NCBI GenBank assembly: GCA_963826715.1
Contig: CAWGYA010000008.1
Coordinates: 1 to 64,000, forward strand
Length of the DNA: 64,000 nucleotides
Origin: Candidatus Bathyarchaeota archaeon
Lineage (GTDB): Archaea > Thermoproteota > Bathyarchaeia > Bathyarchaeales > Bathycorpusculaceae
Reading direction: 5' to 3'
Both the position numbers and the translations under genes were made by a program. Within the stretch, counting starts at the first letter, position 1, and each line of letters starts with the position of its first letter. The notes below the pieces were generated by a model, which searched no databases, had not been told where the DNA came from, and saw nothing but the letters and a program-made list of their open reading frames with translations. Of this stretch, positions 1-64,000 are shown one piece after another.

Positions 1-898
1 TGCCTTTTGCGTAGGCTGCACCGTTTTTGCCCATCATCATTAATAGAGGGGACAGGGCGGGTAGAGCGTAGTAGAATAGTCTGATGATGAATGTGGGTTT
101 TGAGAAGCTGAGGGCTTGGTATATTCCAAGGGTTGTTCTACGTTTATAGGCTTCTTCTTCTTGGGCATTTGAGGTTCTTTTAGTTGTCACATAGGCTTCT
201 GAACAGAAATATGCTTTAAAACCCAGTTCAAGTGCCTTAAACAAAAGAAATGAGTCCTCGGCTATGCAGGGAGGGATTGGCATTATTTCCTCGAGCACAT
301 CTCTTTTGATTAGCATTAATTCTCCGCTAGCGCACACATTGAAGCGTTGCCGAATGGGATTGAGGATCCTATAAAACATTACTTGAGGACCCTCGTCAAC
401 GTGAACACGACAATAAACTAAGTCAGCTTTAGATCCTAAACAAGCTAATGCTAATTTATGATTATGGATTTTTGTGTCGCAATCGTTAAAGATTACGATT
501 TTTGCAGATTTTGGGATAAATTTTGAGGCATAATTGATGGCTTCCCATTTGCCATTAGCCTCTCGATAGACAACGTTTGGGTGATCATATTTTTCACCGC
601 AAACAATAATATAGGATAATCCAAGATCTTCTAGTTCAGCAATTTTTTGTGGGACATTTGCTGCGTCTCGTGCGCATACTATAACAAAATTTTTTGAAAA
701 TTTCTGTTTTGAATTAGAGAACCAATCTTTTACATATATTCCATTAGGGGTTTCCAGATCAAGGGTGGGTTCTTCAATCGGATCTGAAGATATGGTTTCC
801 AAGGTAGCCTCATCAAGACTGATAGCATTGGTTAATTCGTCATCTTTGTCAAAAAGCTCCGATGTTTGTTTACTCTTTTTGGTTTCTTGAGTAGCCAT
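1..898 (-). CDS. Glycosyltransferase family 2-like protein (3' end runs off the window)
   Basis: Not in the ORF track. Translated by hand from ATG at 898: MATQETKKSK...GKWEAIN...IFNDCDT (DxD motif)...ASGELMLIKR...IAEDS. These are GT-A fold motifs, and the frame is open to position 1. Confidence 0.8.
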   Translation of the reverse strand, partial: MATQETKKSKQTSELFDKDDELTNAISLDEATLETISSDPIEEPTLDLETPNGIYVKDWFSNSKQKFSKNFVIVCARDAANVPQKIAELEDLGLSYIIVCGEKYDHPNVVYREANGKWEAINYASKFIPKSAKIVIFNDCDTKIHNHKLALACLGSKADLVYCRVHVDEGPQVMFYRILNPIRQRFNVCASGELMLIKRDVLEEIMPIPPCIAEDSFLLFKALELGFKAYFCSEAYVTTKRTSNAQEEEAYKRRTTLGIYQALSFSKPTFIIRLFYYALPALSPLLMMMGKNGAAYAKG

Positions 899-1025
899 CC
901 TTATCCTTACTCCATACCCTACTATGCTGGTTATCGCTTATAGTATTTGTTGATATATAATACTTACTACAGATTCACATTTGCAAGAAATCATTGTAGC
1001 CAGATGCAAGAAGCCTTTCAACCAG

Positions 1026-1940
1026 TTAATTGCTGTTAATTCGCTGGGCAAGTTTATGTTCCATTCTTTTAATCAAAGCAGACATGCTTGCAAGAGTAAC
1101 AGACTGAGAACCAAAGAGCAAAAGCAAAACACCAGCAAGCGCCCAGCCACTATGCCAAACACCCACAAATAACTGCCTATAAACAACCCAACCTAAAATA
1201 CCCAAAGCGGGAATAAACACTAACCCACTAATTGCAGATAAAAGAAGGACCGGATTATATTTCCATGCTAATTTTACTACAGCTGAAAGTATACCAAATC
1301 CATTCCAGGTTGATAGTTTGCCTTTTCCAATTCTCTCTCTATAACCAATCGGCACCTCAGTTACAGAGTCAGTAACTGCGCTTTGGGCAGCAATTTCTAC
1401 TTCAGTCATGAAACCTTTAGAGCTAAGTTCAAGGCTCTTTGCAAACGTTGTATTTAACAAATACATCCCAGAACAAACATCAGATAAGCCTGACCCGAAA
1501 AGTACGTTAAAAGATTTTGTTATCACCCAATTACCCACTCGATGCAGCCTACTGATATTTTTGCGGTCCCTAACACCAATGACTTGAGCATATTTGTCAG
1601 CGTGAGTTAGTATACGTTGGATATCTTCGGCGGGATAAGTGTAGTCACCGTCAATTAACAGAAGATATGGTGTTGCCACGTTTTCTATTGCAGTTTTAAC
1701 TGCACCCGTTTTCCCTTTGCCATGCTGTGAAATTACCCGAACACCATTCTTCGCGGTAAGGATATCTAATGTTTTATCTGTTGAGTAACCATCAACAGCC
1801 AAAATATGCTTAAAACCTTCAGAGTGCAACTCGTCAATGACGTGACTTATAGCTAATTCTTCATTTTTAACAGGCACTACAACTGTAACTTGATCTTTAG
1901 TTATCTCTAAAATCTCGCTGCTCATTTGATTTATGAACAA
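1026..1940 (-). CDS. Glycosyltransferase family 2, polyprenol-phosphate glycosyltransferase (DPM1/GtrB-like) with two C-terminal TM helices
   Basis: Motifs VVVPVKNEE, VDGYSTDKT, IDGDYTYP and DVCSGM, followed by a hydrophobic C-terminus. The start may be the ATG at 1925. Confidence 0.9.
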   Translation of the reverse strand: MFINQMSSEILEITKDQVTVVVPVKNEELAISHVIDELHSEGFKHILAVDGYSTDKTLDILTAKNGVRVISQHGKGKTGAVKTAIENVATPYLLLIDGDYTYPAEDIQRILTHADKYAQVIGVRDRKNISRLHRVGNWVITKSFNVLFGSGLSDVCSGMYLLNTTFAKSLELSSKGFMTEVEIAAQSAVTDSVTEVPIGYRERIGKGKLSTWNGFGILSAVVKLAWKYNPVLLLSAISGLVFIPALGILGWVVYRQLFVGVWHSGWALAGVLLLLFGSQSVTLASMSALIKRMEHKLAQRINSN

Positions 1941-2017
1941 ATCTGGAGTATCTAAACGTTTTGAAAATTGACTAATGATTTAAACATCTCCAATTACCTA
2001 TGCGCATCAAACATGCA

Positions 2018-2476
2018 TCACCGAGTATTCATGTGACCAACCGCTAAAAATCTAGCAAAATCGGTATCAAAAGCCCAACTGATAGCTGAATGGTTGCCCC
2101 AACCAAAGGATATGTCACTGATTTTTTGAGCCAGAGATAAACCAACTATCCTTACCATCCGATCAACAACGCTCTCTGATGCCGTCTTTAGTTTTTCTAT
2201 TATGGCCGTCAACACTTTGGCCAGTTTTGCACTGCGGATGTATTGCACGTATTGTGTAGTAAGGTCTAGTATGCCTCGCTCGACTCTGTTTAAGGCGCGA
2301 AACCAGATTCCGCGTCTTTGAGCAAACTTTTTTATGAGAGCGAGGTCTGAACCTCGAGCACCAAAAGATACTTTGGCTTTGATTAGACTGTGAAATGATC
2401 TAAGCAAACCCGCAGGTTTTCTAGCGTACAAATGTTTCCCCTCTCTCTCAACCGCTCTTTTATCATGATATTCCAT
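2018..2476 (-). CDS. Basic hypothetical protein
   Basis: 152-aa Arg/Lys-rich ORF (WFRALNRVERGILDLT) that fills the gap, same orientation as the GT2 genes. Confidence 0.6.
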   Translation of the reverse strand: MEYHDKRAVEREGKHLYARKPAGLLRSFHSLIKAKVSFGARGSDLALIKKFAQRRGIWFRALNRVERGILDLTTQYVQYIRSAKLAKVLTAIIEKLKTASESVVDRMVRIVGLSLAQKISDISFGWGNHSAISWAFDTDFARFLAVGHMNTR

Positions 2477-2770
2477 AAAAGCCTTTCGAATGCAGCATTC
2501 ACGTAAACAATAAAATATACAGACAAAAAAACTAATAAAATAAAATATTTAACAACAATAAGTATTATTTACAAAAATTAAACAAAGCTAATAAAGCCCA
2601 CATAAATTAATATACAAAAAACCAAACAAATCATCAGAAAAACAGCTGCACATATAAAAAATTCCAACTGCAAAGGCGAAAACTAAAAATTGCCACAAGA
2701 TACAAATAACAGAACCGAAATAGATTTCAACAACCCTCCACACTATATTATATAGTAAGAGACCACATAT

Positions 2771-3361
2771 ATGGAAGAGAACGCCTGTACCGAGGATCCA
2801 CGCTACATAGAAACAAGAAAAACAGTCCAAGCTTTTGAACGACGATTCAAACTCTACATCATTTTCTCCATTCTATATGGATTGATATTTGTAAATTACA
2901 TCGACATCATAGTAAATGGAGGGGGCACAGAAGGCTACCATTTATGGCTCGTCATCATGTACTTCTTTCCCTTCATCGCCTTAACGATATTTTTCCCCAA
3001 AAATTGGCAACTAACACTCGGATTGGGACTCATAGTATCTCTCATGAATGATGTATTCTACGGAGTAGTCCGTAATTTCATGGGGGTTCCGATGGATTTA
3101 GGTTGGTACTACAGTCGCTGGCTCATTCCAGGAGATGCAGTGCTGTTTAACCTAAATCTGGGTTTCGCAACCATCCAAGTCACCTCATGGATGATGGCTC
3201 TAACAATCTATGCAAGAATCGCAGTGGTCGTCCTTCTACTAAGATCTTGGAAGGCACAAGCAAAAATCCGCTGCCTAAACAATGCCGCATCAAAAAAGAA
3301 ACGCCTAAAGCTACCCCAATGGACAAACAATATCTTGCAAAAACTTGGGCTAACAAACTAG
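2771..3361 (+). CDS. Multi-pass membrane protein, paralog of 3404..3967
   Basis: About 4 hydrophobic segments. Shares the blocks SILYGLIFxNYID, MYFFPFIAL, PKNWQL and SLMND with the convergent neighbour. TATA-like TATATTATAT near 2744. Confidence 0.8.
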   Translation: MEENACTEDPRYIETRKTVQAFERRFKLYIIFSILYGLIFVNYIDIIVNGGGTEGYHLWLVIMYFFPFIALTIFFPKNWQLTLGLGLIVSLMNDVFYGVVRNFMGVPMDLGWYYSRWLIPGDAVLFNLNLGFATIQVTSWMMALTIYARIAVVVLLLRSWKAQAKIRCLNNAASKKKRLKLPQWTNNILQKLGLTN

Positions 3362-3403
3362 AAAACCCCTTTCCTAATCACTGTTTTCTCTTTTTGAACT
3401 TCA

Positions 3404-3967
3404 TTAAAAATAATTAAACCTTGCATGTCTCCTCCAAATCCACAACAAACCAACAACCAAAATTATCCGCGCATATATGGAGAGGGCCATCATCCAAGAA
3501 TAAACAGGCAATACAGTAAAACCGAGATTCAGACTAAAAAGAAGATCACCTTGAGGAATCAGCCATAAACTAAAGTATTTACTTAAATCAACACTCATTC
3601 CGATGGCGTACTTTACGGTTCCATAGAATAAATCGTTCATAAGAGAGGAAATTAAGCCAAGACCCACTACAAGCTGCCAATTCTTGGGAAATGTTATAAA
3701 CAGTGCTATGAATGGGAAAAAATACATTACTGTTAGCCAAATGTGATAGCCATACCCGGAGAAGAGGATGTCGATATAGTTTATGAAAATTAATCCGTAG
3801 AGTATGGATAGAACTATGTAGGGCCAAAATTTCTTCCCAAAAAAAGCAAACTCTTGCCTTGTCTGCACCTGTTTAGGGCTCTCAATAGGAATCTGACGTA
3901 TATTCGTCAAAGTTTGCCGTTTACCCAGTATTTTTCGGAAAACCCGAATACCGAAATCGTTGGACAT
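3404..3967 (-). CDS. Multi-pass membrane protein, paralog of 2771..3361
   Basis: Same conserved blocks as 2771..3361. Purine-rich RBS (GGAGAAGG) upstream on the - strand. Confidence 0.8.
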   Translation of the reverse strand: MSNDFGIRVFRKILGKRQTLTNIRQIPIESPKQVQTRQEFAFFGKKFWPYIVLSILYGLIFINYIDILFSGYGYHIWLTVMYFFPFIALFITFPKNWQLVVGLGLISSLMNDLFYGTVKYAIGMSVDLSKYFSLWLIPQGDLLFSLNLGFTVLPVYSWMMALSIYARIILVVGLLWIWRRHARFNYF

Positions 3968-4164
3968 TACCTTCTCCTTCCTTCAACCCAAATACCAAAA
4001 CTAAGCTAACAAACCTAAGCTTTTAACCCATATTTCAACAATAGGATTATGTCAAACAACGCCATAACCCCACAAGCACACCCAAAACTGAAAAGAAAAA
4101 ACTTCGCCCAAAAAAATAGCCAATCAACTAGCTACGAGTACTACCTCAACATTTGAAGACCATC

Positions 4165-4770
4165 TCAAACCTGCAACTTTGCAGCAGCAAGCTTTGCTTT
4201 AGTGATGGCTTCAAAAGTAACTCTACGGTGATAAACCCGCGCAACAATGCATATCCCCGCCGCCACAATAGCCAACAAAAACGGCCACTGAAAAGCCGAA
4301 AACACAGCCACACTAACGGTAGCACCCATGGTAAAACTCGCAGGCAAAACAACATTAAAACTCCCAGATAAAGGAATGCTCATCCCCGAAAAAGCCTGCA
4401 CCGCAAGAGTTGTAACAAAAAGACCAGCCACATAAATAATCACCATATACAACGGCTTACGATAACCAAAACTCAACAAATCCATCGAAAACGACCTCGC
4501 AGGAAAAACACTATAGATCAACAGCACAACTCCACTTATCGTCAAAGTCAACATACCAATAACGTTTAAAGCCCAAATCAAAGGCACAGTAAACACCGTA
4601 CCCATTAACCCAAAACTAGTATTCACAGGAGACGTATTCACAACAAACAAATTCTCACCTATGACCAAACGCCACCACGAAAAATAAAACGAAATCGGAA
4701 CAAGCACCAACAACAAAGCTGCGCCAACCAAAGCAAACCAATTAATCTCTTTTAAATTCATCAATATCAC
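4165..4770 (-). CDS. Hypothetical membrane protein (~4 TM)
   Basis: Hydrophobic 201-aa ORF whose start overlaps the stop of 4767..5363. Confidence 0.75.
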   Translation of the reverse strand: MILMNLKEINWFALVGAALLLVLVPISFYFSWWRLVIGENLFVVNTSPVNTSFGLMGTVFTVPLIWALNVIGMLTLTISGVVLLIYSVFPARSFSMDLLSFGYRKPLYMVIIYVAGLFVTTLAVQAFSGMSIPLSGSFNVVLPASFTMGATVSVAVFSAFQWPFLLAIVAAGICIVARVYHRRVTFEAITKAKLAAAKLQV

Positions 4771-5363
4771 CCTAAAGTTCCCATATACTGTTGAAGTTCA
4801 GGCGGGATCTGGATATCGCCGATGTTTTGTTTATCAATATGAACCATTACCCCCGCAACATCCACATTAAAATCAACAAAATCAAGATTAACAGAGCTCA
4901 AATTAGTATTTTTCAAATAATTAAAGCCCTCATCAGATAACACGCCAAGCGCAGTTATGTCAACACTCTCTCCCGGAGCCAACTTTATCGGATCCTTAAT
5001 GGACACATTACCCAAAAAGATACCATCACTAGTCACAACGCCACCGGAAAGCTCATTCACACTTAGATCCGTCTTTAAAGGATTAGTAAAATCAAAGCTA
5101 AATGAAGCCGTCTTTGTCGCAGCATCAAACTGAGGCTCACCCACAGGCTCAGGAAGCTTAAAATCAGAACCCAAAAAACTCGAAGCCATATCCTCACCAT
5201 TGTCGTCACCATTTATCAATTGGAGAACCTGTGGAGGAACAACCAAAGCCATCAAATCATTTTGATTTTGCAAAACCACAAAAACTATTGGCGCAACAAT
5301 TATCAAAATGCTAAGCAACGTAAGGGCAAGCTTTACAATTCTCAAAGCCACATCATCAATCAT
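4767..5363 (-). CDS. Membrane-anchored exported protein, LEA-2/Ig-like fold suspected
   Basis: N-terminal TM helix followed by an acidic beta-rich domain with FTNPL and LAPGES motifs. Confidence 0.7.
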   Translation of the reverse strand: MIDDVALRIVKLALTLLSILIIVAPIVFVVLQNQNDLMALVVPPQVLQLINGDDNGEDMASSFLGSDFKLPEPVGEPQFDAATKTASFSFDFTNPLKTDLSVNELSGGVVTSDGIFLGNVSIKDPIKLAPGESVDITALGVLSDEGFNYLKNTNLSSVNLDFVDFNVDVAGVMVHIDKQNIGDIQIPPELQQYMGTLG

Positions 5364-5481
5364 AAGCTATAATTCTTAAGCATTTATTGTTTATGAATTT
5401 CAAGCAACTAAACACTAAGCAAACCAAAAACAAAAACAGATAATCCTATTAATTACCAAAACACCTAGAATTAGGGCTTAA

Positions 5482-5730
5482 ATGCCAGAAATTTTAGACA
5501 GACCAATAGTCGTTAGCTTCCTAAAACAAGCCTTCGAACAATGCCCACAACTAGAAGGCAAATCAATTAAACTGATGCCGCCAAACGCAGACAGCGTACA
5601 CTCCAAAGGTTATCAAATACACATCCAACCCAACAGCGTCAACTTTGAAAAATGCATGCAACCCATAATCAAAAAACACAACTTATCCATGATACATGAA
5701 GAAAACACGTTAATAATATTCAACCCCTAG
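5482..5730 (+). CDS. Small hypothetical protein
   Basis: 82-aa ORF with ATG start, TATA-like TATTAATT near 5447 and local codon usage. Confidence 0.65.
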   Translation: MPEILDRPIVVSFLKQAFEQCPQLEGKSIKLMPPNADSVHSKGYQIHIQPNSVNFEKCMQPIIKKHNLSMIHEENTLIIFNP

Positions 5731-5866
5731 AAAGAACCTACCGCACAATTTTACCTCAATAAATAAAACAGAAAAATAGACAGTAGCTATCCAGACAAAA
5801 AATAAGAGGCCGAATTGTTTCACCTTTCAAAAAATTCTTAAACAAATCCACATACAATACTATACA

Positions 5867-6337
5867 GTGAATTCGATGATTTCTGCAAGAAACATTATTG
5901 AATTATTAGAAAGAGAAAAAATCGTAGCATACTTTGTTCTCCTATGGGCTGGATCATTCTTCTTCTGGAACATAGGCTCCGAAATCTACTATGCAACACA
6001 CCTTAACTCTGCACTAAGCGGATTTGCAGCATTTAACAATCTGCTTGAAATATTGGCAGGCGTTGTGCTAGCTTTGCTTGGATTCAAACTCCTAGGCATG
6101 AAACTACTTCCCATGTTTTCAAAAGAAAAGCTACTAGTCTACTTTTTGCTACTTTGGGCAGGCACATTCTTCTTCTGGGCCATCTATGACATAGTTGATG
6201 TTGGACCATTAACCGCAGAAGCAGGTTTTAGACTCTTAGGTTCATTATGTGACTTAGGCGCTGGAGCAGTACTTGCATTCTTAGGCTGGAAACTTTACAC
6301 AAGCAACGACAAACCACTCCCCCCACCACCACAATAA
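5867..6337 (+). CDS. Membrane protein with an internal duplication (2 x 2 TM)
   Basis: Repeated halves EKIVAYFVLLWAGSFFFW...AGVVLALLGFKL and EKLLVYFLLLWAGTFFFW...AGAVLAFLGWKL, then a poly-Pro tail. Confidence 0.8.
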   Translation: MNSMISARNIIELLEREKIVAYFVLLWAGSFFFWNIGSEIYYATHLNSALSGFAAFNNLLEILAGVVLALLGFKLLGMKLLPMFSKEKLLVYFLLLWAGTFFFWAIYDIVDVGPLTAEAGFRLLGSLCDLGAGAVLAFLGWKLYTSNDKPLPPPPQ

Positions 6338-6789
6338 CCAAAGACACCAAAACCCCCAAACCCCCTTTTTCCAAAACTACTCAATTCTTTACAATATAAA
6401 ATTCAATTTTGACCACCGCTCTTTGAAGTAACCTTTAACACTACAAATTTCACTCTACTTAAGTAATAAATAATTTAAATCCAAAGTTCTAAAATAAAAA
6501 AATAATTGATCATAACAAACAAAAAAATACCATAACAATTTCCAACCCCCCAAAAAAAAGCCAACTAAACAACAAAAAAAATTTGATTCTGCCCTAAAAA
6601 AGAAAACAAATCAAGGTTCTATTGACTGATGCAGTTCCTCCCCTACATTAATCAATATAAATAAAGATATCCGTTTTTATGTTACCCTTCTTAACAACCA
6701 GTTGCGAGTAACAGCCAACTAAAAGCCCAAAAGCCTTCAAAAAGTTAAATATTTTTTAATTCAAATAGTAATTTAAGAAGTGATTAACT

Positions 6790-7209
6790 GTGGAAGAGTT
6801 ATTTGGTGATATCAGTTTAGTTTTAAATATAGTTGCTCTTGCACTTGTTATTATTGGTGTTTTTGGCCGCAGAACCTCTAGAAAGGCTCTGATGAGACAC
6901 GGTTACTTATCTATCCTGGGATTTGCTATTAAATTAGTAACTGTCTTCGCAGTTATGATACCCATACTTTTTACTGAAATGCCTGAAATAATAGAGTTCT
7001 CAGCACTCCCACTTGGACTTGTTACATCAAAGATTGTTTTAGGTATTGCCGGTGATGTCATGGGTTTCGTTTGTATTGTTCCTTGGTTTTTAAAGCCTTT
7101 AGCGCAGATGAATTGCAACCGAGTTAAACGCTGGATGTTACCTACATTCATAGTGTGGATTGTATCAATAATTCTTGGCGTAATTATTCATCTTGGTAAA
7201 ATTCTATAA
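6790..7209 (+). CDS. 4-TM membrane protein (DUF420-like)
   Basis: Four hydrophobic helices with His at the start of TM2 (LMRHG). RBS-like AAGTGA upstream. Confidence 0.65.
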   Translation: MEELFGDISLVLNIVALALVIIGVFGRRTSRKALMRHGYLSILGFAIKLVTVFAVMIPILFTEMPEIIEFSALPLGLVTSKIVLGIAGDVMGFVCIVPWFLKPLAQMNCNRVKRWMLPTFIVWIVSIILGVIIHLGKIL

Positions 7210-7382
7210 ACGCTACCCTCATTCACAAGCAAATAGCCAACCCCTTAACTCCACGACAAAAAATTAACATTTTATCCATAAAGAAGGTCACAGAAATCAA
7301 ATTAAATAGATTAATAAACTCCAAAATTTACGTGATAAACCAAAGAAGGTCTAAGAATTCCAAATTCTCTTTTAAAATTTGA

Positions 7383-9341
7383 GTGACAAAAATGCCCAGA
7401 GAAACAGTACTCGGAAACGGACGCCTAACAGTTGCAATTGACAACAAGCTAAACATACGGGATTTCTCTTACCCAGAAGAAGGTTTAGAAAATCACGCCA
7501 AAGGACACCCATTCCGTATAGGTGTTTGGACAGAAGGGACTTTCTCATGGTTAGGAGATGAATGGAACGTTACATCAAAATATTTACCAGATACCTTAGT
7601 CAGCCAATGCTCAGCGCTAAACCCAAAACAAAAAATTGAATTAAAAATAAACGACACCGTCTACAATTTTCAAGACCTGTTTTTAAGAAAAATTCGAGTC
7701 ACAAACTTATCTGAAAAAGACCGCGAAGTCAGAATCTTCTTTTCTCACGATTTTCACATCTATGGCGAAAAATCCGGTGACACCGCTTTTTATGAACCAA
7801 CCAACAAATCAATAATTCACTACAAACGCTGCCGATACTTTCTCGTCAACGGATTAGTTGAATCAAATAAGGATGGTCTCTACGAATTCTCAACAGGACA
7901 AAAAGAATCCTTCGGCAAAGAAGGCACCTGGAAAGACGCAGAAGACGGAAAATTAGAAAAAAACCCCATTGCACAGGGCGCTGTAGATTCAACCGTTTCA
8001 TTTAAACTCAACATGAAATCACAAACAACCGACACTATGTACTACTGGATAGCATGCGGAAAAAACATCCAAGAAGTAAGAGACCTCAACATCTTAGTCA
8101 AAAACGAAAAAGTAGAACAACTCTTAATGAAAACAGAAGACTACTGGAGCGCCTGGACCAACAGAAGAAGCATAGACCTCTCAATCCTACCAAAAGAAAT
8201 CTCAAATTTAGTAAAAAGATCACTTTTGACAATGAGGACCCAGGTAGGCGACACTGGCGCAATCATCTCTTCATGCGACTCAGATGTCTTATACTTTAAC
8301 AAAGACACCTACGCCTACGTCTGGCCAAGAGACGCAGCAATATGCGCCCAAGCATTTGACACAGCAGGATTTCAAGAAATCTCACGACTATTCTTCGGCT
8401 TCTGCAACAAAATAATATCAGAAGAAGGCTATTTCGCCCATAAATATTGGGCAGACGGATCCCCAGGAAGCAGCTGGCACGCACTAATTGATGAAACAGG
8501 ACATCACCAACTACCCATCCAAGTAGATGAAACCGCTCTCGTCTTAATTGCCCTCTGGAAACATTTTGAAAAATACCAAGACGTTGAATTCATCAGCAAA
8601 GTCTATCCAAAACTAATCATAAAAACTGCAGATTTCCTAAAAAACTACATAAACCAAGAAACAAACCTCCCAAAACCATCCTTTGACATATGGGAAGAAA
8701 AAGCAGGAACATTCACAGCCAGCGCAGCATGCGTTTATGGCGCATTAACAGCCGCAGCAAAATTCGCGGAAGTGTTCTATGATATTAAACGTCAAAAAGA
8801 ACTAAACAAAATTGCCCAAAAAATGAAAGAAGCAATCACAAAAACTCTCTATAACCAAGACCTCAAAAGATTCATAAAAGGCATCTACCCCAACGACCAA
8901 ATCGACACCACATTAGACAGCAGCCTAAGCTTTATTTTTCTCACCGAAACCTTCGATCCACAAGACACGCAAGTCATAGAAACAATGACAGCCCTACAAG
9001 AAAAACTATGGATTGACAACGCTTACAGCGGAATGGCAAGATACGAAGACGACGAATACTATCGAGTTTCAAAAAACATTAAAGGAAACCCCTGGGTAAT
9101 ATGCACGCTTTGGCTAGCAAGATGGAACATTGCAAAAGCAAACTCAAAAGAGGATCTAAACAAGGCTCTAGAACTACTCAACGCCGTAGCGAAAACTGCA
9201 TCGCCCACAGGGCTCCTACCAGAACAAATAGACCCATATACCGGAGAACCTAAATCAGTATCGCCACTCACCTGGAGCCACGCGGAATTTGTTTTAACCG
9301 CAAGCGAATACATAGAAAAATACAAAAAACTATACAACTAA
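7383..9341 (+). CDS. Glycoside hydrolase family 15 (glucoamylase/trehalase-like)
   Basis: Motifs YAYVWPRDA, QVDETA, DIWEE, GLLPEQ and SPLTWSHA. Confidence 0.92.
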   Translation: MTKMPRETVLGNGRLTVAIDNKLNIRDFSYPEEGLENHAKGHPFRIGVWTEGTFSWLGDEWNVTSKYLPDTLVSQCSALNPKQKIELKINDTVYNFQDLFLRKIRVTNLSEKDREVRIFFSHDFHIYGEKSGDTAFYEPTNKSIIHYKRCRYFLVNGLVESNKDGLYEFSTGQKESFGKEGTWKDAEDGKLEKNPIAQGAVDSTVSFKLNMKSQTTDTMYYWIACGKNIQEVRDLNILVKNEKVEQLLMKTEDYWSAWTNRRSIDLSILPKEISNLVKRSLLTMRTQVGDTGAIISSCDSDVLYFNKDTYAYVWPRDAAICAQAFDTAGFQEISRLFFGFCNKIISEEGYFAHKYWADGSPGSSWHALIDETGHHQLPIQVDETALVLIALWKHFEKYQDVEFISKVYPKLIIKTADFLKNYINQETNLPKPSFDIWEEKAGTFTASAACVYGALTAAAKFAEVFYDIKRQKELNKIAQKMKEAITKTLYNQDLKRFIKGIYPNDQIDTTLDSSLSFIFLTETFDPQDTQVIETMTALQEKLWIDNAYSGMARYEDDEYYRVSKNIKGNPWVICTLWLARWNIAKANSKEDLNKALELLNAVAKTASPTGLLPEQIDPYTGEPKSVSPLTWSHAEFVLTASEYIEKYKKLYN

Positions 9342-9356
9342 CACGAGGAAAAAACC

Positions 9357-9680
9357 GTGGAATTTATCAAAGTATGCAACCTAGAAATAGCCCCTCCGCC
9401 AGGAAATCTAAAAGAATTCAAAATAGACAAACTCGAAATCTTACTTATTAACGTCAACGGAAAATTCTTCTGCACAAGCGCCAGATGCCCACATTCTGGA
9501 GGAGCCCCACTTTCCGAAGGCACCATAGACGGAACAGTATTAACCTGTCCATGGCATGAAGCACAATTCAGAGTAACAGACGGTCAAGTACTAAGAGGAC
9601 CCGCCACAGAGAACTTAATTTCTTATAAAACAATAATAAAAGACAATCAAATCTTTATTGAACCAACAACCAAAAACTAA
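9357..9680 (+). CDS. Rieske-type [2Fe-2S] ferredoxin
   Basis: Ligand motifs CPH and CPWH, plus GPA. GAGG RBS upstream. Confidence 0.92.
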   Translation: MEFIKVCNLEIAPPPGNLKEFKIDKLEILLINVNGKFFCTSARCPHSGGAPLSEGTIDGTVLTCPWHEAQFRVTDGQVLRGPATENLISYKTIIKDNQIFIEPTTKN

Positions 9681-9780
9681 ACAAAACAAACAGAAGATGA
9701 AACAAAAACCCTCAAAAGTTTTATTTTCAAAAGCTTATAAGCAGAATCAATCAAACACCCCTTATCCCCAAGGTACCAAT

Positions 9781-10324
9781 ATGAATTCAAACTTGAAGTC
9801 TCTAATTGTTGTACATTCTTACCACCATAACAACACCCAAAAAATAGCCCAAGCCATGGCTAAGACTCTGGAAGCAAAGGTTAAATCTCCAAAAGAAACT
9901 AACCCCCAAGAACTTAATCAGTATGACCTTATAGGATTCGGAGCAGGAATAGACAGCGGAAAACACTACAGAGAACTAATAGAGTTTGTTGATTCCCTGC
10001 CACAAAATAACAACAGAAAAGCATTCATTTTCTCAACCAGCGGTGTGACAGGAGAAAAAAAACGCACCAAAGACCACTCAACCCTCAGAATAAAAACTGC
10101 AAGCTAAAGGTTACACAATTGTTGATGAATTTCAATGCAAAGGCTTCAACACTAACCTATTTCTCAAATATTTCGGAGGTATGAATAAAGAAAGACCAAA
10201 CAGCGAAGACCTCAAAAACGCAAAAGACTTCGCTGAAAAACTGAAGGCATTAACCTTAAACCCAAAAAAACCACAAACCTGGAGCCAAACACATGTTAAT
10301 GGACAAAAGTTCTTTATTTCGTGA
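9781..10324 (+). pseudogene. Flavodoxin family protein, split by a one-base frameshift
   Basis: ATG 9781 gives HSYHHNNT...YDLIGFGAGI...AFIFSTSG. An extra A in the run at 10092-10096 shifts the frame; the other frame continues KLQAKGYTIVDEFQCKG...GGMNKERPNSEDL to TGA at 10324. Could be a sequencing error. Confidence 0.8.
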
Positions 10325-11522
10325 CTCCCTAAAAAACCAAGTTGTAATTGTAACTGGAGCCGGACGAGGAATCGGTTTTGAAGCTGCCAGAGCCTTTGTG
10401 TGGCTTGGAGCTAACGTTGTAATCGCCGAAATCGACGAAAAAACCGGAAAAACAGCAGAAGAACAAATCAACAAAGAATTCGGAGCCGATAATGCATTCT
10501 TTGTAAAAACTGACATCGGCAACAAGAAAGACATCGAAAAATTATCCGAAGCAACCTTAAAAAAATTCGGCAAAGTCGATGTCGTCCTAAATAACGCCAC
10601 AGTCTTCCCCATGGGAACCGTGAAAGATACAACCATCGAAAAATGGGATTTCAGCTACCAAGTAAACCTCCGCGGACCGGTACTTTTAGCAAGAAAATTC
10701 CTGCCAGACATGATCAAGCGTCACTATGGTGTATTTATATGCGTTTCCTCCTCAGGAGCAGCACCATTCATGGGAGCATACGAAGTCTTCAAAACAGCCC
10801 AAATCGAATTAGCAAACACCATCTCCGCAGAACTGGAAGCAACAGGAGTCTACGCCTTCACCATCGGTCCAGGAATTTCTAAAACACCAGGATTCATTGA
10901 AGACGGAGGAAAAGTAGCCTCACTAATGGGCATGAGTTTAGAGGAGTTATTTGAATTAAATAAGAACGCCCAGATTTCACCTGAAGCAGCAGGCGCAGGC
11001 TTTGCCATCGCAGTTGCACTTGCCAAAAAATATAACGGACAAGAAACAAGCTCCATTCAAGTACTAAGAGAGGCAGGAATACCCCTAACAGAACAAGAAC
11101 AACCACAACCTACAGAACAAAAACAAAGCCAACCCAAGGAAGAAAAAATAAAACCAAGTGAAAATAGAAGTGCAACTGAAGTCTACCAAGAAGTGCTAAA
11201 AACCTATATTGAACAATCCGAAGGCTGGAAAAAACGAAACCTATTCGAGCGTCAATGGGTCTCAAGAGACTTCAAAAAAACCGCAGGACTATCAATTGAC
11301 GAAATGCAAACCACCCTCAAAACCTTAGGAGACAAAATAAAAACAAACACTCCAACAACAGAATTCCTCAACCCAATAAACCAGCTCGCAGGATACTATA
11401 GGCATCAACAAGATCAACTCAAAGGATTTGAAAAAAACCCACAAAAACTACAGGAAAACTTGAAAATCATAGATCGATGGATAAAAGACGCCGAAGAACT
11501 AAAAGAAGCTCTAAAAAATTAA
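10293..11522 (+). CDS. Short-chain dehydrogenase/reductase (SDR) with a ~130-aa C-terminal extension
   Basis: TGAGRGIG, NNA and catalytic YxxxK (YEVFK), then a Q/E/P linker and a charged helical tail. Confidence 0.88.
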   Translation: MLMDKSSLFRDSLKNQVVIVTGAGRGIGFEAARAFVWLGANVVIAEIDEKTGKTAEEQINKEFGADNAFFVKTDIGNKKDIEKLSEATLKKFGKVDVVLNNATVFPMGTVKDTTIEKWDFSYQVNLRGPVLLARKFLPDMIKRHYGVFICVSSSGAAPFMGAYEVFKTAQIELANTISAELEATGVYAFTIGPGISKTPGFIEDGGKVASLMGMSLEELFELNKNAQISPEAAGAGFAIAVALAKKYNGQETSSIQVLREAGIPLTEQEQPQPTEQKQSQPKEEKIKPSENRSATEVYQEVLKTYIEQSEGWKKRNLFERQWVSRDFKKTAGLSIDEMQTTLKTLGDKIKTNTPTTEFLNPINQLAGYYRHQQDQLKGFEKNPQKLQENLKIIDRWIKDAEELKEALKN

Positions 11523-11634
11523 GCTTCCAGCTAATTTTCCATTTCCCATGCCTAACACCATTCTAAAAACCGGATTTCATATCAAAAAAAGATAACAACG
11601 CAATTCTAACAAACTCAAAAAACTTTCAAAAAAA

Positions 11635-12643
11635 TCAAATATTAAACCACAAAATTATCCAAATAAGAATAGCCAAAAGCAAGGCAAAAATTGAAATAAA
11701 GTACGCAGAATGCCGACGTGCCTCAGTTCGTTGATAAAATTGACGCGGATGCAACACCTTTCACTCGAAGCATAATCAAGCAGCCTAACTGCAACCCAAC
11801 AAGATAAACGATAGTCAAAATCAACGCACCAAAAAACAAGGCACCATCAAAAAGCGCCAAACCAATTCCAGCAACCGCCGCAGGAGGCAGCAGAGCACTT
11901 GCAACCCCCACACCCACAAGCGTTTCACCCAACGCAGAAACCAAAGCCAAACCCCCCGCTAACCCAATAACAAGCCCAATGCCTACGTCTATAGGTGTTG
12001 TTTGCCCTCGGATAGCAATTTGGTTAGTGATGGGCAAATCTATGAATTGAGAAAAAAGAAAAGTAACCAAGGCAGACAAACCAATAACCGATAATAAAAG
12101 CACAACAATTGATGTCTGAATGCGAACAAGATTTTTGACCCGCCCCAAAGTCGTATTCACAGCAAACGCATTAATCGGTCCAAGCAACGGAGAAAGCAGC
12201 ATTGCACCAATAACAAGTACCGCATTATCCAAAAAAAGCCCTGCAATAGCAACTATAGCGGCAAAGAGAGCCATCGCCAACAAATCTTTGTTAAGTTTTC
12301 GGTACTTCTCAGAAGACTCAACCAACCTCTCAAAAGGGTTCGGGGCAGGGCACTCCTTAATCACTTTATCTTTTAATCTATCAGCATGGGTGGAAACCTG
12401 AGCTTCAACACCATAAATTGCAATAGTATTCTCCTTTAAACGCAAATCAATTTTATTTCTAACTTCCTCTATAATAAAATCAACAAATTGATCAGGCAAA
12501 AGAGCTGAAAAAAACACACAACGCTCAGCATCAACGTTAACCGAAGAACTCGTGAACAACACATCATTTTTCCTAAAGAGCTCCTCAAGTTCAGAAGACT
12601 TATCTAATGTCGTGGTTACTTCAATTTTTTTCAAGCAAAACAC
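11635..12643 (-). CDS. TIGR00341/DUF389 family membrane protein, frameshift near the 3' end
   Basis: Motifs VIGAMLLSPLLGP and VGVGVASALLPP. The ORF track ends at 11723, but shifting one base near 11751 gives HPRQFYQRTEARRHSAYFISIFALLLAILIWIILWFNI*, a final TM helix with its stop at 11635. Confidence 0.85.
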
Positions 12644-12721
12644 AAACTAATAATTTTCAAGATAGATACACATAATAAATCTTGCTCTGCCCATAGGACC
12701 AAAAAAATGAGCAGTATATAG

Positions 12722-13006
12722 TTACCAACACAAATGGTAGAATAGACATGTCACTACTTTAGATTTTTCTTCCGACGCATGAACCGTTTCAATGTGACCC
12801 TTGAGTTCTTCTTTGCTGTTGAAAACTTTTCCACACATTGAACACTTGTACTTGCGAGTGCGTTCATCATCTCCAGCGGTAGGTTCACCCGGTATAGGTA
12901 TATTCGGAGGAGGGCGCCCCGGATTATCAGGTGAGGTAGGCATGGGAGGCATAGGCAAAGGAGGTATGCTTTGGTCTTTAAAGCTCTTAGAACTCAAATT
13001 TATCAC
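12722..13006 (-). CDS. Small Pro-rich C2H2 zinc-finger protein
   Basis: YKCSMCGKVFNSKEELKGHIETVH is a C2H2 finger. Pro-rich N-terminus; start uncertain. Confidence 0.75.
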   Translation of the reverse strand: MINLSSKSFKDQSIPPLPMPPMPTSPDNPGRPPPNIPIPGEPTAGDDERTRKYKCSMCGKVFNSKEELKGHIETVHASEEKSKVVTCLFYHLCW

Positions 13007-13028
13007 AACAAAGATAACTGAAAGTAGA

Positions 13029-13064
13029 CTCTTAAGAGTATGTGGTTGCTTTCCGGAACCAACA
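13029..13064 (-). promoter_or_regulatory. Palindromic motif plus TATA upstream of the C2H2 gene
   Basis: On the - strand: TGTTGGT-N10-AACCACA, TACT, CTTAAGAG. The same arrangement occurs at three neighbouring promoters. Confidence 0.55.
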
Positions 13065-13264
13065 ACATAAACCTAAACAGTAAACATCTGCAGCCAAAAA
13101 GCGCACATACAACAGACCAAAACAGAATTGGGTTTCTCCCTAATCATTTAGCCTGCACCTAAGTCAACTACTCTCCTCCAAAAAACAAACTGATAATTAA
13201 AAAACAATTTATGAATTTGATTCATCATTTAATTTACAAAAAAAACCAAACAAATCAGTACTAA

Positions 13265-13400
13265 AAGAAAAAAATTAAGTAAGGCAAACCAAGCCATGCG
13301 TTACCCAAGAAGGGGTCAAAAGAGAGGTAGGGTGGGCAAATACCGCCTTCGTTGGTTAACAGCCTGATTGCCTAACTGTAGCTATACCTCGGCACTCCAA
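13265..13400 (-). ncRNA. Candidate structured small RNA (long imperfect hairpin)
   Basis: GC-richer patch in an AT-rich spacer. Arms 13278-13316 and 13342-13377 pair, and two mismatches are G-U pairs only on the - strand. TATA at 13422-13429 upstream and a T-run at 13268-13274 downstream. Confidence 0.55.
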
Positions 13401-13421
13401 ACTATCCATAAGTTGTTTATT

Positions 13422-13456
13422 GATATAAGGAAATGTGGTTTCAACATGATACAACA
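13422..13456 (-). promoter_or_regulatory. Palindromic motif plus TATA upstream of the candidate sRNA
   Basis: On the - strand: TGTTGTA-N9-AACCACA, TTTC, CTTATATC. Confidence 0.55.
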
Positions 13457-13635
13457 AAAAATAAAATATTAAAAACAAATAAATGCACAAAACAACTCAA
13501 CTTCTATAACAACACCAATTTAACCCCAAAATCTCATCAGTAATTCTACAACATCAAATTCACAGAGAGAATAGTTAAACTTCTTTGTAAATAAAAAAGT
13601 ATCAAAAAACAAACACTTTTAGCTTATTAAAAAAA

Positions 13636-13974
13636 TCAAAGAGATGTCTTAAACTCAAGGATCCGTCTTTCAACAATCCTTAAAATTTCCCTTCGTAACT
13701 TATCCCCAGAATCTTCCGTTTTTATGTAGCATAATCTGTTAGCCAACTCTTTGTCCTTTAAGACATCGCGGACCCATTTCTGAAAATCACCTCGAGGATA
13801 ATGAAAATCAATGACTGCCCCGTCAACTTGAAGTAGCTTCTCAGCAAAATCCTCCAAGCTAATTGCAGTTACATTTGTATCTTGACCTTCAGCCCTATGA
13901 AAATGAAAGCCCTTTTCCTTTGGAACCTTAGACAAAATATTAGCGATTTCATCCTTTGAAAGTACACGACTCAT
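13636..13974 (-). CDS. DUF5752 family protein
   Basis: Motifs VPKEKGFHF, AISLEDF, IDFHYPRGDFQKWV and DKELA, typical of DUF5752. Confidence 0.8.
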   Translation of the reverse strand: MSRVLSKDEIANILSKVPKEKGFHFHRAEGQDTNVTAISLEDFAEKLLQVDGAVIDFHYPRGDFQKWVRDVLKDKELANRLCYIKTEDSGDKLRREILRIVERRILEFKTSL

Positions 13975-14009
13975 AGAAAACCCCTGGCACGTCTAAAATA
14001 CAATAGTTT

Positions 14010-14046
14010 GCATATAGTGGTATGTGACTGTAACCCCGCAACCACA
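14010..14046 (-). promoter_or_regulatory. Palindromic motif plus TATA upstream of the DUF5752 gene
   Basis: On the - strand: TGTGGTT-N10-AGTCACA, TACCA, CTATATGC. Confidence 0.55.
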
Positions 14047-14060
14047 AGGAAAACTCAAAG

Positions 14061-14312
14061 CTAATAATGCATGCTATTTGAAGTGTCATTAATCATAAGG
14101 GTTAAGGCGCTAGTGACACCTGAAACTTGCTTTAGCTTAATTTTAGATATGTTTTTAATTTCATCTAAAGACGCAGCTTTAATTTTAACTAAAAAATCGT
14201 AGACCCCACATAACTCATGAGCTTCCTCAACACCAGTTACAAGCTTCAAGTTTTCTAAGACCTTATTTTGGGAATTTAAATCTGTATTTAACAAAACAAC
14301 AGCGGATATCAC
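14061..14312 (-). CDS. Stand-alone Lrp/AsnC ligand-binding (RAM) domain protein
   Basis: AVVLLN...GVEEAHELCGVYDFLVKI...GVTSALTL, with no HTH. GAGG RBS upstream. Confidence 0.85.
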   Translation of the reverse strand: MISAVVLLNTDLNSQNKVLENLKLVTGVEEAHELCGVYDFLVKIKAASLDEIKNISKIKLKQVSGVTSALTLMINDTSNSMHY

Positions 14313-14351
14313 ATTCTAAACCTCAACATTAAGCGACTAACCCCTAACGCG

Positions 14352-14387
14352 TAATTAAAACTGTGTTGTTGCTTAGGTGAAACCACA
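14352..14387 (-). promoter_or_regulatory. Palindromic motif plus TATA upstream of the Lrp/AsnC gene
   Basis: On the - strand: TGTGGTT-N10-AACAACA, CAGT, TTTAATTA. Confidence 0.55.
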
Positions 14388-14644
14388 AACTGCAACATAT
14401 AAAAAATGAAAAAGGACACTTCCGTTACATCCCAAACCAAGGATAGCCAAAACCATTCCCGAGACTGGCAAACTAATTAAAAAATCAAGATTCCACCATC
14501 ATCAAATAAGTGGAAAGAAAGAGGAATAAACTTGACTAACAACTGATTTGAATCCTAAAATTTTTGTTTTCTAAATTTCATCCTTAGGGAATTGATATAA
14601 ACCAGCATTCTTCAGTATTAATTACCTCCCGGAGATTCTTCCAA

Positions 14645-15658
14645 ATGATAGGCAAAAAAACATTATTACTTGCTACTGTATTGCTGATCGCCGTAATCGT
14701 AATAAGCTCATTTATTTACATCAATTCCCAAAAACCCTACTCTGGAAAAACAGAGACCATTAACGTAGCATATTCACCATTTGAATCGCTAACACTTTTT
14801 TGGGTTGCAGAAAACCAGAATTTCTTCAGCCAAAACGGCTTAAATGTAAACTCACATAAATACAATACAGGATCAGAAGCACTAGGCGGAGTACTAAATG
14901 GACAAGAAGACATTGTAGTAGGAACAACCGAGTTTCCATTAACATCAAACATTTTAAAAGGAGCAAAAATTTCTACAATCAGCAGCATAGCAAAATCTGA
15001 ATTCATATACCTCGTCGCCCGAGCAGACCGAAGAATCACCCAAATTTCAGACCTAGAAGGCAAAACAATCGGAACAACATTTGGGACCATCGCACACTTC
15101 TACTTAGGTAGATTCCTTGAATTAAACAACATAAACATTCAAAACGTAAGCCTCGTTGACCTCAAAACACCAACAGAATGGGTCGATGCAATAGTAAACG
15201 GCTCCATAGACGCCATCGCCACCGCCCAACCATACGTAGAAACGGCAAAAAACAAATTAGGAGACAACGCTATAGTTTGGTCAATTCAAAGCAGCCAACT
15301 TTTGTATGCTGAAGCAATTGCAACCGATACCTGGATATCAAACCACCCTGAATTGGTAACCAGATTTCTCAGATCTCTTTTGCAAGCAGAGAATTTTGCA
15401 ATAGAACACCCAGCCCAAGCAAAAGCAATAATAAAAAACCAACTTGACCTAACAGACGCATATGCAGACCAAGTATGGATGCAAAACCAATTCGCCCTCT
15501 CACTTGACCAATCACTAATAGTTGCAATGCAAGATGAATCGCGTTGGCTAATGCAAAATAATCTAACCAGCACAACAACTGTCCCGAGTTTCCAAAATAG
15601 CATATATGTCAATGGACTAATGTCGGTTAAACCTGAAGCTGTAAACATAATAAGCTGA
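14645..15658 (+). CDS. NrtA/SsuA/NMT1-type solute-binding protein, membrane anchored
   Basis: N-terminal TM helix, then FFSQNGLNV, ISDLEGKTIG, NGSIDA and HPELVTRFLRSL. Confidence 0.88.
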   Translation: MIGKKTLLLATVLLIAVIVISSFIYINSQKPYSGKTETINVAYSPFESLTLFWVAENQNFFSQNGLNVNSHKYNTGSEALGGVLNGQEDIVVGTTEFPLTSNILKGAKISTISSIAKSEFIYLVARADRRITQISDLEGKTIGTTFGTIAHFYLGRFLELNNINIQNVSLVDLKTPTEWVDAIVNGSIDAIATAQPYVETAKNKLGDNAIVWSIQSSQLLYAEAIATDTWISNHPELVTRFLRSLLQAENFAIEHPAQAKAIIKNQLDLTDAYADQVWMQNQFALSLDQSLIVAMQDESRWLMQNNLTSTTTVPSFQNSIYVNGLMSVKPEAVNIIS

Positions 15659-15665
15659 GATAAAA

Positions 15666-17891
15666 ATGAAGCTAAAAAGTCAACTAATCATCAGCATCAT
15701 CATCTTTGGACTAGTAGTGCTAATTGTTTCCGGTTCAATTGTATTCACAGACCAACAAATAGCACAGATTCGCAATCAAGAACAGATAGCAAATGATCTC
15801 AGTGCGGGAGCTAGCAGCCTTGCATACATATCTAATGATTACTTCCTCTATCAACAAATAAATCAAGAAAATCTATGGCAACAACAAATATCCGCCCTAT
15901 CAAATGATCTTGCAAAACTAAACCCCAACGGTGCCCAACAACAGATACTAATAAACAACGTAGGCGCAGATTTACAGCGTTTGGGCACAATATTCAATAA
16001 TTCAGTGGCACTTGTCGGGAATATACCCCAGAATGATACAGGCCAAGTTCCTACAGAATTGAAAACTGTATCTAGCAGATTAGCAGTGCAAAACCAAGCA
16101 CTAGCCTTCGACGCTTCAATTTTGTCAACATCTTTTGAAGAACAAGCAGACCGACTTAAGCAAACAAACAGTATACTCATTTTTACTTTACTAGGTGCAT
16201 TTGGAGCATATTTTGCAACATTATATTTTGTTGTTTTCAGACGTACCTTTGGATCAATCGCAAAACTCCAAAAAGGCACAAAAATACTAGGTTCAGGCAA
16301 CCTTGACTACTCAATTACAATAGAGAGTAAAGATGAAATCGGCCAATTATCCCACGCTTTTAATCAAATGGCGTCTAACCTCAAAACCATGACAGCTTCA
16401 AAGACAGAATTAGAACAAGAAATTATAGAACGAAAAAGAGCAGAAAAAGAAATTGAAAACATCGCAAAGTTCCCCGCTGAAAACCCTAATCCAGTATTGC
16501 GCATTGACAACAAAGGCAAAATTCTATATAGCAACGAAAACGCAGCTCTTTTCTTAGATGCATGGAAAACTAAAGTCACCGAACAAGCACCAGAACACAT
16601 AAAAAAATTGGTAGCAAAAACCTTAGAAAATAAAGAAAGAACTGAAATTGAAGAACAACACGAAGACAAGACCTTTTTACTTTTCTTCTCACCAATACCT
16701 TCGCAAAACTATACAAACATTTACGCAGTTAACATTTCAAAACTCAAAACAGCAGAAGAAGAATTAAAAAGAAGCGAACAGCGCTGGGCAACAACCCTAT
16801 CAAGCATCGGCGATTCTGTTATTGCCACCAACCTAAATGGCGAGATAACATTCATGAACAAAGTCGCAGAGCAATTAACAGGTTGGACACTAAGCGAAGC
16901 CTTAGGAACGCAGCTAAAGGAGGTATTCCACATAGTCAATGAACAAACTCGCATGGATGTGGAGAGTCCAGTTGCCAAAGTCCTTGAGAAAGGAATAATT
17001 GTTGGGTTAGCTAACCACACGATTTTAATTAGAAGAGACGGCGGTGAAAGCCCTATTGATGACAGTGCTGCTCCTGTAAAAGACGAAAACGGCAAGGTAA
17101 CAGGGGTTGTGCTTGTGTTCCACGACATAACCAACCGCAAAATTCTAGAAAATAAAGTGAAAAGCCACGCCAAAAACTTGGAAAAAATTATAGAAGAACG
17201 CACAAAACAACTAAAAGACTCAGAAAGATTAGCCACCATCGGTGCAACCGCAGGCATGGTGGGACATGACATAAGAAATCCACTACAAGCAATAACCGGC
17301 GATGTTTTCCTATTAAAAACTGATGTAAAAACGATCCCCGAAGGGGAAACACGAGAAAGCGCGTTGGAAAGTTTGGAAGGCATTGAAAAAAATATTGACT
17401 ATATTAACAAAATCGTGCAAGACCTTCAAGATTATGCTAGACCCCTAAACCCGCAGTTTGAAGAAACAAACTTAACAACAGTAATTAAAAAGTTTTTAAG
17501 CAAAAAAGATATTCCAGAAAACATTAAAGCAACTATCAAAGTGGAAAATGTTGCTACCAAAATCAACGCGGACCCTCACTTCATAAATCGAATAATGTAC
17601 AATTTAATCACTAATTCCGTTCAGGCAATGCCAACCGGAGGAAGACTAACCATAAAAGCCTTCAAAGAAGAAAAAGACATTGTTATAACCGTTAGAGATA
17701 CCGGTATCGGAATTCCAAAGGACATACAACAAAAAATGTTCACACCAATGTTTACCACTAAATCTAAAGGCCAAGGCTTTGGTTTGCCAGTAGTTAAACG
17801 AATGACTGAAGCCTTAGGCGGCCAAGTAACTTTTGAAAGCAAAGAAAGCAAGGGCACAAAATTCACACTACGCTTCCCCCAAAAAAACTAA
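15666..17891 (+). CDS. Membrane sensor histidine kinase (TM-sensor-TM-HAMP-PAS-PAS-HisKA-HATPase)
   Basis: HAMP DEIGQLSHAFNQM; PAS domains ENPNPVL and SIGDSVI...FHDIT; H-box GHDIRNPL; N-box NLITNS; DTGIG; GQGFGL. Confidence 0.93.
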   Translation: MKLKSQLIISIIIFGLVVLIVSGSIVFTDQQIAQIRNQEQIANDLSAGASSLAYISNDYFLYQQINQENLWQQQISALSNDLAKLNPNGAQQQILINNVGADLQRLGTIFNNSVALVGNIPQNDTGQVPTELKTVSSRLAVQNQALAFDASILSTSFEEQADRLKQTNSILIFTLLGAFGAYFATLYFVVFRRTFGSIAKLQKGTKILGSGNLDYSITIESKDEIGQLSHAFNQMASNLKTMTASKTELEQEIIERKRAEKEIENIAKFPAENPNPVLRIDNKGKILYSNENAALFLDAWKTKVTEQAPEHIKKLVAKTLENKERTEIEEQHEDKTFLLFFSPIPSQNYTNIYAVNISKLKTAEEELKRSEQRWATTLSSIGDSVIATNLNGEITFMNKVAEQLTGWTLSEALGTQLKEVFHIVNEQTRMDVESPVAKVLEKGIIVGLANHTILIRRDGGESPIDDSAAPVKDENGKVTGVVLVFHDITNRKILENKVKSHAKNLEKIIEERTKQLKDSERLATIGATAGMVGHDIRNPLQAITGDVFLLKTDVKTIPEGETRESALESLEGIEKNIDYINKIVQDLQDYARPLNPQFEETNLTTVIKKFLSKKDIPENIKATIKVENVATKINADPHFINRIMYNLITNSVQAMPTGGRLTIKAFKEEKDIVITVRDTGIGIPKDIQQKMFTPMFTTKSKGQGFGLPVVKRMTEALGGQVTFESKESKGTKFTLRFPQKN

Positions 17892-18285
17892 ACAACCCCA
17901 ATTGGAACAAAAACAGTTGCAGTAGAAAAGAAAAAGGCAACCGATATCGCGGTCGCTATAAGAGTCATCATTCCAGGCTGGAGTTTTCTTAATTCCTGCT
18001 TTAGCCCTGTAAGAAAAGGCCAACCACCGTAGACGTAGATAATTGTGGCTAAATCAGAAGAATATACGGTTGATAGGGAATTGTAGGGGCATAGTTAAAC
18101 CATGTTTGAATCGCTTGAGAGAGAAGCAGAACAGGTAGGGTTAAAGCAGGGCAAACAAAAAATCGTTTCTTGAACATGCCTGTATGCATCGCATGCATGG
18201 AGGCACCATGCTGCATTCCCTGCATGTTTTTCATTGGCATCTCATGTTTCATTCCTGAGTGCATACTATGATTTTCTTTTTTCAA
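17888..18285 (-). pseudogene. copB: 5' remnant of a CopB-type Cu-transporting P1B ATPase
   Basis: His/Met-rich N-terminus and FKKRFFV...TLPVLLLS. After a frameshift near 18051 it reads LATIIYVYGGWPFLTG...QPGMMTLIA..., then stops at 17888 against the kinase stop codon. The rest of the ATPase is absent. Confidence 0.85.
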
Positions 18286-18511
18286 ATCAGTCCCTTCTCT
18301 GAGTTAAAAGGAAAACGAATTTTTAACAAAATCAAACGTTAATAATTAATTTAGAGAGCTAAATTTGATTTAACCTTTTAGTCTGTCTGCCTCAGGTAAT
18401 CTTAGTTTTTACTTATATAATCAAGAATGTTAAACCACTTTGTTTGCTTAAGCTGTAGCTGTTGTTTCGTTCATTTAAAAATGTCTGTTTTAACCACAAT
18501 ACTTTTAAGCC

Positions 18512-18531
18512 ATATTAGAATATTATAATAT
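18512..18531. promoter_or_regulatory. 20-bp palindrome ATATTAGAAT-ATTATAATAT, candidate ArsR operator
   Basis: 9/10 inverted repeat between the divergent copB remnant and 18701. Related copies at 18649-18668 and 19565-19584. Confidence 0.55.
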
Positions 18532-18606
18532 ACAATAAGGTGAAATATTAATGGAAAAAGCACACAAAATAAGCTTCAAAAAGGGCAGTTCCACAATTTC
18601 AAGAGT

Positions 18607-18635
18607 TGTTTCAAATCTGTTTCACTATTGTTTCA
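18607..18635. repeat. Three TGTTTCA direct repeats with an 11-bp period
   Basis: Exact copies start at 18607, 18618 and 18629. Confidence 0.6.
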
Positions 18636-18700
18636 CCCAACTAACTAATCATTCGAATATCATTATATTAGGTATAGCAAAATTGGAGGTGAACTAAAAA

Positions 18701-19504
18701 ATGAAAACTCTGAAAATTGCAACAATCATTGGAGTAACAATCCTTGCAGCCACACTCTTAATTTCCACAGCAGCAGCCGCTTGCGGACCATGGGGCGGTG
18801 CCTTTGGCTACGGCGGCGGAATCATGAGCGGAAACGCCTATGGCTACAATTACAACACACCCTACACAAATCAACCCACCACAGCAACACCAGAAACCCA
18901 GTACTATCAACCAGTCTTTCCATTCATGTTCGGTGGAGGATGCTTTGGAGGATTCGGTTGGAATGGACCCTACACCAATGCAGTCCCCTACAATAGCGAA
19001 AATCCAATAGACATTGCAACCGCAGGCACCATAGCTCAAAACTACGTCACTGCACTCAACAATCCAGACTTAACCGTGAATCATATCGAAGAATACACAG
19101 CAAACTTCTACGTCCAAGTTAACGAGCAGAGCACTGGCAACGGAGCATTCGAACTCCTAATCAACAAATACACTGGCAGCATCTACCCAGAAATGGGTCC
19201 CAACATGATGTGGAATATAAAATACGGCATGATGCGAGGAGGAATCTTGGGCGGAATCTTTGGAAGTCCAACAGCAACAATGCCCGTGACAGTAACCCAA
19301 GCACAAACTGATGCACAGCAATATCTAACCACATACATACCTGGCGCAACAACAGGCGACATAACCACATTCTACGGATACTACACAATCGAAGTACTAA
19401 ACAACGGAAACACCTACGGCATGCTAAGCGTCAATGGTTACACTGGGCAAGTGTGGTTCCACACATGGCACGGAACATTCGTTCAAGAACTCCAAGTTAG
19501 CTAA
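18701..19504 (+). CDS. Secreted Gly/Met/Tyr-rich protein with two PepSY-like repeats
   Basis: Signal peptide and GGAGGTGA RBS. Motifs FELLINKYTG, PEMGPNMMWN, FYGYYT, GMLSVNGYTGQVWFHTWHG. Confidence 0.8.
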   Translation: MKTLKIATIIGVTILAATLLISTAAAACGPWGGAFGYGGGIMSGNAYGYNYNTPYTNQPTTATPETQYYQPVFPFMFGGGCFGGFGWNGPYTNAVPYNSENPIDIATAGTIAQNYVTALNNPDLTVNHIEEYTANFYVQVNEQSTGNGAFELLINKYTGSIYPEMGPNMMWNIKYGMMRGGILGGIFGSPTATMPVTVTQAQTDAQQYLTTYIPGATTGDITTFYGYYTIEVLNNGNTYGMLSVNGYTGQVWFHTWHGTFVQELQVS

Positions 19505-19555
19505 AACCCTTTCTTTTCCCTTTTTTACAGAAAATTTAGTGACAAAAATTGAGAG

Positions 19556-19930
19556 ATGAAAAGAATGTTAGAATATTCAAATAAGAAGACAATTGAAATT
19601 TCAAAACCAGATATGGAGATATACGCCCTCCAAGCAGAGATATCAAAGACACTATCGCACCCCTTAAGAATCGCCATTATTCACTCATTGCGAGATACCG
19701 AGAAAACAGTAAATCAACTAACTATAGAACTGGGCGCTAGCCAATCAAACGTATCCCAACATTTAGCAATAATGAGGCAAAGGCAAATAGTCCAAACAAG
19801 AAAAGAAGGTTCATCAGTATTCTATAGCGTAACAAACCCAAAAATCAGTCAAGCCTGCGACATGGTCAGAGAAGTCCTCTATGAACAATTAAACCAGAGA
19901 CACAAGATGGCAAAAACATTCGCATTATAG
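19556..19930 (+). CDS. ArsR/SmtB family transcriptional regulator
   Basis: KTLSHPLRIAI, SQSNVSQHLAIMR and RKEGSSVFY. The true start is probably further downstream (for example ATG 19613). Confidence 0.92.
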   Translation: MKRMLEYSNKKTIEISKPDMEIYALQAEISKTLSHPLRIAIIHSLRDTEKTVNQLTIELGASQSNVSQHLAIMRQRQIVQTRKEGSSVFYSVTNPKISQACDMVREVLYEQLNQRHKMAKTFAL

Positions 19931-19942
19931 GAGGAAAATAAT

Positions 19943-20119
19943 TTGTGCCCTTTTGGTTTAGGATGTGGATGCGGCGGTTGGGGATCAAGCAGCGATAAAA
20001 AAGAAGTTACCCGTGAAGTAGTTCGAGAAATCGTTATGATTCCCTGCAAATACTGCGGAACCCTCTTTCAACAAACAGCTACTTTCTGCCCTAATTGCGG
20101 AGCTAGAAGAACAACTTAA
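19943..20119 (+). CDS. Small Cys-rich zinc-ribbon protein (58 aa)
   Basis: Below the ORF-track cutoff. TTG start after a GGAGG RBS: MCPFGLGCGCGGWGSSSDKKEVTREVVREIVMIPCKYCGTLFQQTATFCPNCGARRTT. Confidence 0.8.
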   Translation: MCPFGLGCGCGGWGSSSDKKEVTREVVREIVMIPCKYCGTLFQQTATFCPNCGARRTT

Positions 20120-20156
20120 TTACAAGAGTAATATACAACAAAATAGGAGATTTCAT

Positions 20157-20879
20157 TTGCCAAAATTCAAACCCTTAACTTCGCTTCTAGCTGTCGTTGT
20201 CCTCACAGCGACACTGATTTTCCCTGTTATGGCGGCTTCATACAATCCGGGAGTCACAGTGGGGCAGTATGTAAAATACGGAAATTTCGTTGGAGTAGGA
20301 CCAGGCGCGGAAGCATTTAATGACTACAACTGGCTAAAACTTGAGGTAACAGATGTTTATGGAAAAGCAGTCACTTTACTTTCCACAAGTCAATTCAAAA
20401 ATGGAACAGCAATCGCAGGCAATGGAACCATATCCGTTTGGAATATAGAAAAAGGAACTGAAAACGGCATTCCTAGCACACAAGGGCCCATAATCCCAGC
20501 AAACCTAAATCAGGGAGATTCAATCCCGCCCCCAAGTACATATAAAATCAACAGTACTGAAAGCCGAACATACTTAGGCATTAGTCGAACAGTGAACATT
20601 CTTGATGCATCAATATCAACTCCAGACTATAACGCAACGTTAACGTATATTTACGACAAAAACTCGGGAATGCTCCTTGAATCAACAACTCAAACTACAA
20701 CCCAAAGTGACCCACAACCCGTTACTACAACGATTTCATATAGAGTGATTGAAACCAACATTTTTGGTTCCAACCCTTCCCCATCTGTTCCAGAGTTCCC
20801 TACGTCAATTGTCGCCATAACAGCAGTAGCCCTAATAGGCGTAGCATTAGCACTAATTTTAGTGAAGAAGAAAAGATAG
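20157..20879 (+). CDS. Exported surface protein with a PEF-type C-terminal sorting signal
   Basis: Signal peptide. C-terminus VPEFP, then a TM helix, then KKKR (archaeosortase-type tripartite signal). Confidence 0.8.
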   Translation: MPKFKPLTSLLAVVVLTATLIFPVMAASYNPGVTVGQYVKYGNFVGVGPGAEAFNDYNWLKLEVTDVYGKAVTLLSTSQFKNGTAIAGNGTISVWNIEKGTENGIPSTQGPIIPANLNQGDSIPPPSTYKINSTESRTYLGISRTVNILDASISTPDYNATLTYIYDKNSGMLLESTTQTTTQSDPQPVTTTISYRVIETNIFGSNPSPSVPEFPTSIVAITAVALIGVALALILVKKKR

Positions 20880-20928
20880 AGTACCAAATACCAATTTTTG
20901 GATTTGGGTTATCTTCCAACTCGGAAGG

Positions 20929-22173
20929 TTACTGATAGATATTAGTCCCGTTTAACCACTTGACCCCTGTTATTTCCGACAAATCTCTTTTAAGACAAAC
21001 CAAGTCGTCGATGTCCAATTTTCTGACATCAGATTTCCCAACAATTCTAGCAAAATTCGCTACTTCTAGAGTTGATACATTCATAAAATTGGTCAATCTA
21101 CGGATTCCCTCCTCGACATCTAGCCGCCCAGCCAAAGCAGGATCATTTGTTGTAACTCCAGTTGGACAAAATCCAGTGTGACAAAGTCGGTATTGCTCAC
21201 AATTAATGGCTATTAAAGCAGATGTCCCTATATAGACTGCGTCTGCTCCAAGTGCAAGGCACTTCGCAAAATCAGAAGAAGTTCTCAATCCTCCGCCAGC
21301 TATGAGGCTTACATTATTCCTTATACCTATTTTTTTCAAATGCCTAACTGCTCTTGGAAGAGCTGCAAGAATAGGAATACCCACATTTTCCCGGACAAAG
21401 GAGTCAGTTGCGCCTGTTCCACCGCCAAAACCATCAAGCGTAATGAAGTCTACACCACCTTCAACCAGCACTTCTACATCCCGTTCTACATCACCACAGC
21501 CTATTTTAGCCCCTATTGGAACCCCACCTGTCAGTATACGCAACTCCGTTATTTTTTCCTTGAGCTCGTCTTTATTTCTGATATCAGGGTGATGCGCAGG
21601 AGAAATCGCATCCTCATTCTCCCGAAGCCCCATCAATTGCGCTACTTCTTGCGACATCTTTTTTGCAGGCAAAACACTCTCCCACCCAGGATAAGCACCT
21701 TGACCAAATCTAATTTCAACAGCAGCAACGCATTTCAGAATTTGCTCTGTTAAAAGAAATCTGCCCGTAGCATACTGAACAATAAGATGATTCGATGCAA
21801 CATCTAGCTCCTCGGGCAAAACAATATCCTCACCTGAGTTCACTCCAACCCTCAAGTTCGCAGCCACTCTTGCCAAAATCAACCGCACATTCTTTGAAAC
21901 AGCTCCATAACTCATTCCCGAAAACATAATTGGTGAGGAAACCTTCAGGGGTTTTTTCGCGTTGGGTCCAATAATAACCCCTGTGTTAACGGCTTCGTTT
22001 CTGTTGAGGGGAACTTTGAAAATTTGAGCAGGCACAAAATGAAGATCAGAAAAAGCAAACGGCATTCTTTTGAGTGACCCCATGGAACGCATAATACCCG
22101 TCCCTTTATCGGCGATAGCCTTTATGTCAATCATTTCGGAACAAAAGTCTTCTTTGGTTGGATTTTTCTTCAT
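20929..22173 (-). CDS. Stand-alone FMN-binding glutamate synthase family protein
   Basis: Motifs MSYGAVS, NSGE, EIRFGQGA, ISPAHHPDI, DGFGGGTG and KCLALGADAV, plus a CxxxxxCxxxxC cluster motif. Confidence 0.9.
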   Translation of the reverse strand: MKKNPTKEDFCSEMIDIKAIADKGTGIMRSMGSLKRMPFAFSDLHFVPAQIFKVPLNRNEAVNTGVIIGPNAKKPLKVSSPIMFSGMSYGAVSKNVRLILARVAANLRVGVNSGEDIVLPEELDVASNHLIVQYATGRFLLTEQILKCVAAVEIRFGQGAYPGWESVLPAKKMSQEVAQLMGLRENEDAISPAHHPDIRNKDELKEKITELRILTGGVPIGAKIGCGDVERDVEVLVEGGVDFITLDGFGGGTGATDSFVRENVGIPILAALPRAVRHLKKIGIRNNVSLIAGGGLRTSSDFAKCLALGADAVYIGTSALIAINCEQYRLCHTGFCPTGVTTNDPALAGRLDVEEGIRRLTNFMNVSTLEVANFARIVGKSDVRKLDIDDLVCLKRDLSEITGVKWLNGTNIYQ

Positions 22174-22558
22174 TTAATTTCCTCTGAGATTCAGCTACTT
22201 CATGCTAAACAGTAACCTACTTAACCTATTCTTTTGCTTTCACATTAATGTTCTATAAACAATTATTGTCAAAAACTTAAGAAACTCTATATCATAAAAA
22301 TTACATGATTAGGTATCCGATAATCTTAAAAAAAAGGTTAGACGAGTGATGCCTATCTGCAGAGCGTTCAATCCCATTCGATCCAATAAATACATCAATT
22401 AAAATAAAGAAAACACAATTCGCAGATCCATCAACTCTGCACCTGGGTTAGAATCAAAAACCCTTCACGAAAACGTTTTAACAATGCATCTGTAGCAGCA
22501 AGATGTATAAAACGAAAACTGGATAATGTTTAAGCCAACCCCTAAACTTGATGGAAAT

Positions 22559-22771
22559 TTAACAAAAATTGTTTAAAGCAACTTTTTGTTTTCTACGAAC
22601 TCTTCCTTCATCTAATAAAGCTGAAATCTCAGCATCAGTTATTCCAAAAGGGAGAAAATCCTTATGAACGCGCTCAATGTGCAACCTAACCTCAATTACA
22701 GCAGTTTTTTTATCACTAAAAGTTCCAAAATCATAGCCGCAAGGGCAGTGACCTCTGATTTCCTTTTTCAA
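22559..22771 (-). CDS. Small hypothetical protein, possibly metal-binding (CPC...H...H)
   Basis: 70 aa with HCPCG and HIERVH. TATA (TTTATATA on the - strand) at 22796-22803. Confidence 0.55.
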   Translation of the reverse strand: MKKEIRGHCPCGYDFGTFSDKKTAVIEVRLHIERVHKDFLPFGITDAEISALLDEGRVRRKQKVALNNFC

Positions 22772-23068
22772 ATAGGTCCACTTCCAAGGTTACGCTATAT
22801 AAAGAAATAAATTAGAATATTAACTTAAGTGATAGGGACACGACAGTCACAACTCATACTTTTTAGTCTATTCATGTGTTATTTTATTAACTTTTGAATT
22901 GACAGATCAGTTTTTTGGATGAAAACTGCATGCATACGGGCACAACAGACATAAAGGACGGAAAACAAACTATTGAAGGAAGCAAAATAATGCTTAAGAA
23001 CCGTGAATTTGTCTTATTAATGAAAACAAAAGCCAATCTGTTGTTGAGAACATCTTGCTTCTCAAACA

Positions 23069-24259
23069 ATGAGCTGGCATAAAATGATCAATAAATTTGT
23101 GCTGGATAATAGCCCAAAACGTATCGGATATTTGAGCTCTTATCCCCCAAGAGAATGCGGCATAGCAAATTTCACAAAAGACTTAATTGATGCCATTTCT
23201 GAAATTAATGACTTTAAGCATTCTATAATTGCCATAAACGAAAAAGGCGGAATATACGATTACGATAGGCGGGTTAAATTCAAAATTGACCGCGACAATA
23301 AAGAAGACTACGTTAAGGCTGCTGAATACGTTAACGCGTCAAATATCCAGATAGTAGTTATTCAACATGAGTTCGGTCTCTTTGGAGGAGACCATGGTGA
23401 ATACATTAAAATCTTCTTAGAAAATGTCAAAAAACCAATAATCACCACTCTCCACACAGTGCAACCTGATTTTGACCCCAAAACAATTGAAGTTTTAAGA
23501 AACATAGTTGAAAGAAGCGAAGCAATCGTAGTAATCGCACATGCAGCAATCAATATGCTAAAAAACCAAGCAATACCCTACAAGAAATGTGTAGCGATTC
23601 CACATGGCTGCCCAAGTATTGACTGTACAAACAACAAATCAGTCAAAGAATCCCTAAGTCTAAATGGACGCCTGATTGCTTCGACCTTCGGACTAATAAG
23701 TCGCGGCAAAGGAATCGAATACGTTATTCAAGCTCTTCCCGAGGTAATTAAAAAGGAACCAAAAATAATTTACCTCATCATAGGAGAAACGCATCCTGAA
23801 GTCAGAAAACATGAAGGCGAAAAATACCGAAATGAACTAACGAAACTTGTTAGTGACCTCGGTTTGGAAGAACACGTTAGATTCACAAACAGATTCATCA
23901 CAAAACGTGAACTAATTAAGTTTCTCCAAGCCACCGACATTTACTTAACACCTTATATTTCCCCTAACCAAATCAGCAGTGGTACTCTTATCTATGCCCT
24001 TGGCGCCGGAAAAGCTGTTGTATCTACACCATACTATCACGCTCAAGAAGTCTTGGCCAACGACAGAGGAATACTATGCAAATTTGAAGACTCGAACTCA
24101 ATTTCGGAAGGCATAAACAAACTCTTAGACGAACGCGTCCGTATTGAGATTCAAAAAAGAGCTTACAAGTACAGTAGACGGTTCCTCTGGAAAAATGTTG
24201 CGCTAAAATACATAAATCTCATTAATGCAGTAACTGAAAAACGCGTGAGCCCAAGTTGA
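23069..24259 (+). CDS. Glycosyltransferase family 4
   Basis: Motifs SSYPPRECGIANFT, QHEFGLFGG, TLHT, IPHG, FGLISRGKGIE, SSGTL and STPY. Confidence 0.93.
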   Translation: MSWHKMINKFVLDNSPKRIGYLSSYPPRECGIANFTKDLIDAISEINDFKHSIIAINEKGGIYDYDRRVKFKIDRDNKEDYVKAAEYVNASNIQIVVIQHEFGLFGGDHGEYIKIFLENVKKPIITTLHTVQPDFDPKTIEVLRNIVERSEAIVVIAHAAINMLKNQAIPYKKCVAIPHGCPSIDCTNNKSVKESLSLNGRLIASTFGLISRGKGIEYVIQALPEVIKKEPKIIYLIIGETHPEVRKHEGEKYRNELTKLVSDLGLEEHVRFTNRFITKRELIKFLQATDIYLTPYISPNQISSGTLIYALGAGKAVVSTPYYHAQEVLANDRGILCKFEDSNSISEGINKLLDERVRIEIQKRAYKYSRRFLWKNVALKYINLINAVTEKRVSPS

Positions 24260-25290
24260 TTACTTTTCCAATAAACCTAGATTTTGTCAAAACATTAACG
24301 GATGATTTAGGAATCCTCCAACACTCGAAATACGCAACCCCTAATAAAAAAGAAGGATACGCAACAGATGACAATGCAAGAGCCCTAATTGTAGCAACAA
24401 ATTACTGCACACTTTTTAACGATCCAAGTGTTAAGAAACTGATTGAAACATATCTGAGCCTATTACTCTTCATGCAGAGACCTGACGGCAAAATGCACAA
24501 CTTCCTCAGTTATGATCGTCAGTTTTTGGATCAAGTAGGTTCTGAGGATTGTATGGGTCGAACGCTTTGGGCATGCGGATACTGCTTGGACTCGAAATTA
24601 CCCGAGGAAACAAAATACCTCTCGAAAGAGATTTTTGATAAGCTTTTTAGGTGGAGTCTAAGCTTTAAATCACCAAGAACAAAAGCATTCTCAATTATTG
24701 GATTGTATCATTATCAGAAAGCCCATCCAGAGGATCAAAATGTCAAAATAAATATGCGCGCACTTGCTGACCAGTTGACTGGCCACTTTGAAGTGGAATC
24801 TTCCAAAGGGTGGGACTGGTTTGAAACCTATCTAACTTACTGCAATGCACGATTACCTCATTCGCTTTTTTTGGCATACGAGGTCACTAGAGAAAAAAAG
24901 TATCTTCAAGTAGCTTCGAAATCCCTGAAATTTCTAATAGATATCCAAACCATAAATGAAATATTCGTCCCTATTGGGAATCGGGGATGGTACAGAAAAG
25001 GATCTAACAGGGCAATCTATGATCAACAGCCCGTTGAGGCAGCTTGCACAACAGAAGCCTCAATCGCTGCTTTTAGAAACACCAACGAAGAAGACTATCT
25101 TAATTCAGCTTATACCGCTTTTGAATGGTTCTTGGGGCGGAACCTAAAAAGTCTAAAGCTATATGATCCGGAAAACGGTAGCTGCCACGATGGCTTAACA
25201 CCCCAAGGACTAAATCTAAACAAGGGCGCCGAGGCTACACTATCTTACCTCCAAGCTCGTCTAAACTTAGAAGAAATAAAACAAGTTTGA
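24256..25290 (+). CDS. (alpha/alpha)6 six-hairpin-like protein, GT4-associated
   Basis: Motifs LTDDLGILQH, GYATDDNARAL, SEDCMGRTLWA, WFETYLTYCNARLP, YDQQPVEA and N.GAEATL. Start overlaps the GT4 stop. Confidence 0.8.
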   Translation: MITFPINLDFVKTLTDDLGILQHSKYATPNKKEGYATDDNARALIVATNYCTLFNDPSVKKLIETYLSLLLFMQRPDGKMHNFLSYDRQFLDQVGSEDCMGRTLWACGYCLDSKLPEETKYLSKEIFDKLFRWSLSFKSPRTKAFSIIGLYHYQKAHPEDQNVKINMRALADQLTGHFEVESSKGWDWFETYLTYCNARLPHSLFLAYEVTREKKYLQVASKSLKFLIDIQTINEIFVPIGNRGWYRKGSNRAIYDQQPVEAACTTEASIAAFRNTNEEDYLNSAYTAFEWFLGRNLKSLKLYDPENGSCHDGLTPQGLNLNKGAEATLSYLQARLNLEEIKQV

Positions 25291-25407
25291 TTCATTTAAA
25301 AAAATAAAAAACCAGATCAAAAAAATATTTTTAAACTCAAAAGTTTATGCGTAATTCACATCATTTATTAATTCGTAACTTTTGATTAAGAATGGTAATG
25401 GATTAAC

Positions 25408-25782
25408 ATGATGACCCGGGATTTAATGCTAACAGAGGTAGTTACCTCACACGCAGACATCTCTGTAAAAGAAATAATTGATATTCTTTTCAAAAGACAC
25501 ATTGGTTCCGTTGTAATTGTGGACGAGGCGAATCAATGTATAGGAATCTTCACTGAACGCGATGCCATTAGAATCGTAGCCCAAAGTTTACCACTAGATT
25601 CAACAGTAGAAAAAGTCATGACTAAAAATCCTTTCACTGTTAACGAAGATTCAACTTTTGAAGAAGCAAAAAAAATCATCAAATTTAATAAGATTCGGCA
25701 TCTTCCCGTAACAGCCGCAGATGGAAAACTAGTTGGACTTATATCAGTTAGGCACATATTGAATGAACTTTTTGAACTTTAA
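25408..25782 (+). CDS. CBS-pair protein
   Basis: IGSVVIVD...GIFTERD and IRHLPV...GLIS. Confidence 0.92.
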   Translation: MMTRDLMLTEVVTSHADISVKEIIDILFKRHIGSVVIVDEANQCIGIFTERDAIRIVAQSLPLDSTVEKVMTKNPFTVNEDSTFEEAKKIIKFNKIRHLPVTAADGKLVGLISVRHILNELFEL

Positions 25783-25799
25783 CTGAAAAACAAAACGAC

Positions 25800-26708
25800 G
25801 TGGGGAAGAAAAAAGTGAAAAGGTATGCGCATAATCCTATACTTGAGCCGATAGGAACCCATGCTTGGGAATCAAGCTTGGTCTTCAACGCAGCAGCATT
25901 CGCAGCTAATAATCGCGTCCACATTCTCTATAGAGCAATGGGTAATGATAATGTTTCACGTATAGGACTAGCATCCTCCGCGGATGGCTATAACATAGAT
26001 GAACGTTTACCTCTACCCGTTTTTACCCCATCCAATGACACAGAAAGCCAAGGTTGTGAGGATCCTCGACTAAGTATATTTGGAAATTCACTAATCATGG
26101 CATATACGGCCTTTGGAAACCATTTTCAACATCAAGTTTACCAAATCGCTTTAACGTCAATAGACATAGACGATTTTTTAGGCAGAAGATGGAAATGGGG
26201 CGAAAGGATTTTGTCTTTTCCAGGGATCCATAACAAAGATGCAGTGCTATTTCCTCAGAAATTCAACGGAGACTACGTAATGTTTCATAGATTAGAACCT
26301 GATCTTTGCATCGCCCGCTCAAACGACCTACGTCGATGGTCCGACTTAAAATTCATTTTAGGTCCACGAGATAAAGGGTGGGATTCATGGAAAGTTGGCG
26401 CTGCAGGACCACCTTTTTTAGTAAATGAAGGCTGGCTTTTAATCTACCATGGAGTGAGCGCGGATAGAGTGTATTCCTTAGGCGTTGCACTGCTGGATAA
26501 GAATAACCCTGAGCAAGTTCTCTATCGTTCCGAAGAGCCAATCTTGACACCTACTGAAGATTATGAACGTTTTGGCAAAGTTCCTAACGTAGTTTTCAGC
26601 TGTGGACAAGTTATGATGGACGGCCAACTTTTAATCTACTACGGTGCCGCAGACAGTACTTTATGCGTAGCGACTGCGGATCTTGCTGAACTTTTGCCAA
26701 AAAAATAA
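25800..26708 (+). CDS. Glycoside hydrolase family 130 (beta-mannoside phosphorylase/hydrolase)
   Basis: Motifs NPILEP, VFNAAA, LYRA, GCEDPR, YTA, NKDAVLFP, LIYHG, VPNVVFSCG and YYGAAD. Confidence 0.92.
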   Translation: MGKKKVKRYAHNPILEPIGTHAWESSLVFNAAAFAANNRVHILYRAMGNDNVSRIGLASSADGYNIDERLPLPVFTPSNDTESQGCEDPRLSIFGNSLIMAYTAFGNHFQHQVYQIALTSIDIDDFLGRRWKWGERILSFPGIHNKDAVLFPQKFNGDYVMFHRLEPDLCIARSNDLRRWSDLKFILGPRDKGWDSWKVGAAGPPFLVNEGWLLIYHGVSADRVYSLGVALLDKNNPEQVLYRSEEPILTPTEDYERFGKVPNVVFSCGQVMMDGQLLIYYGAADSTLCVATADLAELLPKK

Positions 26709-26767
26709 TTGCAATATAGATTTAAAGAAAGAGTGGTTGTTACTGGCTTCCATCAGCTTTATCAACA

Positions 26768-27997
26768 TTATATATTTGTTGATACAAGCTTCTTGTGAAG
26801 CCTTTTTGCTACTTCATCAATGAATTCCTCGGTGTAAACTTTTCTATTACTCGGGTTCGGTTGGGCAACAAGCAACAAATCACCAGTCATAACTCCACTT
26901 TCGATAATTTCAATAGCTGCTTCTTCAATCTTTTTTGCCAACTTTACAACAGTGGGAGTCCCATCTAATTCCCCTCTTTTTCTAAGGGCACCTGTCCAAG
27001 CAAAAATCAACGCCATTGAATTGGTAGAAGTTTTTTCTCCCTTCAAGTATTTGTAGTAGTGCTTCTGAACCGTACCATGAGAAGCCTCAAACTCATAGAA
27101 CCCCTCAGGGCTGACAAGAACCGAAGTCATCATCGCCAAGCTACCATAAGCTGACCCCAACATGTCACTCATAACATCGCCATCATAGTTCTTACAAGCC
27201 CAAAGCAATCCGCCCTCTGTCTTGATTATTCTAGCAACTGCATCATCTATCAGAGTAAAGAAATATTCAAGATCTTCCGCCTCAAACTTTGACTTCCAGT
27301 TATCTCGGTATTCTTGACTGAAAATCTTTCGAAATTGAGCATCATAAGTTTTAGAGATCGTATCCTTAACACCAAACCAAACATGAAGTTTCTGGTCATA
27401 GGCATATGTGAAACATGCTTTCGCAAAACTAGAAATCGATTTATCAGTGTTATGTATACCCTGAACAACCCCTGGACCCTTGAAATCGTGAATCGTTCCA
27501 CGCCAAAGCTCCACGCCAACATTATTAGTGAACACTATCTCTGCTTTTCCTGCTTCAGGTACCCTGTATTCACAGTTCTTGTAAATATCTCCATAAGCGT
27601 GCCTTCCAATGTGAATTGGTTTCTTCCAAGATCTAACCGCAGGCAAAATGTTTTTCACAAGAATCGGCGCCCGAAAAACAGTCCCATCTAATGCAGCTCT
27701 GATGGTCCCATTGGGACTACTCCACTCTTGCTTTAAGTTATACTCTTTTATACGGTCCTTATTGGGTGTGATAGTAGCACATTTGACCCCAACACCATAC
27801 TTCTTTATCGCCTCAGCGGCTTCAATCGTTATTTTATCATTAGTTTCATCTCTCTTTTCAAGCCCCAAATCATAGTAAACAAGATCTATTTCGAAATAGG
27901 GCAAAATTAGTTTTTCTTTCACCATTTTCCACATAACACGGGTCATTTCGTCTCCATCTAACTCAACGAGAGGTGATTTAACTTTTAGCTTATCCAT
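26768..27997 (-). CDS. icd: Isocitrate dehydrogenase, NADP-dependent, type II (eukaryote-like subfamily)
   Basis: Motifs [37 protein letters not shown] and HGTV. Confidence 0.95.
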
Positions 27998-28267
27998 TAT
28001 ATTTCCTCTTTTGGCGAACTTGACTCTTTAGGAAGCAAACCAACCTCATAAAGTGTATGTTTTCTATCAAATTACCCGACGACATCCGAAACAAACAAAT
28101 AGAAAATAAATTATTGTAGGGAGAGTTTGCTGAGGCTCTGGAATAGGAGAAATGCAAACAGGATAACTATGGCTTTTTTACTATAATTTAACCAGAGAGC
28201 CTTCTCAGCCCATTATTGTCGATTAATTAAAATAAACAAAAAAAGAAGGTTGATTGATTTTTGATAG

Positions 28268-30877
28268 TTATGGACGTCTTCTTAGCACAAGTATTGTAAT
28301 AGCAAAACCAATTGCGACTACAAGGATTATCGCTATGATTCCTGGGAGTATGTATGTGTCAGCCATTGAATTGATTGGTGTGTCGGTTGGTGCGGTTGTT
28401 GCTGCCGGGTCAACGTTGAATGCTGTTATTGCATGTGATGGCCAGTAAGCTTCGCTGCCGCCAAATGATGCATAGAGTGTGTATTTTCCTTCAATGTCGG
28501 GCATCCAGCTAAAACTATAGAATCCATCAGCATCGCTTGTGGTAGAACCGATGTCTCTGTAGTTGCCGTTTGCATCGACAACACTGAATGTAACTGGAAC
28601 ACCAGATGCTGTTGTTGGACGTGGACCTTGCATGTATACGTAACGCATCCAATCGCTCATGCTGTCATCAGATACTGCTGGTACCCCATTGGGGAATCGG
28701 GCTGATTGTTCATTCTGATTGGTTCCTGCTGCGGTGTCAGTAACAGTGCCTTCTATGAGCACGCTACTGCTTAATGTGGTTACTTTCGGTGATGCAGTAA
28801 CAGTCATTGCACTTGGTCCTCTGCCTACGCTGTAAATCTGGTTATCATAGCTGTTAAACCAGGTTGCAAAACCATCTGCAATGGCATAGTTCATCTCATT
28901 GAATTCGGCCACGTTGCTTGAAAGTGTCCATATCTCTTCGCCAGTAGTTGCGTTGATTGCACGACATAATGCACCTTTGTAAATTGGTGTTTGAATAGTG
29001 TGTTCAGTTGTAACAGTGTATAGGATTCCGTTGGCAATTGCGTTAATTGAGGTTGGATAATGACCGGGCACAGCGAAACCACTGTTGGTGCTGTTGCCGG
29101 CTCCATCGTTGCCATAGCTCCATTTTAGGTCTCCAGTTAATGCATCATAGCAGAATATTATTCCGCCATAGCCACTAGCATAGACATTACCATAGGCAAT
29201 GAAAGAGAATACTTGTTCGTGCCCTGGGTTTCCATAATAATCAAGGCTTGGTTGGTCACCAACTGGTCCCCACATTCTGTCACCAGTTCTCAAGTTGTAA
29301 GCCACCCACTGATTGGTCTCCTTCATTTTTTCAACAAAGATACCAAGTTCAGCGCTAGATCCACCTTGTATGACAGTAATGTTTGCGATTGCTGGAGTGT
29401 AGGTTTTCATCCAGAGTATTTGACCTATATGACCGTTAGAGGCATTGAGGTTGACTGCAAAGTAGGTGTATGGATCTTGGATTACTGGGTTACCACCGAA
29501 ACCTGTGAAGCCACTGTTAGGCAAAGTTCCGTTATAACATAGCATAATGTCGTTGTACCAAGCCGCGACCACGGTTGGATTGTTTGGCATCGTGTTGCGC
29601 CATGGTATAGAAACGTTCCAGTTGTAATAGTTTGGTGTGCTTACATCAAATTCTCCTGTTTGCACTGGTCGGATTCCTCCGTTATATTGGAAGAAGGCCA
29701 AAGATGAGTTCCATTCACGAAGGATATAGTCAGGGTTTGTTGAGTTTCCTTGGTTGTAAATCACGTATGTCATGTATTCCCCGTTTGTACCCATAGCTTT
29801 TGCTCCTGATGGTACATTGGTGAAGTTGAACATTGAGACGCCTGTGTCGCCATCATAAACCCGCCAGGTACTTCCAGAAGTTTGAACCAACATTGGTTGA
29901 GCAACTCCGTGCTGTTGGGGGTTATGAATCGCTTCTATGTAGCCGAAAGATGGTCTAGCTATGGCTTGATTTGACCAAAGAACTTCTCCTGTTCGCAAGT
30001 CAACACAATTAGTTGGACCTCCTGCAGCCTGCTGGAATCCTACAGGTGATGTATAGTAGAGTTTTCCATCCATAATGATTGGGTTTACGAATCTGTTAAG
30101 GTATGCTGAACCATCGAAATATGTGTCTGATTGAATGACGAAGTGGTTTCCTCCGACAACTCCTCCAGCATCAATTGGTTTTGTCCACATGATGTGAGAA
30201 GTTCGAGGACCAACGCCATCTGGATTGTAAACTCTGTTTTTAGTATTAACGAACATAGGAGATCCGCTGCCGAGCCAATCAGATGCAATCACCCATGAGT
30301 CTGTGTTTTCACCGTATATTGGACGTGTCCAGTACTCGGTTGGAAGTGGATAGCTGCCTAAAGTGGGTATTGAATCTTCTTGGACGGTTAAGGTTGCTTC
30401 TGCACTGCTTGGTAGGAAGGTATCATTTACATATGCCGAATTTGGGTTGTGGCTGTATGTGTTGTAGTCTTGTCCTGGAAATTCAAACAAGAGTTTGTAT
30501 TCGCCAACCATGTCTGGGGTATAGGAGTAGCTTTGCGATGACGTTGTGTCCATGATAGTTTCAAAGGTATGGACTTCAGTTGTATTGTCCGGTTTGGTAA
30601 TTGTTAATTTGTAGTTGTGGAATCTCCAATCATTTGTTAGAGCTGTATCGGTGCCAAAGGTTTTGTCGATCCACATGTAGATATATGTTGATTGACCCAC
30701 ACCTACAGGATCAATCACAGGTTGAACAAAGGCCCAAGTTGGAATTTGCCATGCAGGAGTATGCGCACTAGTAGAAGGTAAAAGAATCATTGATGCTCCC
30801 ATAGAAATTACTAGAAATAACGAAATCAAAGTAGCTAATTTTTTAAAGTTTATTGATGTTATTTTTATTTTCCTCAT
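28268..30877 (-). CDS. PQQ-binding-like beta-propeller surface protein
   Basis: Signal peptide; propeller repeats (VDLRTGEVLW, YDALTGDLKW, INATTGEEIW); Ig-like C-terminal domain; TM helix plus RRRP anchor. Confidence 0.85.
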   Translation of the reverse strand: MRKIKITSINFKKLATLISLFLVISMGASMILLPSTSAHTPAWQIPTWAFVQPVIDPVGVGQSTYIYMWIDKTFGTDTALTNDWRFHNYKLTITKPDNTTEVHTFETIMDTTSSQSYSYTPDMVGEYKLLFEFPGQDYNTYSHNPNSAYVNDTFLPSSAEATLTVQEDSIPTLGSYPLPTEYWTRPIYGENTDSWVIASDWLGSGSPMFVNTKNRVYNPDGVGPRTSHIMWTKPIDAGGVVGGNHFVIQSDTYFDGSAYLNRFVNPIIMDGKLYYTSPVGFQQAAGGPTNCVDLRTGEVLWSNQAIARPSFGYIEAIHNPQQHGVAQPMLVQTSGSTWRVYDGDTGVSMFNFTNVPSGAKAMGTNGEYMTYVIYNQGNSTNPDYILREWNSSLAFFQYNGGIRPVQTGEFDVSTPNYYNWNVSIPWRNTMPNNPTVVAAWYNDIMLCYNGTLPNSGFTGFGGNPVIQDPYTYFAVNLNASNGHIGQILWMKTYTPAIANITVIQGGSSAELGIFVEKMKETNQWVAYNLRTGDRMWGPVGDQPSLDYYGNPGHEQVFSFIAYGNVYASGYGGIIFCYDALTGDLKWSYGNDGAGNSTNSGFAVPGHYPTSINAIANGILYTVTTEHTIQTPIYKGALCRAINATTGEEIWTLSSNVAEFNEMNYAIADGFATWFNSYDNQIYSVGRGPSAMTVTASPKVTTLSSSVLIEGTVTDTAAGTNQNEQSARFPNGVPAVSDDSMSDWMRYVYMQGPRPTTASGVPVTFSVVDANGNYRDIGSTTSDADGFYSFSWMPDIEGKYTLYASFGGSEAYWPSHAITAFNVDPAATTAPTDTPINSMADTYILPGIIAIILVVAIGFAITILVLRRRP

Positions 30878-30954
30878 TTTGTTTTTAAACGAAGACTATT
30901 TTAAAAAAATCATCGTTCAAAACATTTTAGTCTTCTAATAATTTAAAATAAAGC

Positions 30955-30971
30955 CGTAAGTCCAACTTACG
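30955..30971. promoter_or_regulatory. Perfect 7-3-7 palindrome CGTAAGT-CCA-ACTTACG, candidate TrmB-family operator
   Basis: Lies in the 160-bp spacer between the divergent beta-propeller and TrmB genes, next to a TATA-like element at ~30941-30950. Confidence 0.6.
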
Positions 30972-31037
30972 ACAAAGAATTAAGAAGTAGTCTTATCTTT
31001 TAAAAATTTAAAAGCCCAAAAGATCAATTATAATATT

Positions 31038-31856
31038 ATGGATCTATCGTTTGAAGTGGACGACTTTACGCTTCTCTCGGATTTGGGTCTTAGCCGAATC
31101 CAAGCAAAAATTTACTTGGCTTTACTCAAATTAGGCATAGACTCAAAAGCCGTTTCTATCTTCAAATATTCAGGAGTTGCAAGGCAAGATGTATACAGAG
31201 TACTGTGCGAGCTACAGCAAATAGGGATCGTTGAAAAAATTATCAGCAAACCCGTTCGGTTCAGAGCCATTGAACCAAAAAAAGCAGTAGCCCTTCTACT
31301 AGAAAAAAAGAAGAACACTTTCACTGATCTTAACAAGAAAGCGGAAATCTTTGTCCAACGAGCAACAGTTATTCACGCAAAAAAATATTTTTCACATGAA
31401 AAAGATAGTCTCCTCTTAATTTCTGAGAAACACGCACTTATAAAAAAATGTCAAGAAGAAATTGAGAAGGTAACAAAAAGTGTTGAGATAATATCCCCAA
31501 GCAAAGAGTTTACAAAGTGGGTAACTACTCTAAATGAAGCTTTTGGATTAGCAAAATCAAGAGGAGTCCAGATTAGATGGCTTATAGACAAACCTCTTGA
31601 CCAGGAATTAAAAACAATCCAATATTTAGTAAGCGAAAATCCAGCCTTCAACATAAAATACACCGAGAAAAATCTCCAGGTTAAATTTGGAATTTATGAT
31701 GGAAAAACATCCATTTGTTCAATTTTTAAAGAGGGAGACTTTGCAGAAACGCCAGTTTTGTGGTCAAACAGCACTATGATAATTGAACTAGCCAAAAGCT
31801 ACTTTGAATCGCACTGGAACAAAGCAATACAACTAACCCCACAAAACAAATGTTGA
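31038..31856 (+). CDS. TrmB family transcriptional regulator
   Basis: N-terminal wHTH (LGLSRIQAKIYLALL...RQDVYRVL...PVRFRAI) and a C-terminal effector/PLD-like domain (YFESHW). Confidence 0.88.
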   Translation: MDLSFEVDDFTLLSDLGLSRIQAKIYLALLKLGIDSKAVSIFKYSGVARQDVYRVLCELQQIGIVEKIISKPVRFRAIEPKKAVALLLEKKKNTFTDLNKKAEIFVQRATVIHAKKYFSHEKDSLLLISEKHALIKKCQEEIEKVTKSVEIISPSKEFTKWVTTLNEAFGLAKSRGVQIRWLIDKPLDQELKTIQYLVSENPAFNIKYTEKNLQVKFGIYDGKTSICSIFKEGDFAETPVLWSNSTMIIELAKSYFESHWNKAIQLTPQNKC

Positions 31857-32170
31857 CGAACCCGTATTCGATACTATTTCTAGAAGAAGACAGTCTGAAT
31901 TATTGTAAGTATATTTTAGCGATGACAAATCTGGGACACTAGTTAAATGCCTTTTAATTGAGCATTAATCACAGAAGCTTCCATTTGAGTCTTTATACAA
32001 TTCTTACTAGAAGCGGCACAGAAATTTCAGCTTTGACCGATGCAGAAATTGCTCAATTTTTCGGACATATCTATACATTTCTTGCCGTCGGTGCAATATC
32101 ACTTTTTGGATGCAGTATTTGTTTAAGCCAGAGAAAAGTAACATCAATTTAGATCCGAGTATTCGTTGAG

Positions 32171-32511
32171 TTGGTTGCGTACCCAACCTTTATTTTCAAT
32201 CAGGAAAATCTCACAATAAAGCTCGGAGTTAACAAAGCAACAACAGCTAGAGCTATCTCCAAAACTTTGCAATCAGTTTATGTAACTAGAAAAAGAGATG
32301 AAAAAAGACAAAAGAGCCTACAAGATATACTTGACAAAAAAAGGTCAAGAGATAACACCTAAACTAATAAGAATCTCCCATCAACTAAACCCAAACGCTT
32401 ACAAAGATCTTAACAGAAAATGAAAAGGCATCTGTAAAGCAATTGCTTGAAAAGATGAACCGGAACATTTCAGCTGTAAATGAAAAAACTGGAAAGCCAT
32501 CAAATGAGTGA
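32171..32511 (+). pseudogene. MarR family regulator, multiply frameshifted
   Basis: Joining frames at ~32301 and ~32391 gives NQENLTIKLGVNKATTARAI...YVTRKRDEKDKRAYKIYLTKKGQEI...LTENEKASVKQLLEKM...NE*. The stop at 32509-32511 overlaps the MFS start. N-terminus not recoverable; it may lie near 31958. Confidence 0.8.
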
Positions 32512-33682
32512 AGCATCTAAGAAAAACTCATTATTCATAATTTTAGCAGCTGGAACATTAGCTGTCATGGCAGGTTCAATCATTTCACCAATTATTAGTT
32601 TGATGCAAGGAAATCTACAAGGCGCGGATGAAAACAACATCCGATTCGTTATAACCACTCACGCCCTATTTATCGCAGTTTTTAGTCCAATTTTTGGAAT
32701 AATTATTGATAAAATCGGCGCCAAAAAACCATTCGCACTTGGCCTAATACTCTACGGTATTGCAGGAGCATCAGGGTATTTCATAACAGACATAACAACA
32801 ATGATATTTAGCCGGGCTATTCTAGGAATAGCTGTAGCTGCAATAGCAAATCCACTTGTTGTATTAATTTTAAATGTCTACAAAGGAGAAGAATGTAGCA
32901 AAATCATGGGCTGGCAAGCTAGCGCAGCTTCACTAGGAGGAATCATCTGGCCTCTTCTTGGAGGCGCATTAGGACTATTAGCATGGAATTTACCATTCGG
33001 CATCTATTTAGTCGGCATCCCCGTCGGTTTACTCGCATGGCTCACGATACCAAATGCCGTCAACAAAAGAAAAACTGAAAACAAAGCGACCGACACTATT
33101 TCAGTACTCCAAACGATTAAACAAAAACCATTCATTTTTGCAGTTTATGGTCTGGGGTTATGGATGATGGTTTTACTATACACAAATGTCACGTTCATCC
33201 CCCAATTATTGAATGGAACTTTTGCTATCAATAACAGCTTAATCATAAGCGCATTTATTTGCGCTATGGGTGGCGCTGCATCAATAAGCGCTTTTATGTA
33301 CAAAAAGATAAAAAATAAATTTTCATATAACACCATTGCGTTAGTTGGGCTCAGCTTATGGGCTTTCGGCTTGATTTTCTTATCTCAAACAATAAGCCTG
33401 CTAACTGTGTTAGTAACGCTGATACTTTTTGGGATTGGGCAAGGAATAATCATGCCCACCGTAAATCTATGGGTAGGCGAACTTACAAAAACATGCGTCC
33501 GCGGCAGAATGATATCTTATCTAACAACCTTTCTTTTTTTAGGTCAATTTTTGCCCCCGATAATATTTAACCCAATTTTTTCGGCTCTTAGTTTTAAGGG
33601 AGTATTTTTAATTGCAGGGGCAACAAGCATTATCTTGGCAGGACTATTTCTTGCTAATTGGAGAAAAAATATTAAAAGATAG
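32504..33682 (+). CDS. MFS transporter (drug/metabolite efflux type)
   Basis: 12 hydrophobic segments, motif A GIIIDKIGAK, and SRAILGI. Start placed at ATG 32504, coupled to the MarR stop; the ORF track gives 32480. Confidence 0.92.
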   Translation: MSEASKKNSLFIILAAGTLAVMAGSIISPIISLMQGNLQGADENNIRFVITTHALFIAVFSPIFGIIIDKIGAKKPFALGLILYGIAGASGYFITDITTMIFSRAILGIAVAAIANPLVVLILNVYKGEECSKIMGWQASAASLGGIIWPLLGGALGLLAWNLPFGIYLVGIPVGLLAWLTIPNAVNKRKTENKATDTISVLQTIKQKPFIFAVYGLGLWMMVLLYTNVTFIPQLLNGTFAINNSLIISAFICAMGGAASISAFMYKKIKNKFSYNTIALVGLSLWAFGLIFLSQTISLLTVLVTLILFGIGQGIIMPTVNLWVGELTKTCVRGRMISYLTTFLFLGQFLPPIIFNPIFSALSFKGVFLIAGATSIILAGLFLANWRKNIKR

Positions 33683-33856
33683 TAAATGGGTCCATCAAAC
33701 CTAACATTTGAATAAATAACTACTCGAAACAGAAAAAAAAGACTTCAATCACGAAGAGTTAACAAAAAATTCAACAAAGATTTTAAATAAGATGTTGTTG
33801 AATTTGCGTTTTTAAAAAATAGTACTTATAAGCCAAATATTACGAGAGTTTATTAT

Positions 33857-34249
33857 ATGCTGACTTTCAAGAGGCGCAGAGGAACCGCCATTGTTGATAC
33901 TCCAAAAGGCATTCTTGTAGTTAGTCATAACAATCGTACGTTCTATTTACCCGGAGGCGGCGCAGAAAAAGGAGAGACCCGAAGAGATGCTACAATAAGA
34001 GAATTACAAGAAGAAACTAATCTACAAACACTCACATGCAAATTTCTCTTTGAATATGAGTCATTTACCAACAGCCACAAAGTCTTCTTAATAGAAAGCA
34101 GCGGCATTGCTAAACCAAGCAATGAAATTCAATACATTAACTTCTTCAATGGCTCTAACATAAAAATTTCAAACACTGCATGGGAAATACTTGAACAATA
34201 CCGGGCAGCCAAATTATCCAAATCCAATCTGGGTAAAACCCAACCCTAA
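33857..34249 (+). CDS. NUDIX hydrolase
   Basis: Nudix box GGGAEKGETRRDATIRELQEETNL. Confidence 0.92.
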   Translation: MLTFKRRRGTAIVDTPKGILVVSHNNRTFYLPGGGAEKGETRRDATIRELQEETNLQTLTCKFLFEYESFTNSHKVFLIESSGIAKPSNEIQYINFFNGSNIKISNTAWEILEQYRAAKLSKSNLGKTQP

Positions 34250-34315
34250 AAAGTCAAGTTCGTTACATATCAGGTAATGGATGGTTTACCAAACTCGAAG
34301 GCAAAACTAAAAGCT

Positions 34316-35002
34316 CTAACTTACTCCTTGAGTATTTGTCAACTTTGCATCTTTTAGAGTGTAGTCAGCAGAAACAGGCAATTTTTCACACATGTCAGTG
34401 GTCGACATAACAATCGTGACATTCTGATCCTTATTAATTTTAACAAGTAAATCCATAAGAAGTTGAGTATTCTCATCATCAATGCTCGATGTAGGCTCAT
34501 CAGCTATGATTAACTTGGGTTTGTTAGCAAGAGCTCTGATGACGGCGATACGCTGCTTTTCCCCTCCTGACAGGTTGTCTGGAAACCTATCAATCAAATG
34601 GCTCAACCCGAAATAATCAACAAGCTCTGATATCCTTTGCTTTCGCTCAACTTTCTTAACTGAAGCAAGAGCCAATGGTAACTCTATATTTTCTTGAACA
34701 GTCAATGAAGGAAGCAAATTAAAGAACTGAAATACCAAACCGATATTTCGCAATCTAAGCTCAGACATTTGGCCATCATCTAATTTTGCAAGACCTTGCC
34801 CAAAAAGTTCAACAGTTCCTCTATCAGGCTTTTCTAAACAGCCTATAATCTTAAGCAAAGTAGATTTACCTACCCCCGACTTTCCCCTTATCGAAACGAA
34901 CTCTCCTTCCTTAACAGACAAGTTTACTCCACTGAGAATTTGAGTAGAACCAAAGTCTTTCTGTACACCGACCAATTCAATTACACTATTTTTGCTTTGC
35001 AT
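34316..35002 (-). CDS. ABC transporter ATP-binding subunit (LolD/MacB type)
   Basis: GKSGVGKS, LSGGEKQR and ADEPT. The H-loop His is replaced (STTD). Confidence 0.93.
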   Translation of the reverse strand: MQSKNSVIELVGVQKDFGSTQILSGVNLSVKEGEFVSIRGKSGVGKSTLLKIIGCLEKPDRGTVELFGQGLAKLDDGQMSELRLRNIGLVFQFFNLLPSLTVQENIELPLALASVKKVERKQRISELVDYFGLSHLIDRFPDNLSGGEKQRIAVIRALANKPKLIIADEPTSSIDDENTQLLMDLLVKINKDQNVTIVMSTTDMCEKLPVSADYTLKDAKLTNTQGVS

Positions 35003-36599
35003 AGATGGAAACCTCAGTATTTACAAAGATACAATTGTAATCAGTAAGCCTATCTGTCCAGTTGGCAGGTAACAGCACAGGGGAACCGCCATACAGGACA
35101 TACCCATTTTGATACATTTGACTATAAATATATAGTAATTCCGGCGGTGAACCGTCTTCGCCTAAATAATTAATCCCCTGTGTAACACTCACACTTTTAT
35201 CAAAATAACCCTTAACCAAATAAGAGACCTTAGCATCACCTGCAATCGATTGATTGTTCGAATTTGTTATTAACCAGTTAGAAGCTGAAAATTCAGAGGG
35301 CTCGTAGCGCCAAAAATAACCAAGATAAGGTTCCTGCAAAGACACCGTGGCATAAACAGTAAATGTGCCCACAGTCACCATTGACACAATAACCACCACC
35401 GCCAAAACAGAAGTTATTCGACGGATATCTAAATTCCGCGGCTTACTGAAAAAAATATAGAGCCCAATTGCAACAAGAATCATCAATGGGGGAACCACAA
35501 AGTTCACTGAACGATAAACTAAACTTATTCCACCTGAAGGATTCCCGAAAACCGCATACAATGTAAAAGAGAATATCCCCATCACCCAAAAAAGAGGAAA
35601 TAGAAGCTTTGATTCCCTCCGGTACAACCCCCTTAACCCAAAAATGCAAAGAGGCAATCCTATGATAAAGGGCAAAGCATACAAGAAATAACTAACAGGT
35701 AGAGTTGGGGCACCTGGAAAAAGAGAAACCTGAGTAACCAAAAAGGTCATCAAGAAAATAACTACAAACCCCATAGCAGACTTTATGAGCGTTCTTTTCA
35801 TGGAAGAATTCTTTGCTGAATAAGCCAGATACACCACAAGCGAAATCACAAGAATCTGATAGGTAGCAACCGAAACAAGACTTTCCGAAGTTATAGTCTG
35901 CATAAACGAAGGCGAAGCAAAGAGCAGAAAATAGAGTCCAGTTATTCCTCCGAAAACTGAGAGAAATAATAGATTTGACTGACCTGAATTTTCATTCCCA
36001 ATATTTTCTTTCTTGATAACAAACGAAGCAACCGTTAAACTAGCAATTATGCCCAGCACCAAAAACGACGTCAAATGATGAGTTAAAGCTAATGACACAG
36101 AGAGAATAGAGAACAAAAGCATTGTCTTCCAGGTATGCTTAAGCAAAAAGACAAGGATCAACGAAATGTAAATTGGGCTTGCAAACGTCTCCTTAGTCAC
36201 CCCAGCTGTAAATAAAGCATATGGAAAAACAGTAGCTAACAAAGTGGCAGCAATAACAGAAACAGCACTATTCTGAGTTATTCTTTTAACTAAAAAGTAG
36301 AATATCGGAATCGCTAAAGATGCGACTATAGGTATACCCAAAGCCATGGCTGAAATCGCCGGAAGCGCAAAAACTTCGGACATAACAACCCCAAACACTT
36401 GACTAGCCGGCCAAAAATTGTTATAACCCTCAAACAAAGCGCTGTTAAGTGGCACCGGAGTGTTCGCTGTCAGTAACTCGGTGTTTCTTATCAAAGGCCA
36501 AGCGTCCGTAGAAAAAGGCATCCCGCTAATCAGGGTAGGAAAAAGCCTAATAGCCAATGCAATAGCCAAAGGAATCAGTATATAGAGAACCTTTCTCAT
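34986..36599 (-). CDS. Polytopic membrane protein, DUF2206/DUF6541-like (GT-C fold suspected)
   Basis: About 13 TM. First-loop Asp (FSTDAW), YNNFWP, KETFA, LTHHLT, and a C-terminal extracellular domain (EFSASNWL). Confidence 0.7.
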   Translation of the reverse strand: MRKVLYILIPLAIALAIRLFPTLISGMPFSTDAWPLIRNTELLTANTPVPLNSALFEGYNNFWPASQVFGVVMSEVFALPAISAMALGIPIVASLAIPIFYFLVKRITQNSAVSVIAATLLATVFPYALFTAGVTKETFASPIYISLILVFLLKHTWKTMLLFSILSVSLALTHHLTSFLVLGIIASLTVASFVIKKENIGNENSGQSNLLFLSVFGGITGLYFLLFASPSFMQTITSESLVSVATYQILVISLVVYLAYSAKNSSMKRTLIKSAMGFVVIFLMTFLVTQVSLFPGAPTLPVSYFLYALPFIIGLPLCIFGLRGLYRRESKLLFPLFWVMGIFSFTLYAVFGNPSGGISLVYRSVNFVVPPLMILVAIGLYIFFSKPRNLDIRRITSVLAVVVIVSMVTVGTFTVYATVSLQEPYLGYFWRYEPSEFSASNWLITNSNNQSIAGDAKVSYLVKGYFDKSVSVTQGINYLGEDGSPPELLYIYSQMYQNGYVLYGGSPVLLPANWTDRLTDYNCIFVNTEVSIYAKQK

Positions 36600-37798
36600 C
36601 GCCGCAACTCCGTTCGGGCCATATTTACGCTAATAATTAATACAAGAAGAGCAAAATTCGCTACAATAATAAGCGGGTCAAGCTGAAAACTAATTGTGTG
36701 AGACAACACTTGAAGATAACCTATTCTCTGAAAAAGATCAATTACAACAGCACTAACAACTGTTCCCAATGCAGTCGATATCAACGCCCAACCAACCATC
36801 TTCACAGTAATATCGAGCTTTATTTTCCTATACGAGACACCAATCGATCGAATTGTGTTTATATCAGTTGCATGTTGCTCTACAAACAAAGTCGTCGCAG
36901 TTATCGCGGTTCCACTCGCAAACAAAAACACAACTATCGACAACACAATCAAAACATTCTTACTAACCCCATATTCCTCTAAATAACTCGACATAAATTC
37001 CTGCGATTGATCCACACCAACAAATTGAAGATCAATGACACCACTATCAAGCGGAATTAATGACCCAAGCTGCTGTTCTGCTTGACTAGTAGGTGAGGGC
37101 GTTGGAAATTGAGTAGGCGCTGGATTCTGTTGATTTTCAGCTAAAGCTTGAAAGAGCTGATGAACACCTGTTTGATTAACATCAAACTTGGCTCTAACAA
37201 GAGTAATTTGGTAATAATTCTCGCCCCTCAACCACTGCCCCGCATAAAGAGGAATCAAAATCTCATCGTTTAAAGCCTGCTCACTACACTCAAAGATACC
37301 CTTAACTTCCAACTGTAAATATTTTTGATGCATCACACCAAAAACTATGAAATCATCACCCGTTTTCAGATCAAGTTTCTGAGCGGCCGCTTGACCTATG
37401 ATAGCTTTATTTGCGTCATTAAGGACCAAGTCATTTCCCTCTATCATACTAAGTTGATTGATTTCAGCAAAATCTTCAGGGACTATACCTCGTACGAAAA
37501 CAGCTTCATCATTAACCACACTTGGATTAATGACCTCGGGACTTGTAGCCAAAACTCCAGTTAAGGTAGCAATTTCAGCCTCCAGGCTCGTGTAAATTAA
37601 ACCTGTATAGGGCGTAGTTGCTTTTGTGCTATAGAACACAGCGATATTTTCGCCCCCACCCACATAATTAGTAAAACCATTGTAGAACCCCGTGAAGCTG
37701 TAAGCTGTAATAGAAAAAAGCGTAGAGGTCAGTGCAAGTATCAAAATTAACACCGCGATCCGCTGCCGCCGCAAATACTTAAAACTAAGCAACCTCAA
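36596..37798 (-). CDS. FtsX/MacB-like ABC permease
   Basis: TM1, large extracellular domain (VRGI, IIG...LKTGD), then three C-terminal TM with IRSIG. Contains a Pro/Thr-rich insert. Confidence 0.88.
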   Translation of the reverse strand: MRLLSFKYLRRQRIAVLILILALTSTLFSITAYSFTGFYNGFTNYVGGGENIAVFYSTKATTPYTGLIYTSLEAEIATLTGVLATSPEVINPSVVNDEAVFVRGIVPEDFAEINQLSMIEGNDLVLNDANKAIIGQAAAQKLDLKTGDDFIVFGVMHQKYLQLEVKGIFECSEQALNDEILIPLYAGQWLRGENYYQITLVRAKFDVNQTGVHQLFQALAENQQNPAPTQFPTPSPTSQAEQQLGSLIPLDSGVIDLQFVGVDQSQEFMSSYLEEYGVSKNVLIVLSIVVFLFASGTAITATTLFVEQHATDINTIRSIGVSYRKIKLDITVKMVGWALISTALGTVVSAVVIDLFQRIGYLQVLSHTISFQLDPLIIVANFALLVLIISVNMARTELRR

Positions 37799-38937
37799 AG
37801 CGACACCTCCTCGACCATAGATTGAGTAGCCCGAACTGCCGGATAAATGGCACCCAAAAACGAGAACACCCCAGTCAACAACAAAATTTGAAGCGCTTGA
37901 ATCGGCTCAAGAAAAGGCGCCAGCAACGAATTACCCAAAAACCACCGGATACCTGTTGAAATAACCTGTGTTCCCACTAAACCTATAGCTAAACCTATAA
38001 CTGACCCAAGAAAAGCCAAAACCAAAGTATACACCAATATCAGAGTGACTATCCCATTCTTCTTGGTTCCAAAAAATCTAAGCATAAAAAGCTCATACTT
38101 CGCATCATTCAAAACCCTCAAAGCAATGACATAAGAAGCCCCCATAATTACGGCATAAACAGCTACCGACCAAACACTAATGAAATTAACAGTTTGATTG
38201 TTTATATCCTTAGCAAATGCAATCGTCTGCTGAACACCAACTATTTTTACATCAGAGGGCAAAATCTCCACAAGATCATCCAAAACCTTACTCGCCTGCC
38301 CAGAGCCATCGATCGAGAATTCAACAAAAGACACCTTCGCAGGGACTTGAGTGATATTTTGAAGAGAATCCAAAGACAAAATTAACTCAGAATCACTCTG
38401 ATCATTCATTCGCACTACTGCAGTGACGTTTAAGGGAATCTGCTGATTATTCAAAAATAGAATTAAATCGTCAGCTCTACCTAAAGAGGCCATATTCGAT
38501 AAAACAATCCCCACAACAGCCTCCGAAGCCCCCAAGCCAACCTTGCCACTTACACTGGCGTGTCTATTCTTTAAAAAAGCAGCCACATCATCAACTGCAC
38601 GTAAATTAATCGAATACACCCCAGTTTCCGTTTGTATGCGCACACTCAAAATCTGCTGAGAACAAGCATAAGACACACCGGACCGACCCTCAAATAAATT
38701 AATCAAATTCCAATCCACCCAACTATCAGTCAAAGAATTCGAACCCACACTAGTCACCAAGTAAGTCTGCCCAATAGGAGGCAAAGAAGCAAACAAAGAG
38801 GTCTCAGCATTTAGGTTATTCACCAAAGCACTCGTAGAGGATAATATTGCAATTAGAAACGCCACAGCAATTATAGCGGACGCTGTTCCCTTTTTGCGAA
38901 ACAGCACTTTAAATGCCAAAGATTGCACGCTAATCAT
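37795..38937 (-). CDS. FtsX/MacB-like ABC permease
   Basis: Same topology, with ELFMLRFFG and GAIYPAVRA. Coupled to the next gene. Confidence 0.88.
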   Translation of the reverse strand: MISVQSLAFKVLFRKKGTASAIIAVAFLIAILSSTSALVNNLNAETSLFASLPPIGQTYLVTSVGSNSLTDSWVDWNLINLFEGRSGVSYACSQQILSVRIQTETGVYSINLRAVDDVAAFLKNRHASVSGKVGLGASEAVVGIVLSNMASLGRADDLILFLNNQQIPLNVTAVVRMNDQSDSELILSLDSLQNITQVPAKVSFVEFSIDGSGQASKVLDDLVEILPSDVKIVGVQQTIAFAKDINNQTVNFISVWSVAVYAVIMGASYVIALRVLNDAKYELFMLRFFGTKKNGIVTLILVYTLVLAFLGSVIGLAIGLVGTQVISTGIRWFLGNSLLAPFLEPIQALQILLLTGVFSFLGAIYPAVRATQSMVEEVSL

Positions 38938-38950
38938 GCCTCAGCTTACT

Positions 38951-39922
38951 TTAGCGGGCAGGGGCAGTCACATTAACCATTAGTTGACCCCATTGTAGAT
39001 ACTGATTTTGATTAATAGTTTGATTAAACGACCAAAGTTCAAAGATTATCCGCTGATTAATTCCCTCTTTACTCAAAGACATCTCCATGGGAAACACCCA
39101 GCTTTGATTATTAGCCACCACCTGTCGATACTGCTGGAAAGGAGAAAGTGCAGAAGCAGGATTTACAACAGTCTCATTGTCACCCAGCTTAACCATAAAA
39201 GTATAGAGCATAGGCTCACCCATATGATTTCCAACATAACCATAAAGATTAATCGTTTCACCCACAACAACCCGCGAAGGATAATCACCCAACATCATGT
39301 TAGGACCTAAAACCCCAAGCTCCGAGAATTGTTCCCCCGAATTCACCGAAAACAAAAATCCTGAAACCGAAACTAACGCCAAAATAACTGTAACCGCCAA
39401 AATAACAGCACATAACTGTTCAGCAGTTACAACCAAAGAATTACCCGCCCCATTGACTTTCTTAAGTCCAACACGATAATTTCGCCGAAGCCTAAACCAC
39501 AAGCCCCAAAAAAGCTTAGGACCCAAAAAGAAAACAACAACACCTACAGCAACAAGAGCAACAGCTAAAGAAACCTCAACAACCGGAAAAGCACCCAAAG
39601 CAGAGTGCTCAACCAAAGTAGCCTGTTGAGTCACATTAAGAGCTACCTGCCGAGCCTCAAGCGCCAACACACCAGCTTGCTCAGGATTAGCAACCTCCAA
39701 TTCTTGAGCCTGAGAGGTCAAATTTAACGCATAATTTAACTGCTCAATTAACCGGCTAGTTTCTCCACCAGCATGAGAAGCATCAAGAATAGCCAAATAA
39801 GCTTGAGAAATTTGAGTATTAGCATCTGTAATTGCCGAGGACTGAGCAAGAACAAAAGAAGCATTCGAAAGAATAACTATGAACACTAAAAGGGTAACCC
39901 AGAATTTACTTGTTCGTTCCAT
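38951..39922 (-). CDS. DUF1616 domain-containing membrane protein
   Basis: Signal peptide, helical domain and 2 TM, then EQFSELGVLGP...DYP...VGNHMG, matching the C-terminal half of DUF1616. Confidence 0.75.
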   Translation of the reverse strand: MERTSKFWVTLLVFIVILSNASFVLAQSSAITDANTQISQAYLAILDASHAGGETSRLIEQLNYALNLTSQAQELEVANPEQAGVLALEARQVALNVTQQATLVEHSALGAFPVVEVSLAVALVAVGVVVFFLGPKLFWGLWFRLRRNYRVGLKKVNGAGNSLVVTAEQLCAVILAVTVILALVSVSGFLFSVNSGEQFSELGVLGPNMMLGDYPSRVVVGETINLYGYVGNHMGEPMLYTFMVKLGDNETVVNPASALSPFQQYRQVVANNQSWVFPMEMSLSKEGINQRIIFELWSFNQTINQNQYLQWGQLMVNVTAPAR

Positions 39923-40023
39923 CCCCCGTCTCTCAATCTCTTAGAATAAGGTTGTTTTAGCACAAGACATATATAAAAATTGTAGAGGATACCTGTATCA
40001 AGACGTAACCAGAGGAACAAAAA

Positions 40024-40644
40024 GTGGGCGACGACATAAACATAATCGTTACAGAAACTGCCAAATCCATGGGGCAGCCCACTATCGCAGAACTCATAGA
40101 CAATATAGTCGAACAAAGAGGCATAAAACCAAAAGACGCCACCAAAGCAGTCTACATAGAATACAAAAAAGGCAACTTAGACCTCACGCAACCCAACCCA
40201 CCATCAAACATAACAAGCTATTTCCTCAACTTAGAGAGCGCCTGGTTTTGGGCAACCACCGCCTTAGTCGCCATAACCTTGATAGTCGTCTTCACAGTTA
40301 ACGCATCACTACTCATCTACGTACGATACGTACTGGGAGGCGTTTTCATACTGTTCCTTCCAGGATTCATGCTAATCTCAGCACTCTACCCAAGAAAAGA
40401 AATGGACGAACTTGAACGAATAGCACTATCAATCGGATTAAGCCTAGCTATTGTTCCGTTGATTGGACTTGCACTAAACTATACCCCATGGGGAATACGT
40501 CTAGAACCAATCATGATTTCGCTATCATTATTCACAGAGATACTCGCCGTTGCCATTGTCATCCAAAGATTTAGGTACTTCCAACTCAACCAAAACACAA
40601 GTACCACACACCCAACAAACTCAGCGACAAAAAATATAAAATAG
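40024..40644 (+). CDS. DUF1616 domain-containing membrane protein
   Basis: RYVLGGVFILFLPGF...ALYP...ERIALSIGLSLAIVPLIGLALNYTPWGI, matching the N-terminal half of DUF1616. Confidence 0.85.
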   Translation: MGDDINIIVTETAKSMGQPTIAELIDNIVEQRGIKPKDATKAVYIEYKKGNLDLTQPNPPSNITSYFLNLESAWFWATTALVAITLIVVFTVNASLLIYVRYVLGGVFILFLPGFMLISALYPRKEMDELERIALSIGLSLAIVPLIGLALNYTPWGIRLEPIMISLSLFTEILAVAIVIQRFRYFQLNQNTSTTHPTNSATKNIK

Positions 40645-40880
40645 ACAAATAACCCAGTCCCCAATATCCAGTTATTCGCTATTTACATAAATTTGCAACT
40701 TTCAACCTATAAAAAACTTATTAAAATAATCAAAGTGAAAACAACTCCCTTTGATCCAAAAAAGAATTTGATTATATCCGCTCTTTATCCTTAAAAGTTA
40801 TATGACCGGCAGGTAACAACTAATCAGTCCAACCAAGAAAGAAGTCAGGGGACACAATAAACATCGGGAGAGCATAAGCA

Positions 40881-41624
40881 ATTCCGTTTAAAATAACATA
40901 CCAAACACTTGCCACAACCCTAACAACAACAGGCGTACTGCTTGCAAGTATAGCATTCCTAATCTTAAACTCAACACCGCTCACTTCACTGGGAATATCA
41001 ACAGTAATTTTAGGCGCAGTCACCTACGCCATTTCCAGAGGACAACAAAAAGTTTCCCCAGAAGCAAGCGCCATCCTACTTCAATCAGGCATAGAAAACA
41101 TCTCAGCCCTAGTTGAAGAACTCGGACTCAAATCAAAAGCAATTTACCTACCAAAATCCATCACCGGCGAAAAACCAAAAGCTCTCATACCACTAGATTC
41201 CAACATAAAATTCAACAATCAGACTCTCCCACAAAGACTCATAGTCAAATATGATGCCAACCCCCAAGCAGAAGGATTGCTAATAACTACACCTGGATCA
41301 GCCATCGGCAATATGGTTGAAACAAAACAAGATGCATCAGCAGGAGATTTAGAATCTTCAATTTCACAGGTGCTTGCAGGCACTGTAGATTTAGCTGATG
41401 GAGCACGAGTCACATTAAACGAGGACAGGGTTGTGGTTGAAATCACTAATCCCCGCCTTGAGAGCAACAAAATGTGGATTTACGAAACTATTGGAACACC
41501 AATCGCATCCATCGTAGCTTCAGTTGTTGCTCAAATTCTAGACAAACCTGTCACAATCAACAGCGAAGAACTCGGAAAGGGAAAATTCATTGTAGAGTTA
41601 AAAGTGCTGGAGAGAAACGTGTGA
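40881..41624 (+). CDS. Membrane protein (2 N-terminal TM plus soluble domain), apparent ATT start
   Basis: The frame of ORF 41277..41624 is open for 132 more codons, back to TAA at 40875-40877: (M)PFKITYQTLATTLTTTGVLLASIAFLIL...KAIYLP. No ATG/GTG/TTG occurs in that stretch. GGGAGAG lies 8 nt before ATT 40881. Confidence 0.7.
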   Translation: MPFKITYQTLATTLTTTGVLLASIAFLILNSTPLTSLGISTVILGAVTYAISRGQQKVSPEASAILLQSGIENISALVEELGLKSKAIYLPKSITGEKPKALIPLDSNIKFNNQTLPQRLIVKYDANPQAEGLLITTPGSAIGNMVETKQDASAGDLESSISQVLAGTVDLADGARVTLNEDRVVVEITNPRLESNKMWIYETIGTPIASIVASVVAQILDKPVTINSEELGKGKFIVELKVLERNV

Positions 41625-41884
41625 GAATCCATGAAAGATACCTCCTCACACTAACACTCACATACGCCCTCACAACATTCGCTTTCGCATTTTTCTCATC
41701 AAGCACAATCGACCTATACATCTCAGTATTCATAGTCGAATACTTCATACTAACACTACTTCATTCCCCACTAAAACCAAAAACACAAAAAACAACAAAC
41801 ATAATCGGCTACGGCCTCTTTGGAGTATTCATCCTAATCGTAGCCCTAAAAGTACTTGAAATATTAGGTGCTAGCTTGTCATGA
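41621..41884 (+). CDS. Small 3-TM membrane protein
   Basis: GTG at 41621 overlaps the upstream TGA (MRIHERYLLTL...). Its stop overlaps ATG 41881. Confidence 0.75.
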   Translation: MRIHERYLLTLTLTYALTTFAFAFFSSSTIDLYISVFIVEYFILTLLHSPLKPKTQKTTNIIGYGLFGVFILIVALKVLEILGASLS

Positions 41885-43839
41885 AAAGCCTATCAGTTAT
41901 TCTAATAGTTCTTCTAATGGCATCATTGATAGCACCCTTAACAGTAAGAGCTCAACCAGCTGCAATCCCACATGAGGATCCCCAAACCGCCCAAAGCACA
42001 ATTAACCCATTCTCATTCCTAAGCCAATATGTAGACATCTTTGAGCTTATGGCAACCGGAAAATACAACAATGCCAGCCAACTAAGCGAAAAATTAAGCC
42101 AAATAGATGTCCCAGACGAATACCGCTACATCATAAATAGATACAACGACTTAACCCAACAACTCATCAACACCCTAAGCAACTTAGACGGCGCACTAAA
42201 CAACGCTTCAACCTTACTAGATCAATATCGAATAGGTGAAGCTCGACAGGCAATAGATAATGCAGGTATATTGGTTGCCAAAGCACAGATTCTACTCAAC
42301 GATCTAAAGGAAGCAACATCAACCCTAAGTCAGCGTTTAGGCATTTTCTCCACCCCACTTGAAGATAAAGCCAGACAAGCCTACACACAATTAGAGAGTA
42401 TGCTAGACCGATTAAATGCACTAATCGAACGCTACTATCAACTGCTACAAGCTGCCAATCAAAGAATTGAAGGCACCCAAAAAATCATTCCCACCATACT
42501 CAGTATAAATTTGGACGCAACAGAACGCTTTGTCGGAAGCACCCTACAAGTGTCAGGAACGCTCAGCACAACAAGCGGTCAACAACTAAGAAATCGGGCA
42601 ATACAAATCCTCATTGACGGCGACGGGGTCACAACCGTCAACACAGCAACAGACGGATCATACCACAAACAAATCCAAGTACCTTACAAGTACGTCGACC
42701 ATATATCAATACAAGCATTGTACACACCTCAAGGCAGCGACAGAGGAATATACCAAGCCGCTTTAAGCCCAATCATCCAACTCAAAATATTATATTACAA
42801 AACCAACCTCAACGTTATTGCTTCAAGTGTAGCTTACCCTGGATTAACTCTTGTAATTCAGGCCAATGTAACCTCACAAGACGCAAACCCACTAAGTGAC
42901 CGCCAAGTAAGAGTACTCTTAGATGGAACGCAAATCGGCCAAAGCCAAACTGACACCCAGGGAGGCTGCATAATTAAATATTCAATCCAAACTCAAGCAA
43001 AATTGGGCAATCACACCTTAACAGTGAAAGTGGACCCCTCAGGAACATACGCCGATACAGCTAAAAGCAAAATACTATCGATCCAAAAGAGGCAAACAAC
43101 AATTGAGCTTAATTCTCCAAGCGTCCTTATGCTACCAGGGCAACTTCAAATAAACGGCTCAGCTCACTCGACAGATGGACCCTTAAAAAACGCAAATATC
43201 AAAGTGGAATTTGCCAACGCACTATCCACCACTAAAACATCAAACGATGGCAACTTCAACATAACAATAGACGCACCAATTAGCATAATTTTTGCAGGGA
43301 ATCAAGAATTAAAGGTAACCGCTCAACCCTCCGAACCATGGCAAGCTACTACTCAGAAAACAACGAATATTTTTGTCCTAAACTACATAAGCATAGCAGT
43401 CGCAGTAGCATCCTCATTAGCAATAATATTTATGGCATACTCAAAATACCTAAAGAATTCAAACAAAAAAAGGGAAACAAAAAAAACTGAAATCCTCTTA
43501 GCCACAACACAAAATAGCGAAGATACGATAGCGGTTGCCGCGTCAATCCCACAAGCCCTATTTGAAGGAACAAAAGGAAGAGTTCTAAAAGCATACCTCA
43601 ACGCTGTAGGGGCAATCCAATCGGTCACAGGCGAGAACTTAACACCTAATATCACCTTACGCGAATATCTAAAGACCACAACTCCAAAGATGGGAAAAAC
43701 TGGTGATTTATTCTCTGAAATAACAGCTCTAACAGAAACAAGCCTCTACTCCACTCACCAAATAAAGCCAGAGGACGCTGAGCATGCAGAGGAGTTAGCA
43801 AACAACATAAGGAGGAGTCTAACCAATGGAAACCCGTAA
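41881..43839 (+). CDS. Large surface protein: helical bundle, Ig-like repeats, TM, DUF4129 domain
   Basis: Signal peptide; beta-sandwich repeats (VSGTL..., TxxDGxY/F); TM helix; C-terminal TLREYL...ETSLYS. Confidence 0.8.
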   Translation: MKSLSVILIVLLMASLIAPLTVRAQPAAIPHEDPQTAQSTINPFSFLSQYVDIFELMATGKYNNASQLSEKLSQIDVPDEYRYIINRYNDLTQQLINTLSNLDGALNNASTLLDQYRIGEARQAIDNAGILVAKAQILLNDLKEATSTLSQRLGIFSTPLEDKARQAYTQLESMLDRLNALIERYYQLLQAANQRIEGTQKIIPTILSINLDATERFVGSTLQVSGTLSTTSGQQLRNRAIQILIDGDGVTTVNTATDGSYHKQIQVPYKYVDHISIQALYTPQGSDRGIYQAALSPIIQLKILYYKTNLNVIASSVAYPGLTLVIQANVTSQDANPLSDRQVRVLLDGTQIGQSQTDTQGGCIIKYSIQTQAKLGNHTLTVKVDPSGTYADTAKSKILSIQKRQTTIELNSPSVLMLPGQLQINGSAHSTDGPLKNANIKVEFANALSTTKTSNDGNFNITIDAPISIIFAGNQELKVTAQPSEPWQATTQKTTNIFVLNYISIAVAVASSLAIIFMAYSKYLKNSNKKRETKKTEILLATTQNSEDTIAVAASIPQALFEGTKGRVLKAYLNAVGAIQSVTGENLTPNITLREYLKTTTPKMGKTGDLFSEITALTETSLYSTHQIKPEDAEHAEELANNIRRSLTNGNP

Positions 43840-44713
43840 GAAACTCCCGCTCCTGATGCTAATCATCATTCTAATCCTCTCTATGATCATATGGTTTTAT
43901 CCTCCAACGGGAGACTTTAGAGTAGAAAACCCATTTTGGAATGGCATCTCAAACCTAAACGAGCAAAAAAACGTCACACCAACAAATTCATTCGATAACT
44001 TACCATCTTCAAGCTCAGGAACAACCTTGCTTATCGTTCCATACGAACAATTCACGAACACTGAGCTCGAGCAACTCAAAAACTACGCCGCTACAGGTGG
44101 AACAATAGTTATTTTAGACGATTATGGCTTCGGAAATCAAGTCCTAAACAGCCTAGGGCTAAAACTAAAATTCACAGGACAAACATTGCTAGATCCCCTC
44201 TTTGAATACAAAAATCAACAGTTGCCAAAAATCACCGATTTCACCAACCTTCCCACAAACGCCAGCATCAGCAGCATCGTCTTAAACCATGCAACCACCC
44301 TACAAGACACCTCAAGCGCAACAATAATTGCCAGTTCATCAACCTTTAGCTATCAAGACTCCAACAACAACCAAGAATTGGATACAAATGAACCAAAAGG
44401 GCCATTACCAGTGGTTGCCTCCGAAAAATTAGGGCAAGGATTTGTGATCGCCGTTGCAGATCCAAGCATTCTAATCAATAACATGATCAGCATAGATGAC
44501 AACGCCAACTTCATAGATGAAATAATAAACCTTCAAGGCCCAGTGAACCAAATTTTCATTGACCAAAATCATCTTCCCAATTCACCCTTAGATACAGCAA
44601 AATCTGATATGGCATTCGTGTATAATTTAGTTGCTTCCCCAATAGGAACACTAACCTTAATAGCCGTCGTATTGGCAATATCATTAAAACCCATCTGGAA
44701 GAAAAGAGCATGA
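43826..44713 (+). CDS. DUF4350 domain-containing protein
   Basis: NPFWNGIS, GGTIVILDD and GQGFVIAVADPSILINNMI, with TM helices at both ends. Confidence 0.85.
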   Translation: METRKKLPLLMLIIILILSMIIWFYPPTGDFRVENPFWNGISNLNEQKNVTPTNSFDNLPSSSSGTTLLIVPYEQFTNTELEQLKNYAATGGTIVILDDYGFGNQVLNSLGLKLKFTGQTLLDPLFEYKNQQLPKITDFTNLPTNASISSIVLNHATTLQDTSSATIIASSSTFSYQDSNNNQELDTNEPKGPLPVVASEKLGQGFVIAVADPSILINNMISIDDNANFIDEIINLQGPVNQIFIDQNHLPNSPLDTAKSDMAFVYNLVASPIGTLTLIAVVLAISLKPIWKKRA

Positions 44714-45651
44714 AAAAAACCGAAAAACCACTTAGCGTTCCAGATAAAATTTTATCAGAAATCTCCAAAGTTGTAGTCGGCAAACAAAACGGAAAAGAAC
44801 TTTTGCTAATAGCCCTGCTAAGCGAAGGACATGTTCTAATTGAAGGACACGCCGGTACAGCCAAAACATTGTTGGCAAAAACCTTCGCCAAAGTTATAGC
44901 AGCAGAATTTAAAAGAATACAATTGACCCCAGACATGCTACCATCAGACATCACCGGTTTTAACGTCTACTCCCCTGATGGCACCGCCAGATTCGTAGCA
45001 GGCCCAATTTTTGGAAACATCATACTGGCAGACGAACTTAACAGAACAACACCCCGTACACAATCAGCCCTCATCGAAGCCATGCAAGAAAAACAAGTAA
45101 CCATCGAAGGCTCAACCCATCCACTATCGGATATCTTCATGGTAATCGGCAGCCAACTCCCATACGGATCCGAAGGCACATACCCACTAACAGAAGTGCA
45201 AGCAGACAGGTTCATGTTTAGAGCATGGAGCGATTATCTACAAAAAGAAGATGAACAAAGAGTAATCACTAACGTCGACTATATCGAAGAACCAAACCTA
45301 AAACCAATAGTAAAAATGGAAGAGATCTACCAACTTCAAGAAGCCATTAAAAAAGTCCACATCTCAGAAGCAATCTCAGCCTACATTGTCGCTATAGTCG
45401 CAAAAACCCGAGATGACCCAGATATCCTCTCGGGTCCTAGCACAAGAGCCAGCGTTTCACTCTACAAAGGCTCAAGGGCACTAGCATATCTACGCGGAAG
45501 AGACTATGTATTACCTGACGACGTAAAAGAACTCACCCCACCAGTTTTAATTCACAGAATCAGAGTTAAACCTGAAGCAGAAATGGAGAACATAACCCCC
45601 CAGACTATTATTGACAGAGTGCTAAACGCAGTTCCAGTTCCAAAAATATAG
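44710..45651 (+). CDS. moxR: MoxR family AAA+ ATPase
   Basis: GHVLIEGHAGTAKT, RIQLTPDMLPSD, LADELNR, QSALIEAMQE, GTYPL and DRF. Confidence 0.95.
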   Translation: MKKTEKPLSVPDKILSEISKVVVGKQNGKELLLIALLSEGHVLIEGHAGTAKTLLAKTFAKVIAAEFKRIQLTPDMLPSDITGFNVYSPDGTARFVAGPIFGNIILADELNRTTPRTQSALIEAMQEKQVTIEGSTHPLSDIFMVIGSQLPYGSEGTYPLTEVQADRFMFRAWSDYLQKEDEQRVITNVDYIEEPNLKPIVKMEEIYQLQEAIKKVHISEAISAYIVAIVAKTRDDPDILSGPSTRASVSLYKGSRALAYLRGRDYVLPDDVKELTPPVLIHRIRVKPEAEMENITPQTIIDRVLNAVPVPKI

Positions 45652-45672
45652 TCGTTATTTGAAGAGTGCCAA

Positions 45673-47214
45673 ATGACCCTGTTAACCGCAGAAAAGCTTG
45701 CAAGAACCTACCTAATTGTAGTGCTCGTACTGTCGGTGATTGTGGCATCCCCCCTGCAACTTGGCATATCAGCAGCACTTTTAGCAATCCAGCTTTACTC
45801 TGCCTACAAACAGCCAAAACCAAACCTACATCTAACCTTAACCTTTGCATCAATAATCCTTGCACCAATAGTCTTTGAAGCAATAGCAGGAGAAATCGCA
45901 GCAGTCACACTTACAATACCTACAATTTTAATGCTAGACCACGCCTTGAAAAAATTTACCCTAACCCAAAGCTACAGCTTTAACCGAATTGGAAGAAATA
46001 TCAGCAACACACTCAAACTACTATCAGTCTCTTTGACCATTATTTTCCTAATCACTTTAGTCACTGCAAATCTAACCCTTTTACTATCAACAACATTATT
46101 GATTGCTTACCTCACCGCGGCAACAATAAATACCCTAACTAAAATCCCAAAAAAACCTCTACAAGAAAGCAACTCATGGACCAGAATAGTCGTCGGAAAC
46201 TCGGAAAACACAGAAGTTCAAATCCAAGCCAAAACAGCTTTGCCTACTTATGTTTCACTAGAACCCGTCGATACATGGGTCAGTTTGGAACCATCCAACT
46301 ATAGAATAAACCCAAAGAGCGAAACAAAATTTAACATCAAATTCACACCCCCCCTAGCAGGACCAACAAAAATCCAGATCAAAGCATCCTTGATCGATCC
46401 CCGCGGACTAATACAAACGGGACAGATTATAGAACCACTAAATCTAAGCATCATCCCCAAAGCAAAATACGCATCATGGTTAGCCAATAAATTCCTAGAA
46501 CAAACCACCCCAGGCGGTGGTATGGCTATTGCTATCCCCCACCCAAGCTCAAAGCCAGCTAGCTCCGGAGTTGAATTCTACAGCATTCGCCCATATCAAC
46601 CCGGGGACACACAAAAAGACATCGACTGGAAACATACCTACATGCTAAGTGAATTGATAGTCAAACAATACACTGGAACGCAAGGACAAGTCGGAATAAT
46701 CGCAGCTAATTTGACAGCAAAAAACCCCCAAGACGCAGATATATTGGCATACAATTTAGTTATGACAGCATTAACACTAGCCACTGAAGGTCTACCTTCA
46801 GCGCTAGCAGTTTACAATGACAAGGAAGTACTAGCAGCAACTCATCTAATGAACCCTCGAGAAATACTAAAACAAGCTCTACAGTTAACTGAAAAAATAG
46901 CAATCATAGAACAAAAACAGAAGGTGCTACAATCAATTGAAACACGTAGACTTAAACGATCGATCGAGCAACTCTCCAAAATTGGAAGCGAATCAGCCGC
47001 AAAACTAGAGAAACTGTTGGAGTTCGAAATAGAGGCAAAAGCTATGGCTACAAAAAATCAACCTGCCACTGAAGCATTAACAAAAGTTACAGACAACCTT
47101 CAAGGCAGAGCCGTGATAACTGTAATATCGGGTATGGATGCCCCCTCTGAAGCTTTGTTGCTGACTTTGGAAAAACTGCAGGAACAAGGACATAGCATAA
47201 TCAAATTAAAGTAA
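45673..47214 (+). CDS. DUF58 domain-containing membrane protein (MoxR partner)
   Basis: N-terminal TM helices, DPRGL, and GVEFYSIRPYQPGD..DIDWK. Confidence 0.88.
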   Translation: MTLLTAEKLARTYLIVVLVLSVIVASPLQLGISAALLAIQLYSAYKQPKPNLHLTLTFASIILAPIVFEAIAGEIAAVTLTIPTILMLDHALKKFTLTQSYSFNRIGRNISNTLKLLSVSLTIIFLITLVTANLTLLLSTTLLIAYLTAATINTLTKIPKKPLQESNSWTRIVVGNSENTEVQIQAKTALPTYVSLEPVDTWVSLEPSNYRINPKSETKFNIKFTPPLAGPTKIQIKASLIDPRGLIQTGQIIEPLNLSIIPKAKYASWLANKFLEQTTPGGGMAIAIPHPSSKPASSGVEFYSIRPYQPGDTQKDIDWKHTYMLSELIVKQYTGTQGQVGIIAANLTAKNPQDADILAYNLVMTALTLATEGLPSALAVYNDKEVLAATHLMNPREILKQALQLTEKIAIIEQKQKVLQSIETRRLKRSIEQLSKIGSESAAKLEKLLEFEIEAKAMATKNQPATEALTKVTDNLQGRAVITVISGMDAPSEALLLTLEKLQEQGHSIIKLK

Positions 47215-47262
47215 AAAATCTTTTAAATAAAAATTTAATTGGTTGCTTTTTCAGCTAAGAGC

Positions 47263-47916
47263 CTATAACTTGCCGGAATTGCGCAAGCGAACAACCAAGA
47301 ACAGTACACCAATTATAACAACTATAGCTATAGCGATTATTAGAATCCACATTGTTGATCCATCAGTACTCTCAACAATTTTTGTACCGCCAATAGCAAA
47401 CAAAGGGTCATCTACACTTGTCAAAGTTATAGTTAGGGTTTTAGCATCCAAGTCGGCAGTTGTGGGCATTTCAACGTAACTGTCGCTTTCAGGTAAGTAT
47501 TTGTAAATTGAATAGGGCGGCTGCAGGTTTTCAACATCGCTATCACTGTAGTTAAATGTCACTGTGGCACTGGTGAATTCGGTTGGATCCATGTCAAAAG
47601 TTATTACTGTGAATTTGCTAAGTCCGATTTCATTGGAGTAACTAGCACTAGTCTGAGGATTACCAGAGTAAACACTAGTAATTATAGATCCAGTTGCACC
47701 TGGAACACCATCAACAACGTAAGTAACGTCGAGTTCTTCTACAGTAACTTGCTCAAAACCATGAGAGTCAAGTTGTATTTGAGTAGTCTTTTCGGTCGAA
47801 TACTGTGAACTCACTAAACCAATAGACAACGATACCAAGAGTAGTGTAACAATTGATATGCAAACCAATTTAGATTTTTGCATTATGGATTTCTCCAAAC
47901 AGAAGGTATTAGTCAC
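47263..47916 (-). CDS. Exported protein with a C-terminal TM anchor (PGF-pre-PGF-like beta domain)
   Basis: Signal peptide (start probably MQKSK), acidic beta domain ATVTFNY...IYKY...YVEMPT, then TM helix and basic tail. Confidence 0.7.
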   Translation of the reverse strand: MTNTFCLEKSIMQKSKLVCISIVTLLLVSLSIGLVSSQYSTEKTTQIQLDSHGFEQVTVEELDVTYVVDGVPGATGSIITSVYSGNPQTSASYSNEIGLSKFTVITFDMDPTEFTSATVTFNYSDSDVENLQPPYSIYKYLPESDSYVEMPTTADLDAKTLTITLTSVDDPLFAIGGTKIVESTDGSTMWILIIAIAIVVIIGVLFLVVRLRNSGKL

Positions 47917-47974
47917 CGTTAACCTTAAAAGGTTTACTAACCGAGAAAACTCTCAAAGGCATCATCATAACAAA

Positions 47975-49980
47975 TTACCAAATATTAATATTAAAAATAT
48001 AACTTAAACTAAAATTCAATAAGCCCAAAAAGAATGCCGTTAAAAAAATCAAAGAAAACCAAAAACGCAAACGTCCAACCCGCCCAGCGAAAACCTGGAC
48101 AATATAAAACAACCCCAAAACACAAAAAATCACCCAAGGCATTAAAAATAAAAACCTATCAAATACAAAACTTTCTGCCGCAAACAAAATCGACATACAA
48201 CCGACAAAAAACCAGGAAATAAGAAACCTTGAAATCTCAGTTTTAAAGCGCAACAAAACAAAAAGACCTACAACTGCCAAGATAAGCAAAATCATTCTAG
48301 CAAAAACTCCGCCCAAAACAAAATCAACCGTGTTGCTCATTTCATTTAACAAAAACCCAAAATTGGGTAAACCCAAACTAGACTGTGCAGTTCCCAATGT
48401 AGAAGCAGAAGATGAAACAGAACTCAACAACCCTCTAGAAAAGTCACACAATAACCCAACCGCTAAGGTTGATGCAACAAAGACACCCATCATTTTGAAT
48501 CTGCCAGACCCACTACCTCGCGTAGACACGCGCCACTCCAAAAACAAAAACAGCAAAAGCGAGAGCATAAAAATAAACCAAGTCCATGAATGACTAAACA
48601 AGACGCCAACCGATATAGCCAGCAAACTAAAAAAGCCTAAAGCAGACCAATGATCAAGTAACCTAAAGAATAGAACAACATAGCCAAAAACCAAAATCAA
48701 AGCCAACATAGTCGCAAAATAACCTGAGTAAATAAGCCCTAGAGCTTGAAAACTAAACGGCACAAACAATACACCTAAAACCCAAATGTCACGAATTCGG
48801 CAAACCAAGCGCAGCACAAAAAAAGAAACAAGCCCAAACATTACAATCAGAAGAGCTGAAACAAACTGTGTAATCATAGCGGGCGAAGCAAAAAAAGACA
48901 AGGCATACGCTAAAACTAAAAACAGTGCACGATCGTTACTAAAAGCAAAGGAAGCGCGTTATCTGCGTTGACATTGTGCATGTAATTGATCCATTGGTAA
49001 GTAGACAGGAGAGTCGACACTCACCAGCATGCCAGTGGGATTAGCCCAAGGTAACAACGTAAAAATCACAAACAAACATGAAACTACAGCTGAAACAACA
49101 ACCGCTAAAGCCACAATAAACCGCTTACGTAGAAAATTAAACCAGAGCCATCGCCTAAAACAAATAAACCATGTAAGCGGTGAACAAAGTTACTAAACCA
49201 TAAAGACTTAATCCGGAAAACTAATTTGTCAAACGAGAAAGCCTCAACTGCAAAGGCAACAATACCTAACAAAACAAAAAGCAGATAAGTATAGGGTAAA
49301 AGAGGATAAGACAGATTAGCTAAGCTTAACTCGACATTATTCCAATGCAACGCCAAACTGGAGAACCGGGGGTCTAAATTAAAAACTAAAGGTGCATTAA
49401 AAAAAATCAAAGCTACAAGTTCTACAAACAAAACAAAAAGAATAACCCCAAAAAACAACCGTGCAAACAAATCAACCTTAGAGAGTCCAAATAGACTCTG
49501 CGAAAGCATCAAACACAAAAAAGAAAGAAAACAACTAACCAAAACCAAAGAAACAAAACTAATTACACCAAAAATAACCAAAAAAACCCAGCCGACAAAA
49601 ACTAAGGATAGTACAAACAAGTTGATGCGAGGAAAAACGCTCATAACGCTAATCTTTAGGTGATATAGAATGGATGCCAAGACCACAAACAAAGCACCTG
49701 CCCATATTACCATGTCCAAAAATTGAGAAAACAGATAATTGGTAATTGAATGTTCGAGCATGCCACGGTTAACAAGAACAAAAAACGTTACATCCAAAAA
49801 ATTAGCCAAATATAGCAACGAAAAGACCAAACACAAACCAAGAGAAACATAAACTAACCACAAAGACCAACAGTGCCATAAACGCAAACTGCTGAAAAAT
49901 AATTCACGCATACACCGAAGCCCCCCGTGCATTAACTTTCTCAGGACGACATGGCGTTTAAACTTATGGACAAAGGGCAC
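47975..49980 (-). pseudogene. Polytopic GT-C-like membrane protein (copy A), three single-base frameshifts
   Basis: ORFs 49105..49980 and 47975..48901 join via shifts near 49140, 49000 and 48952: ...LPWANPTGMLVSVDSPVYYQW...NDRALF...SHSWTW...FDRF. Paralogous to 56167..58078. The frameshifts may be sequencing errors. Confidence 0.75.
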
Positions 49981-50292
49981 TTAAATAAAAGTGTGGGGAA
50001 CAGCACCAAAAAAGACTATGGATTTTAGTTATAATATAACAATCTCTCAAAGTTATCGCTGTCAAGCTGCCTAAAATATGGAAAATAAGTACAAGCTTAG
50101 TCATTCACCAAAAAACCCCAATTATGCACCCAATTGCTTGATTAAGCCACAAATTTAAGGCGGTTTTGTAGCTTCTAAATAACTGATCCAGCTAAAAAGT
50201 CAACCGAGTTAGCTGTTATGCATAGCATAAATTCATAATTAACTAATAATAGGCATATCGTAATATACAATAAAATAAACAGGGAATATAAC

Positions 50293-53200
50293 ATGAGAAA
50301 CAAAAACAAACATTTCAAAATCATCGGAAGCTCAATATTATTATTTCTGCTCATAGCTCTTCTAACGACGACACTATCGCCCAATATAACAACAGCACAA
50401 GTCTGGGATGAGCCCGTACCAAACTATTTCGGACCATATCCTAACTTTGCAACAAGCCAACTTCCCACAGTCACAAGAGACCCGACAACCGGAGAAGTCC
50501 TCTCAGCCGATGGAGGAATACGAAAATTCATTGACTCTCTGCCACTTCTCGGACCAGAAGGCACCAACAACTTAAACCAATATCTACCTGTCGCAATTTC
50601 TGACACAACAACCTATCCAGGCTGCGATTACTATGAAATAGCTCTAGTAGAATTCACCCAAAAAATGCACACAGACATAGCTCCAACCACACTTCGGGGA
50701 TATGTTCAGCTTGAAACGTCCGCAAACTATGAACAAAGTCAACATTATCCTCTATCGTATCCTGACGGATCACCGATTCTGAAGGCCGATAACACCCAAG
50801 CAATCTGTGTTGACCAACCACGCTATTTGGGTCCGTTTATAGTGGCCCAAAAAGACATGCCTGTACGCATCAAATTCACTAACTTCCTACCAACTGGCGA
50901 AGCGGGCGACCTATTCCTACCAGTCGACACAACTGTTATGGGATCAGGCATGGGATCCATCCCAATGCAGAACCCAGACGGCAGCCCGATGCGCAATCCC
51001 GATGGAATGATCATGTATGAGTCATACACCGAAAACCGTGCTACTCTTCACCTTCACGGCGGCAATACCCCCTGGATTAGCGACGGAACGCCACACCAAT
51101 GGATAACTCCTTCTGGAGAAGACACTGTATACCCGAAAGGCGTCAGCGTACAATATGTGCCTGACATGTGGTTTGTCGACGGAGAAGTAATTCCAAACAC
51201 CATAGGACAAACAACGCCGCCAGTTGCAGGAGCATCCAACAATCCAGGCGGCGATTCAATGACTTTCTACTACACAAACCAACAAAGCGCCAGACTACTC
51301 TTCTACCATGACCATGCATACGGCATTACCCGCCTAAACGTCTATGCAGGAGAAGCCGCAGGCTACATCATCCGAGACCAAGTTGAGCAGGCACTAATCA
51401 GCCAAGGCCTAATTCCACAAGATGAAATCCCACTTGTCCTACAAGACAAAACATTCGTCCCAGACACAACCACACCAATCACAAACATGTGGGGAACCTT
51501 CGATTCACAAATTGCCTTCCAAGACCCAACATGGAATACTCTACGTTGGGGCGATACGGGCAGTCTCTGGTACCCACACGTCTACATGACTATGCAGAAC
51601 CCAGGCGACACATCAGGAATGAACACATTCGGACGATGGCATTATGCACCATGGTTCTGGCCACCCTACACGCCGGAACATCCACCAGTTGCTAACCCCT
51701 ATATGGGACAAGTGCACCATGGCATAACTGAACCAGCACTAATACCAGGAGTACCAAACGTATCTGCTCCAGGTGAAGCATTCCTAGACACACCGGTGAT
51801 AAACGGAGTTGCCTACCCATACCTCGATGTGAAACCCCAAGCTTACAGATTCCGCATCCTAAACGCCGCTGATGACAGAGGATGGAACCTACAATTTTAC
51901 GTTGCCGACAGCACAGTAACTACCATAGACGGAAGAAACAACACAGAAGTCAGAATGGTCCCAGCAGTCCCAACCCCAGGATTTCCAGACACTTGGCCAA
52001 CCGACGGAAGAGACGGCGGAGTACCAGATCCCACAACCGCAGGTCCAGCATTTATACAGATAGGAAACGAAGCAGGCTTACTACCCACACCAGCAGTCCT
52101 TGAAAACAAACCGGTTAACTGGAACTGGGACATGGGAACCTTTGACTTTGGAAACATTAATCAAAACACATTAGCCCTAGCAGCAGCCGAACGTGCAGAC
52201 GTTATCGTTGACTTCTCACAATTCGCAGGTCAAACCCTAATTCTATACAATGACAACCCTGCACCAAACCCAGCGCCAGACCCACGACTTGACTACTACA
52301 CTGACAATCCAGATCAAACAGACAGCGGCGGAGCACCTTCAACCATCGCTGGTTACGGTCCAAACACAAGAACCATAATGCAAATCCGTGTTGCAGACAC
52401 AACACCTGCCACCGAATATAATACAACTACCCTTAACAACGCATTTGCATCAACATCCACAACTGAAGGTGCATACGCAGCAGCACAGCGAGCCCCCATT
52501 GTACCTCAAGCAGCGTACACTTCAGCATTCAACCAGACATTCTCAGACGTCTACGGCACAATATATGATAACTCACTAATCTTCACACCGATAAATGCAA
52601 CCGATCCGGTAACTATGTCATTTCAAGCAAAATCAATCCATGATGAAATGGGTGGAACCTACGACGTCGAATACGGAAGAATGCAGGTCCAACTTGGTGT
52701 TGAGCAAACAAAATCAACCCCACTAACTCAGACAACCATTCTATACGGCTTTGCTGATCCTTCAACAGAGATTATAGTTCCAGGCATAGAAGCGGCACCA
52801 ATTGGCTCACTAAGTGACGGTACTCAAATCTGGCGAATCACACACAACGGAGTAGATCAGCATCCAATGCACTGGCACATGTACGATGTCCAACTCATTA
52901 ACAGAGTTGCTTGGGACAACAACATAAGACCTCCAGATCCCAATGAGTTAGGATGGAAAGATACCATCAGAGTCAACCCACTACAGGACACATACATCGC
53001 TCTAAGACCTATCGTTCCAGACCTGCCCTTCGACTTACCCAATAGCGTTCGCCTCTTAGACCCAACAATGCCAGAAGGAGAGGTCCTAAAAACAACAGGA
53101 TTCATCATGGACCCAACCGGACAAGCAATAACCCTAACCAACCACGTAGTTAACTTCGGATGGGAATATGTCTGGCACTGCCACATACTTGCACATGAAG

Positions 53201-54405
53201 AAATGGATGCAATGCGAGCAGTCTCAGTAGCAGTTCCACCAGTAGCACCAACCAACCTCATCATAACACCCACAGAAAGTGGAATTTCACTAACTTGGAC
53301 AGACAACTCACTTGGAGAAACAGGCTTTACGATTCAACGCTCTGAAGACAGCCAATTCACAACAGGCTTAACAAGTTTCACTGTCGCACAGAACTCTAGT
53401 AACTATATCGATAACTCCACAGTGACAGATACAACCTATTACTATCGGGTAATAGCCAACAACCTAGTCGGAGACACATTTGACTATACAATCACCAACC
53501 CAAACGCAAAAGGTTTCCAAACCGTAATGGTTAACTCAACAGCTTCTAACACAGCATCAACAGATCAATTATACAATATTATTAGAGGTCCAAACGATGA
53601 AATCCTCTACAGCACCTACAACTTTGACACCGCCCAATGGAGCGACCTAATGGCTCTACCAAGTGGGGCAACAATTGACACCCCAACTGCAACAACAATA
53701 GGTGGACAACTATACATAGCTGTACGTGGAACCGATGGAAGCAGCATATGGTTTTCCAGCGTCAACATAGCAGACAACTCATTCTCCGGCTGGACAAACA
53801 TCCCCGGCGGAACACCTTCAGCGCCAACACTAACAACAAACGGACAAACACTCACACTAGTAGTACGAGGCTTCAACAACCTAATCTACTATAAGACATA
53901 TGATCCTATGACAACAACTTGGAGTAACTGGAGCAGTGTTGCCAATGCAGCTACAAGCGACAAAATAGCAGCCGCAATGATCAACGACACAATGCACCTT
54001 ATTGTAAAAGGCATGACGCCCAATGCAAACTTACTCTGGTACGCATCTGTTAACATCTCAAGCAACACAGTGTCGACATGGACCTTAGTTCAAGGAACAT
54101 CGCCATCTGCAGCATCACTCACGGCAGATCAAGCAACAAATCGACTCTTCCTTGTTGCTAGAGGTGAAAGTAATGCCATTTGGGTAAATCAAAGGGTCTC
54201 TTCAACTTGGCAAGGTTGGACTCTTGTGCCATCAGGCGAAACTAACCTTAGCCCAACAGCGGCATTAGTAAATAACCAACTACACATTGCGGTTCTAGGA
54301 ATAAACAACCTCTGGCACAACTCTATGAATACAACAACAGATACCTTCTCTGGTTGGACAGCAATGAGTGGTTCAACAACATCAACTCCAACCCTAACAG
54401 CGTAA
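50293..54405 (+). CDS. Secreted multicopper oxidase with FN3 domain and C-terminal six-bladed lectin-like (PLL/DUF346-type) beta-propeller
   Basis: All four Cu motifs: HLHG, FYHDH, HPMHWH and HCHILAHEEMDAM. FN3 (LTWTDN...GFTIQRS...YYYRVIA). Six repeats of L.vRG.dn.iw.....W.gW. Confidence 0.9.
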   Translation: MRNKNKHFKIIGSSILLFLLIALLTTTLSPNITTAQVWDEPVPNYFGPYPNFATSQLPTVTRDPTTGEVLSADGGIRKFIDSLPLLGPEGTNNLNQYLPVAISDTTTYPGCDYYEIALVEFTQKMHTDIAPTTLRGYVQLETSANYEQSQHYPLSYPDGSPILKADNTQAICVDQPRYLGPFIVAQKDMPVRIKFTNFLPTGEAGDLFLPVDTTVMGSGMGSIPMQNPDGSPMRNPDGMIMYESYTENRATLHLHGGNTPWISDGTPHQWITPSGEDTVYPKGVSVQYVPDMWFVDGEVIPNTIGQTTPPVAGASNNPGGDSMTFYYTNQQSARLLFYHDHAYGITRLNVYAGEAAGYIIRDQVEQALISQGLIPQDEIPLVLQDKTFVPDTTTPITNMWGTFDSQIAFQDPTWNTLRWGDTGSLWYPHVYMTMQNPGDTSGMNTFGRWHYAPWFWPPYTPEHPPVANPYMGQVHHGITEPALIPGVPNVSAPGEAFLDTPVINGVAYPYLDVKPQAYRFRILNAADDRGWNLQFYVADSTVTTIDGRNNTEVRMVPAVPTPGFPDTWPTDGRDGGVPDPTTAGPAFIQIGNEAGLLPTPAVLENKPVNWNWDMGTFDFGNINQNTLALAAAERADVIVDFSQFAGQTLILYNDNPAPNPAPDPRLDYYTDNPDQTDSGGAPSTIAGYGPNTRTIMQIRVADTTPATEYNTTTLNNAFASTSTTEGAYAAAQRAPIVPQAAYTSAFNQTFSDVYGTIYDNSLIFTPINATDPVTMSFQAKSIHDEMGGTYDVEYGRMQVQLGVEQTKSTPLTQTTILYGFADPSTEIIVPGIEAAPIGSLSDGTQIWRITHNGVDQHPMHWHMYDVQLINRVAWDNNIRPPDPNELGWKDTIRVNPLQDTYIALRPIVPDLPFDLPNSVRLLDPTMPEGEVLKTTGFIMDPTGQAITLTNHVVNFGWEYVWHCHILAHEEMDAMRAVSVAVPPVAPTNLIITPTESGISLTWTDNSLGETGFTIQRSEDSQFTTGLTSFTVAQNSSNYIDNSTVTDTTYYYRVIANNLVGDTFDYTITNPNAKGFQTVMVNSTASNTASTDQLYNIIRGPNDEILYSTYNFDTAQWSDLMALPSGATIDTPTATTIGGQLYIAVRGTDGSSIWFSSVNIADNSFSGWTNIPGGTPSAPTLTTNGQTLTLVVRGFNNLIYYKTYDPMTTTWSNWSSVANAATSDKIAAAMINDTMHLIVKGMTPNANLLWYASVNISSNTVSTWTLVQGTSPSAASLTADQATNRLFLVARGESNAIWVNQRVSSTWQGWTLVPSGETNLSPTAALVNNQLHIAVLGINNLWHNSMNTTTDTFSGWTAMSGSTTSTPTLTA

Positions 54406-54580
54406 ACAAACAACACCATTCTCTTTTTTTTATTTTGAACCAACAAAAATTAGCAATTATTGCTCGTTCTTTACCATTCCAAACTTAAAACATCTTGGAT
54501 CTTCTTGTTATGCAACACAACAATTTGTTATTCATTGCTTACCGGAGTCTTTCTATGGCATACAAAAGATATGCATTATT

Positions 54581-55371
54581 TTAATAAGGAAAAAGAATTG
54601 GAAAAATAAATCTACTACCCAACCGAACTGATTTAATCTGCAACTTAATCCACAAAACCCGCCGCTCTAAGGAAAAAGCCTCAACTGAAAAGGCAACAAC
54701 CCCCAAAAATACAAAAAGCAGATAAACAAAGGGCAAAAGCGGATAAGCTAAGTTTGAAAAACTTAATTCCACATTATTCCAGTGAAAAGCCACATCAGAG
54801 AGATTAACCTTAAGATTCAACGCTATAGGTACTTTAACTATAATTAGGGTTATTAACTCTAAAAACAAAACCCAAATTCCTCCTCCAAATAGTAAACGAA
54901 TAAACAAACTAATTTTTGATATTCGAAAAAGAATTCTCGAAAAAATAAAACACACTATAAATAGCAAAAAGCTGATCAAAACAAACGAGGCTAAACTCAC
55001 TAAGCCAAAAATAACCATAAAAATCCAGACAGTAACAGAAAAAGAACCAATGTAGGTAACTATACGAGAATAAAGACTGATACAGTTGCCTTTTAACCGA
55101 TAGAACGCAAAAACCAAAATCGCAAATAATGCAAGACCCCAAAACGCCTTGTCCCAGGTGGGAGAAAAAAGCTACTGCTCACAGATTGCTCTATCATACC
55201 ACGATCCATAAGAGTAAAAAACCGAACATCCAAAAAGTTACCCAAATAAATCATCGAAAAGACCAAAGATACACCAAAAGAAAGATAGACTAACCAAATA
55301 GACCAGTTACGTAGGGATTGTATCCAGCCCATAATTAATTTACCCAATCTTAAGTTACCGCCAATTAGCAT
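54581..55371 (-). pseudogene. Truncated 5' paralog (copy B) of the GT-C-like gene at 47975..49980
   Basis: WSIWLVY...NFLDV.FF...RGM.E.S and HWNNVELS..NL.YPLLP match copy A. Frameshift in the run near 55165; ends before the putative catalytic half. Confidence 0.8.
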
Positions 55372-55585
55372 TGTCTCTTTACAATATGGTCAAACCATCT
55401 ATGAAAGATGACCCCTAAATAAACTTCATTAAAACTTGAGCATCTTTGAACCTAAATATGTAATGAGTTACAAAGAAAAAGCAAAGGGTACCAATTTGCT
55501 CTGGAAGTCTTGACAAAATTTAAGGGCAATTCAAATATCGAAATTTATTTCTGAAAGGTTAAATATTAGACTGCTCTAGTCCCCA

Positions 55586-56107
55586 TTGGTAATATCTTTG
55601 AAAAGTAAGATGCTAATTTTGGTTACAGCAGTTTTATTGACGACTATTTTACTCTCATCTTACAGTGCATTCGCTGCAGCAGCACATCAACCACAAAAAC
55701 ACTATGATAGCTTCACATTAACGGCAAGTGGCCGAGCACACAATGAGCAAGGTAAAATAGTTAATGTAGAACTTACAATTGAAGGAAAAACAAACGGAAT
55801 AATAAGAACGGTATTCCACGTAAAAACACAAGGCGGAGACGCAACTGTAACTGGTTATCAAACGATATCTGCAACCAAAGGTTACGGCATAATTATTAAT
55901 AAAAACCACTTTGCACAGTTCTACATATTGATGAGCGCACAGTATTACGGAGGAAGCAGCACTTTGTGGATGCTTAAAGGACACACAGGAACTCTAAGAG
56001 ATGATACACTCCCAGTATCCTTAGAATCTAGAAGAGTTGTCCTTCCAATAGACGGTTATCCAAGATTAACACATTTAAAATTGCGGGGCACAATAACCTT
56101 CAGCTAA
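55586..56107 (+). CDS. Secreted hypothetical protein
   Basis: Signal peptide (...SAFAAAA) followed by a basic beta-rich domain. Confidence 0.7.
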   Translation: MVISLKSKMLILVTAVLLTTILLSSYSAFAAAAHQPQKHYDSFTLTASGRAHNEQGKIVNVELTIEGKTNGIIRTVFHVKTQGGDATVTGYQTISATKGYGIIINKNHFAQFYILMSAQYYGGSSTLWMLKGHTGTLRDDTLPVSLESRRVVLPIDGYPRLTHLKLRGTITFS

Positions 56108-56166
56108 AACACATCAACCTCGATTTTTTATTAATCTTCTCAAACCCTGATTTTGCCAATTGTGGA

Positions 56167-58078
56167 TCATAATAGATGTAGAGGCGCTCCTTCAACTGAA
56201 CGCAAAGAATAATTTAGCATAATTAAGAAAATTAACAACAAGCCAACCACCTTACAGGCCAAATATACCTTGTTATTTTTGAGAATATATTTTTTCTCAA
56301 CAACTTCGAAGACCCAAAATATCCCCAAAACAGCCAAAATCTGCACAGGAATTACATACAGTAGGCGATAAAGCAGGTAGTCCTCCGAAACAAAAAATAA
56401 AGCTAAGGAAGGAACAGCAACCCAAAGCAACATCAATCTATTGAATTTGCTAGCAAACAAAATAATCGCAAACATTCCCATGATAGCCAGAAGTATAAGC
56501 AATGAATTTGCGTAAACTCCACCAACCCACATCTCGACTATAGTTTTCAAACCTTCAGGTAAATTCATTATATTAGGTAAAGCAAGATTTCTTCCAGCAA
56601 ATGAAACACCGCTAGTCACCGATTTTCCAAAAGGCAATATTGAATAGAGTCCATATGCTGCAAAGTTTAAAATTAAGACAAAAAACAATTGAAAAATATG
56701 TTTATATCCGTTGTTCCCGGGAGTCTTAAGTATTGTTAATAATTCCCAGAGTAAGTAAGCAAACAATACACCTATGATAACATCCCAAGTGTAGGGATGC
56801 GTGAAGAGCAAAGCCACCCCAAAAAATGCAGCGGTTATTACATAAGCCCATGAATTGTTTTTACTGCTTTTTAAAATCAACCCGAAAAAAATAAAAGCCC
56901 AAGTTAGAGCTAACCAATTGGAAACACTGTAAGCGTAGATTCCAACTGTTGTCTGAAAACCAAGAACCGTGAAGAGAGCTGAAGCTAACGCCAAGACATC
57001 ATTATTTAGACCTACTCTTACAAACCAAAAGACAGCTAAACTTAGAGTTACACAACAAATAACTGGCATAACCTTGACAATGGTATCAGAAGATAACGCA
57101 AAAGAATGCTGAATAAAAAACATTAACAGGTTAGATAATGGTCTATCTGTCTGTAAAGCAATCCATGGACCTTTCTCACTCATGTCTTCCATCCAAATAT
57201 AGTAAATAGCAGAGTCAGAACCTACAAGTGAAAATCCTGAAGTAGTAAGCAAAGGATAACAAGAAACAAAAACGCCAATTCCAAAAATAACGAGCAGACA
57301 GAGAATTAATGTTTTGGTGTTTAATCGAACAAAACTAAAATTAATAGATAATTGCTCCCAATTGAAAGTGGTTTTTAATGCTTTTACATTATTAATTACT
57401 TTCTTGGTTAATGGGATCCAAAGCCAGCTTAAGAGTAGAGCAATAAACAAGCAAGGAACCAATGGATAAAAGACATTGAAAAAATGCAAATCAATCAAAG
57501 CATATCTCCAATGTGAAATATCAACAAAGGGAAAACTATAATCAAATATGTTCCAAAACCAAGTAGCCAGCAGAAGCAAAACTAAAAACTAAAAAGACAG
57601 ACACCAGACCCAACAATAAAAAGAAAAAAGCATTTTCCCTTCTCATAGCGGTGTTAAATCCTAAATATCCCCATAGCCCAATTATAATAATTCCAAGAGG
57701 GAAACCAACCAACAAAACGAAACTAGCATCGAATAATGAAAATAAAAATACTGCTAAACCAGCAAAGCAACAGTAATTAAACCATGAAGGTAGATGCTTA
57801 TTTCTTAAATTAGAAAATAATGCTAAAAGCAAAATGAAAAGAAACGATAAGGCCCAAATTAACCAATCAAGTGAACTTCCGAAGATGGAGATATTAACTA
57901 TTTTGGGTGAATAAAAGTAATAAAATTTTATCGAAAAGACATTGGCGAATTTAATAAACCCGAAGAAGAGATAGATCACTGAAAGAGCGATTATAATGAT
58001 GGATTTTATCGATAGATCATGAAGATCCTGACCAATTTTTTTTACAGAATTATCTTGCCTTTTAAGAGAAGAGGGCAT
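56167..58078 (-). CDS. Polytopic GT-C-like membrane protein (copy C), one frameshift near 57580
   Basis: ORFs 57542..58078 and 56167..57579 overlap by a one-base shift. VGSDSAIYYIW, TDRPL, THPYTW and LYRL match copy A motifs. Confidence 0.72.
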
Positions 58079-58122
58079 TTTTTAGCCAAGACCATTTTTT
58101 TTGCGTTATCAGCACTCATCAC

Positions 58123-58749
58123 TTATTCCTGTATAAAAACAGTAGTTTTAAGACCTTCATCGGGCATGAAATCATACACACTATATATTACCTGACCATT
58201 TTCAAACCTATCATACGTTGAATAAATACTCCATTCAACTTTTGTTGCAGCACCCAATTCATCTAAATTGGTCGTTATCGTAAATTTGTTGCCATCTACA
58301 ATAAATTGACCTATGTCAGTAGCATTCGTTTCAACATTTTGGACTAAACAAAACAACCCAGTGGAATTGACGTCAACAATAAAATCATAGGTTTGCAAGA
58401 CATCATCTTCATTTTCAAGAACCGTTATGACATCAAATTGTGCTGCTTCTTGACTACCAAGCGTCTTTATAGGATCTTTAACGTGCACAGTGATCTCTAA
58501 AGTGCTCTGATTTTTTTCCAAAGATGCGCTCACTAGGTCAACTATTCCTTTGGAATTGGAAAATGCAGATTCATCCAAGTTACTTGGCAAAGGAACATTA
58601 ACTTGAAGGTCGTTCTCAGCTTCTTTAATTGCTGAATTAGACTCCGGAAAATAACTATTCAAAACTAGCACGCCAACAGCAACAATAAGCACTACCAACA
58701 AAATTACTATTACCAGTTTAAATCTTCCAACCTTAAAAAACAATGACAT
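58123..58749 (-). CDS. Membrane-anchored exported acidic protein
   Basis: N-terminal TM helix and a beta-rich domain (DLVSASL...YDFMPD). Confidence 0.75.
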   Translation of the reverse strand: MSLFFKVGRFKLVIVILLVVLIVAVGVLVLNSYFPESNSAIKEAENDLQVNVPLPSNLDESAFSNSKGIVDLVSASLEKNQSTLEITVHVKDPIKTLGSQEAAQFDVITVLENEDDVLQTYDFIVDVNSTGLFCLVQNVETNATDIGQFIVDGNKFTITTNLDELGAATKVEWSIYSTYDRFENGQVIYSVYDFMPDEGLKTTVFIQE

Positions 58750-58785
58750 ATATCAGAAGTAAAATAATTCGCTATTAAGCATTAT
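58657..58785. repeat. Direct repeat, copy 1 (promoter and 5' end of gene 58123..58749)
   Basis: Nearly identical to 62431-62557 (e.g. CACGCCAACAGCAACAATAA, TTACTATTACCAGTTTAAAT, AAAAACAATGACATATATCAGAA, TCGCTATTAAGCATTAT). Confidence 0.9.
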
Positions 58786-59159
58786 GTAGTCAAACCCTCA
58801 ACACATAAAACCAAATCTCACAATCACAACTAAACTAAATGAACAAAAAATGAAAAGTTCATCTGTACCCAAAGTTTCTTAGATGAAAACTGCTGCCAAA
58901 GTAATAAATGTATTAACATTTTTTCTAACGGTTCTCTTTAAATTTTGAGCATTTTTCTCTTATCTCTTGGGAGGAACTAATTCTAAATATTATCTTACTA
59001 TGAAGGCTTATTTTCTGAAGTTGTCGGCAAACAAAAATTTGGCTTTACTCTATTGAAACAAAGAATTCAAGAAAAATCCTTCGAATTTTGAAGGCAACCG
59101 TAAACGTGAGCTAATTCCTGAAAAAACAAAAAAAGAGGAAATGGGGTTTAGAGCGTTAA

Positions 59160-62100
59160 TTATGGTCCAATGTATGTTCTAGAAATTGTGCATTCATCTG
59201 CATAAATTTCCAAATTATTCTGGACCCCAGTTGCTGAAGAAAGACCAAAAATAGCAGAAGTTACTTCCCCGTAGGTTCCAGTGTTAAGACCAGTTATCTG
59301 CTGCACCCTAACTCCATTAATAAAGAGCTCAACTACACCGCCTGTGCTGCTTTGTTTCCAGTGAAGTTCAACACAATACCATTGCCCCGCAGATACTGAA
59401 GAAGAGCTAACATAGAAAGGCCCAACCCAACCTGATCCGCTTCTAGCATAAAGCACCCATTGGTCAACGCCATTGTTGTGCCTAATTCCAACTCCAGCTA
59501 AATACTGACTTCCAGCCATCAATTCGGTCAAGTAAAACCGATCACTGTTGTCTGCAAGAGGCAAACCGTTTGCCACATAAAAGTAAGCCCGAGCATAAAC
59601 TTCGGATTCACTTATAGTTTTATAAACGTATGCATCTTCAGTGTTACTTCCGCCATTTGACGTAAACTTGGCCGAATACAAACCAGAATCACGATTCAAT
59701 CTAACAACACTCGCAGATTCACCACTACTGATTTTTGTGTTAGTCCACTGGTTAAAACTCTGAGACTCAAAATTATCTGCGAAAACCACATTTGAGGGGG
59801 AAGGCGTAGAGGTAGGTGTAGGTGCAGGAGTTGGAGACAAAGTGGGCGATGGTCGAGGAGTAGGTGAAACGGTGGGTTTAGGAGTAGCAGATGGAGCAGG
59901 GGTTGGGGTGGGTGTGGAATAAGGTGGATCTTGACTTCCACTTTGTCCAATGTATGTTCTAGAAATTGTGCATTCATCTGCATAAATTTCCAAATTATTC
60001 TGGACCCCAGTTGCTGAAGAAAGACCAAAAATAGCAGAAGTTACTTCCCCGTAGGTTCCAGTGTTAAGACCAGTTATCTGCTGCACCCTAACTCCATTAA
60101 TAAAGAGCTCAACTACACCGCCTGTGCTGCTTTGTTTCCAGTGAAGTTCAACACAATACCATTGCCCCGCAGATACTGAAGAAGAGCTAACATAGAAAGG
60201 CCCAACCCAACCTGATCCGCTTCTAGCATAAAGCACCCATTGGTCAACACCATTGTTGTGCCTAATTCCAACTCCAGCTAAATACTGACTTCCAGCCATC
60301 AATTCGGTCAAGTAAAACCGATCACTGTTGTCTGCAAGAGGCAAACCGTTTGCCACATAAAAGTAAGCCCGAGCGTAAACTTCGGATTCACTTATAGTTT
60401 TATAAACGTATGCATCTTCAGTGTTACTTCCGCCATTTGACGTAAACTTGGCCGAATACAAACCAGAATCACGATTCAATCTAACAACACTCGCAGATTC
60501 ACCACTACTGATTTTTGTGTTAGTCCACTGGTTAAAACTCTGAGACTCAAAATTATCTGCGAAAACCACATTTGAGGGGGAAGGCGTAGAGGTAGGTGTA
60601 GGTGCAGGAGTTGGAGACAAAGTGGGCGATGGTCGAGGAGTAGGTGAAACGGTGGGTTTAGGAGTAGCAGATGGAGCAGGGGTTGGGGTGGGTGTGGAAT
60701 AAGGTGGATCTTGACTTCCACTTTGCAAAAGCATAACCGTGTAACCATTCAAACTTAACGTATTTTGAGCGTTGATTACCCCTGTTTGAAGCTGAGGTGT
60801 TTTCCAAGAAATGCTATTATCAATCTTGGAGAATGAAAGTTGTCCGGTTAAGCCGTGCAAGTTTACACTTCGAGCTTCATTGACCTGGCAAATTAAAAGA
60901 ACATTAATTTTATCCTGGTGCTGCCATGTAATTGCTCTGACATCATTTGAGGTACTTGAACTATCTAAAACATTATCGCCCACTGCAATATTTGAGCTAA
61001 ACATCTGTTGAGCAAAATATGGGTACCAAGGCTTAAGGTTATCATTATTGATCATCCCAAAACCAGCACCTCCAGAGGGCTTTATCTGTTGAGCTGAAGC
61101 GCTATCAGATAGATGGAAATAAACCCGATAATTGTAGTTATTTAGAACGAAAGTTCGAATGCACAAAGCATTATAAACCGCGCCAAGCATTTGCTGAATT
61201 CTCGGATCTGTTCCAGAAGAATATTGATAGTTCACATTGTCCTCAGATTTTATCACTTCAAGCTGAATACCTTTAGCATTTTTGTAAAGTTGCCTTGCGT
61301 TTTCAACGCCATAGTAACTTCTGGTTTCAACAATTCCCTTGGTTTCAGCTGCTTGAAGTATTTGAGCATCAGAGGTACTGCTTGTTCCAGTCGCATAGTC
61401 ATGGTAACTCAAAAAGTCAAGCCTTTCTCCATTAGAAATAAAGTAGTCCAAAACTCCTTTCATTGTTGAAGCATCATTGCCTAATTTTACATTAGGATTT
61501 ACGGCACGCATAGCTTTTGCGGCTGAATTATAAAGATCCATAAAATATCCCAGTTTAGGCTGAGCTGTGGGCCAACCATCATTTTTCCAGTATTGGAAAG
61601 GTTCATTTATTATTTCATAATACCGAACCTGCAAACCAGCCGATTTAAAATGCGCCGCCCACGCTGCGCAATATGCACCCCAACTAGCGCTATTGGGTAA
61701 TCCCGTCGTAGGATTTTTCGACATACCTTGCGGAGTCACTAAACTATTGCTTGCCCAACTGTAAAAGCCCAACACAATTAAAGGCTCTGCGCCGGAATCT
61801 AAAATCTTCTTAACCAAATCGTCAACGCTTGTCCAACTCCATGTACCGGTGCGCGTTGACTCCGACCAAGAGGTACAGGGCTCTATAAAATTATTGAAAA
61901 CTCGGACCATCTTGAAATTAGCTGACTCAGCAAGCTCTCTTAGCGAAGAACTTTGTCGCCAAAGACTGATTTCGCCTCCATCAAGTTGAAATCCTAGAGC
62001 TAAGGTATTTTGAGTTACTATCTTAGATGTATTCAGATTAATGTCAATGGGAGTTAAACCTGAAACTTGATTATTTGGTAAAAAAGTAATAAAAACTGAA

Positions 62101-62195
62101 ATTATTAAAATCGCTATTAATAATACGCCTGAGCTGAAATTTTTAAACCTCATTCTAACATGTTCTCCTCTCAACGCCTTATGTTGAGTATTCAC
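59160..62195 (-). CDS. Secreted GH39-like (clan GH-A) glycoside hydrolase with two identical P/T/S linker plus beta-sandwich modules
   Basis: Signal peptide (start probably MRFKN), acid/base YEIINEP, DFLSYHDY, nucleophile region IKSE. The module VFADNFES...GQWYCVELHW...IYADE occurs twice. Confidence 0.8.
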   Translation of the reverse strand: MNTQHKALRGEHVRMRFKNFSSGVLLIAILIISVFITFLPNNQVSGLTPIDINLNTSKIVTQNTLALGFQLDGGEISLWRQSSSLRELAESANFKMVRVFNNFIEPCTSWSESTRTGTWSWTSVDDLVKKILDSGAEPLIVLGFYSWASNSLVTPQGMSKNPTTGLPNSASWGAYCAAWAAHFKSAGLQVRYYEIINEPFQYWKNDGWPTAQPKLGYFMDLYNSAAKAMRAVNPNVKLGNDASTMKGVLDYFISNGERLDFLSYHDYATGTSSTSDAQILQAAETKGIVETRSYYGVENARQLYKNAKGIQLEVIKSEDNVNYQYSSGTDPRIQQMLGAVYNALCIRTFVLNNYNYRVYFHLSDSASAQQIKPSGGAGFGMINNDNLKPWYPYFAQQMFSSNIAVGDNVLDSSSTSNDVRAITWQHQDKINVLLICQVNEARSVNLHGLTGQLSFSKIDNSISWKTPQLQTGVINAQNTLSLNGYTVMLLQSGSQDPPYSTPTPTPAPSATPKPTVSPTPRPSPTLSPTPAPTPTSTPSPSNVVFADNFESQSFNQWTNTKISSGESASVVRLNRDSGLYSAKFTSNGGSNTEDAYVYKTISESEVYARAYFYVANGLPLADNSDRFYLTELMAGSQYLAGVGIRHNNGVDQWVLYARSGSGWVGPFYVSSSSVSAGQWYCVELHWKQSSTGGVVELFINGVRVQQITGLNTGTYGEVTSAIFGLSSATGVQNNLEIYADECTISRTYIGQSGSQDPPYSTPTPTPAPSATPKPTVSPTPRPSPTLSPTPAPTPTSTPSPSNVVFADNFESQSFNQWTNTKISSGESASVVRLNRDSGLYSAKFTSNGGSNTEDAYVYKTISESEVYARAYFYVANGLPLADNSDRFYLTELMAGSQYLAGVGIRHNNGVDQWVLYARSGSGWVGPFYVSSSSVSAGQWYCVELHWKQSSTGGVVELFINGVRVQQITGLNTGTYGEVTSAIFGLSSATGVQNNLEIYADECTISRTYIGP
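59165..60725. repeat. 780-bp tandem duplication within the GH39-like gene
   Basis: Line-by-line comparison of 59165-59945 with 59945-60725 shows only two differences (59469/60249 and 59595/60375), both synonymous. Confidence 0.97.
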
Positions 62196-62424
62196 ATATA
62201 AGAGTTAGTGAAAAAAAGATTTAAGATGCAAACACAATGTAAACATCTATGAAACATTAGTTTTCATATAATGTAGAAAATGAGCTTAATTGTGGCATCA
62301 TGTTTTTTCTCGACACTCTAAGTTGCTCTGAGCACACCATTGCTTTTTCACAAATCCCATAGGCGTAAATATGCTCTTAATCGAGGGAAGTTCGGGAATA
62401 TTCAAGTTCTCATTGATCTCAATA

Positions 62425-62557
62425 CTACAAATTCAAAACTACCACGCCAACAGCAACAATAAACAACCAACAAATTACTATTACCAGTTTAAATATTCCA
62501 ATCTTAAAAAACAATGACATATATCAGAACAAAAATAAAATCGCTATTAAGCATTAT
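62425..62557 (-). pseudogene. Direct repeat, copy 2: promoter plus 31-codon remnant of gene 58123..58749
   Basis: ATG 62520 gives MSLFFKIGIFKLVIVICWLFIVAVGVVVLNL*, versus MSLFFKVGRFKLVIVILLVVLIVAVGVLVLNS in the intact gene. Confidence 0.85.
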
Positions 62558-63299
62558 ATCTGATCCTGGAATATAAACCTCCAACTATCAAGTTGCTCCT
62601 GTTTGTGTTGTAGTGTCTAAATCTTTTATATACTCAAGTGATTCTAAATAACTCGTATGATTCGTTGTTGACTTCCTTAATTCACATACAAAGTTCTAAG
62701 TTGCCAAAAGACAACAACTCTCACATCAACCTACACCTTGACCACAATTTATGTAATCCAGTCCATTGGCTACTCTCACTATCACATAACATCTTCAGCT
62801 GAACTCAATCATCATAAACCATACTTCTATTTTGTTGCCTATTTTTAATAAAAATTTATCTAATATTTTTGTTTTTGCTGAACTTGCCTAATTAGAAAAG
62901 CTTTCGGGGCAGTATAAGGAGCTTCTTAAAAAAGTAAAGTTACGGACAAGCGGTTATAAACAACAAGGTTAATAGTTTAATTTCAAACAACATTAACTGA
63001 CCCTATAAAGAGTGATCAATTTAGTTCTCTCTGAGTTGAACAACGCATGATTAACATAGTCATAGAATACATTTATAGAATCAAAAATTTAACGCTAACT
63101 ATATTGTTTTCAACTACATTTGCAAAGTTGAAGAGGGCATCAAAAAGTATAGATAGATCTGTAGATTCAGTAGGGTTGTTGATGCCTCTTAAAATTAGCG
63201 AAAAAAATACATACGGGCACAGCTTTTTAGCTCTAAAGTGGATTTCTAATATAATCATTAAAAAATCAATTATGGTTTTTTATGTAAGTGTGATGTATT

Positions 63300-64000
63300 T
63301 TGGAATATGAATCAAACATACCTTTGCCAGTTAATAGCCTATCTGAGCTTTTAACTATCGTCGGAATTCCAGCTTATAATGCGGAAAAGACAATCGCACG
63401 GATTATCATTGAGGCACAAAAATATTGCCAAATCGTTGTGGTTTGCGATGATGGGTCAACTGATTATACAAAAGATATCGCAGAACATTTAGGGGCTCAT
63501 GTTATCGTGCATAAAAGAAATTTAGGATACGGGGCGGCCTTGCACAGTTTGTTTAATCAGGCAATAAAACTAAACGCTGATATTTTAGTAACCATAGATG
63601 CTGATGGACAACATAATCCATCCGAAATTCCGAGATTAATCGATAAAATGAAATTAGATCAAGGAGATGTCATTTTGGGTAGTCGATTTATTGAAAAAAA
63701 CGGTACATCTGAAATGCCTGCTTATAGGCAATTTGGGATAAAATTAATCACTTTGCTAAATAATAGATCTACAAAAAATGGTGTAACAGATGCACAAAGT
63801 GGATTTAGAGCATACAACAAAAACGCCATAAATCATCTTATTGATATATCAGAAAATGGCATGAGTGCAAGTATAGAACTTCTTCAGCTATCAAAAAAAC
63901 ACAATCTGAAAATCTCGGAAGTTGCAATAACATGCAAATATAGCAGCAGTACAAAAGAGGAAACATCATCTAAACATCCGATCTTTCACGGATTAGGTCT
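63300..64000 (+). CDS. Glycosyltransferase family 2, DPM1-like (3' end runs off the window)
   Basis: Not in the ORF track. IVGIPAYNAE, CDDGSTD, NLGYGAA, TIDADGQH, GSRF and DAQSGFRAY. TTG start at 63300 (alternative 63324). Confidence 0.92.
   Translation, partial: MEYESNIPLPVNSLSELLTIVGIPAYNAEKTIARIIIEAQKYCQIVVVCDDGSTDYTKDIAEHLGAHVIVHKRNLGYGAALHSLFNQAIKLNADILVTIDADGQHNPSEIPRLIDKMKLDQGDVILGSRFIEKNGTSEMPAYRQFGIKLITLLNNRSTKNGVTDAQSGFRAYNKNAINHLIDISENGMSASIELLQLSKKHNLKISEVAITCKYSSSTKEETSSKHPIFHGLG

Follow-up and report, generated by a model that had tools for sequence, protein, structure and literature searches.

Does the minus strand around positions 13265-13400 of this archaeal DNA encode an RNA, and if so, does that RNA belong to a known class, to the leader of a neighboring gene, to a mobile repeat, or to a transcription unit of its own? 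The question arose from an original prediction, made from the sequence alone, of an unannotated hairpin RNA with its own promoter and terminator in the window, i.e., the whole stretch of 64,000 nucleotides analyzed here. The source belongs to the Bathyarchaeia, mostly uncultured archaea that abound in soils, peat, and sediments and whose RNA biology is almost unknown. A literature search for non-coding RNA of Bathyarchaeota or sRNA of Bathyarchaeia returned nothing relevant.

The locus, its fold, and known RNA classes

A 100-nt irregular hairpin was found on the minus strand at positions 13377-13278, comprising ~36 pairs in three sections and a single loop of 25 nt. Its sequence and fold were as originally described, including the pyrimidine-rich character of the loop. 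Read from 13437 to 13261, the strand carries in order a BRE/TATA element, ~45 nt of spacer plus leader, the hairpin, the trinucleotide UAA, and a run of seven T (Table 1). The neighbors encoded on the same strand include a protein made of a stand-alone AsnC-type ligand-binding domain, a DUF5752 protein (13636-13974), a small C2H2 zinc-finger protein (12722-13006), and a DUF389 membrane protein.

Table 1. Features of the predicted small RNA gene, in window coordinates.
Feature	Position	Strand	Basis
BRE/TATA promoter CACATTTCCTTATATC	13421..13437; TTATAT 13428-13423	-	Sequence; aligned BRE/TATA of relatives
Predicted 5' single-stranded leader	13378..13400	-	TATA spacing; purine-rich leader of GGAAUGCAAGGGAUAGCCAAC type in relatives
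Hairpin forming the RNA body, 100 nt	13278..13377	-	Fold, covariance-model matches, covariation
Core helix, 5' strand UCAGGCUGUUAAC; family consensus UCUGGCUGCUAAC	13355..13367	-	Alignments
Core helix, 3' strand with 4-nt bulge, GUAAC-GCAU-GGCUUGG	13289..13304	-	Fold, alignments
Apical pyrimidine-rich loop, 25 nt, AUUUGCCCACCCUACCUCUCUUUUG (contains UUGCCCACC and a U-run)	13317..13341 (read 13341-13317)	-	Sequence, fold
T7 run, likely archaeal oligo-U terminator	13268..13274	-	Sequence; T-runs in relatives

Folded by itself, the hairpin had a minimum free energy of -33.7 kcal/mol, compared with -24.6 +/- 3.0 kcal/mol for dinucleotide shuffles (z -3.0), and one of 200 shuffles matched it. The excess over shuffles was confined to the hairpin alone, as the full 136 nt that had been originally delimited gave a z of -1.0, with 28 of 200 shuffles folding as well. 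Folding energy alone is weak evidence, and it is mainly the homologs and their covariation, presented below, that place the hairpin beyond chance. The hairpin was absent from the fold of the plus strand (z +0.4), because several of the helix pairs are G-U. The presence of such strand-specific pairs had been foreseen, although their number is at least three in the window helix rather than two.

The TATA element upstream and the T7 run downstream were both located where they had been predicted, and both recur in the relatives described below. A TATA-like hexamer lies 35-75 nt (median 47) 5' of the start of the model match in 53 of 57 unique sequences, set within a conserved BRE-like word aaCAACATTaTTTTATATt, and a run of at least four T is present at the 3' end in 51 of 57. 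The motif said to be shared by a regulon was not found elsewhere in the window, in which the 16-mer containing the TATA element is unique when up to three mismatches are allowed. Very similar BRE/TATA elements precede the other members of the family. The usual spacing of archaeal promoters puts the start of transcription ~25 nt before the stem. The conserved position of the promoter therefore predicts a start near 13400 and an RNA of ~130-135 nt, in agreement with the ~130 nt proposed at the outset. A scan of the locus for sigma-70 promoters and hairpin terminators was uninformative, the source being archaeal. Positions 13268-13437 of the minus strand very probably form the complete gene for a structured small RNA of ~130-135 nt.

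Searches against known RNA families were negative. With Rfam 15, no match reached the gathering score across the window. At E values up to 10, positions 13100-13650 yielded one spurious 11-bit match to a mitochondrial rRNA model and hence nothing meaningful, and at E values up to 5 none of three matches obtained around ten other loci of the family fell on the RNA. ARAGORN, which may overlook unusual introns, identified no tRNA or tmRNA gene in the window, compared with 37 tRNAs elsewhere in the genome, and no T-arm was seen by eye. The 5S rRNA, SRP RNA, and RNase P RNA of this genome (G000) were each located elsewhere above the cut-off.

The guide RNA classes were surveyed for their characteristic boxes. 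For box H/ACA, an ACA occurs at the end of the stem in nine of 73 unique sequences and an ANA in 12. The only bulge is one of 4 nt (R-Y-R-N), which is followed by GG and not GA, and no K-turn with tandem G-A pairs was seen. An H/ACA pseudouridylation pocket is absent, because the region where it would lie is a covarying helix. For box C/D, the C box RUGAUGA was found in none of the 73 sequences, and CUGA occurs anywhere in 14 of them. A Y RNA bound in a Ro particle was also considered: the TROVE/Ro60 domain (PF05731) had no match in this 96%-complete genome, and a control search was positive in two reference genomes. The RNA is not a member of any of the catalogued families tested, and the initial impression that it is neither a tRNA nor an SRP, RNase P, or C/D RNA stood up to ARAGORN, the covariance models, and the box survey.

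Relatives, covariation, and phyletic range

A BLAST search recovered only the query from this genome and nothing from 40 related genomes, because the family has diverged too far for such a search. A covariance model built from the single window sequence and its fold identified three matches in a first set of loci and, when extended to the genus, matched 65 of 100 other genomes over the full length of the RNA. A family covariance model, applied to a survey of 40 other same-genus genomes with a cut-off of E<=1e-4, matched 32 of them, with between one and 11 copies apiece and ~120 matches in all, and recovered two of five genomes that the single-sequence model had left without a match. With a match of 74.6 bits, it also revealed that this genome has a second copy, at G000:C5:4019-4129. 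The remaining eight genomes of the survey had no match, including four that are 96-100% complete (G006, G008, G017, and G052); hence, the RNA is not essential to the genus, or its copies there have diverged beyond detection. Two apparent copies in G004:C4 were not counted, as they lie inside a stretch of 9.6 kb that matches its own reverse complement at 93.5%, likely an assembly foldback.

Outside the genus, with only 24 candidates scored in each genome, no match was found in 146 genomes that represent 78 other genera of the class, and with 150 candidates scored none of five sibling-genus genomes gave one. A broader covariance model, used for 39 other genera of the taxonomic family, gave one weak match of 36 bits that retains the basal stem and the GUUAAC helix and lacks the central block. 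A divergent homolog was also sought in the spacer upstream of mevalonate kinase in two sibling genera, where neither a model match (with filters off) nor a comparable hairpin was found. Within the reach of these models, the family looks almost restricted to the genus.

Named genome records were also scanned for an exact pattern, which gave 118 stretches. Among 80 loci examined, 21 matched the family model, and 19 of these came from records titled Candidatus Bathyarchaeota or Bathyarchaeia archaeon; the other two, in MAGs titled bacterial, are probably on mis-binned contigs. The titles agree with the lineage supposed in the original prediction. Synteny was poorly kept when followed through the DUF5752 and DUF389 neighbors. 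DUF5752 adjoined the RNA only in loci that were retrieved through DUF5752 itself, and it was missing from all ORFs scanned at 39 loci that were anchored on the RNA. When metagenomes were scanned with the DUF5752 protein, seven loci were obtained, with a best identity of 61% and no close relative.

The relatives allowed the helix to be examined for compensatory change. Among the first 32 sequences, 88.9% of pair cells held a standard pair compared with 79.3% in shuffles, both sides changed in 23 of 32 pairs, and none of 500 shuffles reached any of five measures; when the 3' partners were displaced by 1-3 columns, pairing fell to 28-45%. A second set of sequences behaved alike. The pooled set comprised 69 matches, 67 of them distinct. 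The alignments of all these sets were fitted to the covariance model and so favor the structure. Pairing in the 67 pooled sequences extends to 88.2% of cells, compared with 77.7% in shuffles, both sides change in 24 of 32 pairs, and 266 cells show a double change where 90 were expected. Slid registers paired at 49% or less, and again no shuffle of 500 reached any measure. In addition, a MAFFT alignment of 31 sequences with their flanks, which was not fitted to the model, folded independently into the identical helix, in which 11 of the 23 pairs are compensatory.

Two G-U pairs, which close a nearly invariant GGCU/GGCU block, are conserved in 58 and 62 of the 67 sequences. As they would be A-C mismatches on the opposite strand, the functional strand is the minus strand.

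A small-protein gene was considered as an explanation for this conservation. The leader of many relatives contains GGAAUG, which could start a short ORF, and several relatives have ORFs of 30-47 codons running through the hairpin. In the window itself, one ORF overlaps the hairpin (44 aa, 13356-13490, with a TTG start), so that the locus is not strictly free of ORFs as had been stated, although this ORF has no Pfam match. No reading frame is conserved, however. The longest ORFs of 31 members, which span 11-47 aa overall and 17 codons in the window copy, vary in start column, frame, and length; the frame is also shifted by single-base indels in the leader, and the substitutions compensate one another as base pairs. 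A coding function is extremely unlikely.

Conserved and covarying homologs, the lack of which would have counted against the original prediction, were found. The sequences belong to an RNA family that was previously uncatalogued and whose shape is maintained by evolution and, judging from sequence comparison, they very probably represent a real, independently transcribed family of structured sRNAs.

Genomic setting and mobile elements

The surroundings of the RNA varied among loci. In eight loci, a Pfam-confirmed order of ribosomal protein S2, a Memo-like protein, the RNA, mevalonate kinase, and a UbiD-like protein was found, and four further loci outside the Pfam scan share this layout. The RNA lies 5' of a Trp/Tyr-tRNA synthetase gene in three loci. 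Other neighbors included a UbiX-type flavoprotein (five loci), CheB/CheR (two loci), an ABC ATPase, histidyl-tRNA synthetase, a hydrogenase subunit, and TIR-domain proteins. With one ambiguous locus excluded, 21 of 29 loci had the next downstream ORF on the same strand, and the other eight had it on the opposite strand.

The RNA could accordingly be read as a cis-acting 5' leader or attenuator of the downstream gene (mevalonate kinase, Trp/Tyr-tRNA synthetase, or others) and not as a separate sRNA. The 21 loci with a same-strand ORF would fit such a role, as would the end of the RNA 50-100 nt before the GHMP-kinase gene in the eight Pfam-confirmed loci and, similarly, in the four unscanned ones. 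SscA of Thermococcus, likewise an orphan archaeal hairpin RNA, offers a precedent, as it lies in a 5' UTR (PMC4247193). However, the downstream genes are unrelated to one another, as they encode a kinase, an aminoacyl-tRNA synthetase, CheB/CheR, an ABC ATPase, a zinc-finger protein, and a hydrogenase subunit. Moreover, the eight loci with an opposite-strand gene do not fit a leader, nearly every copy is followed by a U-tract, and the next ORF in the window is 264 nt away from the RNA. We regard a cis-acting leader as improbable. The varied neighbors, together with the RNA's own promoter and U-tract, favor an independent transcription unit over a leader.

The multiplicity of copies raised the further question of a DNA-level repeat, either MITE-like or the terminal repeat of a mobile element, in which the hairpin would be a by-product of an inverted repeat. 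Genomes contain up to 11 copies. In the genome G001, two inverted copies bracket a 5.6-kb module that encodes a Rad51-like ATPase along with a family-B DNA polymerase, and a 288-bp cassette is duplicated at 98% identity, 5.6 kb apart. Against this explanation, copies within one genome are mostly just 55-65% identical (as in G001 and G053), with three recent duplicate sets at 88-100%, and the second copy in this genome is invisible to BLAST. Furthermore, the substitutions are compensatory, the structure is strand-specific, as seen in the conserved G-U pairs and the unfolded plus strand, and a promoter stands at a fixed distance in nearly every copy. Since the copies are old, RNA-covarying, strand-specific, and promoter-bearing, the MITE reading does not fit, and a repeat of this type is very unlikely, in line with the original prediction.

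Several further observations were made in G001, the one genome on which the link to mobile elements rests. Among its eleven copies, four make up a sub-type that has a promoter variant of its own. The pair bracketing the module shares 88% identity over the promoter and the first 32 nt. On another contig, the same Rad51-like/polymerase-B module is followed by an RNA copy, and the 288-bp cassette found there includes the whole RNA gene. The polymerase of the module and two small ORFs match virus protein families.

The copies that edge the polymerase-B module suggest a possible link between a host small RNA and mobile elements. In one conceivable but rather unlikely scenario, the RNA would be the subunit of a lineage-specific RNA-protein machine used by both the chromosome and polymerase-B mobile elements. 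Such a machine would combine a constant protein-binding helix with an exchangeable C-rich loop, and the elements would bear their own versions at their inverted ends. These versions might guide, prime, or regulate replication of the element, or might hijack the host particle.

Family anatomy, possible function, and known systems

Conservation of the RNA is strongest in the lower half of the hairpin. Its 5' strand, GUUGGGCGG-UCUGGCUGCUAAC, pairs with GUUAGC-(R-Y-R-N bulge)-GGCUUGA-(bulged Y)-CCUGCCUAAC, where R-Y-R-N is the consensus of the 4-nt bulge in the core helix. The position beside the GGCU/GGCU block holds a non-standard pair in 41 of 67 sequences. A purine-rich leader, GGAAUGCAAGGGAUAGCCAAC, precedes the helix in many members. 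The upper stem, in contrast to this constant part, is variable, with changes on both sides in 12 of 12 pairs. The loop (n=55) has a mean length of 22 nt and a composition of 40% U, 33% C, 17% A, and 10% G, with a C-rich 5' half and a U-rich 3' half. The word UGCCCAC is present in 33 of 55 loops, and a U-run of at least four in the 3' half occurs in 37.

Paralogs share the promoter and the lower helix and diverge in the upper stem and loop. For example, the sister copy of the window RNA in this genome carries GUAACCCCUAACCCAUUUUU. The character of the loop (a C-rich 5' half, a 3' U-run, and few G) is kept overall, and its sequence differs among paralogs.

In 33 of 73 sequences, the U-tract was also followed within 14 nt by GCCC or CCCC, compared with 4% of random 14-mers and none of 73 in an upstream control window. 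This box often takes the form UUUU-GCCCAYUAACC, echoing the loop word UUGCCCA, and it is missing from the window copy. It hints that the true 3' end or the architecture of the RNA is not fully understood.

A constant helix, a covarying upper stem, and a loop that is conserved among orthologs and variable among paralogs form the pattern expected of a modular trans-acting RNA. A tentative model, to which we give somewhat less than even odds, is that the RNA acts in trans as a modular scaffold plus loop within an RNA-protein particle; the reading as a whole, gene and mechanism together, is given about even odds. The constant irregular lower helix would probably serve as the handle for a binding or stabilizing protein, and the exposed loop would be the working end, acting as a seed for G-rich RNA (with UUGCCCACC as the main type and other C-rich words in paralogs). 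Alternatively, a protein that binds single strands may occupy the loop, for instance an Sm-like protein at the U-run. This genome has two LSM-domain genes, which makes such a protein a possible partner; archaeal Sm proteins are reported to bind U-rich RNA (PMC3710371, PMC5570065).

A pseudoknot between the leader and the loop was also examined and rejected: shuffling the loops gave a mean z of -0.1, with p<=0.05 in two of 32 sequences, and cognate duplex energies compared with non-cognate ones gave p=0.058 for 32 sequences and p=0.48 for 56.

Two more specific targets were weighed for the loop. The original prediction had proposed that its CU-rich sequence pairs with Shine-Dalgarno sites of the GGAGG/GGUG type and thereby blocks translation. 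The loop is indeed exposed, G-poor, and rich in C and U, the window copy has ACCUCUCU, which is close in sequence to the 16S 3' tail GAUCACCUCCU, and CACCU is found in 15 of 55 loops. However, words of the 16S tail are not significantly enriched, occurring in 17 of 55 loops against 12.6 +/- 2.9 in shuffles (9% of which reach 17), and they are lacking from the second copy in this genome. Complements of a conserved loop 9-mer number 19 in the genome, the RNA's own included, where 10.6 are expected, and those elsewhere in the genome had no obvious start-codon context in an unsystematic inspection by eye. This part of the prediction found no support, and antisense pairing with ribosome-binding sites is unlikely; a protein decoy, the other role originally proposed, is a possible alternative.

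The second target was rRNA, for which the RNA would act as a guide or assembly chaperone, its loop pairing with 23S rRNA directly 5' of the P-loop. The consensus loop UUGCCCACCU is exactly complementary, with one G-U, to 23S rRNA AGGUGGGCAG, and the resulting 10-bp duplex at G000:C8:1121719, beside GGCUGGGGCGG, has an energy of -18.1 kcal/mol. Nevertheless, five of 100 composition-preserving shuffles equaled this energy, and 15 loop-target combinations were tried. Seven of 32 orthologous loops, read by eye, carry uncompensated mismatches to the invariant 23S site, and the loops of paralogs are unrelated. The RNA has neither H/ACA nor C/D features, and a genus-restricted RNA fits a universal site oddly. 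A comparison of the whole RNA with the 16S, 23S, 5S, SRP, and RNase P RNAs yielded chance 9-13-mers only. The complementarity to 23S rRNA is marginal, a lead only, and a role directed at rRNA is very improbable.

The modular scaffold with an exposed loop remains the preferred, if tentative, model for an RNA that represents a new and well-supported family of archaeal sRNAs, unusual in its modular build and nearly restricted to one genus. The family is among the better-supported candidate regulatory RNAs of Bathyarchaeia, and it is ready for curation as a new RNA family because it comprises at least 67 distinct sequences that covary strongly and share a conserved promoter, with as many as 11 paralogs in a genome. 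The combination of a constant helix with a variable upper stem and loop offers a clear handle for pull-down and target work.

Several known systems resemble the family in part. Dispersed hairpin copies, up to 11 per genome and some of them edging a polymerase-bearing module, recall MITEs, whereas the copies described here are diverged (55-65%), covary as RNA, are strand-specific, and have promoters. Archaeal box H/ACA RNAs may likewise be single hairpins of similar size, and the marginal complementarity to 23S rRNA adds to the likeness; the family differs from them in having no pocket, no K-turn that could be seen, and an ACA in only nine of 73 sequences. Y RNAs are ~100 nt in length, with a long stem, a conserved bulged protein-binding section, a large pyrimidine-rich loop, and an oligo-U 3' end. 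By this description, the bulged conserved stem, the pyrimidine-rich loop, and the oligo-U end are shared, but the pyrimidine-rich loop is terminal in the present family, which has no match to the Rfam Y_RNA model and no accompanying TROVE/Ro60 gene.

Sibling trans-acting sRNAs that occur in multiple copies and expose C-rich seed loops include the staphylococcal Rsa RNAs, with UCCC motifs, as well as Qrr and LhrC. Like these bacterial RNAs, the family consists of diverged paralogs on a common scaffold, with exposed C-rich and G-poor loops, a promoter of their own, and a U-rich end. The bacterial sRNAs have proven targets and chaperones, whereas any target or partner of the archaeal family is putative, and the constant part is a long irregular helix in the latter and a terminator hairpin in the former.

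By analogy, the closest described kind appears to be the orphan structured archaeal sRNAs such as SscA/sRk33 of the Thermococcales, with the bacterial sibling sRNAs also close. SscA/sRk33 is an archaeal RNA of ~100 nt that was likewise found through comparative analysis and has no known function, and it combines a basal stem rich in covariations with a second part that is conserved in sequence (PMC3124441, PMC4247193). In the family described here, from a different lineage, it is the lower helix that is constant and the upper stem that covaries. The sscA gene lies within the 5' UTR of the aEF1-alpha gene, whereas the Bathyarchaeia RNA is multi-copy and usually has a promoter of its own.

The 3' flank and apical loop of the RNA family

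A box of the form UUUU-GCCC(A)YUAAC(C) was conserved immediately 3' of the U-tract in members of the hairpin sRNA family, for example at the loci L052, L067, L236, and L237. Among 73 family sequences, 33 carried GCCC or CCCC within 14 nt past the U-tract, compared to 4% expected at random; the window copy was found without the box. The box is a repeat of the loop word UUGCCCA, and it may mark the true 3' end of the RNA or a second protein site.

The consensus family loop, UUGCCCACCU, was exactly complementary to AGGUGGGCAG in the 23S rRNA, located immediately 5' of the P-loop sequence GGCUGGGGCGG, a match only marginally better than those of shuffled loops.

Features beside copies of the family RNA and in the 23S rRNA
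Feature	Location	Strand	Remark
DUF5752 protein gene	window 13636-13974	-	member of a paralog family
Small C2H2 zinc-finger protein gene	window 12722-13006	-	94 aa
Second family RNA copy	G000 (the window's own genome):C5:4019-4129 = locus L202 1501-1611	+	covariance model R2, 74.6 bits; outside the window
23S rRNA stretch AGGUGGGCAG	G000:C8:1121719-1121728		complementary to the family loop; outside the window
5.6-kb module between two inverted RNA copies	L222 (G001:C4:13500-30000) 2001-7949		
Contig with repeated RNA-gene cassette	L221 (G001:C2) 1-9163		

Genes neighboring the RNA copies

The second copy in the genome of the window, identified with the family covariance model, has diverged from the window copy. 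Its BRE/TATA is near-identical while its loop differs (GUAACCCCUAACCCAUUUUU), and genes for hydrogenase or complex-I-like subunits are located downstream of it.

The DUF5752 protein encoded beside the window copy had matches in 57 of the 61 same-genus genomes searched; a single genome held as many as 12, and that of the window held four. An RNA copy within about 2 kb of a DUF5752 paralog was observed in a few genomes (e.g., G045 and G058) and not generally. The zinc-finger protein on the other side of the window copy combines a proline-rich N-terminus with a single classical C2H2 finger, which is not a common feature of archaeal proteins. In genome G015 (locus L209), a comparable small ORF with a C2H2 finger was found downstream of an RNA copy, past an AsnC-type ligand-domain ORF.

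Other neighbors included CAP12/Pycsar-effector-type TIR-domain proteins, which directly adjoin RNA copies in G005 (L206 1852-2697) and G015 (L211 416-1249, where the RNA is truncated to 85 nt). In G015, about 1.4 kb separates a further RNA copy from the 5' end of the 16S rRNA gene (L210 1-107, G015:C21), and the two are divergently oriented.

A likely assembly foldback and probably mis-binned contigs

In G004, a 9.6-kb stretch (L220, G004:C4:1314-10934) is 93.5% identical to its reverse complement, and contig C4 therefore shows two apparent RNA copies. The stretch is likely an assembly foldback, the alternative being a very large palindrome. Strong family matches also occurred on contigs of MAGs titled Candidatus Acidoferrum sp. 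(L107, 86.5 bits) and Candidatus Limnocylindrales bacterium (L159, 95.1 bits); these contigs are probably archaeal and mis-binned.

A polymerase-B module flanked by RNA copies

The 5.6-kb module of the same-genus genome G001 encodes a Rad51-like ATPase and a family-B DNA polymerase. The two inverted RNA copies that flank it share 88% identity across the promoter plus 32 nt, and on another contig of this genome a 288-bp RNA-gene cassette was duplicated at 98% identity. The module may represent a polymerase-B mobile element whose ends carry sRNA genes; its polymerase and small ORFs matched PHROG families.
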